From positions 1 through 40,123 of the forward strand of contig JBBQTT010000001.1 of NCBI GenBank assembly GCA_038213035.1: DNA of 40,123 bases, written 5' to 3'. This DNA is from Candidatus Saccharimonadales bacterium (GTDB lineage: Bacteria; Patescibacteriota; Saccharimonadia; Saccharimonadales; Saccharimonadaceae). Shown here one piece after another: positions 1 through 40,123 of the stretch. Both the position numbers and the translations under genes were made by a program. The notes beneath the pieces are model-generated. The model saw only the letters and a list, made by a program, of their open reading frames with translations. It did no database searches and was not told where the DNA came from. The first letter of the stretch is position 1. Each line of letters starts with the position of its first letter.

Positions 1-58
1 TTCGTCATCCGGCTTCCGGCCTTGCGAACTGCCGACGTGGCAGTTCTCACCCGGATTG
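1..58 (-). repeat. tRNA-linked structured core repeat, copy A (continues beyond the window start)
   Basis: The reverse complement of 1-52 is GGGTGAGAACTGCCACGTCGGCAGTTCGCAAGGCCGGAAGCCGGATGACGAA. It aligns with the copies at 279-383, 18642-18745 and 29318-29421. It lies downstream of tRNA-Glu in the same orientation. A perfect 10-bp foldback CCGGATTGAA/TTCAATCCGG (51-74) is built from tRNA-Glu variable-loop and T-stem sequence. Confidence 0.8.
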
Positions 59-96
59 AATAAATTCAATCCGGTTTCAATTCCCGCGGGAGGAGA

Positions 97-138
97 CAAA
101 GAAAAGGCCCCATCCGAAGGATGAGGCTTTTTCTTTGG
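97..138 (-). terminator. Hairpin immediately after tRNA-Glu whose stem includes the encoded CCA
   Basis: The minus strand reads CCAAAGAAAAAGCCTCATCC-TTCG-GATGGGGCCTTTTCTTTG. The outer CCAAAG pairs with CTTTGG-type sequence. The same design follows 5 other tRNAs in the window. Confidence 0.6.
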
Positions 139-210
139 TGATCTCACCGGGAATTGAACCCGGATTGCCAGGATGAAAACCTGGTGTCCTAACCATTAGA
201 CGATGAGACC
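136..210 (-). tRNA. tRNA-Glu (anticodon TTC), CCA encoded
   Basis: Manual cloverleaf, 75 nt. Acceptor GGTCTCA/TGAGATC, D stem GTCT/GGAC, anticodon arm CCAGG-TTTTCAT-CCTGG, T arm CCGGG-TTCAATT-CCCGG, then ACCA. Confidence 0.93.
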
Positions 211-254
211 ATGTGTTTGTGAAATGTACTATACTTCGATTCGCAATCTGTATT

Positions 255-383
255 GTTGCAGGACAGCCCTGGTGTCCTGTCACGATAAATTTTCTCCAAA
301 AATTTTCGCGACCTCGCCTCGCTTGGTTGCGTTCGCAATCCAGGCTCCGGCCTTGCGAACCGCCGACGTGGCGGTTCTCACCA
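255..383 (-). repeat. tRNA-linked structured core repeat, copy B (279-383), joined to a tRNA-Glu anticodon-arm-like fragment (255-278)
   Basis: The reverse complement is TGGTGAGAACCGCCACGTCGGCGGTTCGCAAGGCCGGAGCCTGGATTGCGAACGCAACCAAGCGAGGCGAGGTCGCGAAAATTTTTGGAGAAAATTTATCGTGAC. It is followed by AGGACACCAGGGCTGTCCTGCAA. Compare the tRNA-Glu sequence AGGACACCAGGTTTTCATCCTGGCAA. Confidence 0.8.
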
Positions 384-567
384 TTACGACGATAGACCGC
401 GTGGTGGAATTACCAAACGATTGTAACAAAAACGACTGGTTTTGGCTAGAGGTGATGCATCTTTAATGATTTATTGCGCTTATAATTGACAATTAGTCCA
501 GTATATTATAGATTAATAACATCATTAAGACGCATTTTGGCGACCGGTGGGAGAGGAAATACACGAT

Positions 568-1455
568 ATGACCGAATTACTTGATAAAGTCGAAACAAAG
601 ACTGAAAATAACAACTCTTACAAAAAATACTTACTTGGCGTTATCGCTGTTGCTGCTGCCCTATTTGTTTATCACGAAGTATCAAAAAACAAGCCAACAA
701 CCCCTATTAATCCAGAGTTAGCCCCAAAATGCGCATCAACCTGGGAAATGCCAGGAATCAGCCACAATAACGGTGAATGGATTGCCGGTGGAGTGCCCGA
801 AATCAAAAAAACAGGCGAAAAAACAGATGCTCGGGCTGTTATAACTAATTGGTTTGACCAAATCGACAACGATAACACAACACTTGATTACTTTGCCGAA
901 TCTGTGCATTATGCAGCTGACAAAAATATCGTCACAATTGACAAAAACCAACTAGTTAACAGTGATGGCTGTGCGACTGAAATTGCTGTAAATGAATCTG
1001 ATTACATCAAAAATAAACTTAAATCAGCCGATATTCATTACGGTTTAGCTCCAATAACTGGCAAAAACAGCTTTATTGACATTCGCGGTACAGTCGAAAC
1101 TTCGGCCGTCACTAGCGATCGCGAAGCCATTGTAATTGATTTCCATAACGGTAACGTCCTTTATGTCTTGGGTATCTGTGGCAACGTCGTTACTGTCGAA
1201 AATATTCAGATCATCAAAGAAACTAAAAAAGAAACCACAAAACATGAAACTCATCACGACAAAAAACATAAATTAACAGAGAAAAGCAATAACCCAAGTG
1301 ACTATAAACGACCAGGCACAGATTCGACCAAAGACTCTGGCGATAATATAAAACCAAAAGCAACCATATCAACACCAGCCGAATCAACCCCACCCAAAGT
1401 TGAAGTAAAGCAACCCACAACTCCGAACACCAATAACGGCACCGTAACAGACTAG
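568..1455 (+). CDS. Membrane-anchored, probably extracytoplasmic hypothetical protein; paralog of 2211-3602
   Basis: Long ORF with one N-terminal TM helix. It shares Cys positions (C..TW, DG.CA, CGN.VT) and the tail DY.RPGTD.TKDSG...KPKA..TPA.STPP...NNG(T/V)VTD with the 463-aa ORF. The ATG at 568 is preceded by GGGAGAGG; a GTG at 547 is the alternative start. Confidence 0.75.
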   Translation: MTELLDKVETKTENNNSYKKYLLGVIAVAAALFVYHEVSKNKPTTPINPELAPKCASTWEMPGISHNNGEWIAGGVPEIKKTGEKTDARAVITNWFDQIDNDNTTLDYFAESVHYAADKNIVTIDKNQLVNSDGCATEIAVNESDYIKNKLKSADIHYGLAPITGKNSFIDIRGTVETSAVTSDREAIVIDFHNGNVLYVLGICGNVVTVENIQIIKETKKETTKHETHHDKKHKLTEKSNNPSDYKRPGTDSTKDSGDNIKPKATISTPAESTPPKVEVKQPTTPNTNNGTVTD

Positions 1456-1506
1456 ACCATTAGAATATCGTTATTTGTGTTAATAGTTATAATATGGCGT
1501 TAACCA

Positions 1507-1535
1507 TTGACATTTTGACCATTTTGTGATAGTAT
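1507..1535 (+). promoter_or_regulatory. Sigma70-like promoter (TTGACA, 17 nt spacer, TGaTAGTAT)
   Basis: TTGACA lies at 1507-1512, followed by a 17-nt spacer. An extended -10 (TG at 1527-1528, TAGTAT at 1530-1535) follows. The first annotated ORF downstream is about 160 nt away. Confidence 0.5.
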
Positions 1536-1699
1536 TGGCATATCAGTTATCTTAGGTGTGAGGACCCAAGGTGACGGAGGTAATTTAACAAGTCAGATCA
1601 TTACAGTGCATGTCTATAATGGCATGTAATTGTTAGTTAATAATTATATCTCCCTTTTACACTGAGCTATCATGTTCAGGGTAATAAAGATAAAAGACT

Positions 1700-1891
1700 A
1701 TGGCTAAAATAAAAAATTTAGGAGGTGCTGTTAGTAATTTTTTGAGTCAATTTAGATCAAAAAACAAAACACAGTGCGACAAACCCAGTTCGAAATCCAA
1801 ATCATGCAAACCCAGTCGCAAGACCGATAAACATGATAAGCTTCCGAAAAATGGGAATTGTATTTTTCCTAAAAAGAAATGTATAGATTAA
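1700..1891 (+). CDS. Small Lys-rich, 4-Cys hypothetical peptide (63 aa); uncertain
   Basis: Supported only by the ORF. No clear Shine-Dalgarno, and the composition is low-complexity and basic. Confidence 0.25.
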   Translation: MAKIKNLGGAVSNFLSQFRSKNKTQCDKPSSKSKSCKPSRKTDKHDKLPKNGNCIFPKKKCID

Positions 1892-1964
1892 ATCCTATAC
1901 AGCCTGCTTTCATTTTTAACGAACAAATTAATGTTCGGGATGAATCCAGATAAAAACAAAAATT

Positions 1965-2144
1965 ATGAATCAAAAGAACTTAGAACGTATGTTTATAACA
2001 CTATTTTTTGTTATATATGCAGTTATCGGTTACTTTGTTTATCAAGATTTGATAAAACCAGCCGCCAAAGCTGCATTACAATTTTTTAGCTATTCAAGCA
2101 GCACGTTCCAAGTATTACCAAGTCAGCCTAAGTCACATAAATAA
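1965..2144 (+). CDS. Small single-TM hypothetical protein (59 aa); uncertain
   Basis: Manual translation gives MNQKNLERMFITLFFVIYAVIGYFVYQDLIKPAAK... with one hydrophobic helix. It falls below the 60-aa cutoff of the ORF track. Confidence 0.25.
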   Translation: MNQKNLERMFITLFFVIYAVIGYFVYQDLIKPAAKAALQFFSYSSSTFQVLPSQPKSHK

Positions 2145-2210
2145 CGTTTAAAATTAATCGTTAATTCTTACTGGCCATTTTATGCCCAGCATTATATTAA
2201 CCAAACACGT

Positions 2211-3602
2211 ATGAAGAAGCTACGAAAGCTTCTTAGGGTGCCAGTTAGCGCCTATAAGAATAGAATGGTCGCGATAAAACTATTTATTCGCGGTTACAAA
2301 ACAGAAGCTAAAGCCGTCAGACAACTTGAAAAAGGCCTTTTGGTCTTGGATAGTTCTGGCAAAAACGTATCAGCCGGAATTTCTTGTTACCTTGATTACC
2401 GCAGTGGTAAAAAAGATGGCATCGTTCATTCAATCGACAAGTCAATCAGATTGTCATTGGAAGAAATAGCCAGAGTGACTAGAAAAACCACCAAACAATT
2501 AGATGAGGCCACCCAGGCCGCATTTATCAAAATCCGGAAACCAGCCAGTAAACACCGTGTTAAACGGGTTTTACAAATGGTAGCCGTACCGGTAGCTAGC
2601 GTTGCGACATTTGTTCGCAAACCAGTTAAACCGGTTGTTTGGAAATGGCTAGGACTGGCGTTGATTGTTGTTTTGATATTATGGGCTATTGTTGCTTTGT
2701 TCTCTTCATCGAGAAAAGTGACAGTAGACAATGATGATTCAAATAAAACAATCGTAAATAGTTCAACTTGCGCAACTTGGGTAATGGAACCTATGGTTGC
2801 TGATGATAGTAATAACCGTTGGTTCGCCGACGGGATAGCTGAGATTAGCAATGCAAAAACACCCGAGCAAGCAAAGGCTGCGTTTATCGTCTGGAAAGAT
2901 AAGACCAAGTCACACCACAACCTTTTGGTTGCGGCTGGCCGAGCCTTACTACCAACTGACGAGTCGAAGTTCGATGAGTCAACGATATCTAGTGATGGTA
3001 ATTGTGCGAATAATATAACAATTCAACTTGTTTCACAAATTGAATTGGCCGTTATCGGACAAAGCAAATCCATCAACGTAGTAAACGCACCAACAAACGG
3101 ATACAACACAGGTGTCGAAAATGGCATCGTTGTTGGATCAGCTACCCCTGGGATTAGTGGTGACAGACGCGCAATTCAAATTACATTCCGTGATGGAAGA
3201 AAAGTTTGGATTATGGGTCGATGTGGAAACATTGTTACAACCAAGGAGGTTTTTAAACACCATGGTAAAACAGACGAACACGAACATCACAACAAACCAA
3301 CCCCACCGAAGTTGACACCAAAGTCAGGTAATATTAATGATTACCAACGACCAGGTACCGACAAAACGAAAGATTCAGGATCAGACACCAAGCCAAAAGC
3401 ATCCGTGAATACACCTGCTGATTCGACTCCACCGATTGTATCGACCGTCAAAGTTGGAGGTGGAGGTGTCGTTGACACCCCAACCAACAAACCCGTAAGC
3501 GAAACAGGAGTCACAGCACCAGCGGCTAAACCCGCACCTACTACACCACCAGCACCGAAACCTAATGAAGGTGGAACCAACAATGGTGTAGTTACCGACT
3601 AG
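2211..3602 (+). CDS. Membrane-anchored hypothetical surface protein (cytoplasmic N-terminus, 1 TM, extracytoplasmic domain, Pro/Thr-rich tail); paralog of 568-1455
   Basis: 463-aa ORF with a TM segment WLGLALIVVLILWAIVALF. The conserved Cys pattern and C-terminal tail are shared with the upstream paralog. Confidence 0.8.
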   Translation: MKKLRKLLRVPVSAYKNRMVAIKLFIRGYKTEAKAVRQLEKGLLVLDSSGKNVSAGISCYLDYRSGKKDGIVHSIDKSIRLSLEEIARVTRKTTKQLDEATQAAFIKIRKPASKHRVKRVLQMVAVPVASVATFVRKPVKPVVWKWLGLALIVVLILWAIVALFSSSRKVTVDNDDSNKTIVNSSTCATWVMEPMVADDSNNRWFADGIAEISNAKTPEQAKAAFIVWKDKTKSHHNLLVAAGRALLPTDESKFDESTISSDGNCANNITIQLVSQIELAVIGQSKSINVVNAPTNGYNTGVENGIVVGSATPGISGDRRAIQITFRDGRKVWIMGRCGNIVTTKEVFKHHGKTDEHEHHNKPTPPKLTPKSGNINDYQRPGTDKTKDSGSDTKPKASVNTPADSTPPIVSTVKVGGGGVVDTPTNKPVSETGVTAPAAKPAPTTPPAPKPNEGGTNNGVVTD

Positions 3603-3634
3603 ATATTAAGGATTTTTAATTCTTAATATGGATA

Positions 3635-3664
3635 GTACGCGCAGCCGTTTTTGACTGCGCGTAC
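3635..3664 (+). terminator. Perfect 10-bp GC-rich hairpin after the 2211-3602 CDS
   Basis: GTACGCGCAG-CCGTTTTTGA-CTGCGCGTAC. There is no strong T tract after the stem. Confidence 0.5.
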
Positions 3665-3891
3665 GTCCTCATAGGTCAATTATTAACTGATATTACGTTC
3701 CCTAAGGAATTTTATTCCTGCTTGATTTTTATTAATCGCAGTAGAGTAATCTTTCTGAGCTTTGGCTCGAGATGCACTTGTTGTAATGATCTGATTTGTT
3801 AGTAATTTAACAACTAGCACTAACCATTTATTTGTTTTAAGTAACCTATTTATTAATTTGGCAACTGAAGTTGACCAAGAAAAGGAGAATT

Positions 3892-5088
3892 ATGAAAAAA
3901 TTAAGCGCAATATTCGCGATGATTGCAACTGCAATTATCATACCTGCAACTTTGTTTGCATGGGGACCAAGTCGCCCAACTTACACGATCGCAAATCCTG
4001 CTGATCATGTAACATTTAACTCAATTATCGATAACCCAGCTCAGGGCGATGAACGAAATTTCGTTCAAGTCCGTGACGCTGCCGCAAGTAATACAACTTA
4101 TGCCGATTCAATCAACCTGACAACAGGTCACGAATACGTCGTTTATGTTTATTACCACAACAACGCTGCATCTAATTTAAATGCTAGCGGTGTTGGTATC
4201 GCACACGGTGCATACGTTCAAGCTCAAATCCCTGCAGTCGTTGTTAACGGCAGCACAGATAAAGCTGTTGGATACGTCGGTGCCACTAATGCAAACCCAG
4301 GCGTAGTATGGGATGACATCAGCCTTACCAACAATACTGGTAGCGATGTTGCTTTACGTTACGTTCCAGGTTCTGCAACAATTCACAACTTTGGTGCCAC
4401 AAACGGTGCAGCCATGTCTGACAATATCGTAACTACAGGTGCAAATCTTGGTTATGATTCGTTAAACGGCGACCTACCTGGTTGTAATCAATTTGCTGGT
4501 TACGTAACTTTCCGTATCAAAGCTGATCAACCTAACTTTACAATTTCAAAAGAAGTTCGTATCGCTGGTTCAACAACTTGGTCAAAAAGCGTAGCTGCCA
4601 AAGCTGGCGACAGTCTTGAATACCGTATTCAATATGTCAACAGTGGTACAACCGACCAAAACAATGTTGTTATCAAAGACGTTTTACCTGCTAATATTAG
4701 CTACGTAAAAGGTTCGACAACAATTAAAAATGCAAGCAACCCAACTGGCAAAACAATTAGCGATAACCTTACCCTTAGTGGTATCAACATCGGTAATTAC
4801 ACCGCTGGATCAAATGCATTTGTGAAGTTTACTGCTAAAGTTGCAGCTGTTAATGCCCTAGTTTGTGGCACAAACACTATGACTAACACAGCAGAAGCCC
4901 AAACAAATAATGGTTCAAAACAGGATTCAGCAGTTGTCGTTGTTACAAAACAATGTCAATCTGTTCCTGAGCTTCCTCACACTGGTGCTAGTGAAAACAT
5001 CGCGGCGTTTATTGGCCTTGGTTTTATGACAACAGCTGCAGGTTATTACCTTGCTAGCCGTCGTGCAGCCACAATAATCCGCCGTTAA
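3892..5088 (+). CDS. LPXTG-type (LPHTG) cell-wall-anchored surface protein with a DUF11-like repeat domain
   Basis: AAGGAG lies 6 nt before the ATG at 3892. Signal peptide MKKLSAIFAMIATAIIIPATLFA. The C-terminus is LPHTG, then a hydrophobic segment, then RRAATIIRR. The internal segment KAGDSLEYRIQYVNSGTTDQNNVVIKDVLP resembles DUF11. Confidence 0.88.
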   Translation: MKKLSAIFAMIATAIIIPATLFAWGPSRPTYTIANPADHVTFNSIIDNPAQGDERNFVQVRDAAASNTTYADSINLTTGHEYVVYVYYHNNAASNLNASGVGIAHGAYVQAQIPAVVVNGSTDKAVGYVGATNANPGVVWDDISLTNNTGSDVALRYVPGSATIHNFGATNGAAMSDNIVTTGANLGYDSLNGDLPGCNQFAGYVTFRIKADQPNFTISKEVRIAGSTTWSKSVAAKAGDSLEYRIQYVNSGTTDQNNVVIKDVLPANISYVKGSTTIKNASNPTGKTISDNLTLSGINIGNYTAGSNAFVKFTAKVAAVNALVCGTNTMTNTAEAQTNNGSKQDSAVVVVTKQCQSVPELPHTGASENIAAFIGLGFMTTAAGYYLASRRAATIIRR

Positions 5089-5133
5089 TCCGGAGTCTGA
5101 CCGCTCAAATTCTGAAGCGATTCAGACCCATAA

Positions 5134-5165
5134 CTGCCCCTGCTGTAAAGCTGGGGCAGTTTTTG
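5134..5165 (+). terminator. Intrinsic terminator
   Basis: CTGCCCC-TGCTGTAAAGCT-GGGGCAG followed by TTTTTG. Confidence 0.75.
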
Positions 5166-5181
5166 TTATACTAATAACAAT

Positions 5182-5403
5182 ATGGCAAAAAATAAGAAAA
5201 AACGAAACAAAGTTTATGCTGGCGTTGATGCCGCTATTACTAAACCGGTGATTACTCGTATATCAGCTGTAAATCGATCAAAGCCAGCTCAGTGGTGGTT
5301 CGAACATAAAACTGCCGCAAAACCAATTTTAATTACCGCTGGTATTATTGTTTTTGTGATTTTGATAGTTATCGAAATAGTTCGAATCGCAACCGGCGCC
5401 TAA
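5182..5403 (+). CDS. Small basic protein with a C-terminal TM helix; possibly leaderless
   Basis: 73-aa ORF. An extended -10 TGtTATACT (5164-5172) ends only 9 nt before the ATG, and there is no SD. This suggests a leaderless or near-leaderless mRNA. Confidence 0.55.
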   Translation: MAKNKKKRNKVYAGVDAAITKPVITRISAVNRSKPAQWWFEHKTAAKPILITAGIIVFVILIVIEIVRIATGA

Positions 5404-5409
5404 ATTTAA

Positions 5410-6774
5410 TTATTTAATTGGCAGACTAAACCCGAACGTACTACCCTTGCCTTGCACTGATTCAAAAATAATCTTGCCACCGTGCGAATCAATAACGGTT
5501 TTTGCCAGATATAAACCGACACCGGTACCATCAGGTCGTTGTTTTTTAGCATTGCTAGCACGATAAAACTTACTGAACAATTGTTCTTGTTCATCTGAAG
5601 GTACGCCGATACCTGTATCTTTGACGGTAAATATGACTTTGTTATTTTCAGCCGTCAGACTAATCTGAATTGATGTTTTTTCGTGACTGTAATAAAGTGC
5701 ATTGTCGGCAAAGTTCATAATCACCTGGCGAATTTTGCTTTCGTCAATTTCTAACATTGGGAAGTTTTTAGGTCGGCGGTAAACCAATCTTAAACCACGT
5801 GATTTAGCATTTGGTTGCAACCCATCAATTTCCTGCGCAACAACTTGCGATAAATCAGTTGGATGTCTGTCAACGATAAACTTCCCGTTTTGAATCCTAG
5901 AAACATTCAAGAAATCTTCGATTAAATGGACCATGCGTTCACTACTGGCAAATGCTTCATCCAAAAACTGACGTTGCGTTTCGTTAATCTCGCCCGCATC
6001 ACCTTCTAGTACCATGCTAATATAACCTTTGACACTAGTCAGCGGCGTACGTAATTGGTGCGACGCCATGCCAACAAATTCGTCTTTGGCCTTATCTAGT
6101 TGCAGCAAACGAACATTACTTGAACGAAGTTCTTTGGTTGCGTTTTCAATCCTCTGCTGTAAAGTTTCGTTGATGTCACGTACTTCTTTGATTGATAGTG
6201 TATTTTGAATAGCAATCACCAATTCGTCAGAAATTGCACTTAGAACCCGAATATCTCGGACTGTGTATCTGTATTTTTTGTGTCCACCTAAACATAAATA
6301 CCCAACAACGCCTGATTGAACCAGCGGTAATATTAAATCAATTCGATGACTAATCATTAAACGACGAATTGGGTCGTCATGATTCAATAATGTTACTGCA
6401 ATAACGCCGTGCTTTTTCTTGTCAGCATTTTGTAATTGCAAAGCGTCATCCCAAGGTAATTTAGTGTGACGATCAGTACCAGCAATAATGTGATGGCCAT
6501 CAAGTGTGTGAACAAAAAAGAATGCTTGTTGGCTTTTTAACGTTGTCGCTATCTCACCAGCTGCACGCTCAAGTAAACTGCGTAAATCAGTTGTAGTTGT
6601 GAGTGTTCGATTTAACCTGGCGAAAAACTCATCGCTATCATAATCATCTCTGTAAAAAACACTATTAGTTAATCTACCAAAAAACTTTTTGACAGGCTGA
6701 AAAAACATTAAACTGACCAAAACGCCCAGCAAAAAACATCCGACTACCACAATAGAAAGCATGAGCTCAATCAT
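5410..6774 (-). CDS. Sensor histidine kinase (1 TM, GAF-like domain, HisKA, HATPase_c)
   Basis: H-box MASHQLRTPLTSV, and N/G boxes NFADNALYYS, DTGIGV, GTGVGLYL. The central domain is paralogous to the kinase at 7199-9364. Confidence 0.92.
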   Translation of the reverse strand: MIELMLSIVVVGCFLLGVLVSLMFFQPVKKFFGRLTNSVFYRDDYDSDEFFARLNRTLTTTTDLRSLLERAAGEIATTLKSQQAFFFVHTLDGHHIIAGTDRHTKLPWDDALQLQNADKKKHGVIAVTLLNHDDPIRRLMISHRIDLILPLVQSGVVGYLCLGGHKKYRYTVRDIRVLSAISDELVIAIQNTLSIKEVRDINETLQQRIENATKELRSSNVRLLQLDKAKDEFVGMASHQLRTPLTSVKGYISMVLEGDAGEINETQRQFLDEAFASSERMVHLIEDFLNVSRIQNGKFIVDRHPTDLSQVVAQEIDGLQPNAKSRGLRLVYRRPKNFPMLEIDESKIRQVIMNFADNALYYSHEKTSIQISLTAENNKVIFTVKDTGIGVPSDEQEQLFSKFYRASNAKKQRPDGTGVGLYLAKTVIDSHGGKIIFESVQGKGSTFGFSLPIK

Positions 6775-6830
6775 ATCTCTATTCTACCGCGAATACACGA
6801 ATAATAATACGTGATATTATAATAGGTATT

Positions 6831-7202
6831 ATGACCAAAATAGCCATTATCGAAGACGACTCAGTTATCAGCCAAATGTATCGAATGAAATTTGAGGCCG
6901 ACGGCTTTGATGTTCAACTTGCCAATAATGGCAAGCGTGGCGTCGCCTTGGTTGAAGCCTTTTTGCCAGACATTATTTTACTCGATTTACAAATGCCAGA
7001 AATGGATGGTGCCGAAGCACTAGAAATCATCCGCAAAAATGAATGGGGTAAAAATATTCCCGTTATCGTTCTGACTAATCTTGGCGAAGAAGAATCGCCA
7101 AAACAAATTCGCTCACTTGGAATCCACAGTTATATCGTCAAAGCCAATCTGACACCCCGACAAGTCGTCGGACGCGTCAAAGAAGCTTTAAATATAGTCT
7201 AA
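6831..7202 (+). CDS. Stand-alone response regulator receiver (CheY-like, no output domain)
   Basis: 123 aa. It has the EDD acidic pocket, the phospho-acceptor context ILLDLQMPEMDG, LTN, and the conserved Lys in VKA. Confidence 0.92.
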   Translation: MTKIAIIEDDSVISQMYRMKFEADGFDVQLANNGKRGVALVEAFLPDIILLDLQMPEMDGAEALEIIRKNEWGKNIPVIVLTNLGEEESPKQIRSLGIHSYIVKANLTPRQVVGRVKEALNIV

Positions 7203-9364
7203 TGAATTGTTTTTAATGGGTCACTCATTGGCATTGTAAAGTAAAAGTTGCTACCAACACCAACTGTACTTTCAACCCAAATTTTGCCACCCATTTTTTC
7301 AACCATTTGCTTGCAAATCGCTAACCCCAGACCCGTACCGTCTGATGTTTTTTGCAAATAATTATCAACCTGAGAGAATTTTTTAAACAATTTACTAATT
7401 GAATCTGCAGGCATGCCAATACCAGTGTCTGTAACTCCAATCAAAACCATGCGGTCCTTTTCATTTATTTTACAAGATATAGTAACACTGCCGGTCGGTG
7501 TAAATTTGTACGCGTTAGACAGCAGATTCAATAAAACACGTTCAAATTTGTCCGGATCAGTCTTGACTCTAACACTCACGTTAGTATAGTTAAGCGCCAA
7601 ACCTTTGGCCTCGTACAACAACGACACCCGGTCAATTGCCCTATTAACCATATCACCCAAAAAATTATCTGATAACTCAATCGTTAATTTACCAGCCTCT
7701 AGTTTAGACAAATCAAGCATATTATTCACCAAATCAAGCAAATTTTTAGTGTTAAGACTCATTTTATCCAGTAAGGCTTTCTGTTTTTTATTAATATTGC
7801 CTAACTGTTTAGTGCTCAAAATACTGATAAATCCCCTAAAAACCGTCATCGGAGTACGAAGTTCATGGGCGGCAACCGAAACGAACTCGTCTTTGGTTTT
7901 ATCTAATTGGCGAAGTTGAGTGTTTTTAGCACGCAATTCTTTGGTAGCTTTGGCAACCTTGTCCTGAAGTGTCAGGTTTAATTCCAAAATCTCTTGCAAG
8001 GCCAAGGCATTTTGGATGGCAATGACCATCTCATCAGAAACCATATTCAAAATTTTCATATCACGATCGCTATAACCCGAAGACATATTATTACCCAGAC
8101 ACAGATAGCCGACTATTTTATTAGACTGAACCAGCGGCAAAATAATTTCTATTTTGTGGCTTAACATTAATTGCTGTAATAGATTATCTGGTTCTAAATT
8201 AGAAGCCGCAACCGCCCGATAATCACCACCGCAAAGTTCACTAATTTTAAGCGCGTCGGCCTGCGGTAATTGCGTGTGATGTTTAGTCCCAACTGTTATA
8301 TAGTGACCGTCATTCGTATTAATAAAGAAGAAAGCTTGTTCACTTTTAAGAGTGTTGGCAATTTCATGTGACGCCCGTGTTAAAATATCACGCAAGTTAG
8401 TATTTATAGTAAGCGCATCGTTTAGACGTGTGTAAAAATCATCGGTATGGTACCTATCTTTATAAAAAATCTTGTCGGTTACTTTGTCAACAAAACGCCT
8501 TAGCGGCTGTATCAAAAAGGCCAATAATATACTTACGGTGACATTACCGACAATTCCCCATCCATTAGATGATTCATTATTAAATACTAATGACAATACA
8601 ACTGCGAACGCCATATAAAACAAAACTAAAGCCCCCAAAACAAGAACATACGTAACACTTCGGACTATAGTAAGTTTAACGTCAAACAACCGATGCCTAA
8701 TAATTGCATAGGCTGTAAAACCAAGAAAGAAAATAAATGAAAAATCACCTAAATGTTGGAATCTAGTGATTCCTGTGACCAGTGGTACTATAGCGCTAAA
8801 TATAATATTTGACACGATAAATATTGTAGTGCCAGCGAAAAATAATTTAACCATTGGTTTGTCTTTTTCTAATATTTTCGAGTAATGGCTGACTGCGTAA
8901 TAAAACAATATTAAGGCGACAGAAACAGCATAAATATTCAAGAAATCATTCAGTAGACCAAAGGTAATATCCGAAGAACCGGCAGTTATTTGAGTACTTG
9001 AGATAATTAGTGAAGTAAACACTGACAGTACAGCGAACAATAAAGACCCAACTAAAACGGCATACTTTGTAACCTTTTGACCTTTTATGCCCAAAAGTAG
9101 AAAAGTAAAAAAGTAATAGAAAATAAATATAAATAAACAAACCACACCCTCATTTAACCTGTAGTAAAGAGTAGATAGATCCGAGTTGGGTGCATTAGAG
9201 CCTAAATAAGAAAGATTAACCCAAAGAATGATAAATAGAACCATTATTGCAAATACTTGGTTAATTATCTTTTTATATGAGCTCTTCAAAACCCACAACA
9301 TTAACGTAATGCTCGATACATTGACCAATAAAAGCGTTACTATTCCAAAAATATCGTAATTCAT
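7199..9364 (-). CDS. Sensor histidine kinase with a polytopic N-terminal membrane domain (about 8 TM), a GAF-like domain, HisKA and HATPase_c
   Basis: H-box VAAHELRTPMTV, and boxes NLLSNAYKFT, DTGIGM, GTGLGLAI. The 3' end overlaps the receiver gene convergently by 4 nt. Confidence 0.92.
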   Translation of the reverse strand: MNYDIFGIVTLLLVNVSSITLMLWVLKSSYKKIINQVFAIMVLFIILWVNLSYLGSNAPNSDLSTLYYRLNEGVVCLFIFIFYYFFTFLLLGIKGQKVTKYAVLVGSLLFAVLSVFTSLIISSTQITAGSSDITFGLLNDFLNIYAVSVALILFYYAVSHYSKILEKDKPMVKLFFAGTTIFIVSNIIFSAIVPLVTGITRFQHLGDFSFIFFLGFTAYAIIRHRLFDVKLTIVRSVTYVLVLGALVLFYMAFAVVLSLVFNNESSNGWGIVGNVTVSILLAFLIQPLRRFVDKVTDKIFYKDRYHTDDFYTRLNDALTINTNLRDILTRASHEIANTLKSEQAFFFINTNDGHYITVGTKHHTQLPQADALKISELCGGDYRAVAASNLEPDNLLQQLMLSHKIEIILPLVQSNKIVGYLCLGNNMSSGYSDRDMKILNMVSDEMVIAIQNALALQEILELNLTLQDKVAKATKELRAKNTQLRQLDKTKDEFVSVAAHELRTPMTVFRGFISILSTKQLGNINKKQKALLDKMSLNTKNLLDLVNNMLDLSKLEAGKLTIELSDNFLGDMVNRAIDRVSLLYEAKGLALNYTNVSVRVKTDPDKFERVLLNLLSNAYKFTPTGSVTISCKINEKDRMVLIGVTDTGIGMPADSISKLFKKFSQVDNYLQKTSDGTGLGLAICKQMVEKMGGKIWVESTVGVGSNFYFTMPMSDPLKTIH

Positions 9365-9365
9365 A

Positions 9366-10274
9366 TTAACCTATCATAACCTTTCCAATTAATAATATTA
9401 ATAGCCAACAGATATATTCCCCATCTACTAAAATATAAGATATAGTTCTTAACGATGAGGCCTTGGTTTCTAGTGATTTATTTAGATAGAAAAAACAATA
9501 AGGCAAAACCAGCAATAACGAGATGCTAAACAACGGCAAACTTGCAGTGAAAACTGCGGCGACAAGAGGAATAAAGGAAACGATATTTAATATTTTTAGA
9601 ATATTTATAGTCTTGCTTTCACCGAAATACACTGGAAATGTCAGCAATCCTTCCTTTTTATCGGCTTTAGAATCCTTTAAATCGAAATAAATAGCGTTTA
9701 GCACTGACCTTATCAGCACAAATAAGAAGAATAAAATAAAACCGTAACCAACTGACATATTAAAATAAAAGATCGGCAAGAAAACTATTAGGCTCCAAAA
9801 TAACGCAGTATAGTAATCTTTAAAACCAAGTATCTTTTTTGTAACTTTTTTCGGATATAACAACCCGCCAATTAACAAAAATATAATAAAAATTGCAGTT
9901 TGTAAGTTTACATAAATCAAAAGGAATAATATTAACAATCCGCTAATAGCCACTTTTATCATATAGGCGTTTTTATTTTTGCTTATATGTTTCGTTCTTT
10001 CAGGGTTTGATTTAATATCACTTCGTAATTCCTGCAAGTGATTTGCATTATATATCGTCAGCACAATCAGATACGAAAACACCAAGAGGATAAATGATTT
10101 ATCAATATTAAGATTTAACAAAATTATAGCCACCAGCAAAACAGCAGCATTACTAATAGCTACAAAGTGTCCGCCGTAAATGACCTCATCCCAGATTGAT
10201 TTAAATATGGTTTTTATTTTAAACTCCCAAGTATTCATCATATAAATATTACCGCCATTAACAACATTAGGCAA
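9366..10274 (-). CDS. UbiA-family-like polytopic prenyltransferase
   Basis: About 8 TM helices. Motifs are NANHLQELRSDIKSNPER (similar to N..xD...D..N.P.R) and DLKDSKAD (D..D...D). It sits immediately downstream of the polyprenyl synthase gene. The start is uncertain (TTG at 10274, or ATG about 33-36 nt downstream). Confidence 0.6.
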   Translation of the reverse strand: MPNVVNGGNIYMMNTWEFKIKTIFKSIWDEVIYGGHFVAISNAAVLLVAIILLNLNIDKSFILLVFSYLIVLTIYNANHLQELRSDIKSNPERTKHISKNKNAYMIKVAISGLLILFLLIYVNLQTAIFIIFLLIGGLLYPKKVTKKILGFKDYYTALFWSLIVFLPIFYFNMSVGYGFILFFLFVLIRSVLNAIYFDLKDSKADKKEGLLTFPVYFGESKTINILKILNIVSFIPLVAAVFTASLPLFSISLLLVLPYCFFYLNKSLETKASSLRTISYILVDGEYICWLLILLIGKVMIG

Positions 10275-10288
10275 TACGGTTTTACAGA

Positions 10289-11314
10289 TTATTTTTTTCT
10301 ATGGACTATGTATTCAGCCAGCGCAGCCAAAGTTTCAGTATGTTCATTTTGCGGAAGTTTTCCAAGCGATTCCAATGCATTCTGAATGTATGAATTTGCG
10401 ATAGTTTCTGCATTAGTTTTGGCCTCTGTTTTTTCAATCAATTTTGTCGCCGTAATGATATCTTGGTCTGTAATTTCGGCTGAGCCTTCCAATAAATCAA
10501 GCATCGTTTTTTTATCGGCTGGATTCAATTGTTCAATTGCCGACAAAATAACAAAATTGCCCATCTTTTTCTCGATAATATCTTTGCCGATTTTCTTGCC
10601 AAATTCTTTTTCGTCGCCAAAAATGTCTAGTATATCGTCTTGAATTTGAAATGCCATTCCTAAATTAAAACCAAATTCACCTATTACCTCGGTTTGTTCA
10701 GCACTGGCGCCGGCACATATTGCCCCGGCTTTACAACTAGCGTCTAATAATATCGCTGTTTTTTGGCCAATCATTTCAAAATAATCGGCAGTTGTTATAG
10801 TTTTATATCGGTTTGTTACGACATAATTCTCATCATCACGTCCAGACCGTTCAAACAATATATCCTTTATTTCACCATCAATAATAATTTTAAGAGTTTT
10901 TGAATATAAATCGATAAGCTTCGACCCGCTATTAACATTGCCAAGCCCCGCAAAAACCGAGGCCATATATACCAGCGACATACATTCCGCAACTGATTTA
11001 CCGTATTTATTCCATGTCGTTGGCTGATCACGCCTGGATAATGAATGGTCAATAATATCGTCAGTTATTAGCGTTGCATTATGCATAATTTCAATCGATG
11101 CCGCCGGATAAAGCAAGTCATCAATTTTACCGCCAAAAAGTTGTCCTGCAATAACAACCATAGCCGGACGAATTCTTTTACCACCAACACTACATTGATA
11201 AAACGCCACTTCGGCATTTTGTTTTTCAACATCTCGGGTCAATAATTCTTTGATAATTGGCTCTACTAGAACATTTATCATAGCCAATTTTTCTTTCAAG
11301 TTATTTTGTGTCAT
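10289..11314 (-). CDS. Polyprenyl (geranylgeranyl or longer) diphosphate synthase
   Basis: First aspartate-rich motif LITDDIIDHSLSRR. Second motif FQIQDDILD, followed by GK..GKD. Confidence 0.9.
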   Translation of the reverse strand: MTQNNLKEKLAMINVLVEPIIKELLTRDVEKQNAEVAFYQCSVGGKRIRPAMVVIAGQLFGGKIDDLLYPAASIEIMHNATLITDDIIDHSLSRRDQPTTWNKYGKSVAECMSLVYMASVFAGLGNVNSGSKLIDLYSKTLKIIIDGEIKDILFERSGRDDENYVVTNRYKTITTADYFEMIGQKTAILLDASCKAGAICAGASAEQTEVIGEFGFNLGMAFQIQDDILDIFGDEKEFGKKIGKDIIEKKMGNFVILSAIEQLNPADKKTMLDLLEGSAEITDQDIITATKLIEKTEAKTNAETIANSYIQNALESLGKLPQNEHTETLAALAEYIVHRKK

Positions 11315-11404
11315 TTAACCCCGCCTGTATTTTTAATTTAATTGTAGAAAAGTTATTGATCATTTTTTCGTTTGAATTTATCAACTGGAAATTCCATATC
11401 GAGG

Positions 11405-12235
11405 TTAAATATCTTGCTGGCCTTTAATATTTGCCACTCGTCGGGCTGACGAAATAACATTATCAAACAATGCCACAACGGTTAATGGCCCTACGCCACC
11501 TTTAGCTGGGGTAATAGTCAAATCGTTACGCTGCCGAACTTCAGCGCTTAAATCGCCAACAATCTTGCCGTGTTCAGCGGCCGTTCCGGCATCAACAACT
11601 GTGGCGCCATGTTTAATCATTTCACTTGTCACCAACCCAGGAATACCTGTCGCCGTTACGATAACTTCAGCATTTTTAATCTCGGCTGCCAAATCAATAG
11701 TTTTACTATCGTAAACCGAAACATTATGACCAGCACTAATCCATAATTTGTTCAGTGGCGCACCAACCAAACGACCGTTGCCAACAATAGCGATTTTTTT
11801 ACCACGCAGTTCAACATTATATCCCGCTAGTAGCCAATCAATAGCCATAGCAGTTGCGGGAGTAAAGTTTGGGTTCTGTCCCAGCCCATCAACATCTTTT
11901 TCCGAGGCAACCGCATTAACTGCAGCGGCTGTTAATGTTTGGTCGGCCAGTGGTAGTTGAATGATAATGCCATGAACATTTTCATCACGATTCAACTTTT
12001 CAATTTGGTCTAATAATTCAGCATCTGATGGATTATAGACATCTACTTCAACTGTAATATCTTCACCGTAAGCTTGTTTTAAGCGAATATATGTGTCGAT
12101 AACTGGGTTGTGACCTGTAAAAATAATTGCCAAACGCGGAACAACACGCCACGACAAACGCAGGGCGCGTACTTGTTTTAGTTGGCGTTCTTTAATATAG
12201 CCAGCCAGTTCTAAACCGTCTAAAATCTTCATCAC
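11405..12235 (-). CDS. folD: Bifunctional methylenetetrahydrofolate dehydrogenase/methenyl-THF cyclohydrolase
   Basis: 276 aa. FolD-like signature segments are HGIIIQLPL, DVDG, VGNGRLVGAPL and PAKGGVGPLTV. Confidence 0.92.
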   Translation of the reverse strand: MMKILDGLELAGYIKERQLKQVRALRLSWRVVPRLAIIFTGHNPVIDTYIRLKQAYGEDITVEVDVYNPSDAELLDQIEKLNRDENVHGIIIQLPLADQTLTAAAVNAVASEKDVDGLGQNPNFTPATAMAIDWLLAGYNVELRGKKIAIVGNGRLVGAPLNKLWISAGHNVSVYDSKTIDLAAEIKNAEVIVTATGIPGLVTSEMIKHGATVVDAGTAAEHGKIVGDLSAEVRQRNDLTITPAKGGVGPLTVVALFDNVISSARRVANIKGQQDI

Positions 12236-12334
12236 TACATCTTAACAAATTTTAAGCTCAAATGTTAGCATAAGTGTTGTATAAACATTGGTCACACGTT
12301 ACAATAACCATAAGTATATATTTAAATAAACGGG

Positions 12335-14719
12335 GTGTGGATAATGGATTTCGAAAAATACAGGCGTGTTACCAATTACTTGACTGCAGCACAAATATTT
12401 TTACAAGATAACTTCTTGCTTGAAAGACCATTAACCGCTGATGATGTGAAGCCACGTTTGTTGGGACATTGGGGTTCAGGTCCCGGCGTAAACTTTGCCT
12501 ATGCCCACCTTAATAAAATGGTCAAAAAATACGGCCAAGAAATGATGTTTGTTTTAGGGCCGGGACACGCCTTTCCAGCACTACAAGCTAACCTGTTTTT
12601 GGAAGGATCATTGGGTGAATTCTACCCCGCTGCTACCCACACCTATGAAGGTATTGAATATATTTGCAAAAACTTTAGCTGGCCATATGGTTTTCCAAGC
12701 CACTCTAACCCAGGCACTCCTGGCGTCATCCTTGAAGGTGGCGAATTAGGTTATTCATTATCAACTTCATACGGTGCAGTTTTGGACAACCCAAACATGA
12801 TTGTCGCCTGTTTAGTCGGTGACGGTGAAGGCGAAACCGGACCAGCGGCGGCTGCTTGGCATTTAAATAAAATCGTTGACCCTCGAACGAACGGTACAGT
12901 ATTACCAATCCTCCACCTAAACGGTTATAAGATTTCTGCACCAACTGTTTTTGGCCGAATGAGTGACGAAGAATTAATTGCACTATTTACTGGTTATGGA
13001 TACAATCCACGTATTGTTAGTGGCGATGATCTGGACCAACAAATGGAAGACACCCTAGATTGGGCTCACCACACTATTTGGTCTATTAAACAATCCCCAG
13101 AACCGATTGTTGCGCCAAAAATGCCAATGATTATTATGCGTACCATCAAAGGATGGTCAGGCGTCAAAGAACTAGACGGCAAAAAAATCGAAGGTAACTG
13201 TTTATCACACCAAGTTGTGTTGTCCGAAGCTAAAACCGATCCAGAACAATTAAAAATGCTCGAGGAATGGTTGCGATCATACAAAATCGAAGAATTATTC
13301 AACCGTGAAACTGGATTTGGTGATTTCGTCCGCGAAATCGCACCCGAAGGCGATCAACGAATGGGTATGTCACCTCATGCACGCGGTGGCGATGCGGTTT
13401 ATAAACCACTAAATCTGCCAGATGTTAGACAATTTTCTGCCGATGCAACTAACCCCGGCCAAAGTTTGTCTAGTAGTATGATTCAAACTGGCAAATATCT
13501 AGCCGAGGTATTCAACCTGAACCAAGAAAACCGAAACTTCCGCATGATGTCACCCGATGAAACATATTCTAATAAATTAGATGCTGTATTCACAGCTACA
13601 TCACGTGGTTGGGTATGGCCACACGAACCATGGGATATGGACATGAAGACAGACGGACGAGTTATGGAAATGCTCAGCGAACATAACCTACAAGGTTTAG
13701 CCCAAGGCTATACCATAACCGGCCGACACTCAGTCTTTGCCAGCTATGAGGCATTTATCCAAGTAGTATCCAGCATGGCTGATCAGTATGCTAAATTCCT
13801 CAAACACGGCGCCGATTTTGCATGGCGTGGTACTTTCCCATCACTAAACTACATTCTGACCAGTTCAGCTTGGCGCCAGGACCACAATGGTTTCAGCCAC
13901 CAAAACCCTGGATTTATAGACGATGTTTTACGCCGTCATGGTAACTTTGTCGATGTATATTTCCCTGCTGATACTAACAGTACGTTGGTTGTTATGGAAA
14001 AAATGCTGTCATCTACCAAACAAATTAACGTCGTAGCTGCTGGTAAAACCGCTGAACCACAATGGTTAACAGTTGAACAAGCTTACGACCAAGTCAACGC
14101 CGGAATTATGGTTTGGGACTTTGCAAGCGATGAAAACCCAGACGTAGTTTTGGTTGGTATTGGTGATTATCCAACCAAAGAAATCATAGCAGCAATCGAT
14201 TTAGCTAAACGAGAATGGCCTGATGTCCGAATTCGCTGTATTAACGTCAGCTCACTCACCACCCGTGGTTTTGGCCAAGGTAAAAACCATATCAATCACG
14301 AACAATTTAACGAATTCTTTACGACCGACAAACCAGTTATTTGTAACTTCCACGGCTACCCTGAAACAATCAAATCTACCTTATTTAATTATAATGCCGA
14401 CGCCAGCAGGTTTGATGTCCGCGGTTATATTGAAAGTGGCAGTACAACTACACCGTTTGACATGCACGCTCGCAACCGAACCAGTCGATACAACATCGTT
14501 ATGGCAATCTTTGAAAGATTGGCCGAAATGGGTCGCATATCAAACGACGAGGCACATGCAATCGTCAATAAATACCAGCAAAAACTCTTTGATAATATTG
14601 ACTACATAAAAGAATTTGGCATTGATACACCAGAGATAGACAACTGGGCATGGAAAGCTGAAGTCGACACCACTCAGCACATATCGACTGATACTTCAGG
14701 CGACTACGGCAAAATTTAG
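12335..14719 (+). CDS. xfp: Xylulose-5-P/fructose-6-P phosphoketolase
   Basis: About 790 aa. The motifs GHWGSGPGVNF, EGGELGYSL and GDGEGETGP are typical of phosphoketolase. The ATG at 12344 is a likely alternative to the GTG at 12335. Confidence 0.93.
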   Translation: MWIMDFEKYRRVTNYLTAAQIFLQDNFLLERPLTADDVKPRLLGHWGSGPGVNFAYAHLNKMVKKYGQEMMFVLGPGHAFPALQANLFLEGSLGEFYPAATHTYEGIEYICKNFSWPYGFPSHSNPGTPGVILEGGELGYSLSTSYGAVLDNPNMIVACLVGDGEGETGPAAAAWHLNKIVDPRTNGTVLPILHLNGYKISAPTVFGRMSDEELIALFTGYGYNPRIVSGDDLDQQMEDTLDWAHHTIWSIKQSPEPIVAPKMPMIIMRTIKGWSGVKELDGKKIEGNCLSHQVVLSEAKTDPEQLKMLEEWLRSYKIEELFNRETGFGDFVREIAPEGDQRMGMSPHARGGDAVYKPLNLPDVRQFSADATNPGQSLSSSMIQTGKYLAEVFNLNQENRNFRMMSPDETYSNKLDAVFTATSRGWVWPHEPWDMDMKTDGRVMEMLSEHNLQGLAQGYTITGRHSVFASYEAFIQVVSSMADQYAKFLKHGADFAWRGTFPSLNYILTSSAWRQDHNGFSHQNPGFIDDVLRRHGNFVDVYFPADTNSTLVVMEKMLSSTKQINVVAAGKTAEPQWLTVEQAYDQVNAGIMVWDFASDENPDVVLVGIGDYPTKEIIAAIDLAKREWPDVRIRCINVSSLTTRGFGQGKNHINHEQFNEFFTTDKPVICNFHGYPETIKSTLFNYNADASRFDVRGYIESGSTTTPFDMHARNRTSRYNIVMAIFERLAEMGRISNDEAHAIVNKYQQKLFDNIDYIKEFGIDTPEIDNWAWKAEVDTTQHISTDTSGDYGKI

Positions 14720-14733
14720 TAAAACAATTAACA

Positions 14734-14765
14734 AAAAAACGCCATGATTTGATGGCGTTTTTTTG
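14734..14765. terminator. Bidirectional intrinsic terminator between convergent genes
   Basis: AAAAAACGCCAT-GATTTG-ATGGCGTTTTTT, with an A tract before the stem and a T tract after it. Confidence 0.8.
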
Positions 14766-14779
14766 TTATATTTTAAATT

Positions 14780-16348
14780 TCAAATCTCGTCTTTTTTCTC
14801 GTTGATAAATTCTGCCCATTGTCGAATCAGACGCAGAACTGTTTTAAGAGGTAATTCGATAATCGTATCCAAAATTAAGGCTACAATATTAATCTTTTTA
14901 TACTTTTCAGATACCCATTGTCCCAACAAAATAAATGGCATGTATAGAAAATCGCGCAGAGTCATAATTAAACCAGATTTAGCAGTAACCAACTCTAGTT
15001 CGCGAACAAATCCCGACAACCTAAATCCAAGGAAGCTAGCAGTTGCAAAGAATATAAAGAATATTGCACCTTGAACAATATTAAATTGCAAATTAATAAG
15101 GATATTTGTGACCAAACCAAATACCAGCAAGAACATAACGATAAAGGCAACCTTAAACCCAACCGGATATTTAGTCTTTTTAGAAGCTGGATACAAATTA
15201 ACCTTGCTTTGATCGCCATATAACATATTGTCGGCATATTGCTGAATTGCCTTGGTGTTAGCTGTTCCAGGTAATTTTAGACCCAATCGCAAAACGGCCA
15301 TATAAACAACTGGTGCCAACAAATTGATAATTAAAGGCACATACAAAATATGACCGATAGTCACCATGTCATATGGGACTTCAACCCCGACGCCAATAAT
15401 ACTTTTGGTGATAATCAAGAATATAATACTTTTAATCAGACCACTGTTAAGCTTTTTGTTAGCTTCTTTGTATTCTTTTTGAATTTGAGCTGAATATGCA
15501 GTATGGAAATGACCGCTGTTGTTTAGTAGTTCACTAATATTTTCATTATCTTGAATCATGTTTTTCAAAATACGAAGTGGCGCACCGAATTTATTGATAT
15601 AACGAGTAATTTTTTCGGTTAATTCTGAATCAAAAATCACGTCGATGTTTTGGTGGAAGTTTAAATATTCAACAATATTAACATCCGATACATTATAAAG
15701 TCGCTGCATGTCAAAACGAACGCTAGCAATATCAGATTTCAGTAATGACTTGTAAACCGCAACATAAAGACTAGCTTCATAATTTGTCGTTTCGGAAGTT
15801 GCGGTTATAAACAAATCTTTTTGTAATATAGTCTGATAATGTTGGTAAGCAAAACGGATATAAACAGATTCAATCGAATCGTCGATTATAATCTTTTCAC
15901 TCTCGACAGATAATAAATCTAGAGTCCATTTTTGAGCAATATTAGATTTTACGCCAGAATCTTTGAGTCTCCAAAAATTGCCATAATGTTTTTGGATAAT
16001 TGCACCAAGTTGATCGATAATTTCAACTGGTTGGCTGTCGTTTTCGATATAGCCAGACTGAATTAATTCGATTACTAACTCTTCGGCAATTGGCTTGCCA
16101 ATTAAAGTATTATTTTGAAACGAAAGATTTCGTACAAAAAAACGACGTAAAGCATTTTGAACCAACAAATGTTCTTGCAAATATTCAGCCGCATTACGTA
16201 ATTGTTCGTAGGCAACCGAAACATCTCGGCCCACACCAGCCACATTTATTCGTTGAACGTCATTGTCAACTTTTTTAGCCGACCTGGCTGCTGCCAGTTG
16301 AACACTTAACTGATGGCCATTTGCGCCTAATTGCTTGTGTGTAGTCAT
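14780..16348 (-). CDS. Hypothetical membrane protein (soluble N-terminal domain of about 300 aa plus about 5-6 C-terminal TM helices)
   Basis: 522-aa uninterrupted ORF with a hydrophobic C-terminal half. I could not assign a family with confidence. Confidence 0.7.
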   Translation of the reverse strand: MTTHKQLGANGHQLSVQLAAARSAKKVDNDVQRINVAGVGRDVSVAYEQLRNAAEYLQEHLLVQNALRRFFVRNLSFQNNTLIGKPIAEELVIELIQSGYIENDSQPVEIIDQLGAIIQKHYGNFWRLKDSGVKSNIAQKWTLDLLSVESEKIIIDDSIESVYIRFAYQHYQTILQKDLFITATSETTNYEASLYVAVYKSLLKSDIASVRFDMQRLYNVSDVNIVEYLNFHQNIDVIFDSELTEKITRYINKFGAPLRILKNMIQDNENISELLNNSGHFHTAYSAQIQKEYKEANKKLNSGLIKSIIFLIITKSIIGVGVEVPYDMVTIGHILYVPLIINLLAPVVYMAVLRLGLKLPGTANTKAIQQYADNMLYGDQSKVNLYPASKKTKYPVGFKVAFIVMFLLVFGLVTNILINLQFNIVQGAIFFIFFATASFLGFRLSGFVRELELVTAKSGLIMTLRDFLYMPFILLGQWVSEKYKKINIVALILDTIIELPLKTVLRLIRQWAEFINEKKDEI

Positions 16349-16436
16349 AAATGATTCTTATTTAAATCCTAATTAATCTATAGATTATTCGATATTGTCT
16401 TAATCAATGATATCACCTTTTGATTAGCGCGAGTTA

Positions 16437-17405
16437 TCAATTAACAATAGTGATTTTGGCAGTTTTTGTAGCCGACATTGTTACATTGCCACCAATTGGT
16501 AGTGTCAGCATCGGTAAAGTATGCCCGAAATCAACTCCACAAATTACTGGGATTTCCCCGAGCTGCTTTGAGATAACGATATTAACAATATCAACTTCTG
16601 ATACTTTACCATCTGGTTGAAACCGCCCAATAATTACTCCTTGCAAATTACTACGTACATTTGGTAGTTGCAATATCGACTCTAACCGTCTAGAAAACTC
16701 TCGGGCTGTATATTTACCAGCTTCGTCGTCATCTTCTATCGCTAAAATAAATTTTGTATCAAAACTGGGCTGATATTCCGTTCCTTGTAACAGATAGAAT
16801 GTGCCTAAATTACCGCCGATTAATACCCCTTCAGCTTTACCTTCTTGTAACACAACCCAGGGTTTTGTTTTGTAATTTTTTCTACTAGTCCAAGTTCCCC
16901 ATTTTTCGCTTTTCGTCAATTCAATCTGATTCAATCCACTAAGGACCCGATAAAGATTATCTAACGTATATCGCCACTGTTTATTATTGCCGATAATGTG
17001 ATAGGTCGGCCCCAGATATCCAATATTGCCGGTTTTTGCATAGATAGCATTTAAAAGTGCAGTGATATCCGAAAAACCAATCATAGGTTTGGGATTGTTT
17101 TTTAACAACTCCCAATCAATATAAGGCAAAACTTCATTCGACAACCAGCCGCCTTGCATAGCTAGGATAGCTTTAACGTTTTTATCTTTGTATGCATCGT
17201 TCAAATCGTCGGCTCGATCAGTGGCTTTTGCTGTTCCCATATATAATACATTTTTAATGCGCTTGCCAAATGTCACTTTATACCCCAAAGATTCTAACCG
17301 TTTAAAGGCCCGTTCATATTGGCGTTTCGAATCAGCCCGTTCGCTTAAAGATGACGCAATAACTCGAATTTCGTCACCAGATTGTAGTGGACTATATTTT
17401 TCCAT
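16437..17405 (-). CDS. LD-carboxypeptidase (peptidase S66, LdcA/MccF-like)
   Basis: Nucleophile context GFSDITALLNA and C-terminal VDFGHT, with a length typical of S66 enzymes. Confidence 0.85.
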   Translation of the reverse strand: MEKYSPLQSGDEIRVIASSLSERADSKRQYERAFKRLESLGYKVTFGKRIKNVLYMGTAKATDRADDLNDAYKDKNVKAILAMQGGWLSNEVLPYIDWELLKNNPKPMIGFSDITALLNAIYAKTGNIGYLGPTYHIIGNNKQWRYTLDNLYRVLSGLNQIELTKSEKWGTWTSRKNYKTKPWVVLQEGKAEGVLIGGNLGTFYLLQGTEYQPSFDTKFILAIEDDDEAGKYTAREFSRRLESILQLPNVRSNLQGVIIGRFQPDGKVSEVDIVNIVISKQLGEIPVICGVDFGHTLPMLTLPIGGNVTMSATKTAKITIVN

Positions 17406-17522
17406 ATATACCTATATAATAACAGATTAAACCATACAAAAAAGCACCAACCATATTCACGAGTGGCGCTTTATGTTAAATATTATACGCTCGTAATTAT
17501 GATGATTTGCTTAATTTTTCAA

Positions 17523-18332
17523 TTATTTTAAAGTGATTTGATCCGCCACTTGACTAGCGAATCTAGGGTTTATCAAATGATCGACAGCATTTAGTTTAGT
17601 AATTCTTACGTGTTCAAATATTTTTAATCTGTCGATACTTTCTTGAACCAAAAATTCATCAAAAGTACCGTGAATAATATGAACTGGTATTTTGATATTT
17701 TTGATATCACTATACGTATTTTGGTCGATGACGGTGTTAAGTAGCGACAACCTAAAACTATTCCAATTCTCATCAGTTATATCAAGGCCATCATTAACAC
17801 GTAACAGTTTGCGTAAACGCTGTGAATTATCAATCGTAAATTGCTTGTTTTGCAACAGATATTTATAAGCATTTAGATATATATCAGTGTGAGCGCGCGA
17901 AATATTGGTATGCTGTTCGTTATCTTTAGAGTAAAGCGGCAAACTCAACAGATACGCTTCTTTGACTTCATTGGGATAACGGTTGCAATAATATGATGAA
18001 ATTATAGCGCCCATTGAATGACCCACAATTTTAAATGGCTTACGAACTTTCAATTTTTTCAAAGTATTATGGATATACATCGCATGGTCAGCCACGGTAT
18101 ATTTTAAATCGACTGGTTTTGGTGATTGCCCAAAACCCAGTAAATCCAGTGCAATAACTCGATATTTTTCTGTGTCCAATACTTTCAATAAAGGATCCCA
18201 AGTTTTTGAAGTAGCGGCGATGCCGTGCAATAAAACAATCGTTGGTTTTCGTCGACCACCCGAATCGAACGCAACATTCAGATAGCGAGGGGTCCTTAGA
18301 CTATCAATTAAATCCTGGAAAAACCTAAGCAT
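17523..18332 (-). CDS. Alpha/beta-fold hydrolase
   Basis: Oxyanion-region context LLHG, nucleophile elbow GHSMGA, and a C-terminal His in AVDHL. Confidence 0.8.
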   Translation of the reverse strand: MLRFFQDLIDSLRTPRYLNVAFDSGGRRKPTIVLLHGIAATSKTWDPLLKVLDTEKYRVIALDLLGFGQSPKPVDLKYTVADHAMYIHNTLKKLKVRKPFKIVGHSMGAIISSYYCNRYPNEVKEAYLLSLPLYSKDNEQHTNISRAHTDIYLNAYKYLLQNKQFTIDNSQRLRKLLRVNDGLDITDENWNSFRLSLLNTVIDQNTYSDIKNIKIPVHIIHGTFDEFLVQESIDRLKIFEHVRITKLNAVDHLINPRFASQVADQITLK

Positions 18333-18476
18333 ATGCAGTTAGTATATCAAACCCTTAATTCTTCGTAATATCTGATTAAGTTAGTTCTTTTTTGGGATAC
18401 CGATTTTATCAAGGTAATTATCAATCAATAACCTTGTATCAACAGGGGTAATAGTGTACAATCAGTTTTTGTAAAC

Positions 18477-18553
18477 GGGCCAGTAGCTCAGCTGGTTAGA
18501 GCACCTGCCTCTTAAGTAGGTTGTCGAGGGTTCAAGTCCCTCCTGGCCCTCCA
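18477..18553 (+). tRNA. tRNA-Lys (anticodon CTT), CCA encoded
   Basis: Acceptor GGGCCAG/CTGGCCC, anticodon arm CCTGC-CTCTTAA-GTAGG, T arm GAGGG-TTCAAGT-CCCTC, then TCCA. Confidence 0.93.
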
Positions 18554-18806
18554 AATAAAATAATCATCCATAAGGATGGTTATTTTATTTGGATGCTACG
18601 CAGGGGGGACTTAAAGCTTCGACAACCCTTGGGTTGTCTGAGGGTGAGAACCGCCACGTCGGCGGTTCGCAAGGCCGGAAGCCGGATGACGAACGTCACC
18701 GACTGAGGCGGGGTCGCGGAAATTTGCAAAGCAAATTATCTGTGGCTAATTCCCCGCTGGCCCTCCAAATTAAATATCCATCCTTCAGGATGGTTATTTA
18801 TTTTGG
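18551..18806 (+). repeat. tRNA-Lys-linked module, copy C: hairpin T1, inverted T-arm copy, direct variable-loop/T-stem copy, structured core, second tRNA 3'-end copy, hairpin T2
   Basis: T1 lies at 18551-18592. The inverted copy AGGGGGGACTTAAAGCTTCGACAACCC (18602-18628) approximates the reverse complement of tRNA variable loop plus T arm. The direct copy GGTTGTCTGAGGGT lies at 18632-18645 and the core at 18642-18745. TTCCCCGCTGGCCCTCCA (18750-18767) matches the tRNA 3' end GTCCCTCCTGGCCCTCCA. T2 (18765-18806) is homologous to T1. Confidence 0.85.
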
Positions 18807-18911
18807 AAGTGCTAGGCGATTGAAGTTTCGACTTGTCGAGTTTGCATTTTTTACAACACTCACTCTGTCACATATACCCTTTGCAAGGTTTATCCTTGCA
18901 AAAAAGCATAG

Positions 18912-19146
18912 GCAAAATAATAAACCCATCGATGATGAGTTTATTATTTTGGTACACCCGGACGGATATCGCCAGCAAACTGTCTCCTCCGCTCATTCGC
19001 GAAAAAATGTAAACACTTTTTCGCTCCAATCACTACGCCGAACCTGCCGACCTTAGATTTTGTAGGCAAAATCCAAGTCGGCGGTTCAGATTCGTATCGG
19101 CATGACCAAAGAAAACAGACTAGATATACTAGTCTGTTTTCTTTGG
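18912..19146 (-). repeat. tRNA-Arg(TCG)-linked module with a different insert
   Basis: All parts are read in tRNA sense. T1 lies at 19106-19146. The long foldback GAACCGCCGAC...GTCGGCAGGTTC (19040-19087) has a right arm that copies tRNA variable loop, T stem and TTCG. An insert of about 70 nt follows. An exact 18-nt copy of the tRNA 3' end ATCCGTCCGGGTGTACCA lies at 18950-17967 in error-free form as 18950-18967, matching 19144-19161. T2 lies at about 18912-18952. Confidence 0.85.
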
Positions 19147-19220
19147 TACACCCGGACGGATTCGAACCGCCGACCCTCTGTTCCGAAGACAGATGCTCTA
19201 ATCCACTGAGCTACGGGTGC
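19144..19220 (-). tRNA. tRNA-Arg (anticodon TCG), CCA encoded
   Basis: Acceptor GCACCCG/CGGGTGT, anticodon arm TCTGT-CTTCGGA-ACAGA, T arm GGCGG-TTCGAAT-CCGTC, then ACCA. Confidence 0.93.
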
Positions 19221-19545
19221 TTATTGCACGATTGTGCGTTCTTGTGCGATGACAATTAGAGCAAATGATTTCACATTTTTGTATCTCTTTTTTCAACGCA
19301 CCAATTCGGCCAGTTGCAGATAGAAAATTAATGCTAAATTCCTTGTCCTCTAAGTGATCAAAGTCCATTACATAGTACGGGTATTTCACTCCACAGTCAA
19401 GACAAGGAGAGCCTTCTTTCATTTTTTTCGTAAAATCTCGAATATATTTTCTATATTTTTTATTCCTATCTAAATAATCCTGCTTATTAGCGTGATAATG
19501 ACGCTTACTTGCAGCATGCTGGTCTTCTATATTTTTATAAGCCAT
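19198..19545 (-). CDS. HNH endonuclease-like small protein
   Basis: 115 aa with CLDCG ... DFDHL ... N ... CSNCH (zinc-ribbon HNH layout). The last 23 nt of the ORF run into the 5' end of tRNA-Arg(TCG). Confidence 0.7.
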   Translation of the reverse strand: MAYKNIEDQHAASKRHYHANKQDYLDRNKKYRKYIRDFTKKMKEGSPCLDCGVKYPYYVMDFDHLEDKEFSINFLSATGRIGALKKEIQKCEIICSNCHRTRTHNRAISTRSSVD

Positions 19546-19717
19546 ATTTAAGATTATAACATATAGACAACGTTCGAATCTTTATACTGTCCGTATATTT
19601 TCCAAGGTCGAATCTTGGAAAATTACAACATTAAGTCAGTGGTTAAAAAGTAACTGGCTATATTCCAATTACCAACAGTTAAATCCCAATAGCCAAAATA
19701 AGCTATAATAAAACCAT

Positions 19718-20737
19718 ATGGATATCCACACAAACATCCCGCTTAAAAACTATACGACCATGAAACTTGGTGGGCCTGCCCGATTTATGACCGAGGTTCG
19801 CACACCACAAGAAGTTGCCGAAGTTTATAAAAACGCCAAAACTCAAAATATACCCGTATTTATTTTGGGCGGCGGCAGTAATGTCATTGCCCGCGATGAG
19901 GGCTTTGCCGGTATTATTGTTCGAATGCGAATTGCCGGATTTGCAATTATTGCTGATGATATGAACTCAACAACTATTAAAATCGGTGCTGGTGAAGAAT
20001 GGGATTCTGTCGTAAAACGTGCAGTTGATATGCGCCTAAGTGGCATCGAAGCTATGTCAGCAATCCCTGGAACGGCTGGGGCGACACCAATCCAAAACGT
20101 CGGTGCTTATGGTCAAGAAATCGCTGACACATTGCAGTCCGTCGAAGCATACGACAGCCGCGAAGACACGTTTGTAATTTTACAAAATGCCGATTGTAGG
20201 TTTGCTTACCGCCACAGTATTTTCCGCGACGAATCGGTCGGACGATATGTCATCACTTCGATTACTTTGAAATTATCAAAAAATCTGCCGACACCGCCAT
20301 TTTACGACGCATTGCAAACATACCTGGACGAACATAATATTCAAATCTTTACCCAAGAAATAATTCGAAACGCTGTTATAGCAATCCGCAGCAATAAACT
20401 CCCCGACCCTAGAATCGCACCCAATACTGGATCATTTTTCAAAAACGCCATTGTTGAAACTTGGCAATTGGAAAGTTTGAAGGCTATAAACCCTGATATT
20501 CCGCTGTTTGACATGGGCGACGGACATTACAAAGTTCCGGCCGGCTGGCTAATTGATAAAGCAGGACTTAAAGGTCAATTATTGTTTGGTTTTCGTGTTT
20601 ACGACAAAAATGCACTAGTTTTAGTTAACGAATCCGCCACTTCTTATGCCGACCTAGCAAATGCCCGTGACGCAATCATTGGCAAAGTTCGCGACATGTT
20701 CCGAATCCAAATTGAACAAGAACCTCTAGAGATATAA
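19718..20737 (+). CDS. murB: UDP-N-acetylenolpyruvoylglucosamine reductase
   Basis: FAD-binding N-terminus NYTTMKLGGPA, GGGSNV, and C-terminal GSFFKN and AGWLID. These are typical of MurB. Confidence 0.92.
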   Translation: MDIHTNIPLKNYTTMKLGGPARFMTEVRTPQEVAEVYKNAKTQNIPVFILGGGSNVIARDEGFAGIIVRMRIAGFAIIADDMNSTTIKIGAGEEWDSVVKRAVDMRLSGIEAMSAIPGTAGATPIQNVGAYGQEIADTLQSVEAYDSREDTFVILQNADCRFAYRHSIFRDESVGRYVITSITLKLSKNLPTPPFYDALQTYLDEHNIQIFTQEIIRNAVIAIRSNKLPDPRIAPNTGSFFKNAIVETWQLESLKAINPDIPLFDMGDGHYKVPAGWLIDKAGLKGQLLFGFRVYDKNALVLVNESATSYADLANARDAIIGKVRDMFRIQIEQEPLEI

Positions 20738-20779
20738 ACCCGCTTGCGATTAGACCCTAAAACGATTATGATTATAGTA

Positions 20780-21298
20780 ATGAAACGACGTGGGTTTACT
20801 ATCGTAGAGTTACTAATTGTTATCACTATCATGGGTGTCTTGTTAGTCTTAAGCGTTGCAAGTTTACGAAGCTCTCAAGCCAGCTCTCGTGACGTTGAGC
20901 GAAAAACCGATATAGAATCAATCGTTCTGGCATTAGATGATTATTATATAAATGGGTCAGACCTCAGCATAACTGTCGGTAAATACCCTTCAACATCACT
21001 AGTTAGCAATAACTTTACAATCAACGACCTAAAAAAGACCTTGCGTGATATTGATATAAAATCACTCACTGCCCCTAATGTCACCAACCCGACCACGACA
21101 TTCAAAGCCGCCGTCAATAATACACAAACGACAGCTGGTGTTTTACCGCAACCAACAGTTGATCAATATATTTATCAGCCGATAATGAACGATGGCACAT
21201 TATGCACCCTAGAATCTCAGGAATGTCGCAAATTTAACTTGTATTACAGATTAGAGGCAGATAACACCGTATATATGGTGACAGGAAAAAATCGATGA
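20780..21298 (+). CDS. Minor (pseudo)pilin with a prepilin-type N-terminal cleavage/methylation motif
   Basis: MKRRGFTIVELLIVITIMGVLL, where G|FT.E is the class III signal. I prefer the ATG at 20780 over the TTG at 20744. Confidence 0.85.
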   Translation: MKRRGFTIVELLIVITIMGVLLVLSVASLRSSQASSRDVERKTDIESIVLALDDYYINGSDLSITVGKYPSTSLVSNNFTINDLKKTLRDIDIKSLTAPNVTNPTTTFKAAVNNTQTTAGVLPQPTVDQYIYQPIMNDGTLCTLESQECRKFNLYYRLEADNTVYMVTGKNR

Positions 21299-21678
21299 AA
21301 AGCATATCTAAACAATCAGGCTTTACTGCTGTCGAATTATTGGTCACATTATTTATTGCCGCAGCATTTTTAATGTCTGGATATCAACTTTATAGTTTGA
21401 TTATGAAAGATGGTGGCGAAGTTCGTGCAACCGCCAAAGCCAGCAACGTAGTTTATGATTATATGCAACGATATAAACCATCAGCAACTAATCCTTGCAC
21501 CTCCCAAACACCTTTGACAGATTCAGCAATTACCGTTGATACATTGTCAAACACAACAATCACAGTCGCTATAACCTGCCCGTACAGCGCCACCCCGTCA
21601 TTATCTAAAATCACCGTCACAATGAAATATAACACCCCTCAACAAACAGTCAGCAATTCAACTTATGCCAAACCATAA
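21295..21678 (+). CDS. Minor (pseudo)pilin
   Basis: KQSGFTAVELLVTLFIAAAFL prepilin motif. There is a 4-nt overlap with the upstream pilin gene. Confidence 0.85.
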   Translation: MKSISKQSGFTAVELLVTLFIAAAFLMSGYQLYSLIMKDGGEVRATAKASNVVYDYMQRYKPSATNPCTSQTPLTDSAITVDTLSNTTITVAITCPYSATPSLSKITVTMKYNTPQQTVSNSTYAKP

Positions 21679-23461
21679 CAAATATCCCCGTAATTCCGGT
21701 TTCTCTTTGATAGAAATGTTGGTTGTAGCTCCAATTGTCATTCTGATGATTGGTATATTTGTTAGCGCAATTGTTGCGATGACTGGTGACGTATTGTCGA
21801 CGCGCAGCGCTAATTCCCTTTCGTACAATATACAGGATGCTCTGGACCGTATCGGTGCAGACATAAAATTAAGCGGCGGGCTGCTGGCAACAAATAATAT
21901 TATCTTGTCTTCGCCACAAGGTTTTAATAACGACACTACAAATTTTAAAAATGTTGACGCCACAAATGGCACGATGTTAATTTTAAACAGCTATACCACT
22001 ACTAGCAACCCATTAAATTCAACTCAAAACATACTTTATATGTCTAACCAGCCTAACCCCTGTGGAAGCGCGCAAATCAACCAAAACCCACCAGTCATGT
22101 TCAACACCGTCTATTTTGTAAAAAATAATACTTTATGGCGTCGAGTTATTGCGCCATCAAACTATGCAACTGTTGGCTGTTTAGGGGCATCTGTTGGTAT
22201 GCCCTGGCAACAACCCAGTTGTGCAACCGTAGTTGCAGGCACAATCTGTAAAACTCTAGACCAAAGATTGGTTGATAATGTCGCCACAAATGGTTTTATT
22301 GTTAGTTATTACACGAACAACAATTCTACCGTGCCAAATGCTACCGCCAGCGATAACACTAAATCTAATAGCGTCAGACAGTCAGCATTACAAACATCCA
22401 GTACGGTCAGTGTAACTATAAATGCCACCGCAACCGCAGCAGGGCGCACCGCCACCCAAACTGGCACGATTCGCGAAATTAGCCCGAATAATAATATCAA
22501 TTCAACTGCCGATACAATGTGGTCATCATTTAACATGCAAAATAGCTGGGTTGATCATGGGGGGGAATACTTTCAAAATGGTTATCGCAGGACCAAGGAT
22601 GGTGTTGTTGTATTACACGGTTTATTGCGAAGAAGTAGTGGGTCAATAGTGTCCGGCGAAATAATCGGGACCCTACCAGTCGGGTACAGACCATCCGAAC
22701 AATTAATATTCCAAACTAGTACAAACCCAAATGCAGCATCACGTGTTGACGTTTGTACAGATGGAACTGTACGCGTACTATCTGGTGATCCAGGATGGCT
22801 ATCACTCGACGGTATAAAATTCTTGTCATCCGATGCACCAGTCGTATTCACAAATTTAACGCCACAAAATAATTGGGTACCATACGGATCACCATTTTCA
22901 GCACCAGCTTATGCAATTGACGCAGACGGTAGAGTGCATGTAAAAGGGCTCGTAAAGAATGGCGTGGTCACAGACGGAACACCAATAGTTACCTTGCCTG
23001 TTGGCTATCAGCCATTAGAATACAATCATATAGCAGTCGACAATACCGGTGCGTCTGGTTTTATTGGAGTTGATACAAATAAAAATATTGTTGCAAAAGG
23101 TGGAGCTAACGGATATCTATCGTTACAATCAATATTTTATACTTCAAGCTACACCGATTGGCATGGTATGACATTACAAAACGGGTGGGTTTATTATGGC
23201 TCAAGCCTTACTACACCCGCATACACCAAAGCAACTGATGGACTTGTTAGTTTGAAAGGATTAATCAAAACCGGAACAGTAGGAACTACCATAACTACCC
23301 TTCCAGCCGGTTATAGACCAGCCCAAAGGATTTTATATCACAGTGTCAGTTCTGGTGTTTACTATAGATTAGATATCAACAGTAACGGCGATGTTATTTG
23401 CGTATCAGGCAACAACGGTTGGATGTCACTGGACGGAGTTGTATTCTACGCCGATAATTAA
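21665..23461 (+). CDS. Large minor pilin-like protein with three tandem C-terminal repeats of about 100 aa (candidate tip adhesin)
   Basis: RNSGFSLIEMLVV prepilin-like N-terminus. The repeats span aa 286-388, 395-492 and 499-596. They share W...QN.W..YG......Y....DG.V.L.GL...G......I..LP.GY.P ... G...LSL(D/Q). Confidence 0.85.
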   Translation: MPNHNKYPRNSGFSLIEMLVVAPIVILMIGIFVSAIVAMTGDVLSTRSANSLSYNIQDALDRIGADIKLSGGLLATNNIILSSPQGFNNDTTNFKNVDATNGTMLILNSYTTTSNPLNSTQNILYMSNQPNPCGSAQINQNPPVMFNTVYFVKNNTLWRRVIAPSNYATVGCLGASVGMPWQQPSCATVVAGTICKTLDQRLVDNVATNGFIVSYYTNNNSTVPNATASDNTKSNSVRQSALQTSSTVSVTINATATAAGRTATQTGTIREISPNNNINSTADTMWSSFNMQNSWVDHGGEYFQNGYRRTKDGVVVLHGLLRRSSGSIVSGEIIGTLPVGYRPSEQLIFQTSTNPNAASRVDVCTDGTVRVLSGDPGWLSLDGIKFLSSDAPVVFTNLTPQNNWVPYGSPFSAPAYAIDADGRVHVKGLVKNGVVTDGTPIVTLPVGYQPLEYNHIAVDNTGASGFIGVDTNKNIVAKGGANGYLSLQSIFYTSSYTDWHGMTLQNGWVYYGSSLTTPAYTKATDGLVSLKGLIKTGTVGTTITTLPAGYRPAQRILYHSVSSGVYYRLDINSNGDVICVSGNNGWMSLDGVVFYADN

Positions 23462-23466
23462 TCCAA

Positions 23467-23496
23467 TTGTGCTAAACACAAAAAATATAGTATATT
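23467..23496 (+). promoter_or_regulatory. Candidate promoter of pilin gene 1 (TTGTGC box plus TATATT)
   Basis: TTGTGC at 23467-23472, an 18-nt spacer, then TATATT at 23491-23496. The same TTGTGC(T) box precedes all four pilin paralogs. Confidence 0.45.
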
Positions 23497-23526
23497 ATAA
23501 CCATAACCAATATCTGGGGGGCTTTC

Positions 23527-24057
23527 ATGATTAACAGAAACATCGATATCAAAAAATCACACGGGTTCACAATCGTAGAACTGCTGGTTGTTATCGTTGT
23601 CATCGGTATCTTGGCCGCTATTACGATTATTTCTTATACTGGTATCTTGCAAAGGGCCAATACTACCAAGGCCCTCAGTAACGCTCAATCAGCCCAAAAC
23701 GTAGCTGAAATCTATTTTTCAGATAAAACCGCATACCCAGTTACAACTGGCGACTTCAGTCGTGAAGACATAAGCGCTCAGTTGCCTTCAGGGGTAATAA
23801 TTGCACTTGGCCAAGGCGGTACGCTTGCAGGCGGATGGACTGGTGTCGAACCACTCAACCTACTGCCGGATTCAGATAAAACGATGACGGTAACATGGGC
23901 ATGTTCAGGTGGTACAGCAAGTGACAGCAACTGCGTTGGTGCAACTGGTGGCAAGATTACATATTGGGACTTTACTGGCACACCAGCCGTATCCACAAAC
24001 ATTCTTTACGTTGGTATGGCTAAATCAACTTCGACTTTTTTCACACCTTCTTCGTAA
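23527..24057 (+). CDS. Type IV pilin (PilA-like) paralog 1
   Basis: KKSHGFTIVELLVVIVVIGILAAITIISYTG. A GGGGGG SD lies upstream, and there is a C-terminal Cys pair. Confidence 0.9.
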   Translation: MINRNIDIKKSHGFTIVELLVVIVVIGILAAITIISYTGILQRANTTKALSNAQSAQNVAEIYFSDKTAYPVTTGDFSREDISAQLPSGVIIALGQGGTLAGGWTGVEPLNLLPDSDKTMTVTWACSGGTASDSNCVGATGGKITYWDFTGTPAVSTNILYVGMAKSTSTFFTPSS

Positions 24058-24082
24058 AACAACAGATTATAAATATAATAAA

Positions 24083-24113
24083 AATAGGACCTGCGAAAGT
24101 AGGCCCTATTTTG
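24083..24113 (+). terminator. Terminator hairpin after pilin 1
   Basis: AATAGGACCT-GCGAAAGT-AGGCCCTATT followed by TTGT, with one mismatch in the stem. Confidence 0.55.
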
Positions 24114-24120
24114 TATCACA

Positions 24121-24155
24121 TTGTGCTTGTGTTTATAAAATTAGTAAATTATAAT
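24121..24155 (+). promoter_or_regulatory. Candidate promoter of pilin gene 2
   Basis: TTGTGC at 24121-24126 and TTGTGT at 24127-24132. A 17-nt spacer leads to TATAAT at 24150-24155. Confidence 0.5.
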
Positions 24156-24198
24156 GTTATCAGTTCAGCTATATAAAAAATTAGGGAGGCAACAGAAC

Positions 24199-24759
24199 AT
24201 GACAAATACAACAAACGTAATCAAAAAAGAACGCGGTTTCACAATCGTAGAACTTTTGGTTGTTATCGTTGTTATCGGTATTTTGGCGGCGATTACTATC
24301 GTTTCTTATACTGGTATCACAGCCAAGGCAAATGCAGCTGCCACAAAACAAATGGCATCTAACATTATCGCTAAAGCCGGTATCTATCAAACAGAAGGTT
24401 CAACACTTAACTGGCCACTAACAGGTGCGCTTGCTATGTCAGCAACCGATTCATCATCGGCTATTACTGGTATAACGGTACAAAATGGCGCAACTTTAGC
24501 TGCTGCAAGTATGACAAAGATTTCATACCAGGTCTGTGGTACTACATCACAGACTGGTGCTGTTTTCACAGCACCAGCTAACTTAGCAGCTATTACTAAC
24601 CCAACCGGCGTTATTGTTGGATACTGGGATTACAGTCTAGCAACACCAGCACAAGCTACATTGTCCGCTGGAAACGCAGCCGCAGGTACAGCTGGACCAT
24701 ACATTTCAGGTGGAACAACATACGCAAACCTTGTTGCATGTTACTACACAGCTAGCTAG
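24199..24759 (+). CDS. Type IV pilin paralog 2
   Basis: A GGGAGG SD lies 8 nt before the ATG at 24199. The sequence is MTNTTNVIKKERGFTIVELLVVIVVIGILAAITIVSYTG, with GYWDY and a Cys pair near the C-terminus. Confidence 0.9.
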   Translation: MTNTTNVIKKERGFTIVELLVVIVVIGILAAITIVSYTGITAKANAAATKQMASNIIAKAGIYQTEGSTLNWPLTGALAMSATDSSSAITGITVQNGATLAAASMTKISYQVCGTTSQTGAVFTAPANLAAITNPTGVIVGYWDYSLATPAQATLSAGNAAAGTAGPYISGGTTYANLVACYYTAS

Positions 24760-24781
24760 TTAATATAACTAAATAGCTTTT

Positions 24782-24807
24782 AAACCCCCAGAAAACTGGG
24801 GGTTTAA
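24782..24807 (+). terminator. Terminator hairpin after pilin 2
   Basis: AAACCCCCAG-AAAA-CTGGGGGTTT. Confidence 0.7.
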
Positions 24808-24859
24808 ACATGCCAATACAATAATGCTATTAACTCATAATAAAAACTCACGATATCGC

Positions 24860-24888
24860 TTGTGCTAATAACGATGACATAGTATTAT
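24860..24888 (+). promoter_or_regulatory. Candidate promoter of pilin gene 3
   Basis: CGCTTGTGCTAAT contains TTGTGC at 24860-24865. A 17-nt spacer leads to TATTAT at 24883-24888. Confidence 0.5.
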
Positions 24889-24938
24889 ATTACTATTATA
24901 ATTATAATTAAATTACATTTCATAGGGGGCTTTAAAAA

Positions 24939-25433
24939 ATGATGTCAATCAACACAATTAATAACCAGAGCCACGGTCTTACGATCATAAAACATTCAGG
25001 AAAACTGAATCACGGTTTCACAATCGTAGAACTGCTGGTTGTTATCGTTGTTATCGGTATTTTGGCAGCGATTACTATCGTTTCTTATACTGGAATTACC
25101 GCCAAGGCTAATACAACTGCTAATAAAAATAATGCCAACAGCGTTCGTCGTGTAGCGCAAATAGTATATACTAATACTAGTTCATTCCCAGTAACAAACG
25201 CCACTTCAGCTACAGTAATTGCTGCATTGAATGCTAGCGATGCTAAGATCCCATCAGGTCTTACTGTAACAAACGGTGCCGTAGCATCAGGATCAGCTAT
25301 CACTTACGTACTTAAGGGTGCAACAGGCATCTGTGTTGGATACTGGGACTACAGCGGTGCTGGTTCAGCAGCTTGGTTGTACGCCGGTGACGCAACAACA
25401 GGTACCAGCGGTACACCTTCAACTTGCGCTTAA
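24939..25433 (+). CDS. Type IV pilin paralog 3
   Basis: GGGGGC SD. The sequence is NHGFTIVELLVVIVVIGILAAITIVSYTG. It is a close paralog of pilin 4 (SSFPVT.ATSATVIAALN.SDAKIPSGLTVT, GICVGYWDYS). Confidence 0.9.
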   Translation: MMSINTINNQSHGLTIIKHSGKLNHGFTIVELLVVIVVIGILAAITIVSYTGITAKANTTANKNNANSVRRVAQIVYTNTSSFPVTNATSATVIAALNASDAKIPSGLTVTNGAVASGSAITYVLKGATGICVGYWDYSGAGSAAWLYAGDATTGTSGTPSTCA

Positions 25434-25441
25434 CAAAACGC

Positions 25442-25475
25442 TTGTGCTAATGTAAATTTTGTAGTAAATTATAAA
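25442..25475 (+). promoter_or_regulatory. Candidate promoter of pilin gene 4
   Basis: CGCTTGTGCTAAT is identical to the box before pilin 3. The -10 is either TAAATT (25465-25470) or TATAAA (25470-25475). Confidence 0.4.
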
Positions 25476-25500
25476 CATAATAAATAATTAGGGGGCACAC

Positions 25501-25947
25501 ATGACACAAGGAAATATCAAAATCAAAGAACGCGGTTTCACAATCGTAGAACTTTTGGTTGTTATCGTTGTTATCGGTATTTTGGCAACGATTACTATCG
25601 TTTCTTATACTGGTATCACAGCTAAAGCAAATACAGCTGCTAACAAACAAAATGCAAGTAGTGTTATTGCTACTGCTCAAATCGTTTACGCTAATACAAG
25701 TTCATTCCCAGTAACAAGCGCTACTTCAGCTACAGTAATTGCTGCATTGAATTCTAGCGATGCTAAGATCCCATCAGGTCTTACTGTAACAAGTACATCT
25801 GTGACTTCAGGCACAGCTACTGCGCTTTCCTACCGCCAAAAAGCTAATACTGGTATCTGTGTTGGATACTGGGATTACAGCATTCCTGGCGTAGCTTACC
25901 TATTCGGTGGCGATGCAACAGCTGACAACGGTACAGCCTGTTCATAG
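25501..25947 (+). CDS. Type IV pilin paralog 4
   Basis: AGGGGG SD. The sequence is KERGFTIVELLVVIVVIGILATITIVSYTG. The 5' region of about 100 nt is near-identical to pilins 2 and 3. Confidence 0.9.
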   Translation: MTQGNIKIKERGFTIVELLVVIVVIGILATITIVSYTGITAKANTAANKQNASSVIATAQIVYANTSSFPVTSATSATVIAALNSSDAKIPSGLTVTSTSVTSGTATALSYRQKANTGICVGYWDYSIPGVAYLFGGDATADNGTACS

Positions 25948-25965
25948 AACTTAGTTTATAGAACA

Positions 25966-25995
25966 TTTAATATCCCTCACACGAGGGATATTAAA
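25966..25995. terminator. Bidirectional terminator between pilin 4 and glyA
   Basis: Perfect 13-bp stem TTTAATATCCCTC-ACAC-GAGGGATATTAAA. Confidence 0.75.
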
Positions 25996-26013
25996 TTTGT
26001 ATTTATTATTTAA

Positions 26014-27291
26014 TTATTTGTCACTTGGCAATGGAAAAGATTTAGCTAACTTGATAACTTGCAACCTTATTTTAGCTAACTCGGCTGGGTTTTCACGATT
26101 ATCAATCGCCTGTTTCATCCAACTAGCAATTTGCACCATATGTACCTGTTTTAGCCCGCGTGTCGTAACGGCAGGCGTTCCTAGTCGAATACCGCTAGGC
26201 CTGAACGGTGGCAATGTATCATCAGGAATCGCATTAGCGTTAAGTGTCAATCCAATAGCGTCCAAAGCCACCTCTGCGGTCTTGCCATCAATTCCAAAGC
26301 TCTTGTACACATCAGCTAACATCATATGATTACTGGTTCCACCTGTAACCAACTGAAAGCCATGCTTTTTCAACTCGTCCGCCAAGGTTGAAGCGTTATC
26401 CAAAATCTGTTGCGCGTAAACCTTGAACTCGGGTTGTAGTGCCTCATAAAAAGCCACGGCCTTGGCTGCAATCGAATGCATATGTGGGCCGCCCTGCATA
26501 CCAGGGAAAATTGATCGGTCAATAAGTGTTGGGATGTTTTCTAGCGTCTTTTCGGGTGCTTTTAATGGGTTCCCTACTTTGCCCATCGACAATATCATGC
26601 CGCCACGTGGACCACGTAATGTTTTATGAGTGGTTGTTGTTATAACATGAAAACCATAATCAAATGGGTTCTTGGCAACACCGGCGACAATTAAACCTGC
26701 AATATGAGCCATATCGGCCATCAACAGGGCTCCAACTTCATTACCAATTGCAGCAAATTTAGCGTAATCTAATTCTCGTGGATATGCACTAAACCCAGCC
26801 AAGATGATTTTTGGCTTGTGTTTTAAGGCTAATTCACGTAATTCTTCGTAATCAATCTCGCCTGTCGAAGTATCTTTCATTTTGTAGCGTACGAAATTAT
26901 ACAATTTAGCACTACGAGTAACCGGCGCACCGTGCGTCAGGTGCCCACCATGACCCAGGTCCATCGCAATGACCGTATCACCTGGTTCGAGCCACGCACT
27001 GTACACAGCCTCGTTTGCAGGGGCTCCAGAGTGTGGTTGAACATTGGCATGGTCACATCTAAATAGTTGTTTAGCACGGTCAATTGCCAATTGTTCTACT
27101 TTGTCAGTATATTCCTGGCCACCGTAATAGCGTTTGCCTGGATAACCTTCAGCATATTTATTAGTTAAAACACTGCCAAGTGCCGTCAAAACATCACGAC
27201 TTACGTAATTTTCGCTTGGAATTAGTTCTAGCCCTTCACGTTGCCTAACCTCTTCGCCGGCAATATAATCGGCAATCAATTTGTCTTTCAT
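26014..27291 (-). CDS. glyA: Serine hydroxymethyltransferase
   Basis: ELIPSENY, and TTTTHKTLRGPRGG containing the PLP-binding lysine. 425 aa. Confidence 0.95.
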   Translation of the reverse strand: MKDKLIADYIAGEEVRQREGLELIPSENYVSRDVLTALGSVLTNKYAEGYPGKRYYGGQEYTDKVEQLAIDRAKQLFRCDHANVQPHSGAPANEAVYSAWLEPGDTVIAMDLGHGGHLTHGAPVTRSAKLYNFVRYKMKDTSTGEIDYEELRELALKHKPKIILAGFSAYPRELDYAKFAAIGNEVGALLMADMAHIAGLIVAGVAKNPFDYGFHVITTTTHKTLRGPRGGMILSMGKVGNPLKAPEKTLENIPTLIDRSIFPGMQGGPHMHSIAAKAVAFYEALQPEFKVYAQQILDNASTLADELKKHGFQLVTGGTSNHMMLADVYKSFGIDGKTAEVALDAIGLTLNANAIPDDTLPPFRPSGIRLGTPAVTTRGLKQVHMVQIASWMKQAIDNRENPAELAKIRLQVIKLAKSFPLPSDK

Positions 27292-27387
27292 AACCTAACC
27301 TCCTAAACCTATTAATATAATTATATCACCTACTACCTACTAAATCTTCATTGACTTGTATATCATGATTGATATATTATTGATTAC

Positions 27388-28917
27388 ATGACAAACGATG
27401 ATTATAAAGTTAAAATCGGAACCTTAATTCAAGATACCAGACAGTCACGAGGACTAACCCAAGCCCAACTGGCAAAAGCCTTAAACACTAGTCAAAGTGC
27501 GATTAATCGCATCGAAAAGGGTGGACAAAATATCAGCCTTGAGATGTTGGCCCGTATTAGTGACGTTTTGTCAAGCGAACTTGTCACCTTGAATCAATCT
27601 GGAAAAATCAATTTCAGCATCAATGGCGGCAAAAAACTATCAGGCGATATTGAAGTTAAAACCAGCAAAAACGCTGCTGTTGGCCTACTTTGCGCCAGTT
27701 TATTGAACCATGGCACGACAACTTTGCGCCGAGTCGCCCATATCGAAGAAGTTAACCGTATTATTGAAGTATTACAAAGTATTGGCGTCAAAGTTAAATG
27801 GCTAAATGACAGAAACGACCTGGAGATTACTCCACCAGCCAGATTAAAACTGGATAGTATGGATATTAAAGCTGCCCAAAAGACCCGAACAGTAATTATG
27901 TTGCTGGGACCCCTGTTGCACCAATACAAAGAATTTAAACTACCATTTGCCGGTGGATGCAACCTGGGAACACGCACCGTTGAACCTCATATGACAGGCC
28001 TGGCGCCGTTTGGTTTGAACGTCGAAGCAACTGGTGAGTATTATCACGCTACTGTCACCAAAAAGGCCGTTACGCAGACTATCCTATTAACAGAACGTGG
28101 CGATACCACGACCGAAAACGTCATCATGGCGGCTGCCCTTTATGATGGTGAAATTACTATTCGAAACGCCAGCCCAAATTACATGGTCCAAGATTTATGC
28201 TTTTTCTTGCAAAAGTTAGGTGTCAAAATTGAAGGTATCGGCACGACTATTTTAAAGATTCACGGTGTTCGTAGCATTAATAAAAATGTCGAATACTATC
28301 CTAGTGAAGACCCAATCGAAGCTATGAGTTTAATTGCCGCCGGCATCGTCACCGATTCTGAAATAACAGTCAAACGAGCGCCGATTGAGTTTATCGAAAT
28401 CGAACTTGCCATCCTTAAAGGAATGGGTCTGCAATACGAAGTTAGTGCTGAATATCCAGCCCGAAACGGCGAAACCAGACTAGTTGATATCAAAATATTA
28501 CAATCAAAATTAAAATCCCCCAAAGACAAACTACACAGCATGCCGTTCCCTGGTGTTAATATGGACAACTTACCTTTCTTGGGCCTAATAGCTACCACTG
28601 CCCAGGGTCGGACCCTCGTACATGATTGGTCATACGAAAACCGTGCAATTTATTTTACAGAACTTAGCAAATTAAACGCCGGTATAGAATTAGTTGACCC
28701 ACACCGAGTTTATATAACTGGTCCAACCAAATGGAAACCTGCCGATATCGTTACTCCACCAGCTTTGCGTCCATCCGTTGTTATATTACTAGCCATGTTG
28801 GCCGCACCAGGGCGATCGATATTACGCGACGTATATTCAATAAATCGCGGCTATGAAGATTTTGCCAACCGATTAAATACGTTAGGCGCCGATATTGAAA
28901 CCTTGCGCGAGATTTAA
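27388..28917 (+). CDS. Fusion protein: N-terminal XRE-family HTH (aa about 10-65) plus a MurA-like UDP-GlcNAc 1-carboxyvinyltransferase (aa about 73-509)
   Basis: The HTH is RGLTQAQLAKALNTSQSAINRIEKGGQNISLEMLARI. MurA-like marks are KTSKNAA, LGPLL, FAGGCNLGTRTVEPH (Cys191 at the expected catalytic position) and YENR. It is a single uninterrupted ORF. Confidence 0.85.
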   Translation: MTNDDYKVKIGTLIQDTRQSRGLTQAQLAKALNTSQSAINRIEKGGQNISLEMLARISDVLSSELVTLNQSGKINFSINGGKKLSGDIEVKTSKNAAVGLLCASLLNHGTTTLRRVAHIEEVNRIIEVLQSIGVKVKWLNDRNDLEITPPARLKLDSMDIKAAQKTRTVIMLLGPLLHQYKEFKLPFAGGCNLGTRTVEPHMTGLAPFGLNVEATGEYYHATVTKKAVTQTILLTERGDTTTENVIMAAALYDGEITIRNASPNYMVQDLCFFLQKLGVKIEGIGTTILKIHGVRSINKNVEYYPSEDPIEAMSLIAAGIVTDSEITVKRAPIEFIEIELAILKGMGLQYEVSAEYPARNGETRLVDIKILQSKLKSPKDKLHSMPFPGVNMDNLPFLGLIATTAQGRTLVHDWSYENRAIYFTELSKLNAGIELVDPHRVYITGPTKWKPADIVTPPALRPSVVILLAMLAAPGRSILRDVYSINRGYEDFANRLNTLGADIETLREI

Positions 28918-29249
28918 GCGTACGGGTTATAAGTTCGTGATTGTGGTTCACTGAAGCGCTTTTGGCTACTTAATCCAGGTCGTTGCCCTAATGACTGACC
29001 TCGTCGAATAGTAGAACGGTCAATCTGATGTTCGGCAACGGGTTTTGCCCTTAGGGCGCCGTATGTACCGCCAATAGCCGACCGATGATAATTGTCAATT
29101 ATTTTACGGTTACGGTCAATTAATTGTCGCTGTTCGAATGATATCGAGGCAGTTGATCCAATCTGATTACCCTGCGCCACTACAGCATAGCCATTACTAT
29201 GAAACGGCTTGTCGTCATCGGGTTTTACTATGTGGTTATTTAAATCCAT
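28914..29249 (-). CDS. Hypothetical protein (111 aa)
   Basis: Supported only by the ORF. No recognisable motif. It overlaps the murA-like stop convergently by 4 nt. Confidence 0.4.
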   Translation of the reverse strand: MDLNNHIVKPDDDKPFHSNGYAVVAQGNQIGSTASISFEQRQLIDRNRKIIDNYHRSAIGGTYGALRAKPVAEHQIDRSTIRRGQSLGQRPGLSSQKRFSEPQSRTYNPYA

Positions 29250-29298
29250 GTTGGTTTTTGCCTTTGTTTGATTATATTATACGCAATATCTAGTGAAT

Positions 29299-29494
29299 GT
29301 GCTAATGACGGGGATTGGTCACGATAAAAATCATTCTAATTTTTTCGCGACCCCGCCTCAGTCGGTGACGTTCGTCATCCGGCTTCCGGCCTTGCGCAGT
29401 GCAGACTTGCACTGCTCACCCGCTACCACCGCGGGTTCAATACCCGTAACGTTCCAAATAAAAAAGAAGGCATAAAGCCTTCATTTTTATTTGG
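29299..29494 (-). repeat. tRNA-His-linked module, copy D
   Basis: All parts are read in tRNA sense. T1 lies at 29454-29494. The inverted T-arm copy ACGGGTATTGAACCCGC lies at 29431-29447. The direct copy GGTAGCGGGT lies at 29418-29427 and the core at 29318-29421. CAATCCCCGTCATT (29304-29317) equals the tRNA-His T-loop/acceptor segment at 29499-29512. Confidence 0.85.
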
Positions 29495-29569
29495 GGCGAA
29501 TGACGGGGATTGAACCCGCTACCTTCGGAACCACAACCCGACGCTCTAACCAGATGAGCTACATTCGCC
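29492..29569 (-). tRNA. tRNA-His (anticodon GTG) with encoded G-1 and CCA
   Basis: G-1 plus acceptor GCGAATG/CATTCGC, discriminator C, anticodon arm TCGGG-TTGTGGT-TCCGA, T arm GCGGG-TTCAATC-CCCGT. An upstream TGtTACAAT forms an extended -10. Confidence 0.92.
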
Positions 29570-29654
29570 ATATCGGTGATTGGACTAAGATATTGTAACA
29601 GATTAAAAGAGATATGAAAATACAGGCTAGTACTTTCCTTTACGATATGACCTC

Positions 29655-29663
29655 TGGTATAAT
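29655..29663 (+). promoter_or_regulatory. Extended -10 promoter (TGGTATAAT) of tRNA-Gly
   Basis: TGGTATAAT ends 10 nt before the first tRNA nucleotide. Confidence 0.6.
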
Positions 29664-29673
29664 ATAAAAACGC

Positions 29674-29748
29674 GCGGGCGTCGTATAAAGGCTAATATGT
29701 CTGCCTTCCAAGCAAACGATGAGAGTTCGATTCTCTCCGCCCGCACCA
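29674..29748 (+). tRNA. tRNA-Gly (anticodon TCC), CCA encoded
   Basis: Acceptor GCGGGCG/CGCCCGC, anticodon arm TCTGC-CTTCCAA-GCAAA (one C-A mismatch), T arm GAGAG-TTCGATT-CTCTC, then ACCA. Confidence 0.85.
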
Positions 29749-29980
29749 AAGAAAAAAGTTGTGTCCCTGGATACAACTTTTTTCTTTGGTATGTGTTGGT
29801 GAATCGAACTCTCATCGACGATTCGCTGTCCAGCGAAGAGTCAGATGAGAGTTCGTGAAGCGCCGTGCAGCAAAATCAGTTTACTTATTTTGCCAACAAG
29901 CGAAAATAGGGAATGAAATGACCGCCTTCTCTCCGCCCACACCAAAGAAAAAGAGATTCGTTGAATCTCTTTTTCTATGG
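29746..29980 (+). repeat. tRNA-Gly-linked module with a different insert
   Basis: T1 lies at 29746-29789. The inverted copy GAATCGAACTCTCATCG (29801-29817) is the perfect reverse complement of the tRNA segment CGATGAGAGTTCGATTC. The direct copy GATGAGAGTTCG lies at 29844-29855 and a 71-nt insert at 29856-29926. TTCTCTCCGCCCACACCA (29927-29944) matches the tRNA sequence TTCTCTCCGCCCGCACCA. T2 lies at 29942-29980. Confidence 0.85.
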
Positions 29981-29993
29981 TCTGAGTTGGTTT

Positions 29994-30419
29994 TTATTCA
30001 GCGTGTTCTTCCGCTTCTGCCCTGTCACCATCTTCTTTGGTTACATGAACTGTTCCATGTGGGTGTTGTACTGGTGAATAAATTGAATAAACTTTCAAAG
30101 CAACATCACCACTACTAATTAGATTATGCCAAGTACCAGCTGGTACAACAACAGCATCGCCATCGACTGCTTGCCAAACTTGCAATTCGCCTTCAGATGG
30201 ACCCATACTGACGGTTGCCTGCCCTTGTTCGATTCGCAAAAATTGATCATGAGTTGGATGAACTTCCAAACCAATATCATGCCCTGGTTCAATCGACATT
30301 AATGTAATTTGTGAATGTTCGCCAGTCCACAAAGTTGTCCTGTAATTCATATTTTCAATCGTTGCAGCTTCAATACCAGTAACTAGTGGGCTTGGCCCGT
30401 TATCTATAATATTTGTCAT
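29994..30419 (-). CDS. Cupin-domain protein
   Basis: GHDIGLEVHPTHDQFLRIEQG ... VVVPAGTWHNL, the two-motif cupin pattern. Confidence 0.8.
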   Translation of the reverse strand: MTNIIDNGPSPLVTGIEAATIENMNYRTTLWTGEHSQITLMSIEPGHDIGLEVHPTHDQFLRIEQGQATVSMGPSEGELQVWQAVDGDAVVVPAGTWHNLISSGDVALKVYSIYSPVQHPHGTVHVTKEDGDRAEAEEHAE

Positions 30420-30459
30420 AATTTTAATTCCCCCTTATCTTTAATTATACTCTTTTTAT

Positions 30460-30978
30460 TTATCGTTTAGCTTGTGACGCCACGGCATTTTTTATATCAC
30501 GATAAACTTTCAGCGACCAATAAATTATCCAAATAAACATCATCCCAATTATTATCAGTAGCGCTGGTGTCGACAAACTTAGATTTTTATCAACGGCTGA
30601 TTGATTCATGTTATATGTTATATACGTAAACATCACACTTACTAACAGCAAAACTCCAGCATTTAAAGTTCGAATCAAATCAAAAGCATGGGCTTTATTT
30701 TTTTCATCCAAGGCCACCAGCCACATAGTACTGGGGATATTAGAATATTGAGGTTTGTAATAAACAAAAATCATCAATGCCAATATCATAGCCTGCAAAA
30801 ATGGTAACAAAAATACTTGAAAAATCGATTTATCAGCCCAACCATCAGCCGCCCCACTTATCCCAAAATGGACTGGAATAACTGCCGGCAATTTATCCCA
30901 ATAATATATCGCAATAACCCAGCTTGCCACTGCCAAAATAGTTGCTACAGCAAAAGTAATTTTGAACTTTAGTTTCAT
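30460..30978 (-). CDS. DUF1648/SdpI-like integral membrane protein
   Basis: 4 TM helices, with the N-terminal motif YWDKLPAVIPVHFGISGAADGWADKS. Confidence 0.7.
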   Translation of the reverse strand: MKLKFKITFAVATILAVASWVIAIYYWDKLPAVIPVHFGISGAADGWADKSIFQVFLLPFLQAMILALMIFVYYKPQYSNIPSTMWLVALDEKNKAHAFDLIRTLNAGVLLLVSVMFTYITYNMNQSAVDKNLSLSTPALLIIIGMMFIWIIYWSLKVYRDIKNAVASQAKR

Positions 30979-31137
30979 AATATATCCCCTTTTAATTTAA
31001 TTATATACCTAATTAGCTAATGGGATGTAGCTAATAGCTATTAGCGAATCCCGATACTGCTATATTCTAATAGCCATATTCCAAAAGCCATTCTAAATAT
31101 TGCTCAAATAATATAATCCGTCATAAAACCCATAATT

Positions 31138-31146
31138 TGGTATAAT
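31138..31146 (+). promoter_or_regulatory. Extended -10 promoter (TGGTATAAT) of tRNA-Arg(TCT)
   Basis: This is the same 9-mer found upstream of tRNA-Gly, and it ends 17 nt before the tRNA. Confidence 0.55.
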
Positions 31147-31163
31147 GACAGATGTACCAAATT

Positions 31164-31239
31164 GCCCTGGTAGCTCAGTGGATAGAGCAGAGGACTTCTA
31201 AGCCTAAGGTCGTTGGTTCAATTCCAACCCAGGGTACCA
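31164..31239 (+). tRNA. tRNA-Arg (anticodon TCT), CCA encoded
   Basis: Acceptor GCCCTGG/CCAGGGT, D arm GCTC-AGTGGATA-GAGC, T arm GTTGG-TTCAATT-CCAAC. The anticodon loop is CTTCTAA, but the anticodon stem is weak (GAGGA/GCCTA, only 3 central pairs). Confidence 0.78.
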
Positions 31240-31329
31240 AAATAAAATAATCAGCCAATGGGTTGATTATTTTATTTTGATTCCAGGGATTGGATTGAAC
31301 CAACGACCGCCTGACAACCCAGGGTACTA
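31237..31329 (+). repeat. tRNA-Arg(TCT)-linked minimal module (no long insert)
   Basis: T1 lies at 31237-31279. The inverted T-arm copy GGGATTGGATTGAACCAACGACC (31286-31308) approximates the reverse complement of the tRNA segment GGTCGTTGGTTCAATTCCAACCC. After GCCTGAC comes AACCCAGGGTAC (31316-31327), which equals the tRNA 3' end at 31226-31237. Confidence 0.75.
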
Positions 31330-31393
31330 AAATTCTGATATAATCAAAATATAGTAATAAACATCACATAACCCCAAAAGGATTATACAAAAA

Positions 31394-32350
31394 ATGAAAA
31401 ACACCCCAGCAGATCAAACTAATATCACACCTGGCGTAATCGTTCTACAATGGCTGACCTACGCTTTCTGGGGATTAACTGTCCTAGCTACATCCGTCCT
31501 TGCTACTACCGTTATCGCTTATTTTATTACACCGTCAAACAACAACGACTTCTCGGCGTACGCAACTGCGGCAGTATTAGTTTTACTACCAATATCAGTT
31601 GTTTGTGATATTTTTTATTCAAAACGCGAACCTCAACACAAAACCGGTGCATCATCAATTATTATGATTATTCATGCCGTAGTATTTGCATTATTCGGCA
31701 TTGGTGCAATTATCGGAATCGTATTTTCATTAGTCCAGTTATTAATCAGCAGCTCGGATATAACCGGTACTAGGATTGCTCTTTACAGTGAAATTGTAAT
31801 AGTATTCCTTTACGCTGTAACTTTTTTACGAACACTGTTGCCCGTAAAACTAGTAAAATTCCGACAATATTACCCAATATTTATGATAGTTGTAGCTGGT
31901 ATTATTTCAGTATTAAGTTTTATTGGCCCAGTTGCAAACGCTCAACTAACACGCAATGATAAACTGATTGATAATAATTTATATTCTATTCAATCTGGCG
32001 TAGATATTTACGTAAATAGCCAAAATAAACTTCCGGCCGACCTAAACTCTTTGGATTTAACTGGTGATGCCAAAAAAATCGTTGATGAAAATCTTGTGAA
32101 ATATACCGCTAACAGTAAACCATCTGCCGTCACATCCAGCACTTTTAACCCCAGCACTTCAACTACTACTTTCTATTACAAATTGTGCGTAGATTACAAG
32201 GCTGCATCAAACAATAGCAACGGCGTAATATCCATGCCAACACCAGCAACAGAAAGTGATGGATACAATAGTTATATACCATCATCATCACACCCTGCTG
32301 GAAATTACTGCTATAAACTAAGTTCTGTAACTGGATTTATAGGTAAATAG
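31394..32350 (+). CDS. Polytopic membrane protein (about 5 TM) with an extracytoplasmic C-terminal domain
   Basis: 318-aa ORF. The C-terminal segment is QLTRNDKLIDNNLYSIQSGVDIYVNSQNKLPADLNSL with a Cys pair. This is reminiscent of a pilin/pseudopilin head domain, but the resemblance is weak. Confidence 0.7.
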   Translation: MKNTPADQTNITPGVIVLQWLTYAFWGLTVLATSVLATTVIAYFITPSNNNDFSAYATAAVLVLLPISVVCDIFYSKREPQHKTGASSIIMIIHAVVFALFGIGAIIGIVFSLVQLLISSSDITGTRIALYSEIVIVFLYAVTFLRTLLPVKLVKFRQYYPIFMIVVAGIISVLSFIGPVANAQLTRNDKLIDNNLYSIQSGVDIYVNSQNKLPADLNSLDLTGDAKKIVDENLVKYTANSKPSAVTSSTFNPSTSTTTFYYKLCVDYKAASNNSNGVISMPTPATESDGYNSYIPSSSHPAGNYCYKLSSVTGFIGK

Positions 32351-32355
32351 TTAAT

Positions 32356-34788
32356 CTATTTACTATCAATTATTTGCTGTGCGCCAGATTCAGAATCTAA
32401 TATTTGTTTCACCTGATCCAGGCTGATATTAACTACTCCGCCAGCTTCAACATCACCACTTAACATCTGTTTTGCGACTGTATTTTCGACCGCCCTTTGA
32501 ACAACTCGTCGCATTGGGCGTGCGCCTAATCTTGGGTCATATCCTGCTTCAACCAGGTACTTTTTGGCCTCGATATCAACACTGACTGTCACCTTTTGAA
32601 GTGCCAATGTTTTATTAACGCCGACTAAAATCATGTCAACAACTTGTAATAATTCTTGTTTAGTAAGTGGTTTAAACATAACAATCTCGTCAAAACGATT
32701 CAAAAATTCTGGACGGAATTGGTTACTACTGATTAGTTCATCAACAAATTGAGTTTCGTAATGTGCAATATCGTGACCACGGTCAATATATTCTCGAATC
32801 CTGTCGGCACCAGCATTACTGGTAGCAATAATGATCGCATCCCTAAAGCTTACTTCGCGATTTTTAACATCGCGTAATATCCCCTCGTCTAGCAATTGCA
32901 GTAATGTTGAAAGTACATTAGGGTGAGCTTTTTCTATCTCATCCAATAATACAACACTGAAAGGCTGTTTCATGACGCGTGCCGTCAAACTGTTAGCGTT
33001 ACTGGCACCATCTGCAATCAAACGAGACACATCAGCGCCACTGGTGTATTCATTCATATCCAATCGAATCATATGATCTTCGCCGTCAAAATAAACCTCT
33101 GCTAGCGCCTTGGCTAGTTCTGTTTTACCGACTCCGGTTGGCCCCAAAAACAAGAATGTACCGATTGGTCGGTTCTGGTTGCGAACGCCCGCCCTTGCGC
33201 GCCTTAGAGCGTCACTGACAACCTTTACCGCCTTAGTTTGATTTATCATACGCTTATGAATCAATTCTTCCATATTCAAAAGCTTTTCACGGTCATCATC
33301 AGCTGATGCGACACTAACTTTTACACCAACCGTTTTTTCGATTGCCATCTGAACTGACTTGGCTGTTACTAGCCCATTTTCACTATAATGAGCGGCTGAT
33401 TCCAACAATTGCAAAGCTTTACCCGGCATTGCCAAATCAAAAACATACCTATCACCTAATCTGTAAGCCTCTACTAACGCTTGGTACATATACGTCACCT
33501 GGTATTGAAATTCTAGTAATATCGCCCGATCCTGCATAACGTCAATTGTTTCTTCTTTTGAAGCCGCTACGACAATGATTCGGTTTAAAATTCCTGCCAA
33601 TTTTGAGTCACGATTGCTAATTTGAACGTATTTTTGTGCGTCCATAGTTAAAATCATACGCAAATGCCCAGCTTCTATAACAGGTAACAGAACATTAGTG
33701 ATATCAACAGACCCAATACCTTCTTCAAAGAAAAGTTGGGCATTATCCAAACAAATAATTATATTTTTCGCATTATAAGCTTCGGCTAAAATACTTGGGA
33801 TTAACTGCTCTAACCCACCACGCTTAGGTGCTGCTGCAATCAACGATGATGCGTCTAATATAAATACCTGGCGGAATCGTAGATTTTCTGGAATATCAGC
33901 AGACGCATCCAACAATTTAGCAGCAAAAGCATGTACGATTTGAGTCTTGCCTACACCGTCAATCCCAACTAAAACTGCATTTTGGTGACCATCTTTACCA
34001 AAAATATCAATCAACTGATTCAGTGAATCTTCGTGTGCAGCTAGTCGATGTGAAAACGCATTATTTGTATTAACTTGATGACTAATATTTTGACCAAAAC
34101 GATTCAGTAGTGGCGTCCATCCAAAAGACCAATCCCTTGCAAACCCACCAGTTCGACGTGGTTTTTTAGAATCGTCAATTAAATTTCGCAAATGGTTATA
34201 CCAATCAATACCCTGCTTTAAATCATCCAAATTCAATTGCAAATGGCTTAGTAGCGTTTCGTATTTTGGAGCGCAACTGACCAGAGCTGTCAGGATTACT
34301 GCCGCCGATATATTATCACTGCCCGTTTGATTGCGTATTTCCCAAGCGGCTTGCCAAACTGATTGCATGTCCTCTTTACTATCTGAAGACAAGTCTTGTA
34401 GGAATTTATTAGAAATGCCAAACCTAGCAGTATAAAACTGACCACCCGAAACTTGACCGACAATTGTCGCTACATCACGGGGTGATGGTTTTTTTGGCAA
34501 ACGTCCCAAAATATCAGCCGACAAAACATCGTCAATCGATTGTGGTTTATGTTTTATTGCCAAATGATGCAATTCGCCCTTATACCACTCGACCATCATT
34601 GCTGGCACAGCAGCAAAACCTATAAATATCCAACCCAGTGGTAAACTCATAACAATCAAAATCGCACCCATAACTAACATCAGAACCATCAGTACCGACA
34701 ACATTATTACGATTAACCGACTAAACTTGACGCTAATACGAGCTTTTTCGCTACGCATACTATGGTAATTCAATTTCAAATCATTCAT
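32356..34788 (-). CDS. Membrane-anchored Clp/Hsp100-family AAA+ ATPase (two AAA modules, no long M-domain)
   Basis: Two N-terminal TM helices. D1 has Walker A GIDGVGKTQ, but its Walker B reads IICLDNA, with Asn where Glu is expected. D2 has GPTGVGKTELAKALA and VVLLDEIEKAH, followed by a ClpB_D2-small-like C-terminus. The preferred start ATG at 34788 forms an ATGA overlap with the upstream stop; the ORF track start is 34854. Confidence 0.85.
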   Translation of the reverse strand: MNDLKLNYHSMRSEKARISVKFSRLIVIMLSVLMVLMLVMGAILIVMSLPLGWIFIGFAAVPAMMVEWYKGELHHLAIKHKPQSIDDVLSADILGRLPKKPSPRDVATIVGQVSGGQFYTARFGISNKFLQDLSSDSKEDMQSVWQAAWEIRNQTGSDNISAAVILTALVSCAPKYETLLSHLQLNLDDLKQGIDWYNHLRNLIDDSKKPRRTGGFARDWSFGWTPLLNRFGQNISHQVNTNNAFSHRLAAHEDSLNQLIDIFGKDGHQNAVLVGIDGVGKTQIVHAFAAKLLDASADIPENLRFRQVFILDASSLIAAAPKRGGLEQLIPSILAEAYNAKNIIICLDNAQLFFEEGIGSVDITNVLLPVIEAGHLRMILTMDAQKYVQISNRDSKLAGILNRIIVVAASKEETIDVMQDRAILLEFQYQVTYMYQALVEAYRLGDRYVFDLAMPGKALQLLESAAHYSENGLVTAKSVQMAIEKTVGVKVSVASADDDREKLLNMEELIHKRMINQTKAVKVVSDALRRARAGVRNQNRPIGTFLFLGPTGVGKTELAKALAEVYFDGEDHMIRLDMNEYTSGADVSRLIADGASNANSLTARVMKQPFSVVLLDEIEKAHPNVLSTLLQLLDEGILRDVKNREVSFRDAIIIATSNAGADRIREYIDRGHDIAHYETQFVDELISSNQFRPEFLNRFDEIVMFKPLTKQELLQVVDMILVGVNKTLALQKVTVSVDIEAKKYLVEAGYDPRLGARPMRRVVQRAVENTVAKQMLSGDVEAGGVVNISLDQVKQILDSESGAQQIIDSK

Positions 34789-35162
34789 CGTGGAACCCAT
34801 CCTATTACCCACATAATTAGACCGGCCGCTGGGAGTAATGGAATTACCAGCCATAAAATTAACGTAAATGCCCCAAACAATAACTGGAACAACATAACTA
34901 GTAGTCCAGATATAATAACACCGGTTCGAACAAATGAACCAATGATTCGTGATATCAACCTATCAAAAAATGCATGTATTTTGACACCAATAAAACCATC
35001 AATATGGCCTGCTGAAATCTGTTTGTATGGAGAAAAAAGAGTTTTTAAAAGTAATCCAACCGAAAAGAAATCAGCAGAGGTGCACAGTTTGTCGCTGACC
35101 ATTTTAAGACGAACGAGCAATCCGTTACCGTACCACCAAGACAATATACCCACCAAAAACAT
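34785..35162 (-). CDS. Small integral membrane protein translationally coupled to the Clp-like gene
   Basis: 3 TM helices. I chose the start at 35162 (AAGAGG upstream). The longer ORF (to 35243) would overlap the divergent murT start. Confidence 0.6.
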   Translation of the reverse strand: MFLVGILSWWYGNGLLVRLKMVSDKLCTSADFFSVGLLLKTLFSPYKQISAGHIDGFIGVKIHAFFDRLISRIIGSFVRTGVIISGLLVMLFQLLFGAFTLILWLVIPLLPAAGLIMWVIGWVPR

Positions 35163-35198
35163 GTAACTATTATAACCTCTTACGCTATAATAGACCAT

Positions 35199-36470
35199 AT
35201 GCCAAAACCTCTTGTTACAATCATAGGTAAAGCAGTTCGACACGTTGCCAAAATACGCGGTGGTGGTTCGGCTTTGCCAGGTTTAATCGTTGAACATATC
35301 GACCCTAATTTTATTAAAGCTACCCTTTCTGACTTACCGATGGGCGTTGTGGTTATTAGTGGTACAAACGGTAAAACCACCACCACAAAAATGGTAGTTG
35401 AGTTATTAGAAAGCCAAGGATTAAAAGTATTCACAAACCGAACCGGCAGCAATTTTACCCGTGGTGTTGCCGCTGCCTTGCTGGGCGACATTGATATCCA
35501 CGGTAAATTACATGCCGATATTGCCGTTTTAGAACTAGATGAAGCTCACGCCGTACATTTTGTCGATAAAATTCCACCAAAATACAGCCTAATATTAAAC
35601 GTCATGCGTGATCAGCTTGACCGATTTGGCGAAATTGACCATACTGCCGCATTGCTAGGCCAAATTGCCGCTGGAACAACCGAGGCCGTAGTATTAAATC
35701 GCGAAGACATACTAATCGCCAACGTTGCCAAATCATTAAAACATCAAAAAGTTAGTTTTTTTGGGCTTGATGATAGTTTACTTTCAACTTTTCCAAGCGA
35801 CGATAATCTACATTCACATACAACCAAACAGCCGTCTGACATCAAAGCAGACGTTGTCCTATCTGAATTTAGGGGCAATTCAGCCACTTTCCAAATTGAC
35901 GGTAAAAAAGTTGTTACTGATTTGAAACTTACTGGTATTTATAATGTTTTTAACGCTTCAGCAGCCCTAGCATTGGTTCGAGCAATTATTGGTGACAAAC
36001 TTGACCAAACTAAACTTATTGATGCCCTATCACAAGTTACTCCAGCTTTTGGACGTGGCGAAATATTAATAATTGATGGTCACCCACTAGAACTAGCTCT
36101 GGTAAAAAACCCGTCTGGTTTTCGCCTTAGTCTTAAATCTTTTGACCCATCAGAATTTATAACTATGATAGCTATTAATGATGATTATGCCGATGGACGT
36201 GATATGTCATGGTTGTGGGATGTTGATTTTACAAGTTTGCGCGCAACTGGTGTCGGTCACGTTTCTGGAATCCGGGCCTATGATATGGCTTTGCGTTTAC
36301 AGTATGACGAAGTGCCATTTAAAACCATCGAGACTAATTTGAAAAAAGCCGTCAAACAATTTATTGCCGACAATCCCGATCGTCCAAAACGAATTTATTG
36401 CACATACACCGCTATGATTACTATCCGTAAAGCTTTATCTAAAATCACAGATGTTGAGGTTATAAAATGA
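35199..36470 (+). CDS. murT: Lipid II isoglutaminyl synthase subunit MurT (Mur ligase family)
   Basis: The P-loop is ISGTNGKTTTTKM. The C-terminal DUF1727-like segment is DGRDMSWLWDVDF. It overlaps gatD by 4 nt. Confidence 0.9.
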   Translation: MPKPLVTIIGKAVRHVAKIRGGGSALPGLIVEHIDPNFIKATLSDLPMGVVVISGTNGKTTTTKMVVELLESQGLKVFTNRTGSNFTRGVAAALLGDIDIHGKLHADIAVLELDEAHAVHFVDKIPPKYSLILNVMRDQLDRFGEIDHTAALLGQIAAGTTEAVVLNREDILIANVAKSLKHQKVSFFGLDDSLLSTFPSDDNLHSHTTKQPSDIKADVVLSEFRGNSATFQIDGKKVVTDLKLTGIYNVFNASAALALVRAIIGDKLDQTKLIDALSQVTPAFGRGEILIIDGHPLELALVKNPSGFRLSLKSFDPSEFITMIAINDDYADGRDMSWLWDVDFTSLRATGVGHVSGIRAYDMALRLQYDEVPFKTIETNLKKAVKQFIADNPDRPKRIYCTYTAMITIRKALSKITDVEVIK

Positions 36471-37189
36471 ACGATAAAGAAATAAAAGTTTTACATTTAT
36501 ATTCTTACGACATGAATATTTACGGCGACCGAGGCAATGTTTTAGTATTATTACGTCGCATACAATGGCATGGTTACAAACCACAACTAGTCGAATATAA
36601 TCCCGGCGATAAATTCCCTGATGATATTGATATTATTGTTGGTGGCGGCGGACAAGACAGCGGGCAAAGTAAAATTCAAGAAGATTTGTTGGCAATTGGT
36701 CCAAAACTACAAAAACTAGCCGACGCTAACACGCCAATGTTGATGATTTGCGGTTTGTACCAACTATTTGGTAAATTTTTCAAAACCTCGACCGGCGAAG
36801 TTATTAAAGGAATTGGCATATTTGATATTGAAACCTATGGCAAGTCAGAACGACTCATCGGCAACATCATTACTCATAGTGAACAGTTCGGTGATATCGT
36901 TGGTTACGAAAACCACAGTGGTCAAACTTTCCTTAGTAACAAAGTAAAAGCCCTTGGAATTGTCCGATTAGGAGCTGGTAACAATGTTGTTGATGGCGGC
37001 GAAGGTGCTCGTTATAAAAATGTGATTGGCAGTTACCTGCATGGTTCTCTATTGCCCAAAAACCCAGCAATTGCTGATTTTATGATAAAGCAAGCCGTTA
37101 TTAATAAGTATGGTGAGTTCAATGGAAATATATTTGACGACAGAATCGCCGACCTAGCGCGTAAAGTCGCGTTAAAACGACCTCGATAA
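36467..37189 (+). CDS. gatD: Lipid II isoglutaminyl synthase glutaminase subunit GatD (CobQ-type GATase)
   Basis: Nucleophile context MICGLYQLFG, plus YENHSG and GSYLHG. It is operonic with murT. Confidence 0.9.
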   Translation: MNDKEIKVLHLYSYDMNIYGDRGNVLVLLRRIQWHGYKPQLVEYNPGDKFPDDIDIIVGGGGQDSGQSKIQEDLLAIGPKLQKLADANTPMLMICGLYQLFGKFFKTSTGEVIKGIGIFDIETYGKSERLIGNIITHSEQFGDIVGYENHSGQTFLSNKVKALGIVRLGAGNNVVDGGEGARYKNVIGSYLHGSLLPKNPAIADFMIKQAVINKYGEFNGNIFDDRIADLARKVALKRPR

Positions 37190-37263
37190 TTTATAGTATC
37201 AAATCTTGCCAGTAAAATAATTACATTTCTTGCAATTTTTTCAAATCGGCAATCACTTGTTAT

Positions 37264-38883
37264 TTATTTGACTTGGTACTGAATAGCCTTGTACTCTGGG
37301 TTGCCGCCGATTGGATCATTAATCGTAATTTGTTGAATTTCTTTCCAGTTTTGATATGGCGCATCAACTTGGCCTGACTTTGAAAATGCAATATACCAAA
37401 AAATAGAATTATCCTTGGTGAACGTTTCAATATCTTTGATTTTATGTTGATCACTATCTTTTAACATAGCCAGGGACCCAAAATCATATTTAACTGGATC
37501 TATGAAATATATAGGATGATTATTGGTTGTATAGAATACTGCCTCGTAAAATAGCCATGGGGTGGCAGCAATTATCGGTTGGCCATCTTTTGATACTGCA
37601 ATTGCAGCATTAACGATTTGTCTGGCTTGGCATGAATCATGTGAGTTTTTATTATAATTTCCCAACTGCCATACATTAGTTACCCCTATAACCAATAGGC
37701 CGGCAACAAAACCAACTATTAGAACTTTTACGATTGGTTTTAGTAGTTTAATACCAAACGATAATGTTATCGCAATAAACATAGCTATAGCAACAGTTGA
37801 TGTAATCAGATAACGATCAATAAATGACGGACGCAAAGGCGGCATTGATGCGATAAATAATATAATCATCGGCACAAAGGCCATGATAGCAATCAATCTG
37901 TATGATTGACGCTGAGATTCATTCAGTGACTTATAAACGCGGAATGACAATATAGCCAGCAGCGCCACCAGAACCAAAAAACCAGTCGCCAACCAGCCAG
38001 TAACATTACTTATATCCTGGTAATAAACGACATTGGTCATAAAATTAACCATTGTATCTGGCGTTACTGGTGGTATCCAAAAGCCAAATGCCTGTACGGT
38101 AGACATTTGTGTGACAAAGAATGGCATCCACGGAATAAAGATTGCAACTGCAATAACATGCGCCATTATCCATTCTTTAGAAAAGAACGTCTTGATAAAC
38201 TTACTTTTTTTAACAGTTCTTCGAACATTATCGGCACGCCAAATCCAATGTGATATCCAAACTATCGCAATAAAATAATGAACCCACATCCCAACGCCAA
38301 CCAAAATTGCATAGATTACCCAAGGTAATTTCTTTTTACTATTAACTGCATATGTCAAAACGTATGTTGCCGACAAAGCAATGGCGGTCACTAGTGTATA
38401 CATACGCATTTCTTGGCTGTAGCGAACCAACATCGGCGACAAAACCATAAAAATCAAGCTAATACGAGCAGCTTGTTTGCTGAACAGACGATTAACTAAT
38501 AAATATCCAAAAATAATTGATATTCCACCAAAAAACAAACTCATCGAACGCAGTGCTAATTCGGTATTACCAAACAACATTCCCCAAAGTTTCAGCAACC
38601 AATAATAAAGTGGTGGGTGAACGTCAGCGGCCGTAAACTTGGCAATATCCCAAAAACTAAAATGACTTAGATAAGCACCAAACGCCTCATCAAACCAAAC
38701 TGATGATTTAGTAATAGTCCAAAGCGTTATAGCCGCAAATATAATCAAACCAGCAACAATAAACAGCCAATCAGTAGTTTTTAGTTTAGAATCTTGCTTT
38801 TTTATGCCAAATATTCTGTTAAAAATAGTCATTGTTACCATTTTAGCTTGTAATGTCGTATCTGACAAATAATATTTCAGCAC
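37264..38883 (-). CDS. GT-C fold glycosyltransferase (family 39/ArnT/PMT-like)
   Basis: About 11-12 TM helices. It has the N-terminal loop motif DEAFGAYLS...HPPLYYWLLKLW and a soluble C-terminal domain. The start is uncertain (GTG at 38883, or ATG at 38841 or 38832). Confidence 0.8.
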   Translation of the reverse strand: MLKYYLSDTTLQAKMVTMTIFNRIFGIKKQDSKLKTTDWLFIVAGLIIFAAITLWTITKSSVWFDEAFGAYLSHFSFWDIAKFTAADVHPPLYYWLLKLWGMLFGNTELALRSMSLFFGGISIIFGYLLVNRLFSKQAARISLIFMVLSPMLVRYSQEMRMYTLVTAIALSATYVLTYAVNSKKKLPWVIYAILVGVGMWVHYFIAIVWISHWIWRADNVRRTVKKSKFIKTFFSKEWIMAHVIAVAIFIPWMPFFVTQMSTVQAFGFWIPPVTPDTMVNFMTNVVYYQDISNVTGWLATGFLVLVALLAILSFRVYKSLNESQRQSYRLIAIMAFVPMIILFIASMPPLRPSFIDRYLITSTVAIAMFIAITLSFGIKLLKPIVKVLIVGFVAGLLVIGVTNVWQLGNYNKNSHDSCQARQIVNAAIAVSKDGQPIIAATPWLFYEAVFYTTNNHPIYFIDPVKYDFGSLAMLKDSDQHKIKDIETFTKDNSIFWYIAFSKSGQVDAPYQNWKEIQQITINDPIGGNPEYKAIQYQVK

Positions 38884-38936
38884 TTAACACTAGAAATCAT
38901 ATCTAAATTGCGCTATAATTCATCGAGTAGCACCAT

Positions 38937-39012
38937 CGGGGTGTGGCGCAGTTGATAGCGCGCTCGGTTTGGGACCGAGAGGTCGAAGGTTTGAGTCCTT
39001 TCACCCCGACCA
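38937..39012 (+). tRNA. tRNA-Pro (anticodon TGG), CCA encoded
   Basis: Acceptor CGGGGTG/CACCCCG, anticodon arm CTCGG-TTTGGGA-CCGAG, T arm GAAGG-TTTGAGT-CCTTT, then ACCA. A TATAAT lies at 38914-38919. Confidence 0.9.
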
Positions 39013-40123
39013 AGAAGTATTTTCGCTTAAATCCACCATCAAGTCGTATGGTGGATTTAGCTTTATAACAGATATAAAGTCGTCATTTGCTCGGAGGTTC
39101 AACACCACCTCACGATAGACTAAATCTTCTTCGACCACATCGGTCGTTTTTAGTATCGTTTCCAGATACGAATTGATGAGTTCAACAAATTCTTCACGAG
39201 TCGGCAATGCGTTACTCAATCGTATCTTTTCTTCCTCTAATTTAGCGATGAGGTCTTCAATGGAGATGATTTGAGCTTGATGAAAATCTAATTTGCCGTT
39301 GTGGTATTGTTTGTATTCAACAGGGTTGGATACTTGGAAATTCTGATATTTTGAGTAGTAATCTCTCTGGAGTTTTAGGTCATTTTTAGCATCTGCTAGC
39401 TTACGCCTGACAGTCGCTCGCTTAACGACTACATCACTCTCTATGCGGTCTATATATCGCTTATGAGCTTCACCTACATTTTCCGTAAGATGTCTTAGAG
39501 TCCACTCGATATGAGCATTTACAAATTTAGCTCTAATCCCTTTGGGTAGTTTGTGGCCATACTTCAGAATAGCTTCCTTATCATTATGGCGAATACACTC
39601 TTTATTGCGACAATAAAAGCTAAATAGCCATTTGCCCTTATTTTTACCACGCTGAAGCTTGGTTCGCTGGAACGTCATAACCCTATCGCAGAAATCACAA
39701 ATGACTTTTTCTCGTAGCAATCCAAACTCTAGCCGTTGTGCTACATTGCCACGACCTCTAAATTCTTTATCAAAACTACTCGCTATATTGCGACCAAGCG
39801 TTATAAATTCGTCTGGTGTTATCAGTGGCAAGAAGTTGTACTGGTCGTTTAAGTTAGAGATGTTATCACCGTGCTTATAAACGCCAGTGTAAAACTCGTC
39901 TGTCAGAAAATCCGACACCATATTCTTAGTCATTTTAACTAGCTTATACTCGTCCTGTTCGGTCTTACGAACGCTCAAATGAGAATCGTTAAGGAAGTCG
40001 GCTATATATTCACCGGTAGCTCGGTCATTTAGTCTCATCAGGACGGCTTTACGCAGTAATTGCCAATTATGACTATCTGGCATATAGTAGCCTGTCGCAG
40101 AGTCCTTATAGTAGCCTTTTTTG
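39001..40123 (-). CDS. Large serine recombinase (integrase), C-terminal portion; the 5' end lies outside the window
   Basis: The reading frame is open to the window edge. It has a recombinase-domain-like region, a zinc-ribbon CDFCDRVMTF...YCRNKECIRH, and a coiled-coil-rich C-terminus. The stop codon lies inside the 3' end of tRNA-Pro. Confidence 0.75.
   Translation of the reverse strand, partial: KKGYYKDSATGYYMPDSHNWQLLRKAVLMRLNDRATGEYIADFLNDSHLSVRKTEQDEYKLVKMTKNMVSDFLTDEFYTGVYKHGDNISNLNDQYNFLPLITPDEFITLGRNIASSFDKEFRGRGNVAQRLEFGLLREKVICDFCDRVMTFQRTKLQRGKNKGKWLFSFYCRNKECIRHNDKEAILKYGHKLPKGIRAKFVNAHIEWTLRHLTENVGEAHKRYIDRIESDVVVKRATVRRKLADAKNDLKLQRDYYSKYQNFQVSNPVEYKQYHNGKLDFHQAQIISIEDLIAKLEEEKIRLSNALPTREEFVELINSYLETILKTTDVVEEDLVYREVVLNLRANDDFISVIKLNPPYDLMVDLSENTSWSG

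Follow-up and report, generated by a model that had tools for sequence, protein, structure and literature searches.

The R2 non-LTR retrotransposons of insects and their short non-autonomous derivatives, the SIDEs, insert site-specifically into a structural-RNA gene and remove a small, constant stretch of the target, and R2 elements are co-transcribed with the host gene. The target deletion of Bombyx R2 is 2 bp. R2 SIDEs have no ORF and retain only the structured RNA ends (PMC3414825). R2 itself is eukaryotic, has an autonomous partner that encodes a reverse transcriptase (RT) and carries an HDV-like ribozyme at its 5′ end. The PATEs of IS200/IS605 and the REP/REPIN sequences are likewise small, ORF-less and strand-specific, with terminal hairpins and with neither terminal inverted repeats nor target duplication; they are mobilised in trans, prefer single-stranded hairpin DNA, insert by a fixed 4-5-nt target without loss of bases, co-occur with TnpA or RAYT and lack a conserved three-way-junction centre. 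Integron attC sites are also recognised as a folded single strand in which structure rather than sequence is conserved and which carries a G|TT motif; each is a single imperfect hairpin (R''-L''/L'-R') on a gene cassette, and the TT is retained. Other systems are associated with tRNA genes. TRE5 and TRE3 of Dictyostelium and Ty3 of yeast accumulate at fixed short distances upstream or downstream of tRNA genes, targeting Pol III transcription complexes and inserting outside the tRNA sequence. The mobile bulge-helix-bulge introns of the Thermoproteales, which are archaea, are short inserts in D, anticodon and T loops, at canonical as well as non-canonical positions, that have spread between tRNA genes; they are spliced by the tRNA endonuclease and leave the genes functional. 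Finally, theta and minimal HDV-like ribozymes are small structured RNAs found immediately beside phage tRNA genes (PMC10879173); they are nested double pseudoknots that process the 3′ ends of phage tRNAs.

The element analysed here, a folded core of about 101 nt at tRNA loci of Saccharibacteria, is unlike described classes of element; MITEs, PATEs, attC sites, introns and integrase att scars each have a defining feature that it lacks. With R2 and the SIDEs it shares site-specific insertion in a structural-RNA gene and a small constant target deletion, here of 2 nt; however, it lies in bacterial tRNA loops, no RT was found in its neighbourhoods, and a permissive Rfam scan returned no HDV-like match to the core. 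As in the PATEs, a hairpin stands at each end, P1 at the 5′ and P4 at the 3′ end; covariation is seen in both, and G•U pairs are confined to one strand. The terminal inverted repeats of MITEs, which derive from DDE transposases, are absent, the 5′ end TGAGAAC… of a 52-copy consensus being unrelated to the reverse-complemented 3′ end (GTCACGA…), and instead of a target-site duplication two nucleotides are lost. In contrast to attC there are three hairpins, no cassette ORF is present and the TT is lost. The catalytic core of a group I intron, P3-P9 with a G-binding site, and that of a group II intron, domains I-VI with domain V, are also missing from this 101-nt module, which consists of three local hairpins and has no Rfam intron match. 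Whereas TRE5/TRE3 and Ty3 insert outside tRNAs, the present element lies inside tRNA-derived sequence, and its fixed distance from the tRNA results from local duplication. It differs from the Thermoproteales introns in that its hosts are truncated bacterial pseudogenes missing 2 nt, and from the theta ribozymes in its three local hairpins and in having no copy on viral contigs.

Fold and covariation of the core

The window, the whole stretch of 40,123 nucleotides that was analysed, contains four copies of the core, A to D. All four had been noticed in the original prediction, and checks of the sequence and of the tRNA genes showed that they are real and that each is oriented as its nearest tRNA. 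Judged by the ends of a covariance model, the limits first given included 3-9 nt of flank. Copy A (1-49, minus strand) is a family-1 element truncated at the edge of the window, of which the first 48 nt are present (covariance model positions 1-48, 3′-truncated). The other three are complete family-1 elements: copy B (279-380, minus strand; 102 nt; 109.9 bits with the covariance model; fold z = -4.39), copy C (18645-18746, plus strand; TGAG…GTGGC, 102 nt; 112.4 bits) and copy D (29318-29418, minus strand; 101 nt; 113.8 bits; fold z = -4.84). In copy C, P1 spans 18645-18672, the long P2/P3 hairpin 18674-18709 and P4 18713-18746, and the single-sequence minimum free energy (MFE) fold is identical to the covariation structure (z = -4.53). 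Copy B carries a compensated variant of P2/P3 (GCCT/AAGCG and TTGC/GCAA), and copy D a distinct P1 subtype (GCAGTGC/GCACTGC). A 50-nt block proposed to be identical between copies C (18669-18718) and D (29346-29395) is so by direct comparison; the P1 variants, the P3 variant TTGC-GAAC-GCAA of copy B and the AT-rich P4 stems were also found as described.

To extend the collection, genomes (one per species) were scanned with a degenerate pattern derived from the invariant part of the element. This yielded 60 loci, 53 of them in metagenome-assembled genomes (MAGs) of Saccharibacteria/Saccharimonadales, often several per genome; the matches do not include the source genome of the window itself. 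The remaining seven loci, from other phyla, were discarded together with four metagenome matches as chance hits in a GC-rich coding gene (…YSRKAGEWIPN… motif). A metagenome scan added at least 124 copies, so that 184 were analysed altogether, essentially all from Saccharibacteria, and some MAGs carry at least 9-14. The sequences are MAG and metagenome contigs throughout, in which repeats could be mis-assembled. Scans of viral collections returned nothing or short chance matches, with no real copy on viral contigs, and the covariance model found no match in four loci from these scans (L181-L184). Literature searches on the element, including one with the sequence string itself as the query, found no description of it.

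The core is a module of about 101 nt with three hairpins and the ends TGAR…GYGRC (typically TGAG…GTGAC); of 163 copies, 152 measure 100-103 nt. P1 is a 10-bp hairpin that starts at the first nucleotide of the element. The central part had been described as a separate P2 hairpin (CCGG/CCGG) followed by P3; covariation contradicts this and joins P2 and P3 in a single long, interrupted hairpin, GCC..AG.CGG.TGAC[GAAC]GTCA.CCG.CT..GGC. Within it, GACTG/AAGCG/GAGCG changes in step with AGCC/GCCT/GCCC, and GTCA with TGAC. The AT-rich P4 stem is paired as proposed, and it stands on a GC-rich base, GTCGCGG/CTGTGAC, that had been missed and that closes at the last nucleotide of the element. The core is thus a compact three-way junction in which both terminal nucleotides are paired, one in P1 and the other in P4. 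Variants of P1, P2/P3 and P4 combine freely among the copies, and all combinations are seen. A sister family, 1b, has the ends and junction nucleotides of family 1 (TGAR-P1-YGCAAGG … GGGG-TCGCG-loop-CGTGAC) and follows the same insertion rule with a different central hairpin.

Pairing in this structure is strongly maintained. Among 52 distinct genome copies, 97.3% of the cells pair and double changes occur in 24 of the 36 pairs; none of 500 shuffles matched the observed covariation, and pairing collapsed to 28-49% when partners were slid by 1-3 columns. Similarly, 98.2% of the cells pair in 113 distinct metagenome copies, which were independent of the building of the covariance model, with double changes in 34 of the 36 pairs. 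Folded singly, the complete window copies B, C and D adopt the same three hairpins, with z from -4.4 to -4.8 and none of 200 shuffles as stable. Their tRNA-sense ensembles are unusually well defined (MFE frequency 0.28-0.43), while the antisense strands fold 3-6.5 kcal/mol more weakly and are ill defined. One pair in P4 is G•U in 49 of the 52 genome copies and in 101 of the 113 metagenome copies, and overall G•U pairs outnumber A•C pairs by 75 to 8; the folded strand is therefore the tRNA-sense strand, and compensatory change keeps the fold of this strand only. The same strand had been weakly favoured earlier from a G:T pair in P2; the choice was correct, the argument wrong. With covariation this strong, and with each full copy folding alike, the earlier proposal of a structured element under selection for its fold stands, and the lack of covariation that would have spoken against it was not found.

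Nor does the core match any family of Rfam 15, hammerhead, HDV-like, twister, pistol, hatchet, group I/II intron and tmRNA families included; the original prediction, too, had assigned it to none. At the gathering threshold, Rfam identified seven tRNAs in the window and nothing on the core, and a permissive scan of 18540-18830 gave matches on terminators only. Neither an Rfam nor an IS match was found, and the copies, far from being confined to a single genome, occur in many genomes of Saccharibacteria. Three more specific identifications were considered and set aside. A box C/D or K-turn motif (GGAUGA…CUGA) fails because the putative boxes covary as stem positions; a hammerhead or HDV-like fold lacks the required motifs and nesting; and pairing of the 5′ GGTGA with an internal TCACC is lost in the TTGC/GCAA variant.

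Insertion in truncated copies of tRNA genes

The original prediction placed the copies beside tRNA genes. They do adjoin tRNA genes, but each is in fact embedded in a partial copy of the tRNA concerned. Copy C illustrates this arrangement. The intact tRNA-Lys(CTT) lies at 18477-18553 on the plus strand, upstream of copy C (ARAGORN and Rfam), and is followed by its terminator T1 (18551-18592, plus strand). The 5′ flank of copy C, segment b (18632-18644, plus strand), corresponds to tRNA-Lys nt 43-54, that is, the variable loop and the 5′ strand of the T-stem, and ends in GG; its pairing partner, the complement GACAACCC, lies upstream at 18621-18628. On the other side, segment a (18747-18767, plus strand) supplies the remaining T-loop, the 3′ strands of the T-stem and the acceptor stem, and CCA of tRNA-Lys, and leads into a duplicated terminator, T2 (18765-18806, plus strand), detected by a terminator scan. 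The stretch 18747-18806 is 83% identical to 18534-18593 (direct-repeat family D3). Where the tRNA-Lys gene reads GGTTGTCGAGGG-TT-CAAGTCCCTCCTGGCCCTCCA, the locus of copy C reads GGTTGTCTGAGGG-element-TAATTCCCCGCTGGCCCTCCA, followed by the second terminator copy. If the mobile-element reading given below is right, an ORF at 18589-19056 is a spurious product of such a unit.

Copies A and D split the T-arms of tRNA-Glu and tRNA-His in the same manner. The intact tRNA-His(GTG) (29492-29568, minus strand) lies upstream of copy D, with its bidirectional terminator (about 29453-29491, minus strand) between the two. An inverted copy of the tRNA-His T-arm, ACGGGTATTGAACCCGC (29431-29447, minus strand), then precedes segment b of copy D, GGTAGCGGG (29419-29427, minus strand), which equals tRNA-His nt 46-54. 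The 3′ flank, segment a, is CAATCCCCGTCATTAGC (29301-29317, minus strand) and agrees with tRNA-His nt 57-73 in 16 of 17 positions, without the TT of the T-loop. The intact tRNA-Glu(TTC) (136-210, minus strand) has copy B upstream and copy A downstream. Copy A is preceded by an inverted T-arm of tRNA-Glu (65-89, minus strand; inverted repeat I5) and by segment b, TTCAATCCGGG (50-60, minus strand), which consists of the variable loop and the 5′ strand of the T-stem of tRNA-Glu. Copy B represents another arrangement. A promoter scan found a tRNA-type extended -10 promoter, TAGCCA-17-TACAAT with TG (448→420, minus strand), ahead of a pseudo-tRNA-Glu 5′ fragment, GGTCTATCGTCGTAATGG (381-398, minus strand), which equals tRNA-Glu nt 1-18, ends at G18G19 of the D-loop and precedes the element. 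The 3′ flank (259-278, minus strand) combines tRNA-Glu nt 21-31, AGGACACCAGG, with its own complement and forms the hairpin CAGGACA-CCAGGGC-TGTCCTG. In total, six of the seven tRNA genes in the window have a spare fragment that bears an insert or a remnant.

The same anatomy recurs across the collection. With few exceptions, the copies sit within truncated duplicates of tRNA genes that directly adjoin the intact gene; among the 184 analysed, 135 have an intact tRNA on the same strand within 500 nt, and 25 isoacceptors are represented. Two classes can be distinguished among the matches listed. In the downstream class (90 copies, at a median of 81 nt from the intact tRNA), the order is the tRNA, its terminator, often an inverted T-arm copy, about 9-12 nt of the 5′ strand of the T-stem, the element and the remaining 3′ end of the tRNA. 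In the upstream class (45 copies, at a median of 57 nt), a promoter is followed by a 5′ fragment of the tRNA, the element, 7-28 nt more of the tRNA, a diverged copy of the promoter and the intact tRNA, and the continuing tRNA stretch is closed by a short inverted repeat. At clear junctions, homology to the tRNA reaches the element, jumps exactly two nucleotides and then continues; two nucleotides were exactly replaced in 27 of 27 cases in a first set and in 85 of 87 in a larger set (among the matches listed). The replaced pair is TT in 76 junctions, namely T54-Ψ55, the residues after G18G19, or positions 38-39. The dinucleotide before the element is GG in 78 junctions and AG in nine, which defines an RG rule. 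The commonest site is GG|TT of the T-loop; sites in the D-arm, the anticodon arm and the acceptor stem also occur, among them position 37/38 of tRNA-Leu. One spare tRNA fragment free of an insert was seen (locus L060), and its T-loop reads TC instead of TT, a change that was weighed as a candidate footprint of excision. These junctions show that the core is an exact-ended insertion that replaces 2 nt in truncated tRNA gene copies, and not the stand-alone noncoding RNA gene that had been suggested.

Probable mobility and the rival explanations

Movement of the element is suggested by its many copies at 25 isoacceptors, by the free mixing of stem variants, by the sister family that follows the same rule, and by several individual loci. 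An 87-nt family-1b element is nested in a family-1 element after GGCGGG, with GT replaced (L015). The loop of one and the same long hairpin is occupied on opposite strands in different loci (L137 and L011 versus L079), in each case after G(G). Elements were also found after GGGGG in a tRNA-Leu copy, where they occupy the T-arm in antisense (L017 and L119), and after GGCGG in the loop of an unrelated conserved structured region (L149, L164 and L074); Rfam identified no family in the non-tRNA host sequences of L149, L164, L074, L079 and L137. Arrays occur as well. One consists of three units of a promoter and tRNA-Glu, the first two of which are interrupted at different positions (L020); in another, tRNA-Ile is followed by three interrupted 3′ fragments with homologous flanks and differing core subtypes (L100). 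In such arrays an intact tRNA stands beside 2-3 interrupted copies whose core subtypes differ. A locus syntenic with the tRNA-His locus of the window (L071) lacks the complete unit, inverted T-arm through CAATCCCCGT, a polymorphism that looks like a deletion rather than an empty target. Clean flanks were seen at other tRNAs of the affected types. The copies themselves are well preserved: collection by an exact 21-base pattern inflates their apparent conservation, and at the 21 core positions outside this pattern the downstream-class copies are 98% conserved, compared with 72% identity to the intact tRNA in the adjoining 21 nt of tRNA-derived flank and 55% in its older half. Covariance-model scores are bimodal, with hardly any decayed copies. 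This conservation could owe something to each of four factors: selection for mobility, function in situ, gene conversion and the rapid loss of dead copies.

A partner for the element was sought in its surroundings. No partner protein was found to be encoded in or near the element, and no transposase, integrase or RT near the copies, either among the window neighbours or in 170 element-centred loci. The neighbouring ORFs of the window encode MurB, pilins, SHMT, a MurA-like protein, a hydrolase and similar proteins (Pfam, 20 ORFs). When 845 ORFs from the 170 loci were clustered, all recurrent families were housekeeping, and TnpA, TnpB and RAYT were absent from the recurrent families of these neighbourhoods. 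The sole recombinase-like ORF of the window (39001-40083) adjoins tRNA-Pro, which has no copy.

We consider the core to be, more likely than not, a mobile element that is non-autonomous, depends on its structure, inserts site-specifically and persists only in spare tRNA fragments. The earlier suggestion of a folded single-stranded DNA site recognised by a recombinase or transposase comes close to this reading. Among the loci compared, however, no site that was demonstrably naive had received a de novo insertion, and an RNA that is useful to the host would also account for the very highly conserved central hairpin and for the tRNA-type promoters and terminators around copies. A beneficial small RNA family, with the three-way-junction RNA as its functional product, is nevertheless an improbable explanation. 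Such an RNA would be expressed from the duplicated tRNA promoters in the upstream class, or by read-through to the duplicated terminators in the downstream class, with the tRNA-derived flanks aiding its processing or stability. The strong covariation, the conserved G•U and invariant junction nucleotides, the folds that are well defined in the sense strand only, the preservation of the copies relative to their flanks with few decayed ones, the promoter ahead of copy B and other upstream-class copies, and the terminators on both sides of downstream-class copies all agree with it. But the same covariation is expected from selection for transposition competence alone; a family with one function needs no 10-20 copies at differing tRNAs across genomes; and the exact replacement of 2 nt, the nesting, the use of hairpins on either strand and of an antisense T-arm, and the sister families with the same ends and a different central domain are left unexplained. 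A remnant of a single-stranded DNA transposon of the IS200/IS605 PATE, REPIN or attC type, whose folded top strand would be moved by an HUH or tyrosine enzyme, is unlikely too, if less so. It accords with the hairpin at each end in the absence of terminal inverted repeats and target duplication, with orientation-specific insertion 3′ of a short motif and with hairpin loops on either strand as targets, and DNA hairpins tolerate G•T pairs. Against this, IS200/IS605 keeps its target intact and uses a defined 4-5-nt motif, whereas here only RG is common and the target loses 2 nt; cleavage falls at the ends of the helices rather than at a distance from the hairpins; that chemistry offers no role for the invariant central domain; none of the ORF families that recur in the 170 loci is TnpA, TnpB or RAYT; and an attC site, a single imperfect hairpin, recombines at G|TT and keeps the TT.

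The duplicated tRNA 3′ fragments downstream of intact tRNAs could also suggest an integrase-island scar, in which the core would be an attP arm left after deletion of a phage or integrative element. Such 3′ duplication is the usual footprint of tRNA-integrating islands, and integrases are known to cross over in T-loops and anticodon loops. The anatomy of the junctions contradicts this origin, which we regard as hardly credible: the T-arm halves of an attR are contiguous, whereas here a 101-nt core separates them and two bases are missing; no integrase lies nearby and no copy was found on a viral contig; and the module also occurs in D-arms, acceptor stems, non-tRNA hairpins and another element. 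Equally slight is the likelihood of a self- or enzyme-spliced tRNA intron whose interrupted host genes are still functional. Highly structured and sense-oriented inserts in tRNA loops, including the 37/38 site of tRNA-Leu, would fit an intron. However, T54 and Ψ55 are missing in the T-loop cases, so that excision cannot restore the tRNA; all host copies examined are truncated on one side and most adjoin an intact gene; and the insert falls short of the size of a group I or group II intron and matches nothing in Rfam. The absent nucleotides and the truncated hosts led us to reject this explanation.

Proposed mechanism and implications

For the mobile element that we favour, a mechanism can be proposed from the junctions alone, since no mobilising enzyme was found. 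An enzyme encoded elsewhere would recognise the folded single strand together with a motif that ends in G and is exposed in the loop of a hairpin; it would cut twice after the exposed RG, at points separated by 2 nt, and join the element in. The junction between element and target is invariant whereas the joint of the duplication is variable, which points to two distinct components, an enzyme that cuts and joins and a filter for survival. In such genomes of about 1 Mb, tRNA genes are essential and essentially single-copy, and for this reason insertions would be visible only where they land in, or are rescued by, a partial tandem duplication. A filter of this kind would explain the downstream and upstream classes as well as the fossil arrays. 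The short inverted stretches found where the duplications join, like the terminator-centred palindromes, resemble products of fold-back template switching during replication or repair.

Within the mobile-element reading, our analysis tentatively favours an RNA-derived copy made by R2-like target-primed synthesis; transposition of single-stranded DNA is ranked only slightly below this RNA route. In R2, staggered cleavage and target-primed synthesis yield a fixed loss of 2 nt. The known bacterial DDE, HUH, tyrosine and serine chemistries yield duplications or no change, and we know of no bacterial transposition chemistry that has a precise 2-nt target loss as its signature. More speculative, and in our estimate improbable, is the idea that the module is the RNA or folded-strand part of an insertion machinery of CPR bacteria that has not been described, either a bacterial SINE-like retroelement with R2-style target-primed synthesis or a catalytic RNA that assists its own insertion behind a G of exposed hairpin loops. 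If this were true, the arrays at tRNA loci would be a chronological record of invasions and of the rescue of essential single-copy genes.

If the mobile-element reading is correct, the core would represent a new bacterial mobile element that combines a three-way-junction fold with the replacement of two bases after GG in tRNA loops, and it would imply a site-specific insertion enzyme that is not yet known or a ribozyme-assisted chemistry. Annotation of these genomes would be affected by pseudo-tRNA fragments, duplicated promoters and terminators, and spurious ORFs. The tRNA loci of the ultra-small genomes of Saccharibacteria, which carry few conventional mobile elements, would be heavily remodelled, and they would offer a natural system for the survival of lethal insertions in essential single-copy genes by way of local duplication.

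Insert families related and unrelated to the main element

Besides the main ~101-nt element, the loci collected in our pattern scans (L-numbers) contain a sister family, which we term 1b, with a length of ~87 nt. Copies were found at L002:4759-4847, L006:3911-3998, L034:7556-7644 and L051:4873-4958, and further copies at L009:2120-2206, L027:1100-1185 and L015:7379-7464. The termini and junction nucleotides of family 1b are identical to those of the main element, whereas the central hairpin is different and P4 is minimal. Family 1b also obeys the insertion rule of the main element, with two nucleotides replaced after GG. At L027, a 1b element occupies the tRNA-His site orthologous to that of window copy D, in place of family 1.

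A second insert family (~71-100 nt) is separate from the main element and unrelated to it. It consists of an AT-rich hairpin with a GTTTAC loop plus a conserved GCGAATGAGCGGAGGAG, and its two window copies (29856-29926, plus strand; 18968-19038, minus strand) interrupt spare fragments of tRNA-Gly(TCC) and tRNA-Arg(TCG) in the T-loop, 3′ of GGTTCG. These units have the same order as those of the main element: tRNA, terminator, inverted piece, tRNA-derived 5′ flank (b), insert and remaining tRNA 3′ part (a). The second family was also found at L044, L027, L014, L035, L040, L100 and L001; in other genomes it is located at orthologous as well as other tRNAs, in some cases in reverse orientation. 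A 16-nt mini-hairpin, TTCGCYGTNCRGCGAA, is a recurrent insert in the D-loops of pseudo-tRNA-Glu at L020 and L002, and is also present at window positions 29812-29827, in the loop region of the tRNA-Gly spare unit.

At L149 (~1100-1500), L164 and L074, the main element is carried in a hairpin loop of a conserved GC-rich region, with the host sequence …CACGGGTGGCGTCCGGCGG | AGCACCCG…GGGGCGGACCGGGCGACAGGACCCGC. This region looks structured and may represent an RNA that has yet to be annotated; Rfam had no family for it, including in a permissive scan. The main-element search pattern also hits a GC-rich gene from unrelated phyla, within a conserved coding motif, …YSRKAGEWIPN… (L008, L010, L029, L048, L049, L057, L081, L116, L128 and L142); such matches are a source of false positives in any reuse of the pattern.

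Other genes of the window

A 360-aa ORF on the minus strand (39001-40083) overlaps the 3′ end of tRNA-Pro (38937-39012), the only window tRNA without a spare fragment. Its sole domain is PF07508 ('Recombinase'), as in large serine recombinases, with no N-terminal resolvase domain, and it may be a truncated integrase from an island extending beyond the window. On the plus strand, a run of small ORFs occupies 23527-25947, and the single ORF tested from it (23527-24057) carries a pilin methylation motif at its N-terminus. Long direct repeats within this run (D1 and D2 families; 63-89% identity, 520-780 nt spacing) suggest a pilin-like gene cluster that arose by tandem duplication. The product of the plus-strand gene at 27388-28917 belongs to the MurA/EPSP-synthase family and carries an HTH_3 (Cro/C1) DNA-binding domain at its N-terminus; this fusion is also present in several Saccharibacteria loci (an 8-locus ORF cluster).

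Insert-free tRNA fragments and terminators

Downstream of tRNA-Arg(TCT) and its terminator, the window contains an inverted T-arm copy and a short 3′ fragment in direct orientation, CAACCCAGGGTAC, with nothing inserted between them (31283-31327, plus strand). This arrangement resembles what a deletion would leave of the unit present at tRNA-Arg(TCT) in L027, L037 and L052. At L060, an insert-free, 5′-truncated tRNA-Arg duplicate lies ~90-150 nt downstream of tRNA-Arg(TCG) (1777-1853). The T-loop of this duplicate reads GGGGG-TC-CAAGT, a change of TT to TC, and T and C are also the bases with which the main element begins and ends; the change may be fortuitous or may be a footprint of excision.

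The window tRNA terminators (18551-18592, 29453-29491, 29746-29789 and 31237-31279) are long AT-rich palindromes, several of them enlarged to bigger palindromes by inverted T-arm copies. These palindromes begin within the CCA end (CCAAATAAAA…TTTTATTTGG), and therefore the 3′ end of the terminated transcript would be paired beside the acceptor end.

Follow-up and report, generated by a model that had tools for sequence, protein, structure and literature searches.

The intact tRNA-Lys(CTT) gene at 18477-18553 (+ strand) of the window, by which is meant the whole 40,123-nt stretch of Candidatus Saccharimonadales DNA analyzed here, is the host gene of a structured repeat designated copy C (18645-18746, +). 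The gene is followed by a terminator hairpin extending to about position 18593 and, contiguous with the terminator palindrome, by an inverted copy of tRNA-Lys positions 44-76 (S', 18594-18628, +), in which the T loop is uninterrupted. The left flank of copy C (18632-18644, +) is a direct copy of tRNA-Lys positions 44-53 ending in ..GGG, which together with the end of S' forms a foldback hairpin, P0, with the loop ttg (18629-18631). The right flank (18747-18808, +) contains tRNA-Lys positions 56-76, in diverged form, and a second terminator; T54 and T55 of tRNA-Lys are absent from it. Copy C itself is 102 nt long and comprises TGAGA-P1-GCAAGG, a long P2-P3 hairpin, and a P4 hairpin ending in GTGGC. 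Its minimum free energy is -46.5 kcal/mol (z = -4.5), and its fold equals the consensus structure of the family.

The 24 bases at 18646-18669, which read GAGAACCGCCACGTCGGCGGTTCG, are the first (5'-terminal) hairpin, P1, of this ~102-nt three-hairpin repeat. The hairpin proper (18648-18668, +) has arms at 18648-18655 and 18661-18668, in which GAACCGCC pairs with GGCGGTTC, and the loop ACGTC (18656-18660), and is closed by the pairing of UG (18645-6) with CA (18670-1).

The window contains three further copies, all on the - strand. Copy A (1-49) is cut by the window edge and lies downstream of tRNA-Glu (136-210), and its P1 (26-46, -) has the allele GAACTGCC/GGCAGTTC. Copy B (279-380) interrupts the D loop of a tRNA-Glu 5' fragment (381-398) situated upstream of the intact tRNA-Glu, and its P1 (357-377, -) has the same allele as copy C. 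Copy D (29318-29418) lies downstream of tRNA-His (29492-29568), and its P1 (29396-29415, -), GCAGTGCA/TGCACTGC, is not tRNA-like. The tRNA genes occur on both strands and each element is oriented with its own tRNA. Six of the seven tRNA genes are flanked by partial duplicates, and four such duplicates bear the element. One of the seven, tRNA-Arg(TCG) (19144-19220, -), has its variable loop, 5' T-stem strand and TTCG at 19163-19174, and is accompanied by a foldback (19040-19087, -) at the junction of inverted (S') and direct (S'') partial copies of the gene, which belongs to a module (18936-19143) bearing a different insert family (el2). The other genes of the window are housekeeping genes, together with one truncated large-serine-recombinase ORF fragment at tRNA-Pro.

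A Saccharibacteria-specific superfamily of structured elements

Alignment of 61 copies resolves three hairpins, P1, the long P2-P3 and P4, in which 97.4% of the cells pair, as against 27-48% when the 3' partners are slid. Compensatory changes were found in 25 of the 36 pairs overall and in 8 of the 10 pairs of P1, and a G-U pair, possible on the tRNA-sense strand only, is kept in 59 of the 61 copies. The repeat has a near-invariant centre, and its structure is under strong purifying selection. The core motif was found at 62 loci in one-per-species genomes, all but two of them (chance matches) in Saccharibacteria or unnamed MAGs, and in 120 further metagenome stretches, the named sources of both sets being nearly all Saccharibacteria; about 170 copies are on Saccharibacteria contigs beyond the four of the window, and viral contigs gave 0 matches. 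Two MAGs (MNZN01 and JBAQEV01) each contain 8-9 copies of the strict pattern.

The core belongs to a superfamily with common ends, TGAGA-P1-GCAAGG at the 5' end and CGGGGTCGCG..CGTGAC at the 3' end, and with interchangeable middle hairpins that are unrelated between families. Several families have the 3' module CGGGGTCGCGGAACGTGAC in common, and minimal members are about 90 nt long. Terminal inverted repeats are absent, the ends TGAGAAC.. and ..CGTGAC not being inverted copies of one another. No Rfam family, introns included, matched the core at the gathering threshold or at E ≤ 10, and no description of the repeat was found in the searched literature on tRNA insertions, introns, mobile elements and RNA motifs of Saccharibacteria and CPR. 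Comparison by eye with the hammerhead, twister, SRP domain IV, tmRNA and k-turn gave only motifs that were out of order or incomplete, in agreement with Rfam, and group II domain V was rejected as a candidate for P2-P3, in which the bulge lies on the wrong strand and the loop is GAAC. The elements thus constitute a superfamily of 90-105-nt structured sequences that is specific to Saccharibacteria and previously undescribed in Rfam and the literature searched.

Insertion into partial tRNA duplicates

Within 260 nt, 140 copies have a tRNA on their own strand and 3 have one on the opposite strand, and the neighboring tRNAs span 27 isoacceptor types. The elements occupy truncated extra tRNA copies beside the intact gene. 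Removal of the element in silico gives a whole tRNA in only 1 of 156 copies, itself adjoining an intact gene, and the elements are therefore not tolerated as introns. The left side of unique junctions follows the target rule R-G-G, with G at -1 in 142 of 145, G (124) or A (19) at -2, and a purine at -3 in 131. Compared with the intact neighbor, 70 of 78 unique junctions have lost exactly two tRNA nucleotides (TT, CA, AG, GT, CT, GA or CG). The commonest site is T-loop positions 54-55, the others being in the D loop, the D stem and the anticodon loop; a few copies are located in the acceptor stem. Target-site duplication is absent, the two target bases being replaced, and the same insert is found at five or more tRNA positions. 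We know of no bacterial mechanism that fits an exact 2-nt loss. The right flanks are fully different between sites (CAAGT, AGGGC, GAGGC, CTAGT, CGCG).

The host fragments have a characteristic layout. On the gene-facing side only about 10-16 nt of tRNA are left before a foldback begins (in the modules listed), and on the far side the fragment reaches the tRNA end, with its own promoter or terminator. Downstream modules begin with the intact 3' half and its terminator; an inverted copy follows, and after it comes the direct copy that bears the element. This direct-inverted-direct layout was read in copy C, in locus L032 and in the Arg(TCG) module. The inverted copies retain an intact T loop without the element. 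A hairpin (median stem 10 nt) abuts the 5' end of the element in 43 of 61 downstream-type modules. In upstream-type modules a long symmetric inverted copy is convincing in few cases (L177, L059), most having a short hairpin.

Several arrangements point to mobility. Members of other families are nested in the core family at GAGGCGGG/GT/CGCG, after GGG and with two bases replaced, but with no duplication, and duplication is therefore not intrinsic to insertion. Locus L034 has two cores within one tRNA-Gln fragment. Cores are also present in non-tRNA hairpin loops (L150/L090 and L165/L081, the host RNA of the latter pair having no Rfam or ARAGORN match), and one lies in an antisense tRNA copy (L017). 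Orthologous copies, such as a series at position 23 of tRNA-Gln, are retained across many genomes with structure-preserving changes; such long persistence may reflect a role in the host and not selfish spread.

A non-mobile interpretation, in which the host itself maintains the elements as structured-RNA genes placed in spare tRNA fragments, for instance so that tRNA promoters or terminators serve their expression or to allow processing, and in which P1 is a functional T-arm mimic, is improbable in our view. It would account for the purifying selection on structure with its near-invariant centre, for the retention of the tRNA-Gln series and other orthologs in very small genomes, and for the constant sense orientation relative to the tRNA, but not for families with two ends in common and unrelated middles, which follow the logic of transposons rather than that of one RNA function. 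Nesting that repeats both the R-G-G site and the 2-nt replacement, the spread over at least five positions, 27 tRNA types, non-tRNA loops and one antisense copy, and the base-pairing of TTC within P1, so that a T loop cannot form, also argue against it.

Among known mobile elements, the closest target rule is that of the IS607 family, whose members lack terminal inverted repeats, do not duplicate the target site and insert preferentially at (G)GG (PMC6188088); all three features recur in the present elements. However, IS607 exchange over identical GG predicts GG at both junctions, whereas here GG is found on the left only, the right junction being ..GTGAC followed by N3, with no GG and with N1N2 missing. 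IS607 elements are also about 2 kb long, with tnpA and tnpB, while those studied here are 90-105 nt long, with no ORF and with strand-specific hairpins, and no IS607-type TnpA was seen in the window. Serine-recombinase exchange, mismatched dinucleotides included, was rejected as a candidate, the predicted target dinucleotide or GG at the junction(s) not being seen.

IS200/IS605-derived PATEs and REP/RAYT elements move as single strands. Like the present elements, they are small, non-coding and strand-specific, have hairpins at or near both ends and a short motif in the left flank only, and lack inverted ends and duplications; features of the IS200/IS605 type seen here are P1 at the 5' end, P4 at the 3' end and the sense-strand-only G-U pair. 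They differ in inserting exactly 3' of a 4-5-nt target without target loss, whereas 2 nt are lost here, and in having subterminal hairpins, guide tetranucleotides and a replication-linked orientation, whereas the orientation here follows the tRNA gene. Their movement involves a Y1 HUH transposase, none of which was identified here; no transposase, reverse transcriptase or integrase linked to the elements was found in the window.

Group II class C introns, Euglena group III introns and twintrons resemble the elements in sense-strand insertion beside a hairpin, in nesting, in the 5' (G)UGAG and 3' AC, in the ~100-nt size of group III and, for family a, in the bulged A(Y) that the terminal hairpin bears 6-8 nt before the 3' end, although minimal members do not have the bulged A. 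By contrast, the present elements lack both domain V and any EBS-like pairing with their flanks, reverse splicing is exact while two target bases are lost here, and the hosts are dead gene fragments, restorable in the single copy mentioned above. The mobile bulge-helix-bulge tRNA introns of the archaeal Thermoproteales likewise place one short insert in many different tRNAs, at many non-canonical sites in the D arm, the anticodon loop and the T loop; here, however, the organisms are bacteria and each interrupted copy is a truncated pseudogene with an intact gene next to it, and a bulge-helix-bulge is impossible because the right flanks vary freely and have no constant pairing with the element start.

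Islands and prophages that target tRNA genes (attL/attR, e.g. tycheposons) also leave an intact tRNA and a direct repeat of the tRNA 3' end and terminator flanking the insert, but the present elements have no integrase or cargo, an inverted copy lies between the direct ones, and the target is R-G-G rather than an att core. An integrase att-site model was rejected in view of the one insert found at at least five positions and in 27 tRNA types. A circular or Campbell-type intermediate was likewise rejected, since neither a circle nor a head-to-tail junction was found. R2 retrotransposons make a small fixed target deletion, 2 bp in R2Bm, comparable to that seen here, but R2 elements are autonomous residents of eukaryotic genomes, which bring their own reverse transcriptase and endonuclease and have one target only, in the rDNA. 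The elements resemble MITEs in being short, non-coding and present in many copies per genome (four in this 40-kb window), and differ from them in having neither terminal inverted repeats nor target-site duplication and in the loss of two bases. A search of 1.2 Mb for longer autonomous relatives, in which a wide gap would part the 5' and 3' modules, turned up nothing but separate elements on either side of a tRNA, and no pair of empty and filled sites was found.

Origin of hairpin P1

The 12-mer GTCGGCGGTTCG at 18658-18669 (+), formed by the 3' half of P1 and one further base, had been reported in the earlier note as identical to part of tRNA-Arg(TCG), and the identity is exact, covering tRNA positions 46-57. 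Exact occurrences in the window are this one, 356-367 (-) in copy B, and 19163-19174 (-) in tRNA-Arg(TCG); occurrences with one mismatch are in copy A (25-36, -) and in an inverted T-arm copy (19077-19088). These five matches at ≤1 mismatch compare with 0.10 expected, and 0 of 100 shuffles attain five. In dinucleotide shuffles of core C against the seven window tRNAs, a common 12-mer or longer arose in 12 of 2000 (0.6%), the modal chance match being a 7-8-mer, although this test (p ~0.006) is post hoc. The identity is thus real and unlikely by simple chance.

The other likenesses from which the earlier note built its picture of a mosaic element carry less weight. P1 as a whole had been described as a loop-deleted version of the Arg(TCG) foldback. 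That foldback is real, and its two arms agree with the P1 of copies B and C in 21 of 23 positions, yet the match is not independent evidence because both hold the same T-arm half and its complement. The string GGTGAGA, traced in the earlier note to the acceptor strand of tRNA-Glu, does occur in that tRNA, at chance level; it is uninformative, since TGAGA opens every copy beside every tRNA and GG is the local target. The TTCG preceding the inserts of the Arg(TCG) and Gly modules, taken there as a T-loop position at which inserts begin, is most likely borne by the inserts instead. These inserts represent two further related families (14 and 5 other copies), and their relatives beside TTCAAGT T loops begin with GTCG directly past G53 (L045, L066, L092). 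TTCG is therefore in all likelihood element-borne, and these inserts also begin after ..GG.

P1 is the most variable part of the element, with 48 alleles in 61 copies and 106 in the 223 elements that have the 5' module. Its alleles were compared with 228 tRNAs (171 distinct sequences; 91 distinct 12-mers of positions 46-57). Only one allele matches a T arm exactly, that of Arg(TCG)/Ala(CGC), found in 11 elements. Of the eight P1 3' halves that come within one mismatch of any T arm, seven differ by a single step from the Arg(TCG)/Ala(CGC) 12-mer, and the other by a single step from a Phe(AAA) call that is itself doubtful. The commonest allele (D-type GCAGTGCA, 17 elements), which includes the stem of copy D, has ≤8 nt in common with any tRNA, the level of a reversed-sequence control. 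The alleles are also independent of the neighboring tRNA: that of copies B and C adjoins His, Glu, Pro, Ile and Lys, and that of copy D adjoins Ser, Arg, Leu, Ile, Lys and His. At L062, an orthologous tRNA-Lys locus, the promoter and foldback (loop ttg) are those of copy C but P1 and P4 are different; these two hairpins are therefore exchanged, or turn over, at a fixed locus.

These data bear directly on the proposal of serial capture, in which the element would be a mosaic of the Arg T arm, the Glu acceptor strand and other pieces carried from locus to locus by flank transduction, as in IS91, ISCR and Helitron elements. The 12-nt identity with its accompanying foldback likeness, the T-arm-like frame of P1, and the clear reshuffling of modules among copies and families all speak in its favor, but no P1 allele equals any other tRNA. 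Both 9-nt flanks fit the neighboring tRNA (≤2 mismatches) in 92 of 125 testable copies, the ends are precise, and no copy was seen whose flank derives from a different tRNA; the flanks are always local, and nothing has therefore been transduced. IS91/ISCR and Helitron elements carry variable DNA of earlier sites past one end, whereas the ends here are constant (TGAGA...GTGAC), and they insert without target loss at GTTC/CTTG (IS91) or A-T (Helitron), whereas here insertion follows R-G-G and removes 2 nt in the proportion given above. Further, the module TGAGA-P1-GCAAGG heads families with unrelated middles, so it is older than they are and not a recent passenger. Repeated capture with flank transduction is essentially excluded, and we give it very little credence. 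The earlier note had itself held that a chance resemblance would be simpler if the 12-nt identity were the only such match and other copies had P1 stems unrelated to any tRNA; by that standard serial capture is largely refuted, and what stands of the interpretation is the possibility of one old capture.

A more demanding question is whether the T-arm likeness of P1 has any history at all. A position weight matrix of T arms (tRNA positions 46-57) places 17 of 35 P1 3'-half alleles within the range of real T arms, and the consensus half GTCGGCAGTTCG scores 13.8, while all other 12-mers of the core score ≤4.2 (99th percentile of shuffles 3.3). In its anatomy, P1 consists of antisense variable loop, 5' T-stem strand and TTC, a tiny loop, and a sense copy through TTCG, which is the plan of the foldback hairpins beside these insertions as well. 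Pure convergence is a serious rival to descent from a T arm, though we would not expect it to be the true account. It holds that P1 is a GC-rich structural hairpin whose closing pairs (UGA-GAAC...GUUC-G-CA) and xGUC loop happen to spell GUC-N5-UUCG, the TTCG of P1 existing because of the conserved closing pairs GAGAAC/GUUCG, and that the Arg(TCG) identity is one drift step off the consensus allele, without history. The stem positions vary freely with compensation, as this would require, and the consensus is GGCAG (21 elements) rather than GGCGG (11), the exact GGCGG arising easily given G(G/T)C(G/A)G alleles. The full frame GTC-N5-TTCG is kept in only 12 of 79 distinct P1 3' halves, at least one exact T-arm match is found in 84% of trials of a column-permutation null, and the post hoc status of the 12-mer test and the commonest allele, which is not tRNA-like, are in keeping with the same account. 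It also counts against a tRNA ancestry that the sequence GTGA, just ahead of P1, is unlike an inverted T loop (ATTC).

Convergence explains less well why about half of the alleles reach real T-arm scores in register, while no other window of the element does. It also leaves to coincidence the P1 loop ACGTC, which is the palindrome centre GAC/GTC, as in true foldback hairpins such as L001 (GAACCTGCGAC-G-GTCGCAGG), and the extension of the stem across TTC, a feature that recurs in just this form in the foldbacks of the Arg(TCG) and Gly modules. A single, old derivation of P1 from a T-arm foldback of the Arg(TCG)/Ala(CGC) type is thus plausible.

A proposed route of insertion and its significance

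Saccharibacteria have tiny genomes with single-copy tRNA genes. On balance, we favor a scheme in which the elements are non-autonomous insertions into the sense strand of tRNA genes, rescued by partial duplication, and in which P1 is the relic of one old foldback, with no capture taking place now. The elements would enter the sense strand of transcribed tRNA genes as non-autonomous mobile elements. Entry into this strand is suggested because the orientation follows transcription rather than a single replication direction, and because the inverted copy, which would be templated by the complementary strand, is without the element. An interrupted tRNA gene would not be tolerated, and only insertions accompanied by a partial duplication would persist; template switching at the terminator palindrome could rebuild the intact gene, leaving inverted and direct copies behind. 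P1 would be needed as a shape rather than as a sequence, drifting by compensated change and being exchanged between copies, and its T-arm-like 3' half would most likely stem from one old foldback of the Arg(TCG)/Ala(CGC) type that became the end of the element. Because no enzyme, empty site or circle junction was found, this mechanism is put forward as a hypothesis. Its fullest version, an undescribed class of hairpin-ended 90-105-nt elements that enter the sense strand after R-G-G with excision of two nucleotides, are rescued by template switching, and have in P1 an exapted fossil of a tRNA-Arg T-arm foldback, is a tentative reading, and we think it doubtful that every part of it will hold.

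At most one old capture is supported, and the superfamily with its unusual insertion signature is a more interesting result than the capture idea that was tested. This signature (R-G-G, loss of two bases, no inverted ends, no duplication, and sense orientation set by the tRNA and not by replication) fits no transposition chemistry described for bacteria, and may indicate a new enzyme or an RNA-mediated route. The modules cause false or split tRNA calls in annotation, as at L014. The direct-inverted-direct duplications would constitute a natural record of the rescue of essential genes after being hit, and, if P1 is indeed a fossil foldback, a host tRNA sequence would have become a functional transposon end.

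Terminator palindromes and duplicated tRNA ends

At the 3' end of every tRNA gene of the window, the encoded CCA belongs to a terminator hairpin, long and perfect, of an A-tract and a T-tract, CCAAATAAAAT...ATTTTATTTGG (e.g. at window 18551-18593, 96-135 and 29746-29790), and it is at this palindrome that the inverted duplications turn. A terminator-centred palindrome downstream of tRNA-Arg(TCT) (window 31240-31330, forward strand) holds tRNA positions 46-76 in inverted orientation, followed by a partial direct copy. It lacks an element, and its motif GACCGCCTGACAAC is also present at the element-bearing locus L094. Either the element has been lost and this is what remains, or the duplication arose without one.

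Related inserts, orientation and nesting

Two modules, the partial tRNA duplications beside intact genes, carry other inserts. The insert in the module downstream of tRNA-Arg(TCG) (window 18936-19143, reverse strand) belongs to el2, a family different from the core (the three-hairpin repeat of about 102 nt), with the sequence GCGTAGTGATTGGAGCG-AAAAAGTGTTTACATTTTTT-CGCGAATGAGCGGAGGAG..GCGATAT; 14 further el2 copies at other loci start with (G/T)TCG, immediately 3' of G53, the last base before the T loop. The related insert el3, downstream of tRNA-Gly(TCC) (window 29749-29990, forward strand), opens with TTCG-TGAAGCG in a module where the tRNA 3' end is duplicated at 29927-29952, and has five further copies elsewhere.

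Among the core copies examined in detail, only the one at L017 (~6850-7000, reverse strand) is clearly antisense relative to its tRNA. Its insertion point is GGGGG/AC/TTGAA in a tRNA-Leu(CAA) copy that runs antisense, and the rule of insertion after G-G with replacement of two target nucleotides is kept there too. Tandem or nested elements occur at L034 (~4150-4460, reverse strand) and also at L015, L063, L068, L099, L109, L153 and L182; in this set, one tRNA-Gln fragment carries two cores, and the core family itself hosts inserts of other families at GAGGCGGG/GT/CGCG.

Cores in other hairpin loops; protein-coding genes of the window

At L150 (~1150-1450) and L090, the same locus in two genomes, an inverted repeat of ~24 bp downstream of a gene holds the core in its loop, and a segment of 10 nt plus the core has opposite orientations in the two genomes, as if recombination between the repeat arms had flipped it. 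A core also occupies a hairpin loop of a GC-rich region of ~450 nt, closed by 26-nt inverted repeats and kept in two genomes (L165, ~1000-1500; L081, ~600-1050). Rfam, tRNA and tmRNA searches gave no match to this region; it may be a gene for a so far unrecognised structured RNA in which the insert is tolerated.

Within the window, a pilin-like gene cluster encoding N-terminal methylation motifs (20744-25947, forward strand) accounts, through its tandem paralogues, for the direct repeats D1/D2 (23554-25819). The Pfam domain 'Recombinase' (large serine recombinase) is encoded by an ORF at 39004-40083 (reverse strand) that lacks the catalytic N-terminal domain and terminates within the 3' end of tRNA-Pro (38937-39012); an integrated element extending past the window probably has its edge here.

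Consequences for tRNA annotation

ARAGORN calls a false 'tRNA-Gly(CCC)' of 87 nt at L014 (6359-6445), which is the 5' part of a tRNA joined to the element. Element-bearing modules of this kind can corrupt tRNA annotation.

Follow-up and report, generated by a model that had tools for sequence, protein, structure and literature searches.

Many tRNA genes of Candidatus Saccharibacteria are accompanied by partial copies of themselves, and these copies are interrupted by a short structured sequence, here called element X (family 1). X is one family in a superfamily of small (85 to 105 nt) structured elements that contain no open reading frame (ORF) and have so far been found only in Saccharibacteria. 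More than 180 copies were found in at least 29 Saccharibacteria genomes and in metagenomes, about 85% of them within 300 nt of a tRNA gene on the same strand, with flanks that copy that tRNA. We tentatively favor the interpretation that X is a structured, non-autonomous element, site specific and sense oriented, whose survival is restricted to dispensable duplicates of nearby tRNA genes. In these bacteria, the genome measures about 1 Mb and the tRNA genes are single copy; even so, around 40% of the sampled tRNA loci carry extra partial copies filled by these elements, a substantial and previously unreported feature of genome architecture. We found no description of X in the literature searched on tRNA-linked elements of Saccharibacteria or Patescibacteria.

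Element X at three tRNA loci

The window, that is, the whole stretch of 40,123 nt that was analyzed, is an ordinary segment of a Saccharibacteria chromosome that encodes MurB, SHMT, FolD, a phosphoketolase, MurT/GatD, a ClpB-like protein, and many pilins. A fragment of a serine-recombinase gene adjoins its tRNA-Pro gene. Searched with Rfam at the gathering threshold, the whole window gave seven tRNAs and nothing else.

The intact tRNA-His(GTG) gene (29,492 to 29,568, minus strand) was recognized by ARAGORN and by the Rfam tRNA model (61 bits). It is followed by an intrinsic terminator that is bidirectional, with an A-tract, a hairpin, and a T-tract (29,466 to 29,482, both strands), and then by an inverted copy of the 3' part of the tRNA (29,431 to 29,456, minus strand). 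The inverted T-arm piece proper occupies 29,431 to 29,447 and matches the T arm of tRNA-His at 16 of 17 positions, where shuffled sequences gave an expectation of 0; it is preceded by TGG and AACGTT, with which the inverted part extends to 29,456. After a short loop comes a direct copy, GGTAGCGGGT (29,418 to 29,427, minus strand), of the variable loop, the 5' strand of the T stem, and T54. Its last three nucleotides, GGT, coincide with the conserved 5' GGU of X. The His copy of X is 103 nt long (29,318 to 29,420, minus strand; covariance-model hit of 116 bits, E = 4e-22) and runs from GGUGAG through hairpin A to CGCAAG, and then through a central arm (GCC/GGA/AGCCGG-A-UGAC-GAAC-GUCA-CCGACU/GA/GGC) and GGG to hairpin D, which ends in GUGAC. 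The direct copy is then resumed by CAATCCCCGTCATT (29,304 to 29,317, minus strand), which covers C56 to position 69 of tRNA-His (the remainder of the T loop, the 3' strand of the T stem, and the start of the 3' strand of the acceptor stem). These 14 nt are identical to positions 29,499 to 29,512 of the tRNA gene, giving two matches in the window against 0.02 expected. Beyond CAATCCCCGTCATT, the flank diverges into the −35 box of the promoter of the next gene. A sequence-only reading of this DNA had proposed exactly this order of inverted T arm, direct copy, core, and 3' copy; every piece is present at the locus, and the similarity of the flanks to the tRNA is well beyond chance. The reading had also placed the core where a T-loop nucleotide is missing. 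At the junction, the second T of GGGTTC is indeed absent, so that one tRNA nucleotide is missing when the T before GAG is assigned to the flank and two are missing when it is assigned to X.

The same layout had been claimed for tRNA-Lys and tRNA-Glu, and it was recovered at both. The intact tRNA-Lys(CTT) gene (18,477 to 18,553, plus strand; ARAGORN and Rfam) is followed on the same strand by an inverted and diverged copy of its variable loop and T arm (18,603 to 18,628), a direct copy of the variable loop and 5' T stem with one extra T (18,631 to 18,645), and a copy of X (18,643 to 18,746; 115 bits with the covariance model). The 3' flank (18,747 to 18,767, plus strand) begins with TAATTCCCC, one base earlier than had been noted, and consists of a diverged T-loop remainder and 3' T stem followed by the exact 3' strand of the acceptor stem with CCA. 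A second, diverged copy of the terminator (18,778 to 18,793) and a third, partial inverted unit (18,804 to 18,832) lie 3' of this module.

The intact tRNA-Glu(TTC) gene (136 to 210, minus strand; ARAGORN and Rfam) is flanked by X on both sides. Downstream, on the same strand, an inverted copy of the T arm (67 to 88) and the direct copy CAATCCGGGT (49 to 58) precede a copy of X that matched the covariance model and is cut by the end of the window (1 to 51). Upstream, a fourth copy in the window (279 to 382, minus strand; 113 bits with the covariance model), which the sequence-only reading had missed, occupies the D loop of the 5' half of a pseudo-tRNA-Glu: positions 380 to 398 correspond to tRNA positions 1 to 19, and 259 to 278 to position 21 onward, with the anticodon arm remodeled into a hairpin. 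Thus, even within the window, the T loop is not the only site of X.

Distribution and modular composition

Copies were collected with a pattern taken from the center of X, which was applied to species-representative genomes and to metagenomes. The genome scan gave 80 loci, with about 68 real copies in at least 29 species genomes; all of these belong to Candidatus Saccharibacteria/Saccharimonadales or are metagenome-assembled genomes of the same kind. About 12 pattern matches outside Saccharibacteria were dropped as chance matches inside conserved coding sequence. The metagenome scan gave at least 120 loci, with about 115 real copies among the matches listed, four matches having been dropped on the same grounds. 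The copy number per genome ranges from several to more than 10. The pattern scan returned no copies from named oral Saccharibacteria, and there was no X in viral contigs, phages, or plasmids, where the only matches were 35-nt chance matches in Sinorhizobium plasmids.

A 5' module (GGUGAG-hairpin-CGCAAG) and a 3' module (GGGG-GUCGC-loop-GUGAC) are common to all members of the superfamily and enclose interchangeable central arms; the lengths of the elements cluster at 85 to 90 and 100 to 105 nt. Hairpin A, the central arm, and hairpin D are combined variously across loci and genomes, which indicates that the modules recombine. None of 220 superfamily elements contains an ORF, and a search of 200 loci for an autonomous, ORF-bearing relative with the shared end motifs found none.

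Secondary structure of X and possible host function

The alignment of 61 distinct copies showed that X folds into three hairpins, A, the central arm, and D, joined by the linkers GG, AG, and GGG. Hairpin A (UGAG...CGCA) has a variable stem of 8 to 10 bp and a variable loop, the central arm has the consensus GCC / GGA / AGCCGG-A-UGAC-GAAN-GUCA-CCGACU / GA / GGC, and hairpin D (GUCGCGA...UCGUGAC) is preceded by GGG. In these copies, 97.7% of the 2,194 cells are paired, and 25 of the 36 pairs vary on both sides in a compensatory manner. None of 500 shuffles attained the observed values, pairing fell to 25 to 48% when the 3' partners were slid as a control, and RNAalifold, run independently, recovered identical helices. 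A G-U wobble in hairpin D is conserved in 58 of 61 copies, and hence only the tRNA-sense strand of X folds. The unpaired motifs GCAAGGC, GGA, GGAU, CGAA, and GAGG are invariant across at least 29 species. In copies with a long hairpin D, an unpaired A lies 7 or 8 nt before the 3' end (at −8 or −9), and the 3' terminus is AC (e.g., AUCGUGAC); there are also families with a short hairpin D that have no bulged A. With three arms and linkers of 2, 2, 3, and 0 nt, X is modeled as a cloverleaf-like four-way junction that would form wherever the flanks pair, as they should in the T-loop copies because there the flanks are the T stem.

No family in Rfam 15 matched X when the whole window was searched at the gathering threshold. 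The region from 29,250 to 29,500, searched at E values up to 10, yielded only terminator-like and snoRNA noise, and six loci in which X lies in non-tRNA contexts yielded nothing relevant. Readings of the core as a hammerhead, HDV, twister, or hairpin ribozyme or as a C/D-box RNA were rejected on visual inspection, because the motifs involved (CUGA.. and AUGACGA) covary away in a second variant of the central arm. A pseudoknot between the 5' GGUGA and UCACC found no support in variant copies.

The conservation of this fold raises the possibility that X is a structured RNA domain with a function for the host, for example, a protein-binding or processing module in the leader and trailer transcripts of tRNAs, which spread long ago and whose copies have been kept by selection. 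The tRNA-like flanks would then only supply promoters, terminators, and a stable scaffold. The strong covariation, the invariance of the unpaired motifs across at least 29 species, and the sense-only orientation all agree with such a role, as do the duplicated tRNA promoters that precede the upstream copies. A GCC-G-GA...GA-GGC internal loop resembles a tandem G-A, kink-turn-like motif and is a putative protein site. Moreover, a distinct lineage of hairpin D, found in 5 of 11 copies upstream of tRNA-Gln and in 3 of 177 others, still shows compensation in hairpin A and at the terminal pair, and the change of the terminal pair from G-C to C-G is confined to this lineage. Single-stranded motifs that do not vary, together with such locus-specific compensation, are more suggestive of a working RNA under selection at fixed loci than of selfish DNA in decay. 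However, many copies are truncated, have a central arm swapped for unrelated sequence, or are broken by nested copies, and orthologous tRNA loci differ in the presence of X. The downstream copies stand behind strong terminators and have no promoter of their own, which makes their expression uncertain. A single function would hardly justify at least 20 redundant copies per genome of about 1 Mb, and the lack of copies from named oral Saccharibacteria in the pattern scan also speaks against it. We therefore consider a host-functional RNA domain unlikely as the explanation of X.

Insertion sites and junctions

Among the metagenome matches listed, about 115 copies are real. Of these, 98 have a same-strand tRNA gene no more than 300 nt away (69 copies downstream and 29 upstream of the gene), and one lies near a tRNA gene on the opposite strand. 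The genome loci show the same association, nearly every copy being about 100 nt or less from an intact tRNA gene. The proposal that the insert is shared while its flanks copy the local tRNA holds for tRNAs with at least 27 anticodons. In every T-loop copy examined, over many tRNA identities, the junction falls exactly between tRNA positions 54 and 56, so the consistency of junctions that the sequence-only reading had wanted checked in further copies was found. Its conclusion that T loops are targeted generically was too narrow. X also occupies D loops (Glu, Gln, Phe, Ser, and Ile copies), anticodon loops (Glu and Leu copies), the junction of the acceptor and D stems (Gly copies, GCGGGT-X-TAGCTC), an antisense T arm (L024 and L159), hairpins unrelated to tRNA in two contexts, and other copies of X. 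Its orientation is sense relative to the tRNA-like host sequence.

These sites share a GG just ahead of X, and at each of them X takes the place of about two nucleotides. Of 68 copies, 65 have G immediately before UGAG and 56 have G at the second position before it; AG rarely takes the place of GG. When the element is defined as UGAG...GUGAC, every site with a known uninterrupted sequence shows two nucleotides replaced, namely, UU in the three kinds of tRNA loop (T, D, and anticodon), UG at the acceptor junction, GU where copies are nested, and AC in the antisense T loop. As a target, GG by itself is far too weak to account for the confinement of X to tRNA-like and X-like sequence. The ends of X are not terminal inverted repeats, since in 63 copies only 0 to 4 of the first 12 nt agree with the reverse complement of the 3'-terminal 12 nt. 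Target-site duplications were likewise not found: identical 2- to 5-mers flank 3 of 63 copies, and instead 1 or 2 nt of the target are absent. To our knowledge, the replacement of two nucleotides fits no characterized transposition chemistry.

The position of the T-loop copies might also be read as the scar of an island that was integrated at a tRNA gene by an integrase and then lost, the partial tRNA being attR and X an end of the island. The attR pieces left by tRNA-targeting integrases run from the T loop to the 3' end of the tRNA, and the X modules resemble attL/attR in that a direct repeat of the 3' part of the tRNA, starting in the T loop and reaching the 3' end, is displaced downstream of a restored tRNA gene. 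The recombinase fragment beside tRNA-Pro in the window might be taken in the same sense. Unlike in attL/attR, however, no island or integrase lies between the repeats, and tRNA sequence flanks X on both sides. The whole unit is only 170 to 280 nt long and has no ORF, nested copies exist, and the viral and phage collections hold no match. With at least 27 anticodons and with sites in D loops, anticodon loops, the acceptor junction, and non-tRNA sequence, the attP of an integrase specific for a single tRNA is excluded, as had been argued from the window, and the integrase scar as a whole is largely refuted and can be regarded as highly improbable. Junction models based on an integrase, a serine recombinase, an integron attC site, or IS91 were also considered, and none of them yields the observed left and right junctions.

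Partial tRNA copies

The downstream modules have a common order: the tRNA gene, a terminator, TGG with the inverted 3' part, a loop, the direct variable loop and 5' T stem, X, the sequence from C56 to CCA, and a second, diverged terminator. Some of them end with a further partial inverted unit, as at 18,804 to 18,832 in the window and in L050. Direct, inverted, and direct parts thus form a zig-zag whose turning points are the terminator and the variable loop. The upstream modules differ in being tandem direct repeats of the promoter and the 5' part of the tRNA, with inserts in every unit but the last (L027 and L046).

The direct copies track the species-specific T arm of the neighboring tRNA. 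Beside tRNA-Arg(tct), the copy matches its own neighbor at 21 of 21 positions in L050, at 20 of 21 in L071, and over the first 14 nt in L035. Since the three tRNA-Arg(tct) genes differ among themselves, the duplications are derived from the target and not carried by the element, in agreement with the sequence-only reading. The inverted copies decay without compensation.

A downstream copy of the sequence from C56 to the 3' end was present at 89 of 226 tRNA loci, and 78 of these 89 copies directly follow a GTGAC-type end, the remainder being preceded by other inserts or by variant ends. Upstream, each of the 57 5' copies is interrupted by some loop insert. None of the 226 tRNA loci had an uninterrupted partial copy. 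The partial copies appear to be older than the individual inserts, because orthologous tRNA-Arg(tct) modules hold different families at different T-loop positions. The absence of uninterrupted copies would be explained equally well if duplication and insertion were coupled in a single step.

Evidence for independent insertion

We found at least 10 nested insertions, all at a single site (GGCGGG/GU/CGCG), involving three inner families, three outer families, and no fewer than eight tRNA contexts. Two different families share the pseudo-tRNA-Gly of L046, the first in the D region and the second in the T loop. The sequence-only reading had asked whether related genomes differ in the presence of the insert, and such polymorphism exists in the orthologous tRNA-Arg(tct) modules, which have the same loop hairpin: family 1 follows T54 in L035, L050, and L071, a different family follows G57 in L068, the window contains a deletion remnant (31,283 to 31,327), and L007 has no insert. 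Truncated or decayed copies also occur (e.g., L064). Together, nesting, double insertion, the tRNA-Arg(tct) polymorphism, and truncation indicate that X has been inserted independently. Empty and filled versions of the same site were not found together in any single species; the case for insertion is therefore comparative, and no event was observed directly. Tandem copies that suggest insertion into the 5' GG of another X (L110, L142, and others) are better explained by deletions.

A partner that could move X was not apparent. No transposase, reverse transcriptase, or other candidate was linked to X, and the 40-kb window contains no tnpA, tnpB, Y1 transposase (TnpA or RAYT), reverse transcriptase, or guide-RNA effector.

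Comparison with known elements

REP/BIME sequences, Rickettsia palindromic elements, Correia and BOX elements, and MITEs are about 100 nt long, ORF-less, multicopy, rich in hairpins, and composed as modular mosaics. Rickettsia palindromic elements can reside inside RNA genes, and for small structured bacterial repeats in general, the mobilizing activity is obscure or supplied in trans. X resembles these elements in size, lack of an ORF, copy number, hairpins, and mosaic composition. It differs from them in having no terminal inverted repeats, no target duplication, and a single orientation relative to the host transcript, in its GG target with about two nucleotides replaced, in its residence almost exclusively in partial tRNA copies next to the cognate intact gene, and in unpaired motifs that are invariant across species. 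As for MITEs in particular, the 220 elements of 85 to 105 nt are short, ORF-less, and multicopy, as MITEs are, and lack the inverted repeats and target-site duplications by which MITEs are recognized.

X shares with IS200/IS605-derived (PATE) and REP elements the hairpins near both ends, the strand-specific folding with G-T/G-U pairs, and the absence of inverted repeats and target duplications. IS200/IS605 insertion is seamless, whereas target nucleotides are lost with X; only GG is conserved upstream rather than a tetra- or pentanucleotide, and the right hairpin ends exactly at the boundary of the element. A 3' flank identical to the empty target would recall the guide that follows the scaffold of a TnpB omega-RNA. 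However, the 3' flank of X matches over 8 to 21 nt, and the match is often only 8 to 10 nt, shorter than the at least 16 nt taken to mark a TnpB/IscB-type guide. In their behavior, REP/BIME sequences, Rickettsia palindromic elements, and IS200/IS605-derived elements are the closest to X.

The transposed tRNA introns of archaea provide another parallel. In Thermoproteales, related introns occur in the D, anticodon, and T loops, sometimes two per tRNA, and are shared between tRNAs, just as related inserts of X occupy several noncanonical positions across tRNAs. X differs in that its host is a bacterium and that the host copies are truncated pseudogenes, and its junctions, with the ends GUGA... 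and ...GUGAC, cannot form the bulge-helix-bulge of archaeal introns.

X could also be a miniature intron-like RNA element, comparable to the group III introns of Euglena or to ORF-less derivatives of group II introns, that enters abundant RNAs (tRNAs and X transcripts) by a reaction like reverse splicing and is then reverse transcribed and recombined beside the parent gene. Several features recall group II and group III introns and twintrons: the size of about 100 nt as in group III introns, the 5' end GUGAG, in copies with a long hairpin D the conserved unpaired A in the 3' hairpin before the terminal AC, nesting, and the sense orientation. The 3' hairpin with its unpaired A resembles domain VI of group II introns. 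The targets are the most abundant structured RNAs, and the downstream module of TGG, inverted part, loop, and direct part resembles a snap-back cDNA of the 3' part of the tRNA primed by the terminator hairpin. Nevertheless, there is no domain V: the candidate AGC motif covaries to GCC in the second central-arm variant, so that a domain V-like central arm was rejected. The Rfam models of group II and group I introns were not matched even at E values up to 10, and, unlike a group I intron, X ends in C and not in a 3'-terminal G. Variants with a short hairpin D and no bulged A still occur nested. X was absent from every complete gene examined, no intron-encoded protein was found, and the window contains no reverse transcriptase. 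Excision, unlike the splicing of group II or III introns, would leave the T loop 1 or 2 nt short, and the second terminator copy beyond the 3' flank suggests that the template was genomic and not a mature tRNA. An intron-like element is accordingly improbable.

Possible mechanism and significance

We return to the tentatively favored interpretation, a non-autonomous element that persists in tRNA duplicates. X has been inserted many times independently, in the sense orientation, directly after GG (rarely AG), with about 2 nt replaced. Its sites are the exposed loops and junctions of tRNA-like sequence, a few other hairpins, and one fixed site in copies of X itself. As tRNA genes are single copy and essential, an insertion into a working gene would probably be lost, and consequently X would persist only in the dispensable partial copies beside an intact gene. 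The partial copies may have originated locally, by a fold-back zig-zag downstream and by tandem duplication of the promoter and 5' half upstream, and gene conversion may keep the direct copies close to the parent tRNA. They would then be saturated landing pads in which each permissive site is now occupied. The sense-only orientation and the strand-specific folding suggest that the target is recognized as a single-stranded nucleic acid of the transcribed sense, which might be either RNA, followed by reverse transcription, or the displaced nontemplate strand of DNA. The putative mobilizing enzyme would be supplied in trans.

It is possible, if rather doubtful, that X is instead an RNA-level entity of an undescribed kind, namely, a small RNA of cloverleaf topology with three arms and a closing helix borrowed from the host arm, which is either mobile via RNA or a tRNA-scaffolded functional family. 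In the first case, X might enter abundant RNAs (tRNAs and X transcripts) at their exposed loops, either by itself or through another agent, and return to DNA by snap-back reverse transcription beside the parent gene. In the second, it would be a family of functional RNAs scaffolded on tRNA and expressed from tRNA operons.

The combination of RNA-like covariation, sense-only orientation, exact junctions with the loss of two nucleotides, self-nesting at a fixed site, and exclusive residence in tRNA-derived sequence is not known from any other element. Movement through RNA would make X a minimal retroelement or intron-like tRNA parasite of a new type; a working X RNA would instead add an abundant new class of noncoding RNA to a phylum that is poorly understood. 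As an RNA-level entity, X would found a new class of genetic elements linked to tRNAs in ultrasmall, episymbiotic bacteria.

Partial tRNA copies and their inserts can also mislead tRNA annotation: in L021, ARAGORN called a false tRNA-Gly of 87 nt that spans one of the junctions of X.

Contexts of X outside tRNA-derived sequence

X, the structured element of about 103 nt and three hairpins known from partial tRNA copies beside intact tRNAs in Saccharibacteria, was also found outside tRNA-derived sequence. At four loci (L097, L134, L160, and L191), it lies within conserved non-tRNA surroundings extending about 60 nt on each side, in the order CACGGGTGGC..GGCGG, X, AGCACCC.., the hairpin AAATGGTAATCCATTT, and CAGGGGCGGACCGGGCGACAGGACCCGC. 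This context had no family match in Rfam and may represent an unrecognised small RNA of Saccharibacteria. At L017/L179 and L104, a long hairpin (CAGTCTAATC...GATTAGACTG) carries X in its loop, and the loop segment, X included, is flipped relative to the hairpin arms between L017/L179 and L104, as would be expected if the inverted arms had recombined with each other.

Other inserts in the downstream modules

In the window, downstream of tRNA-Arg(TCG) (19144-19220), we observed the usual module architecture with an insert other than X, which we named family 3 (18950-19101, minus strand). On this strand, the module comprises an inverted copy (19077-19101), a direct T-arm copy (19039-19051), the insert core containing GAGCGAAAAAGTGTTTACATTTTTTCGC (18999-19026), placed 3′ of GGTTCG in the direct copy, and ATCCGTCCGGGTGTACCA (18950-18967) 3′ of the insert. 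Relatives of the family-3 insert are present at L068, L048, L073, and L189.

A further module of the window lies on the downstream side of tRNA-Gly(TCC) (29798-29880, plus strand). Its inverted T-arm copy (29798-29817) is followed on the same strand by a 16-nt mini-hairpin, TTCGCTGTCCAGCGAA (29822-29837), and the direct copy GATGAGAGTTCG (29844-29855), after which TGAAGCG... resembles the start of family 3. This mini-hairpin recurs in D loops of pseudo-tRNAs at L002, L027, and L063, where it takes the place of 3 nt, and it is also present within an X copy (L061) and in non-tRNA surroundings (L160).

The turn from the inverted to the direct variable-loop/T-stem copies is formed by a small AT-rich hairpin, TTTTTGnnnnnCAAAAA, in L035, L050, L068, and L071, all at tRNA-Arg(tct), and in L034 at tRNA-Pro(tgg), and is common to modules of two different tRNAs. 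Downstream of tRNA-Arg(TCT) in the window lies a remnant module (31283-31327, plus strand), in which the inverted T-arm copy runs straight into GCCTGAC, with which the L068 family-3 insert ends on its 3′ side, and then AACCCAGGGTAC. The remnant looks like the product of a deletion between two CGACC repeats.

Annotation and neighboring genes

X-bearing modules can corrupt automatic tRNA annotation: at L021, ARAGORN called a false 87-nt "tRNA-Gly" (6359-6445) bridging the 5′ part of the pseudo-tRNA and the start of X. A weak covariance-model match in the window (20995-21070, minus strand; 17.9 bits, E 0.04), starting with AGUGAG-hairpin-CGCAAG, is located among the clustered pilin genes and probably arose by chance. 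The regions 20744-25947 and 27388-28917 together hold at least six genes in a row with the N-terminal methylation motif of type IV pilins and, separately from these, a gene for an EPSP-synthase/MurA-family enzyme with a Cro/C1-type HTH domain fused at its N-terminus.

Of the domains that make up large serine recombinases, the "Recombinase" and zinc-ribbon ones are present in an ORF (39001-40083, minus strand) adjoining tRNA-Pro (38937-39012), and the N-terminal catalytic one is absent. The stop codon of this ORF and the 3′ end of the tRNA overlap, and the ORF may mark the edge of an integrated element extending past the window end.
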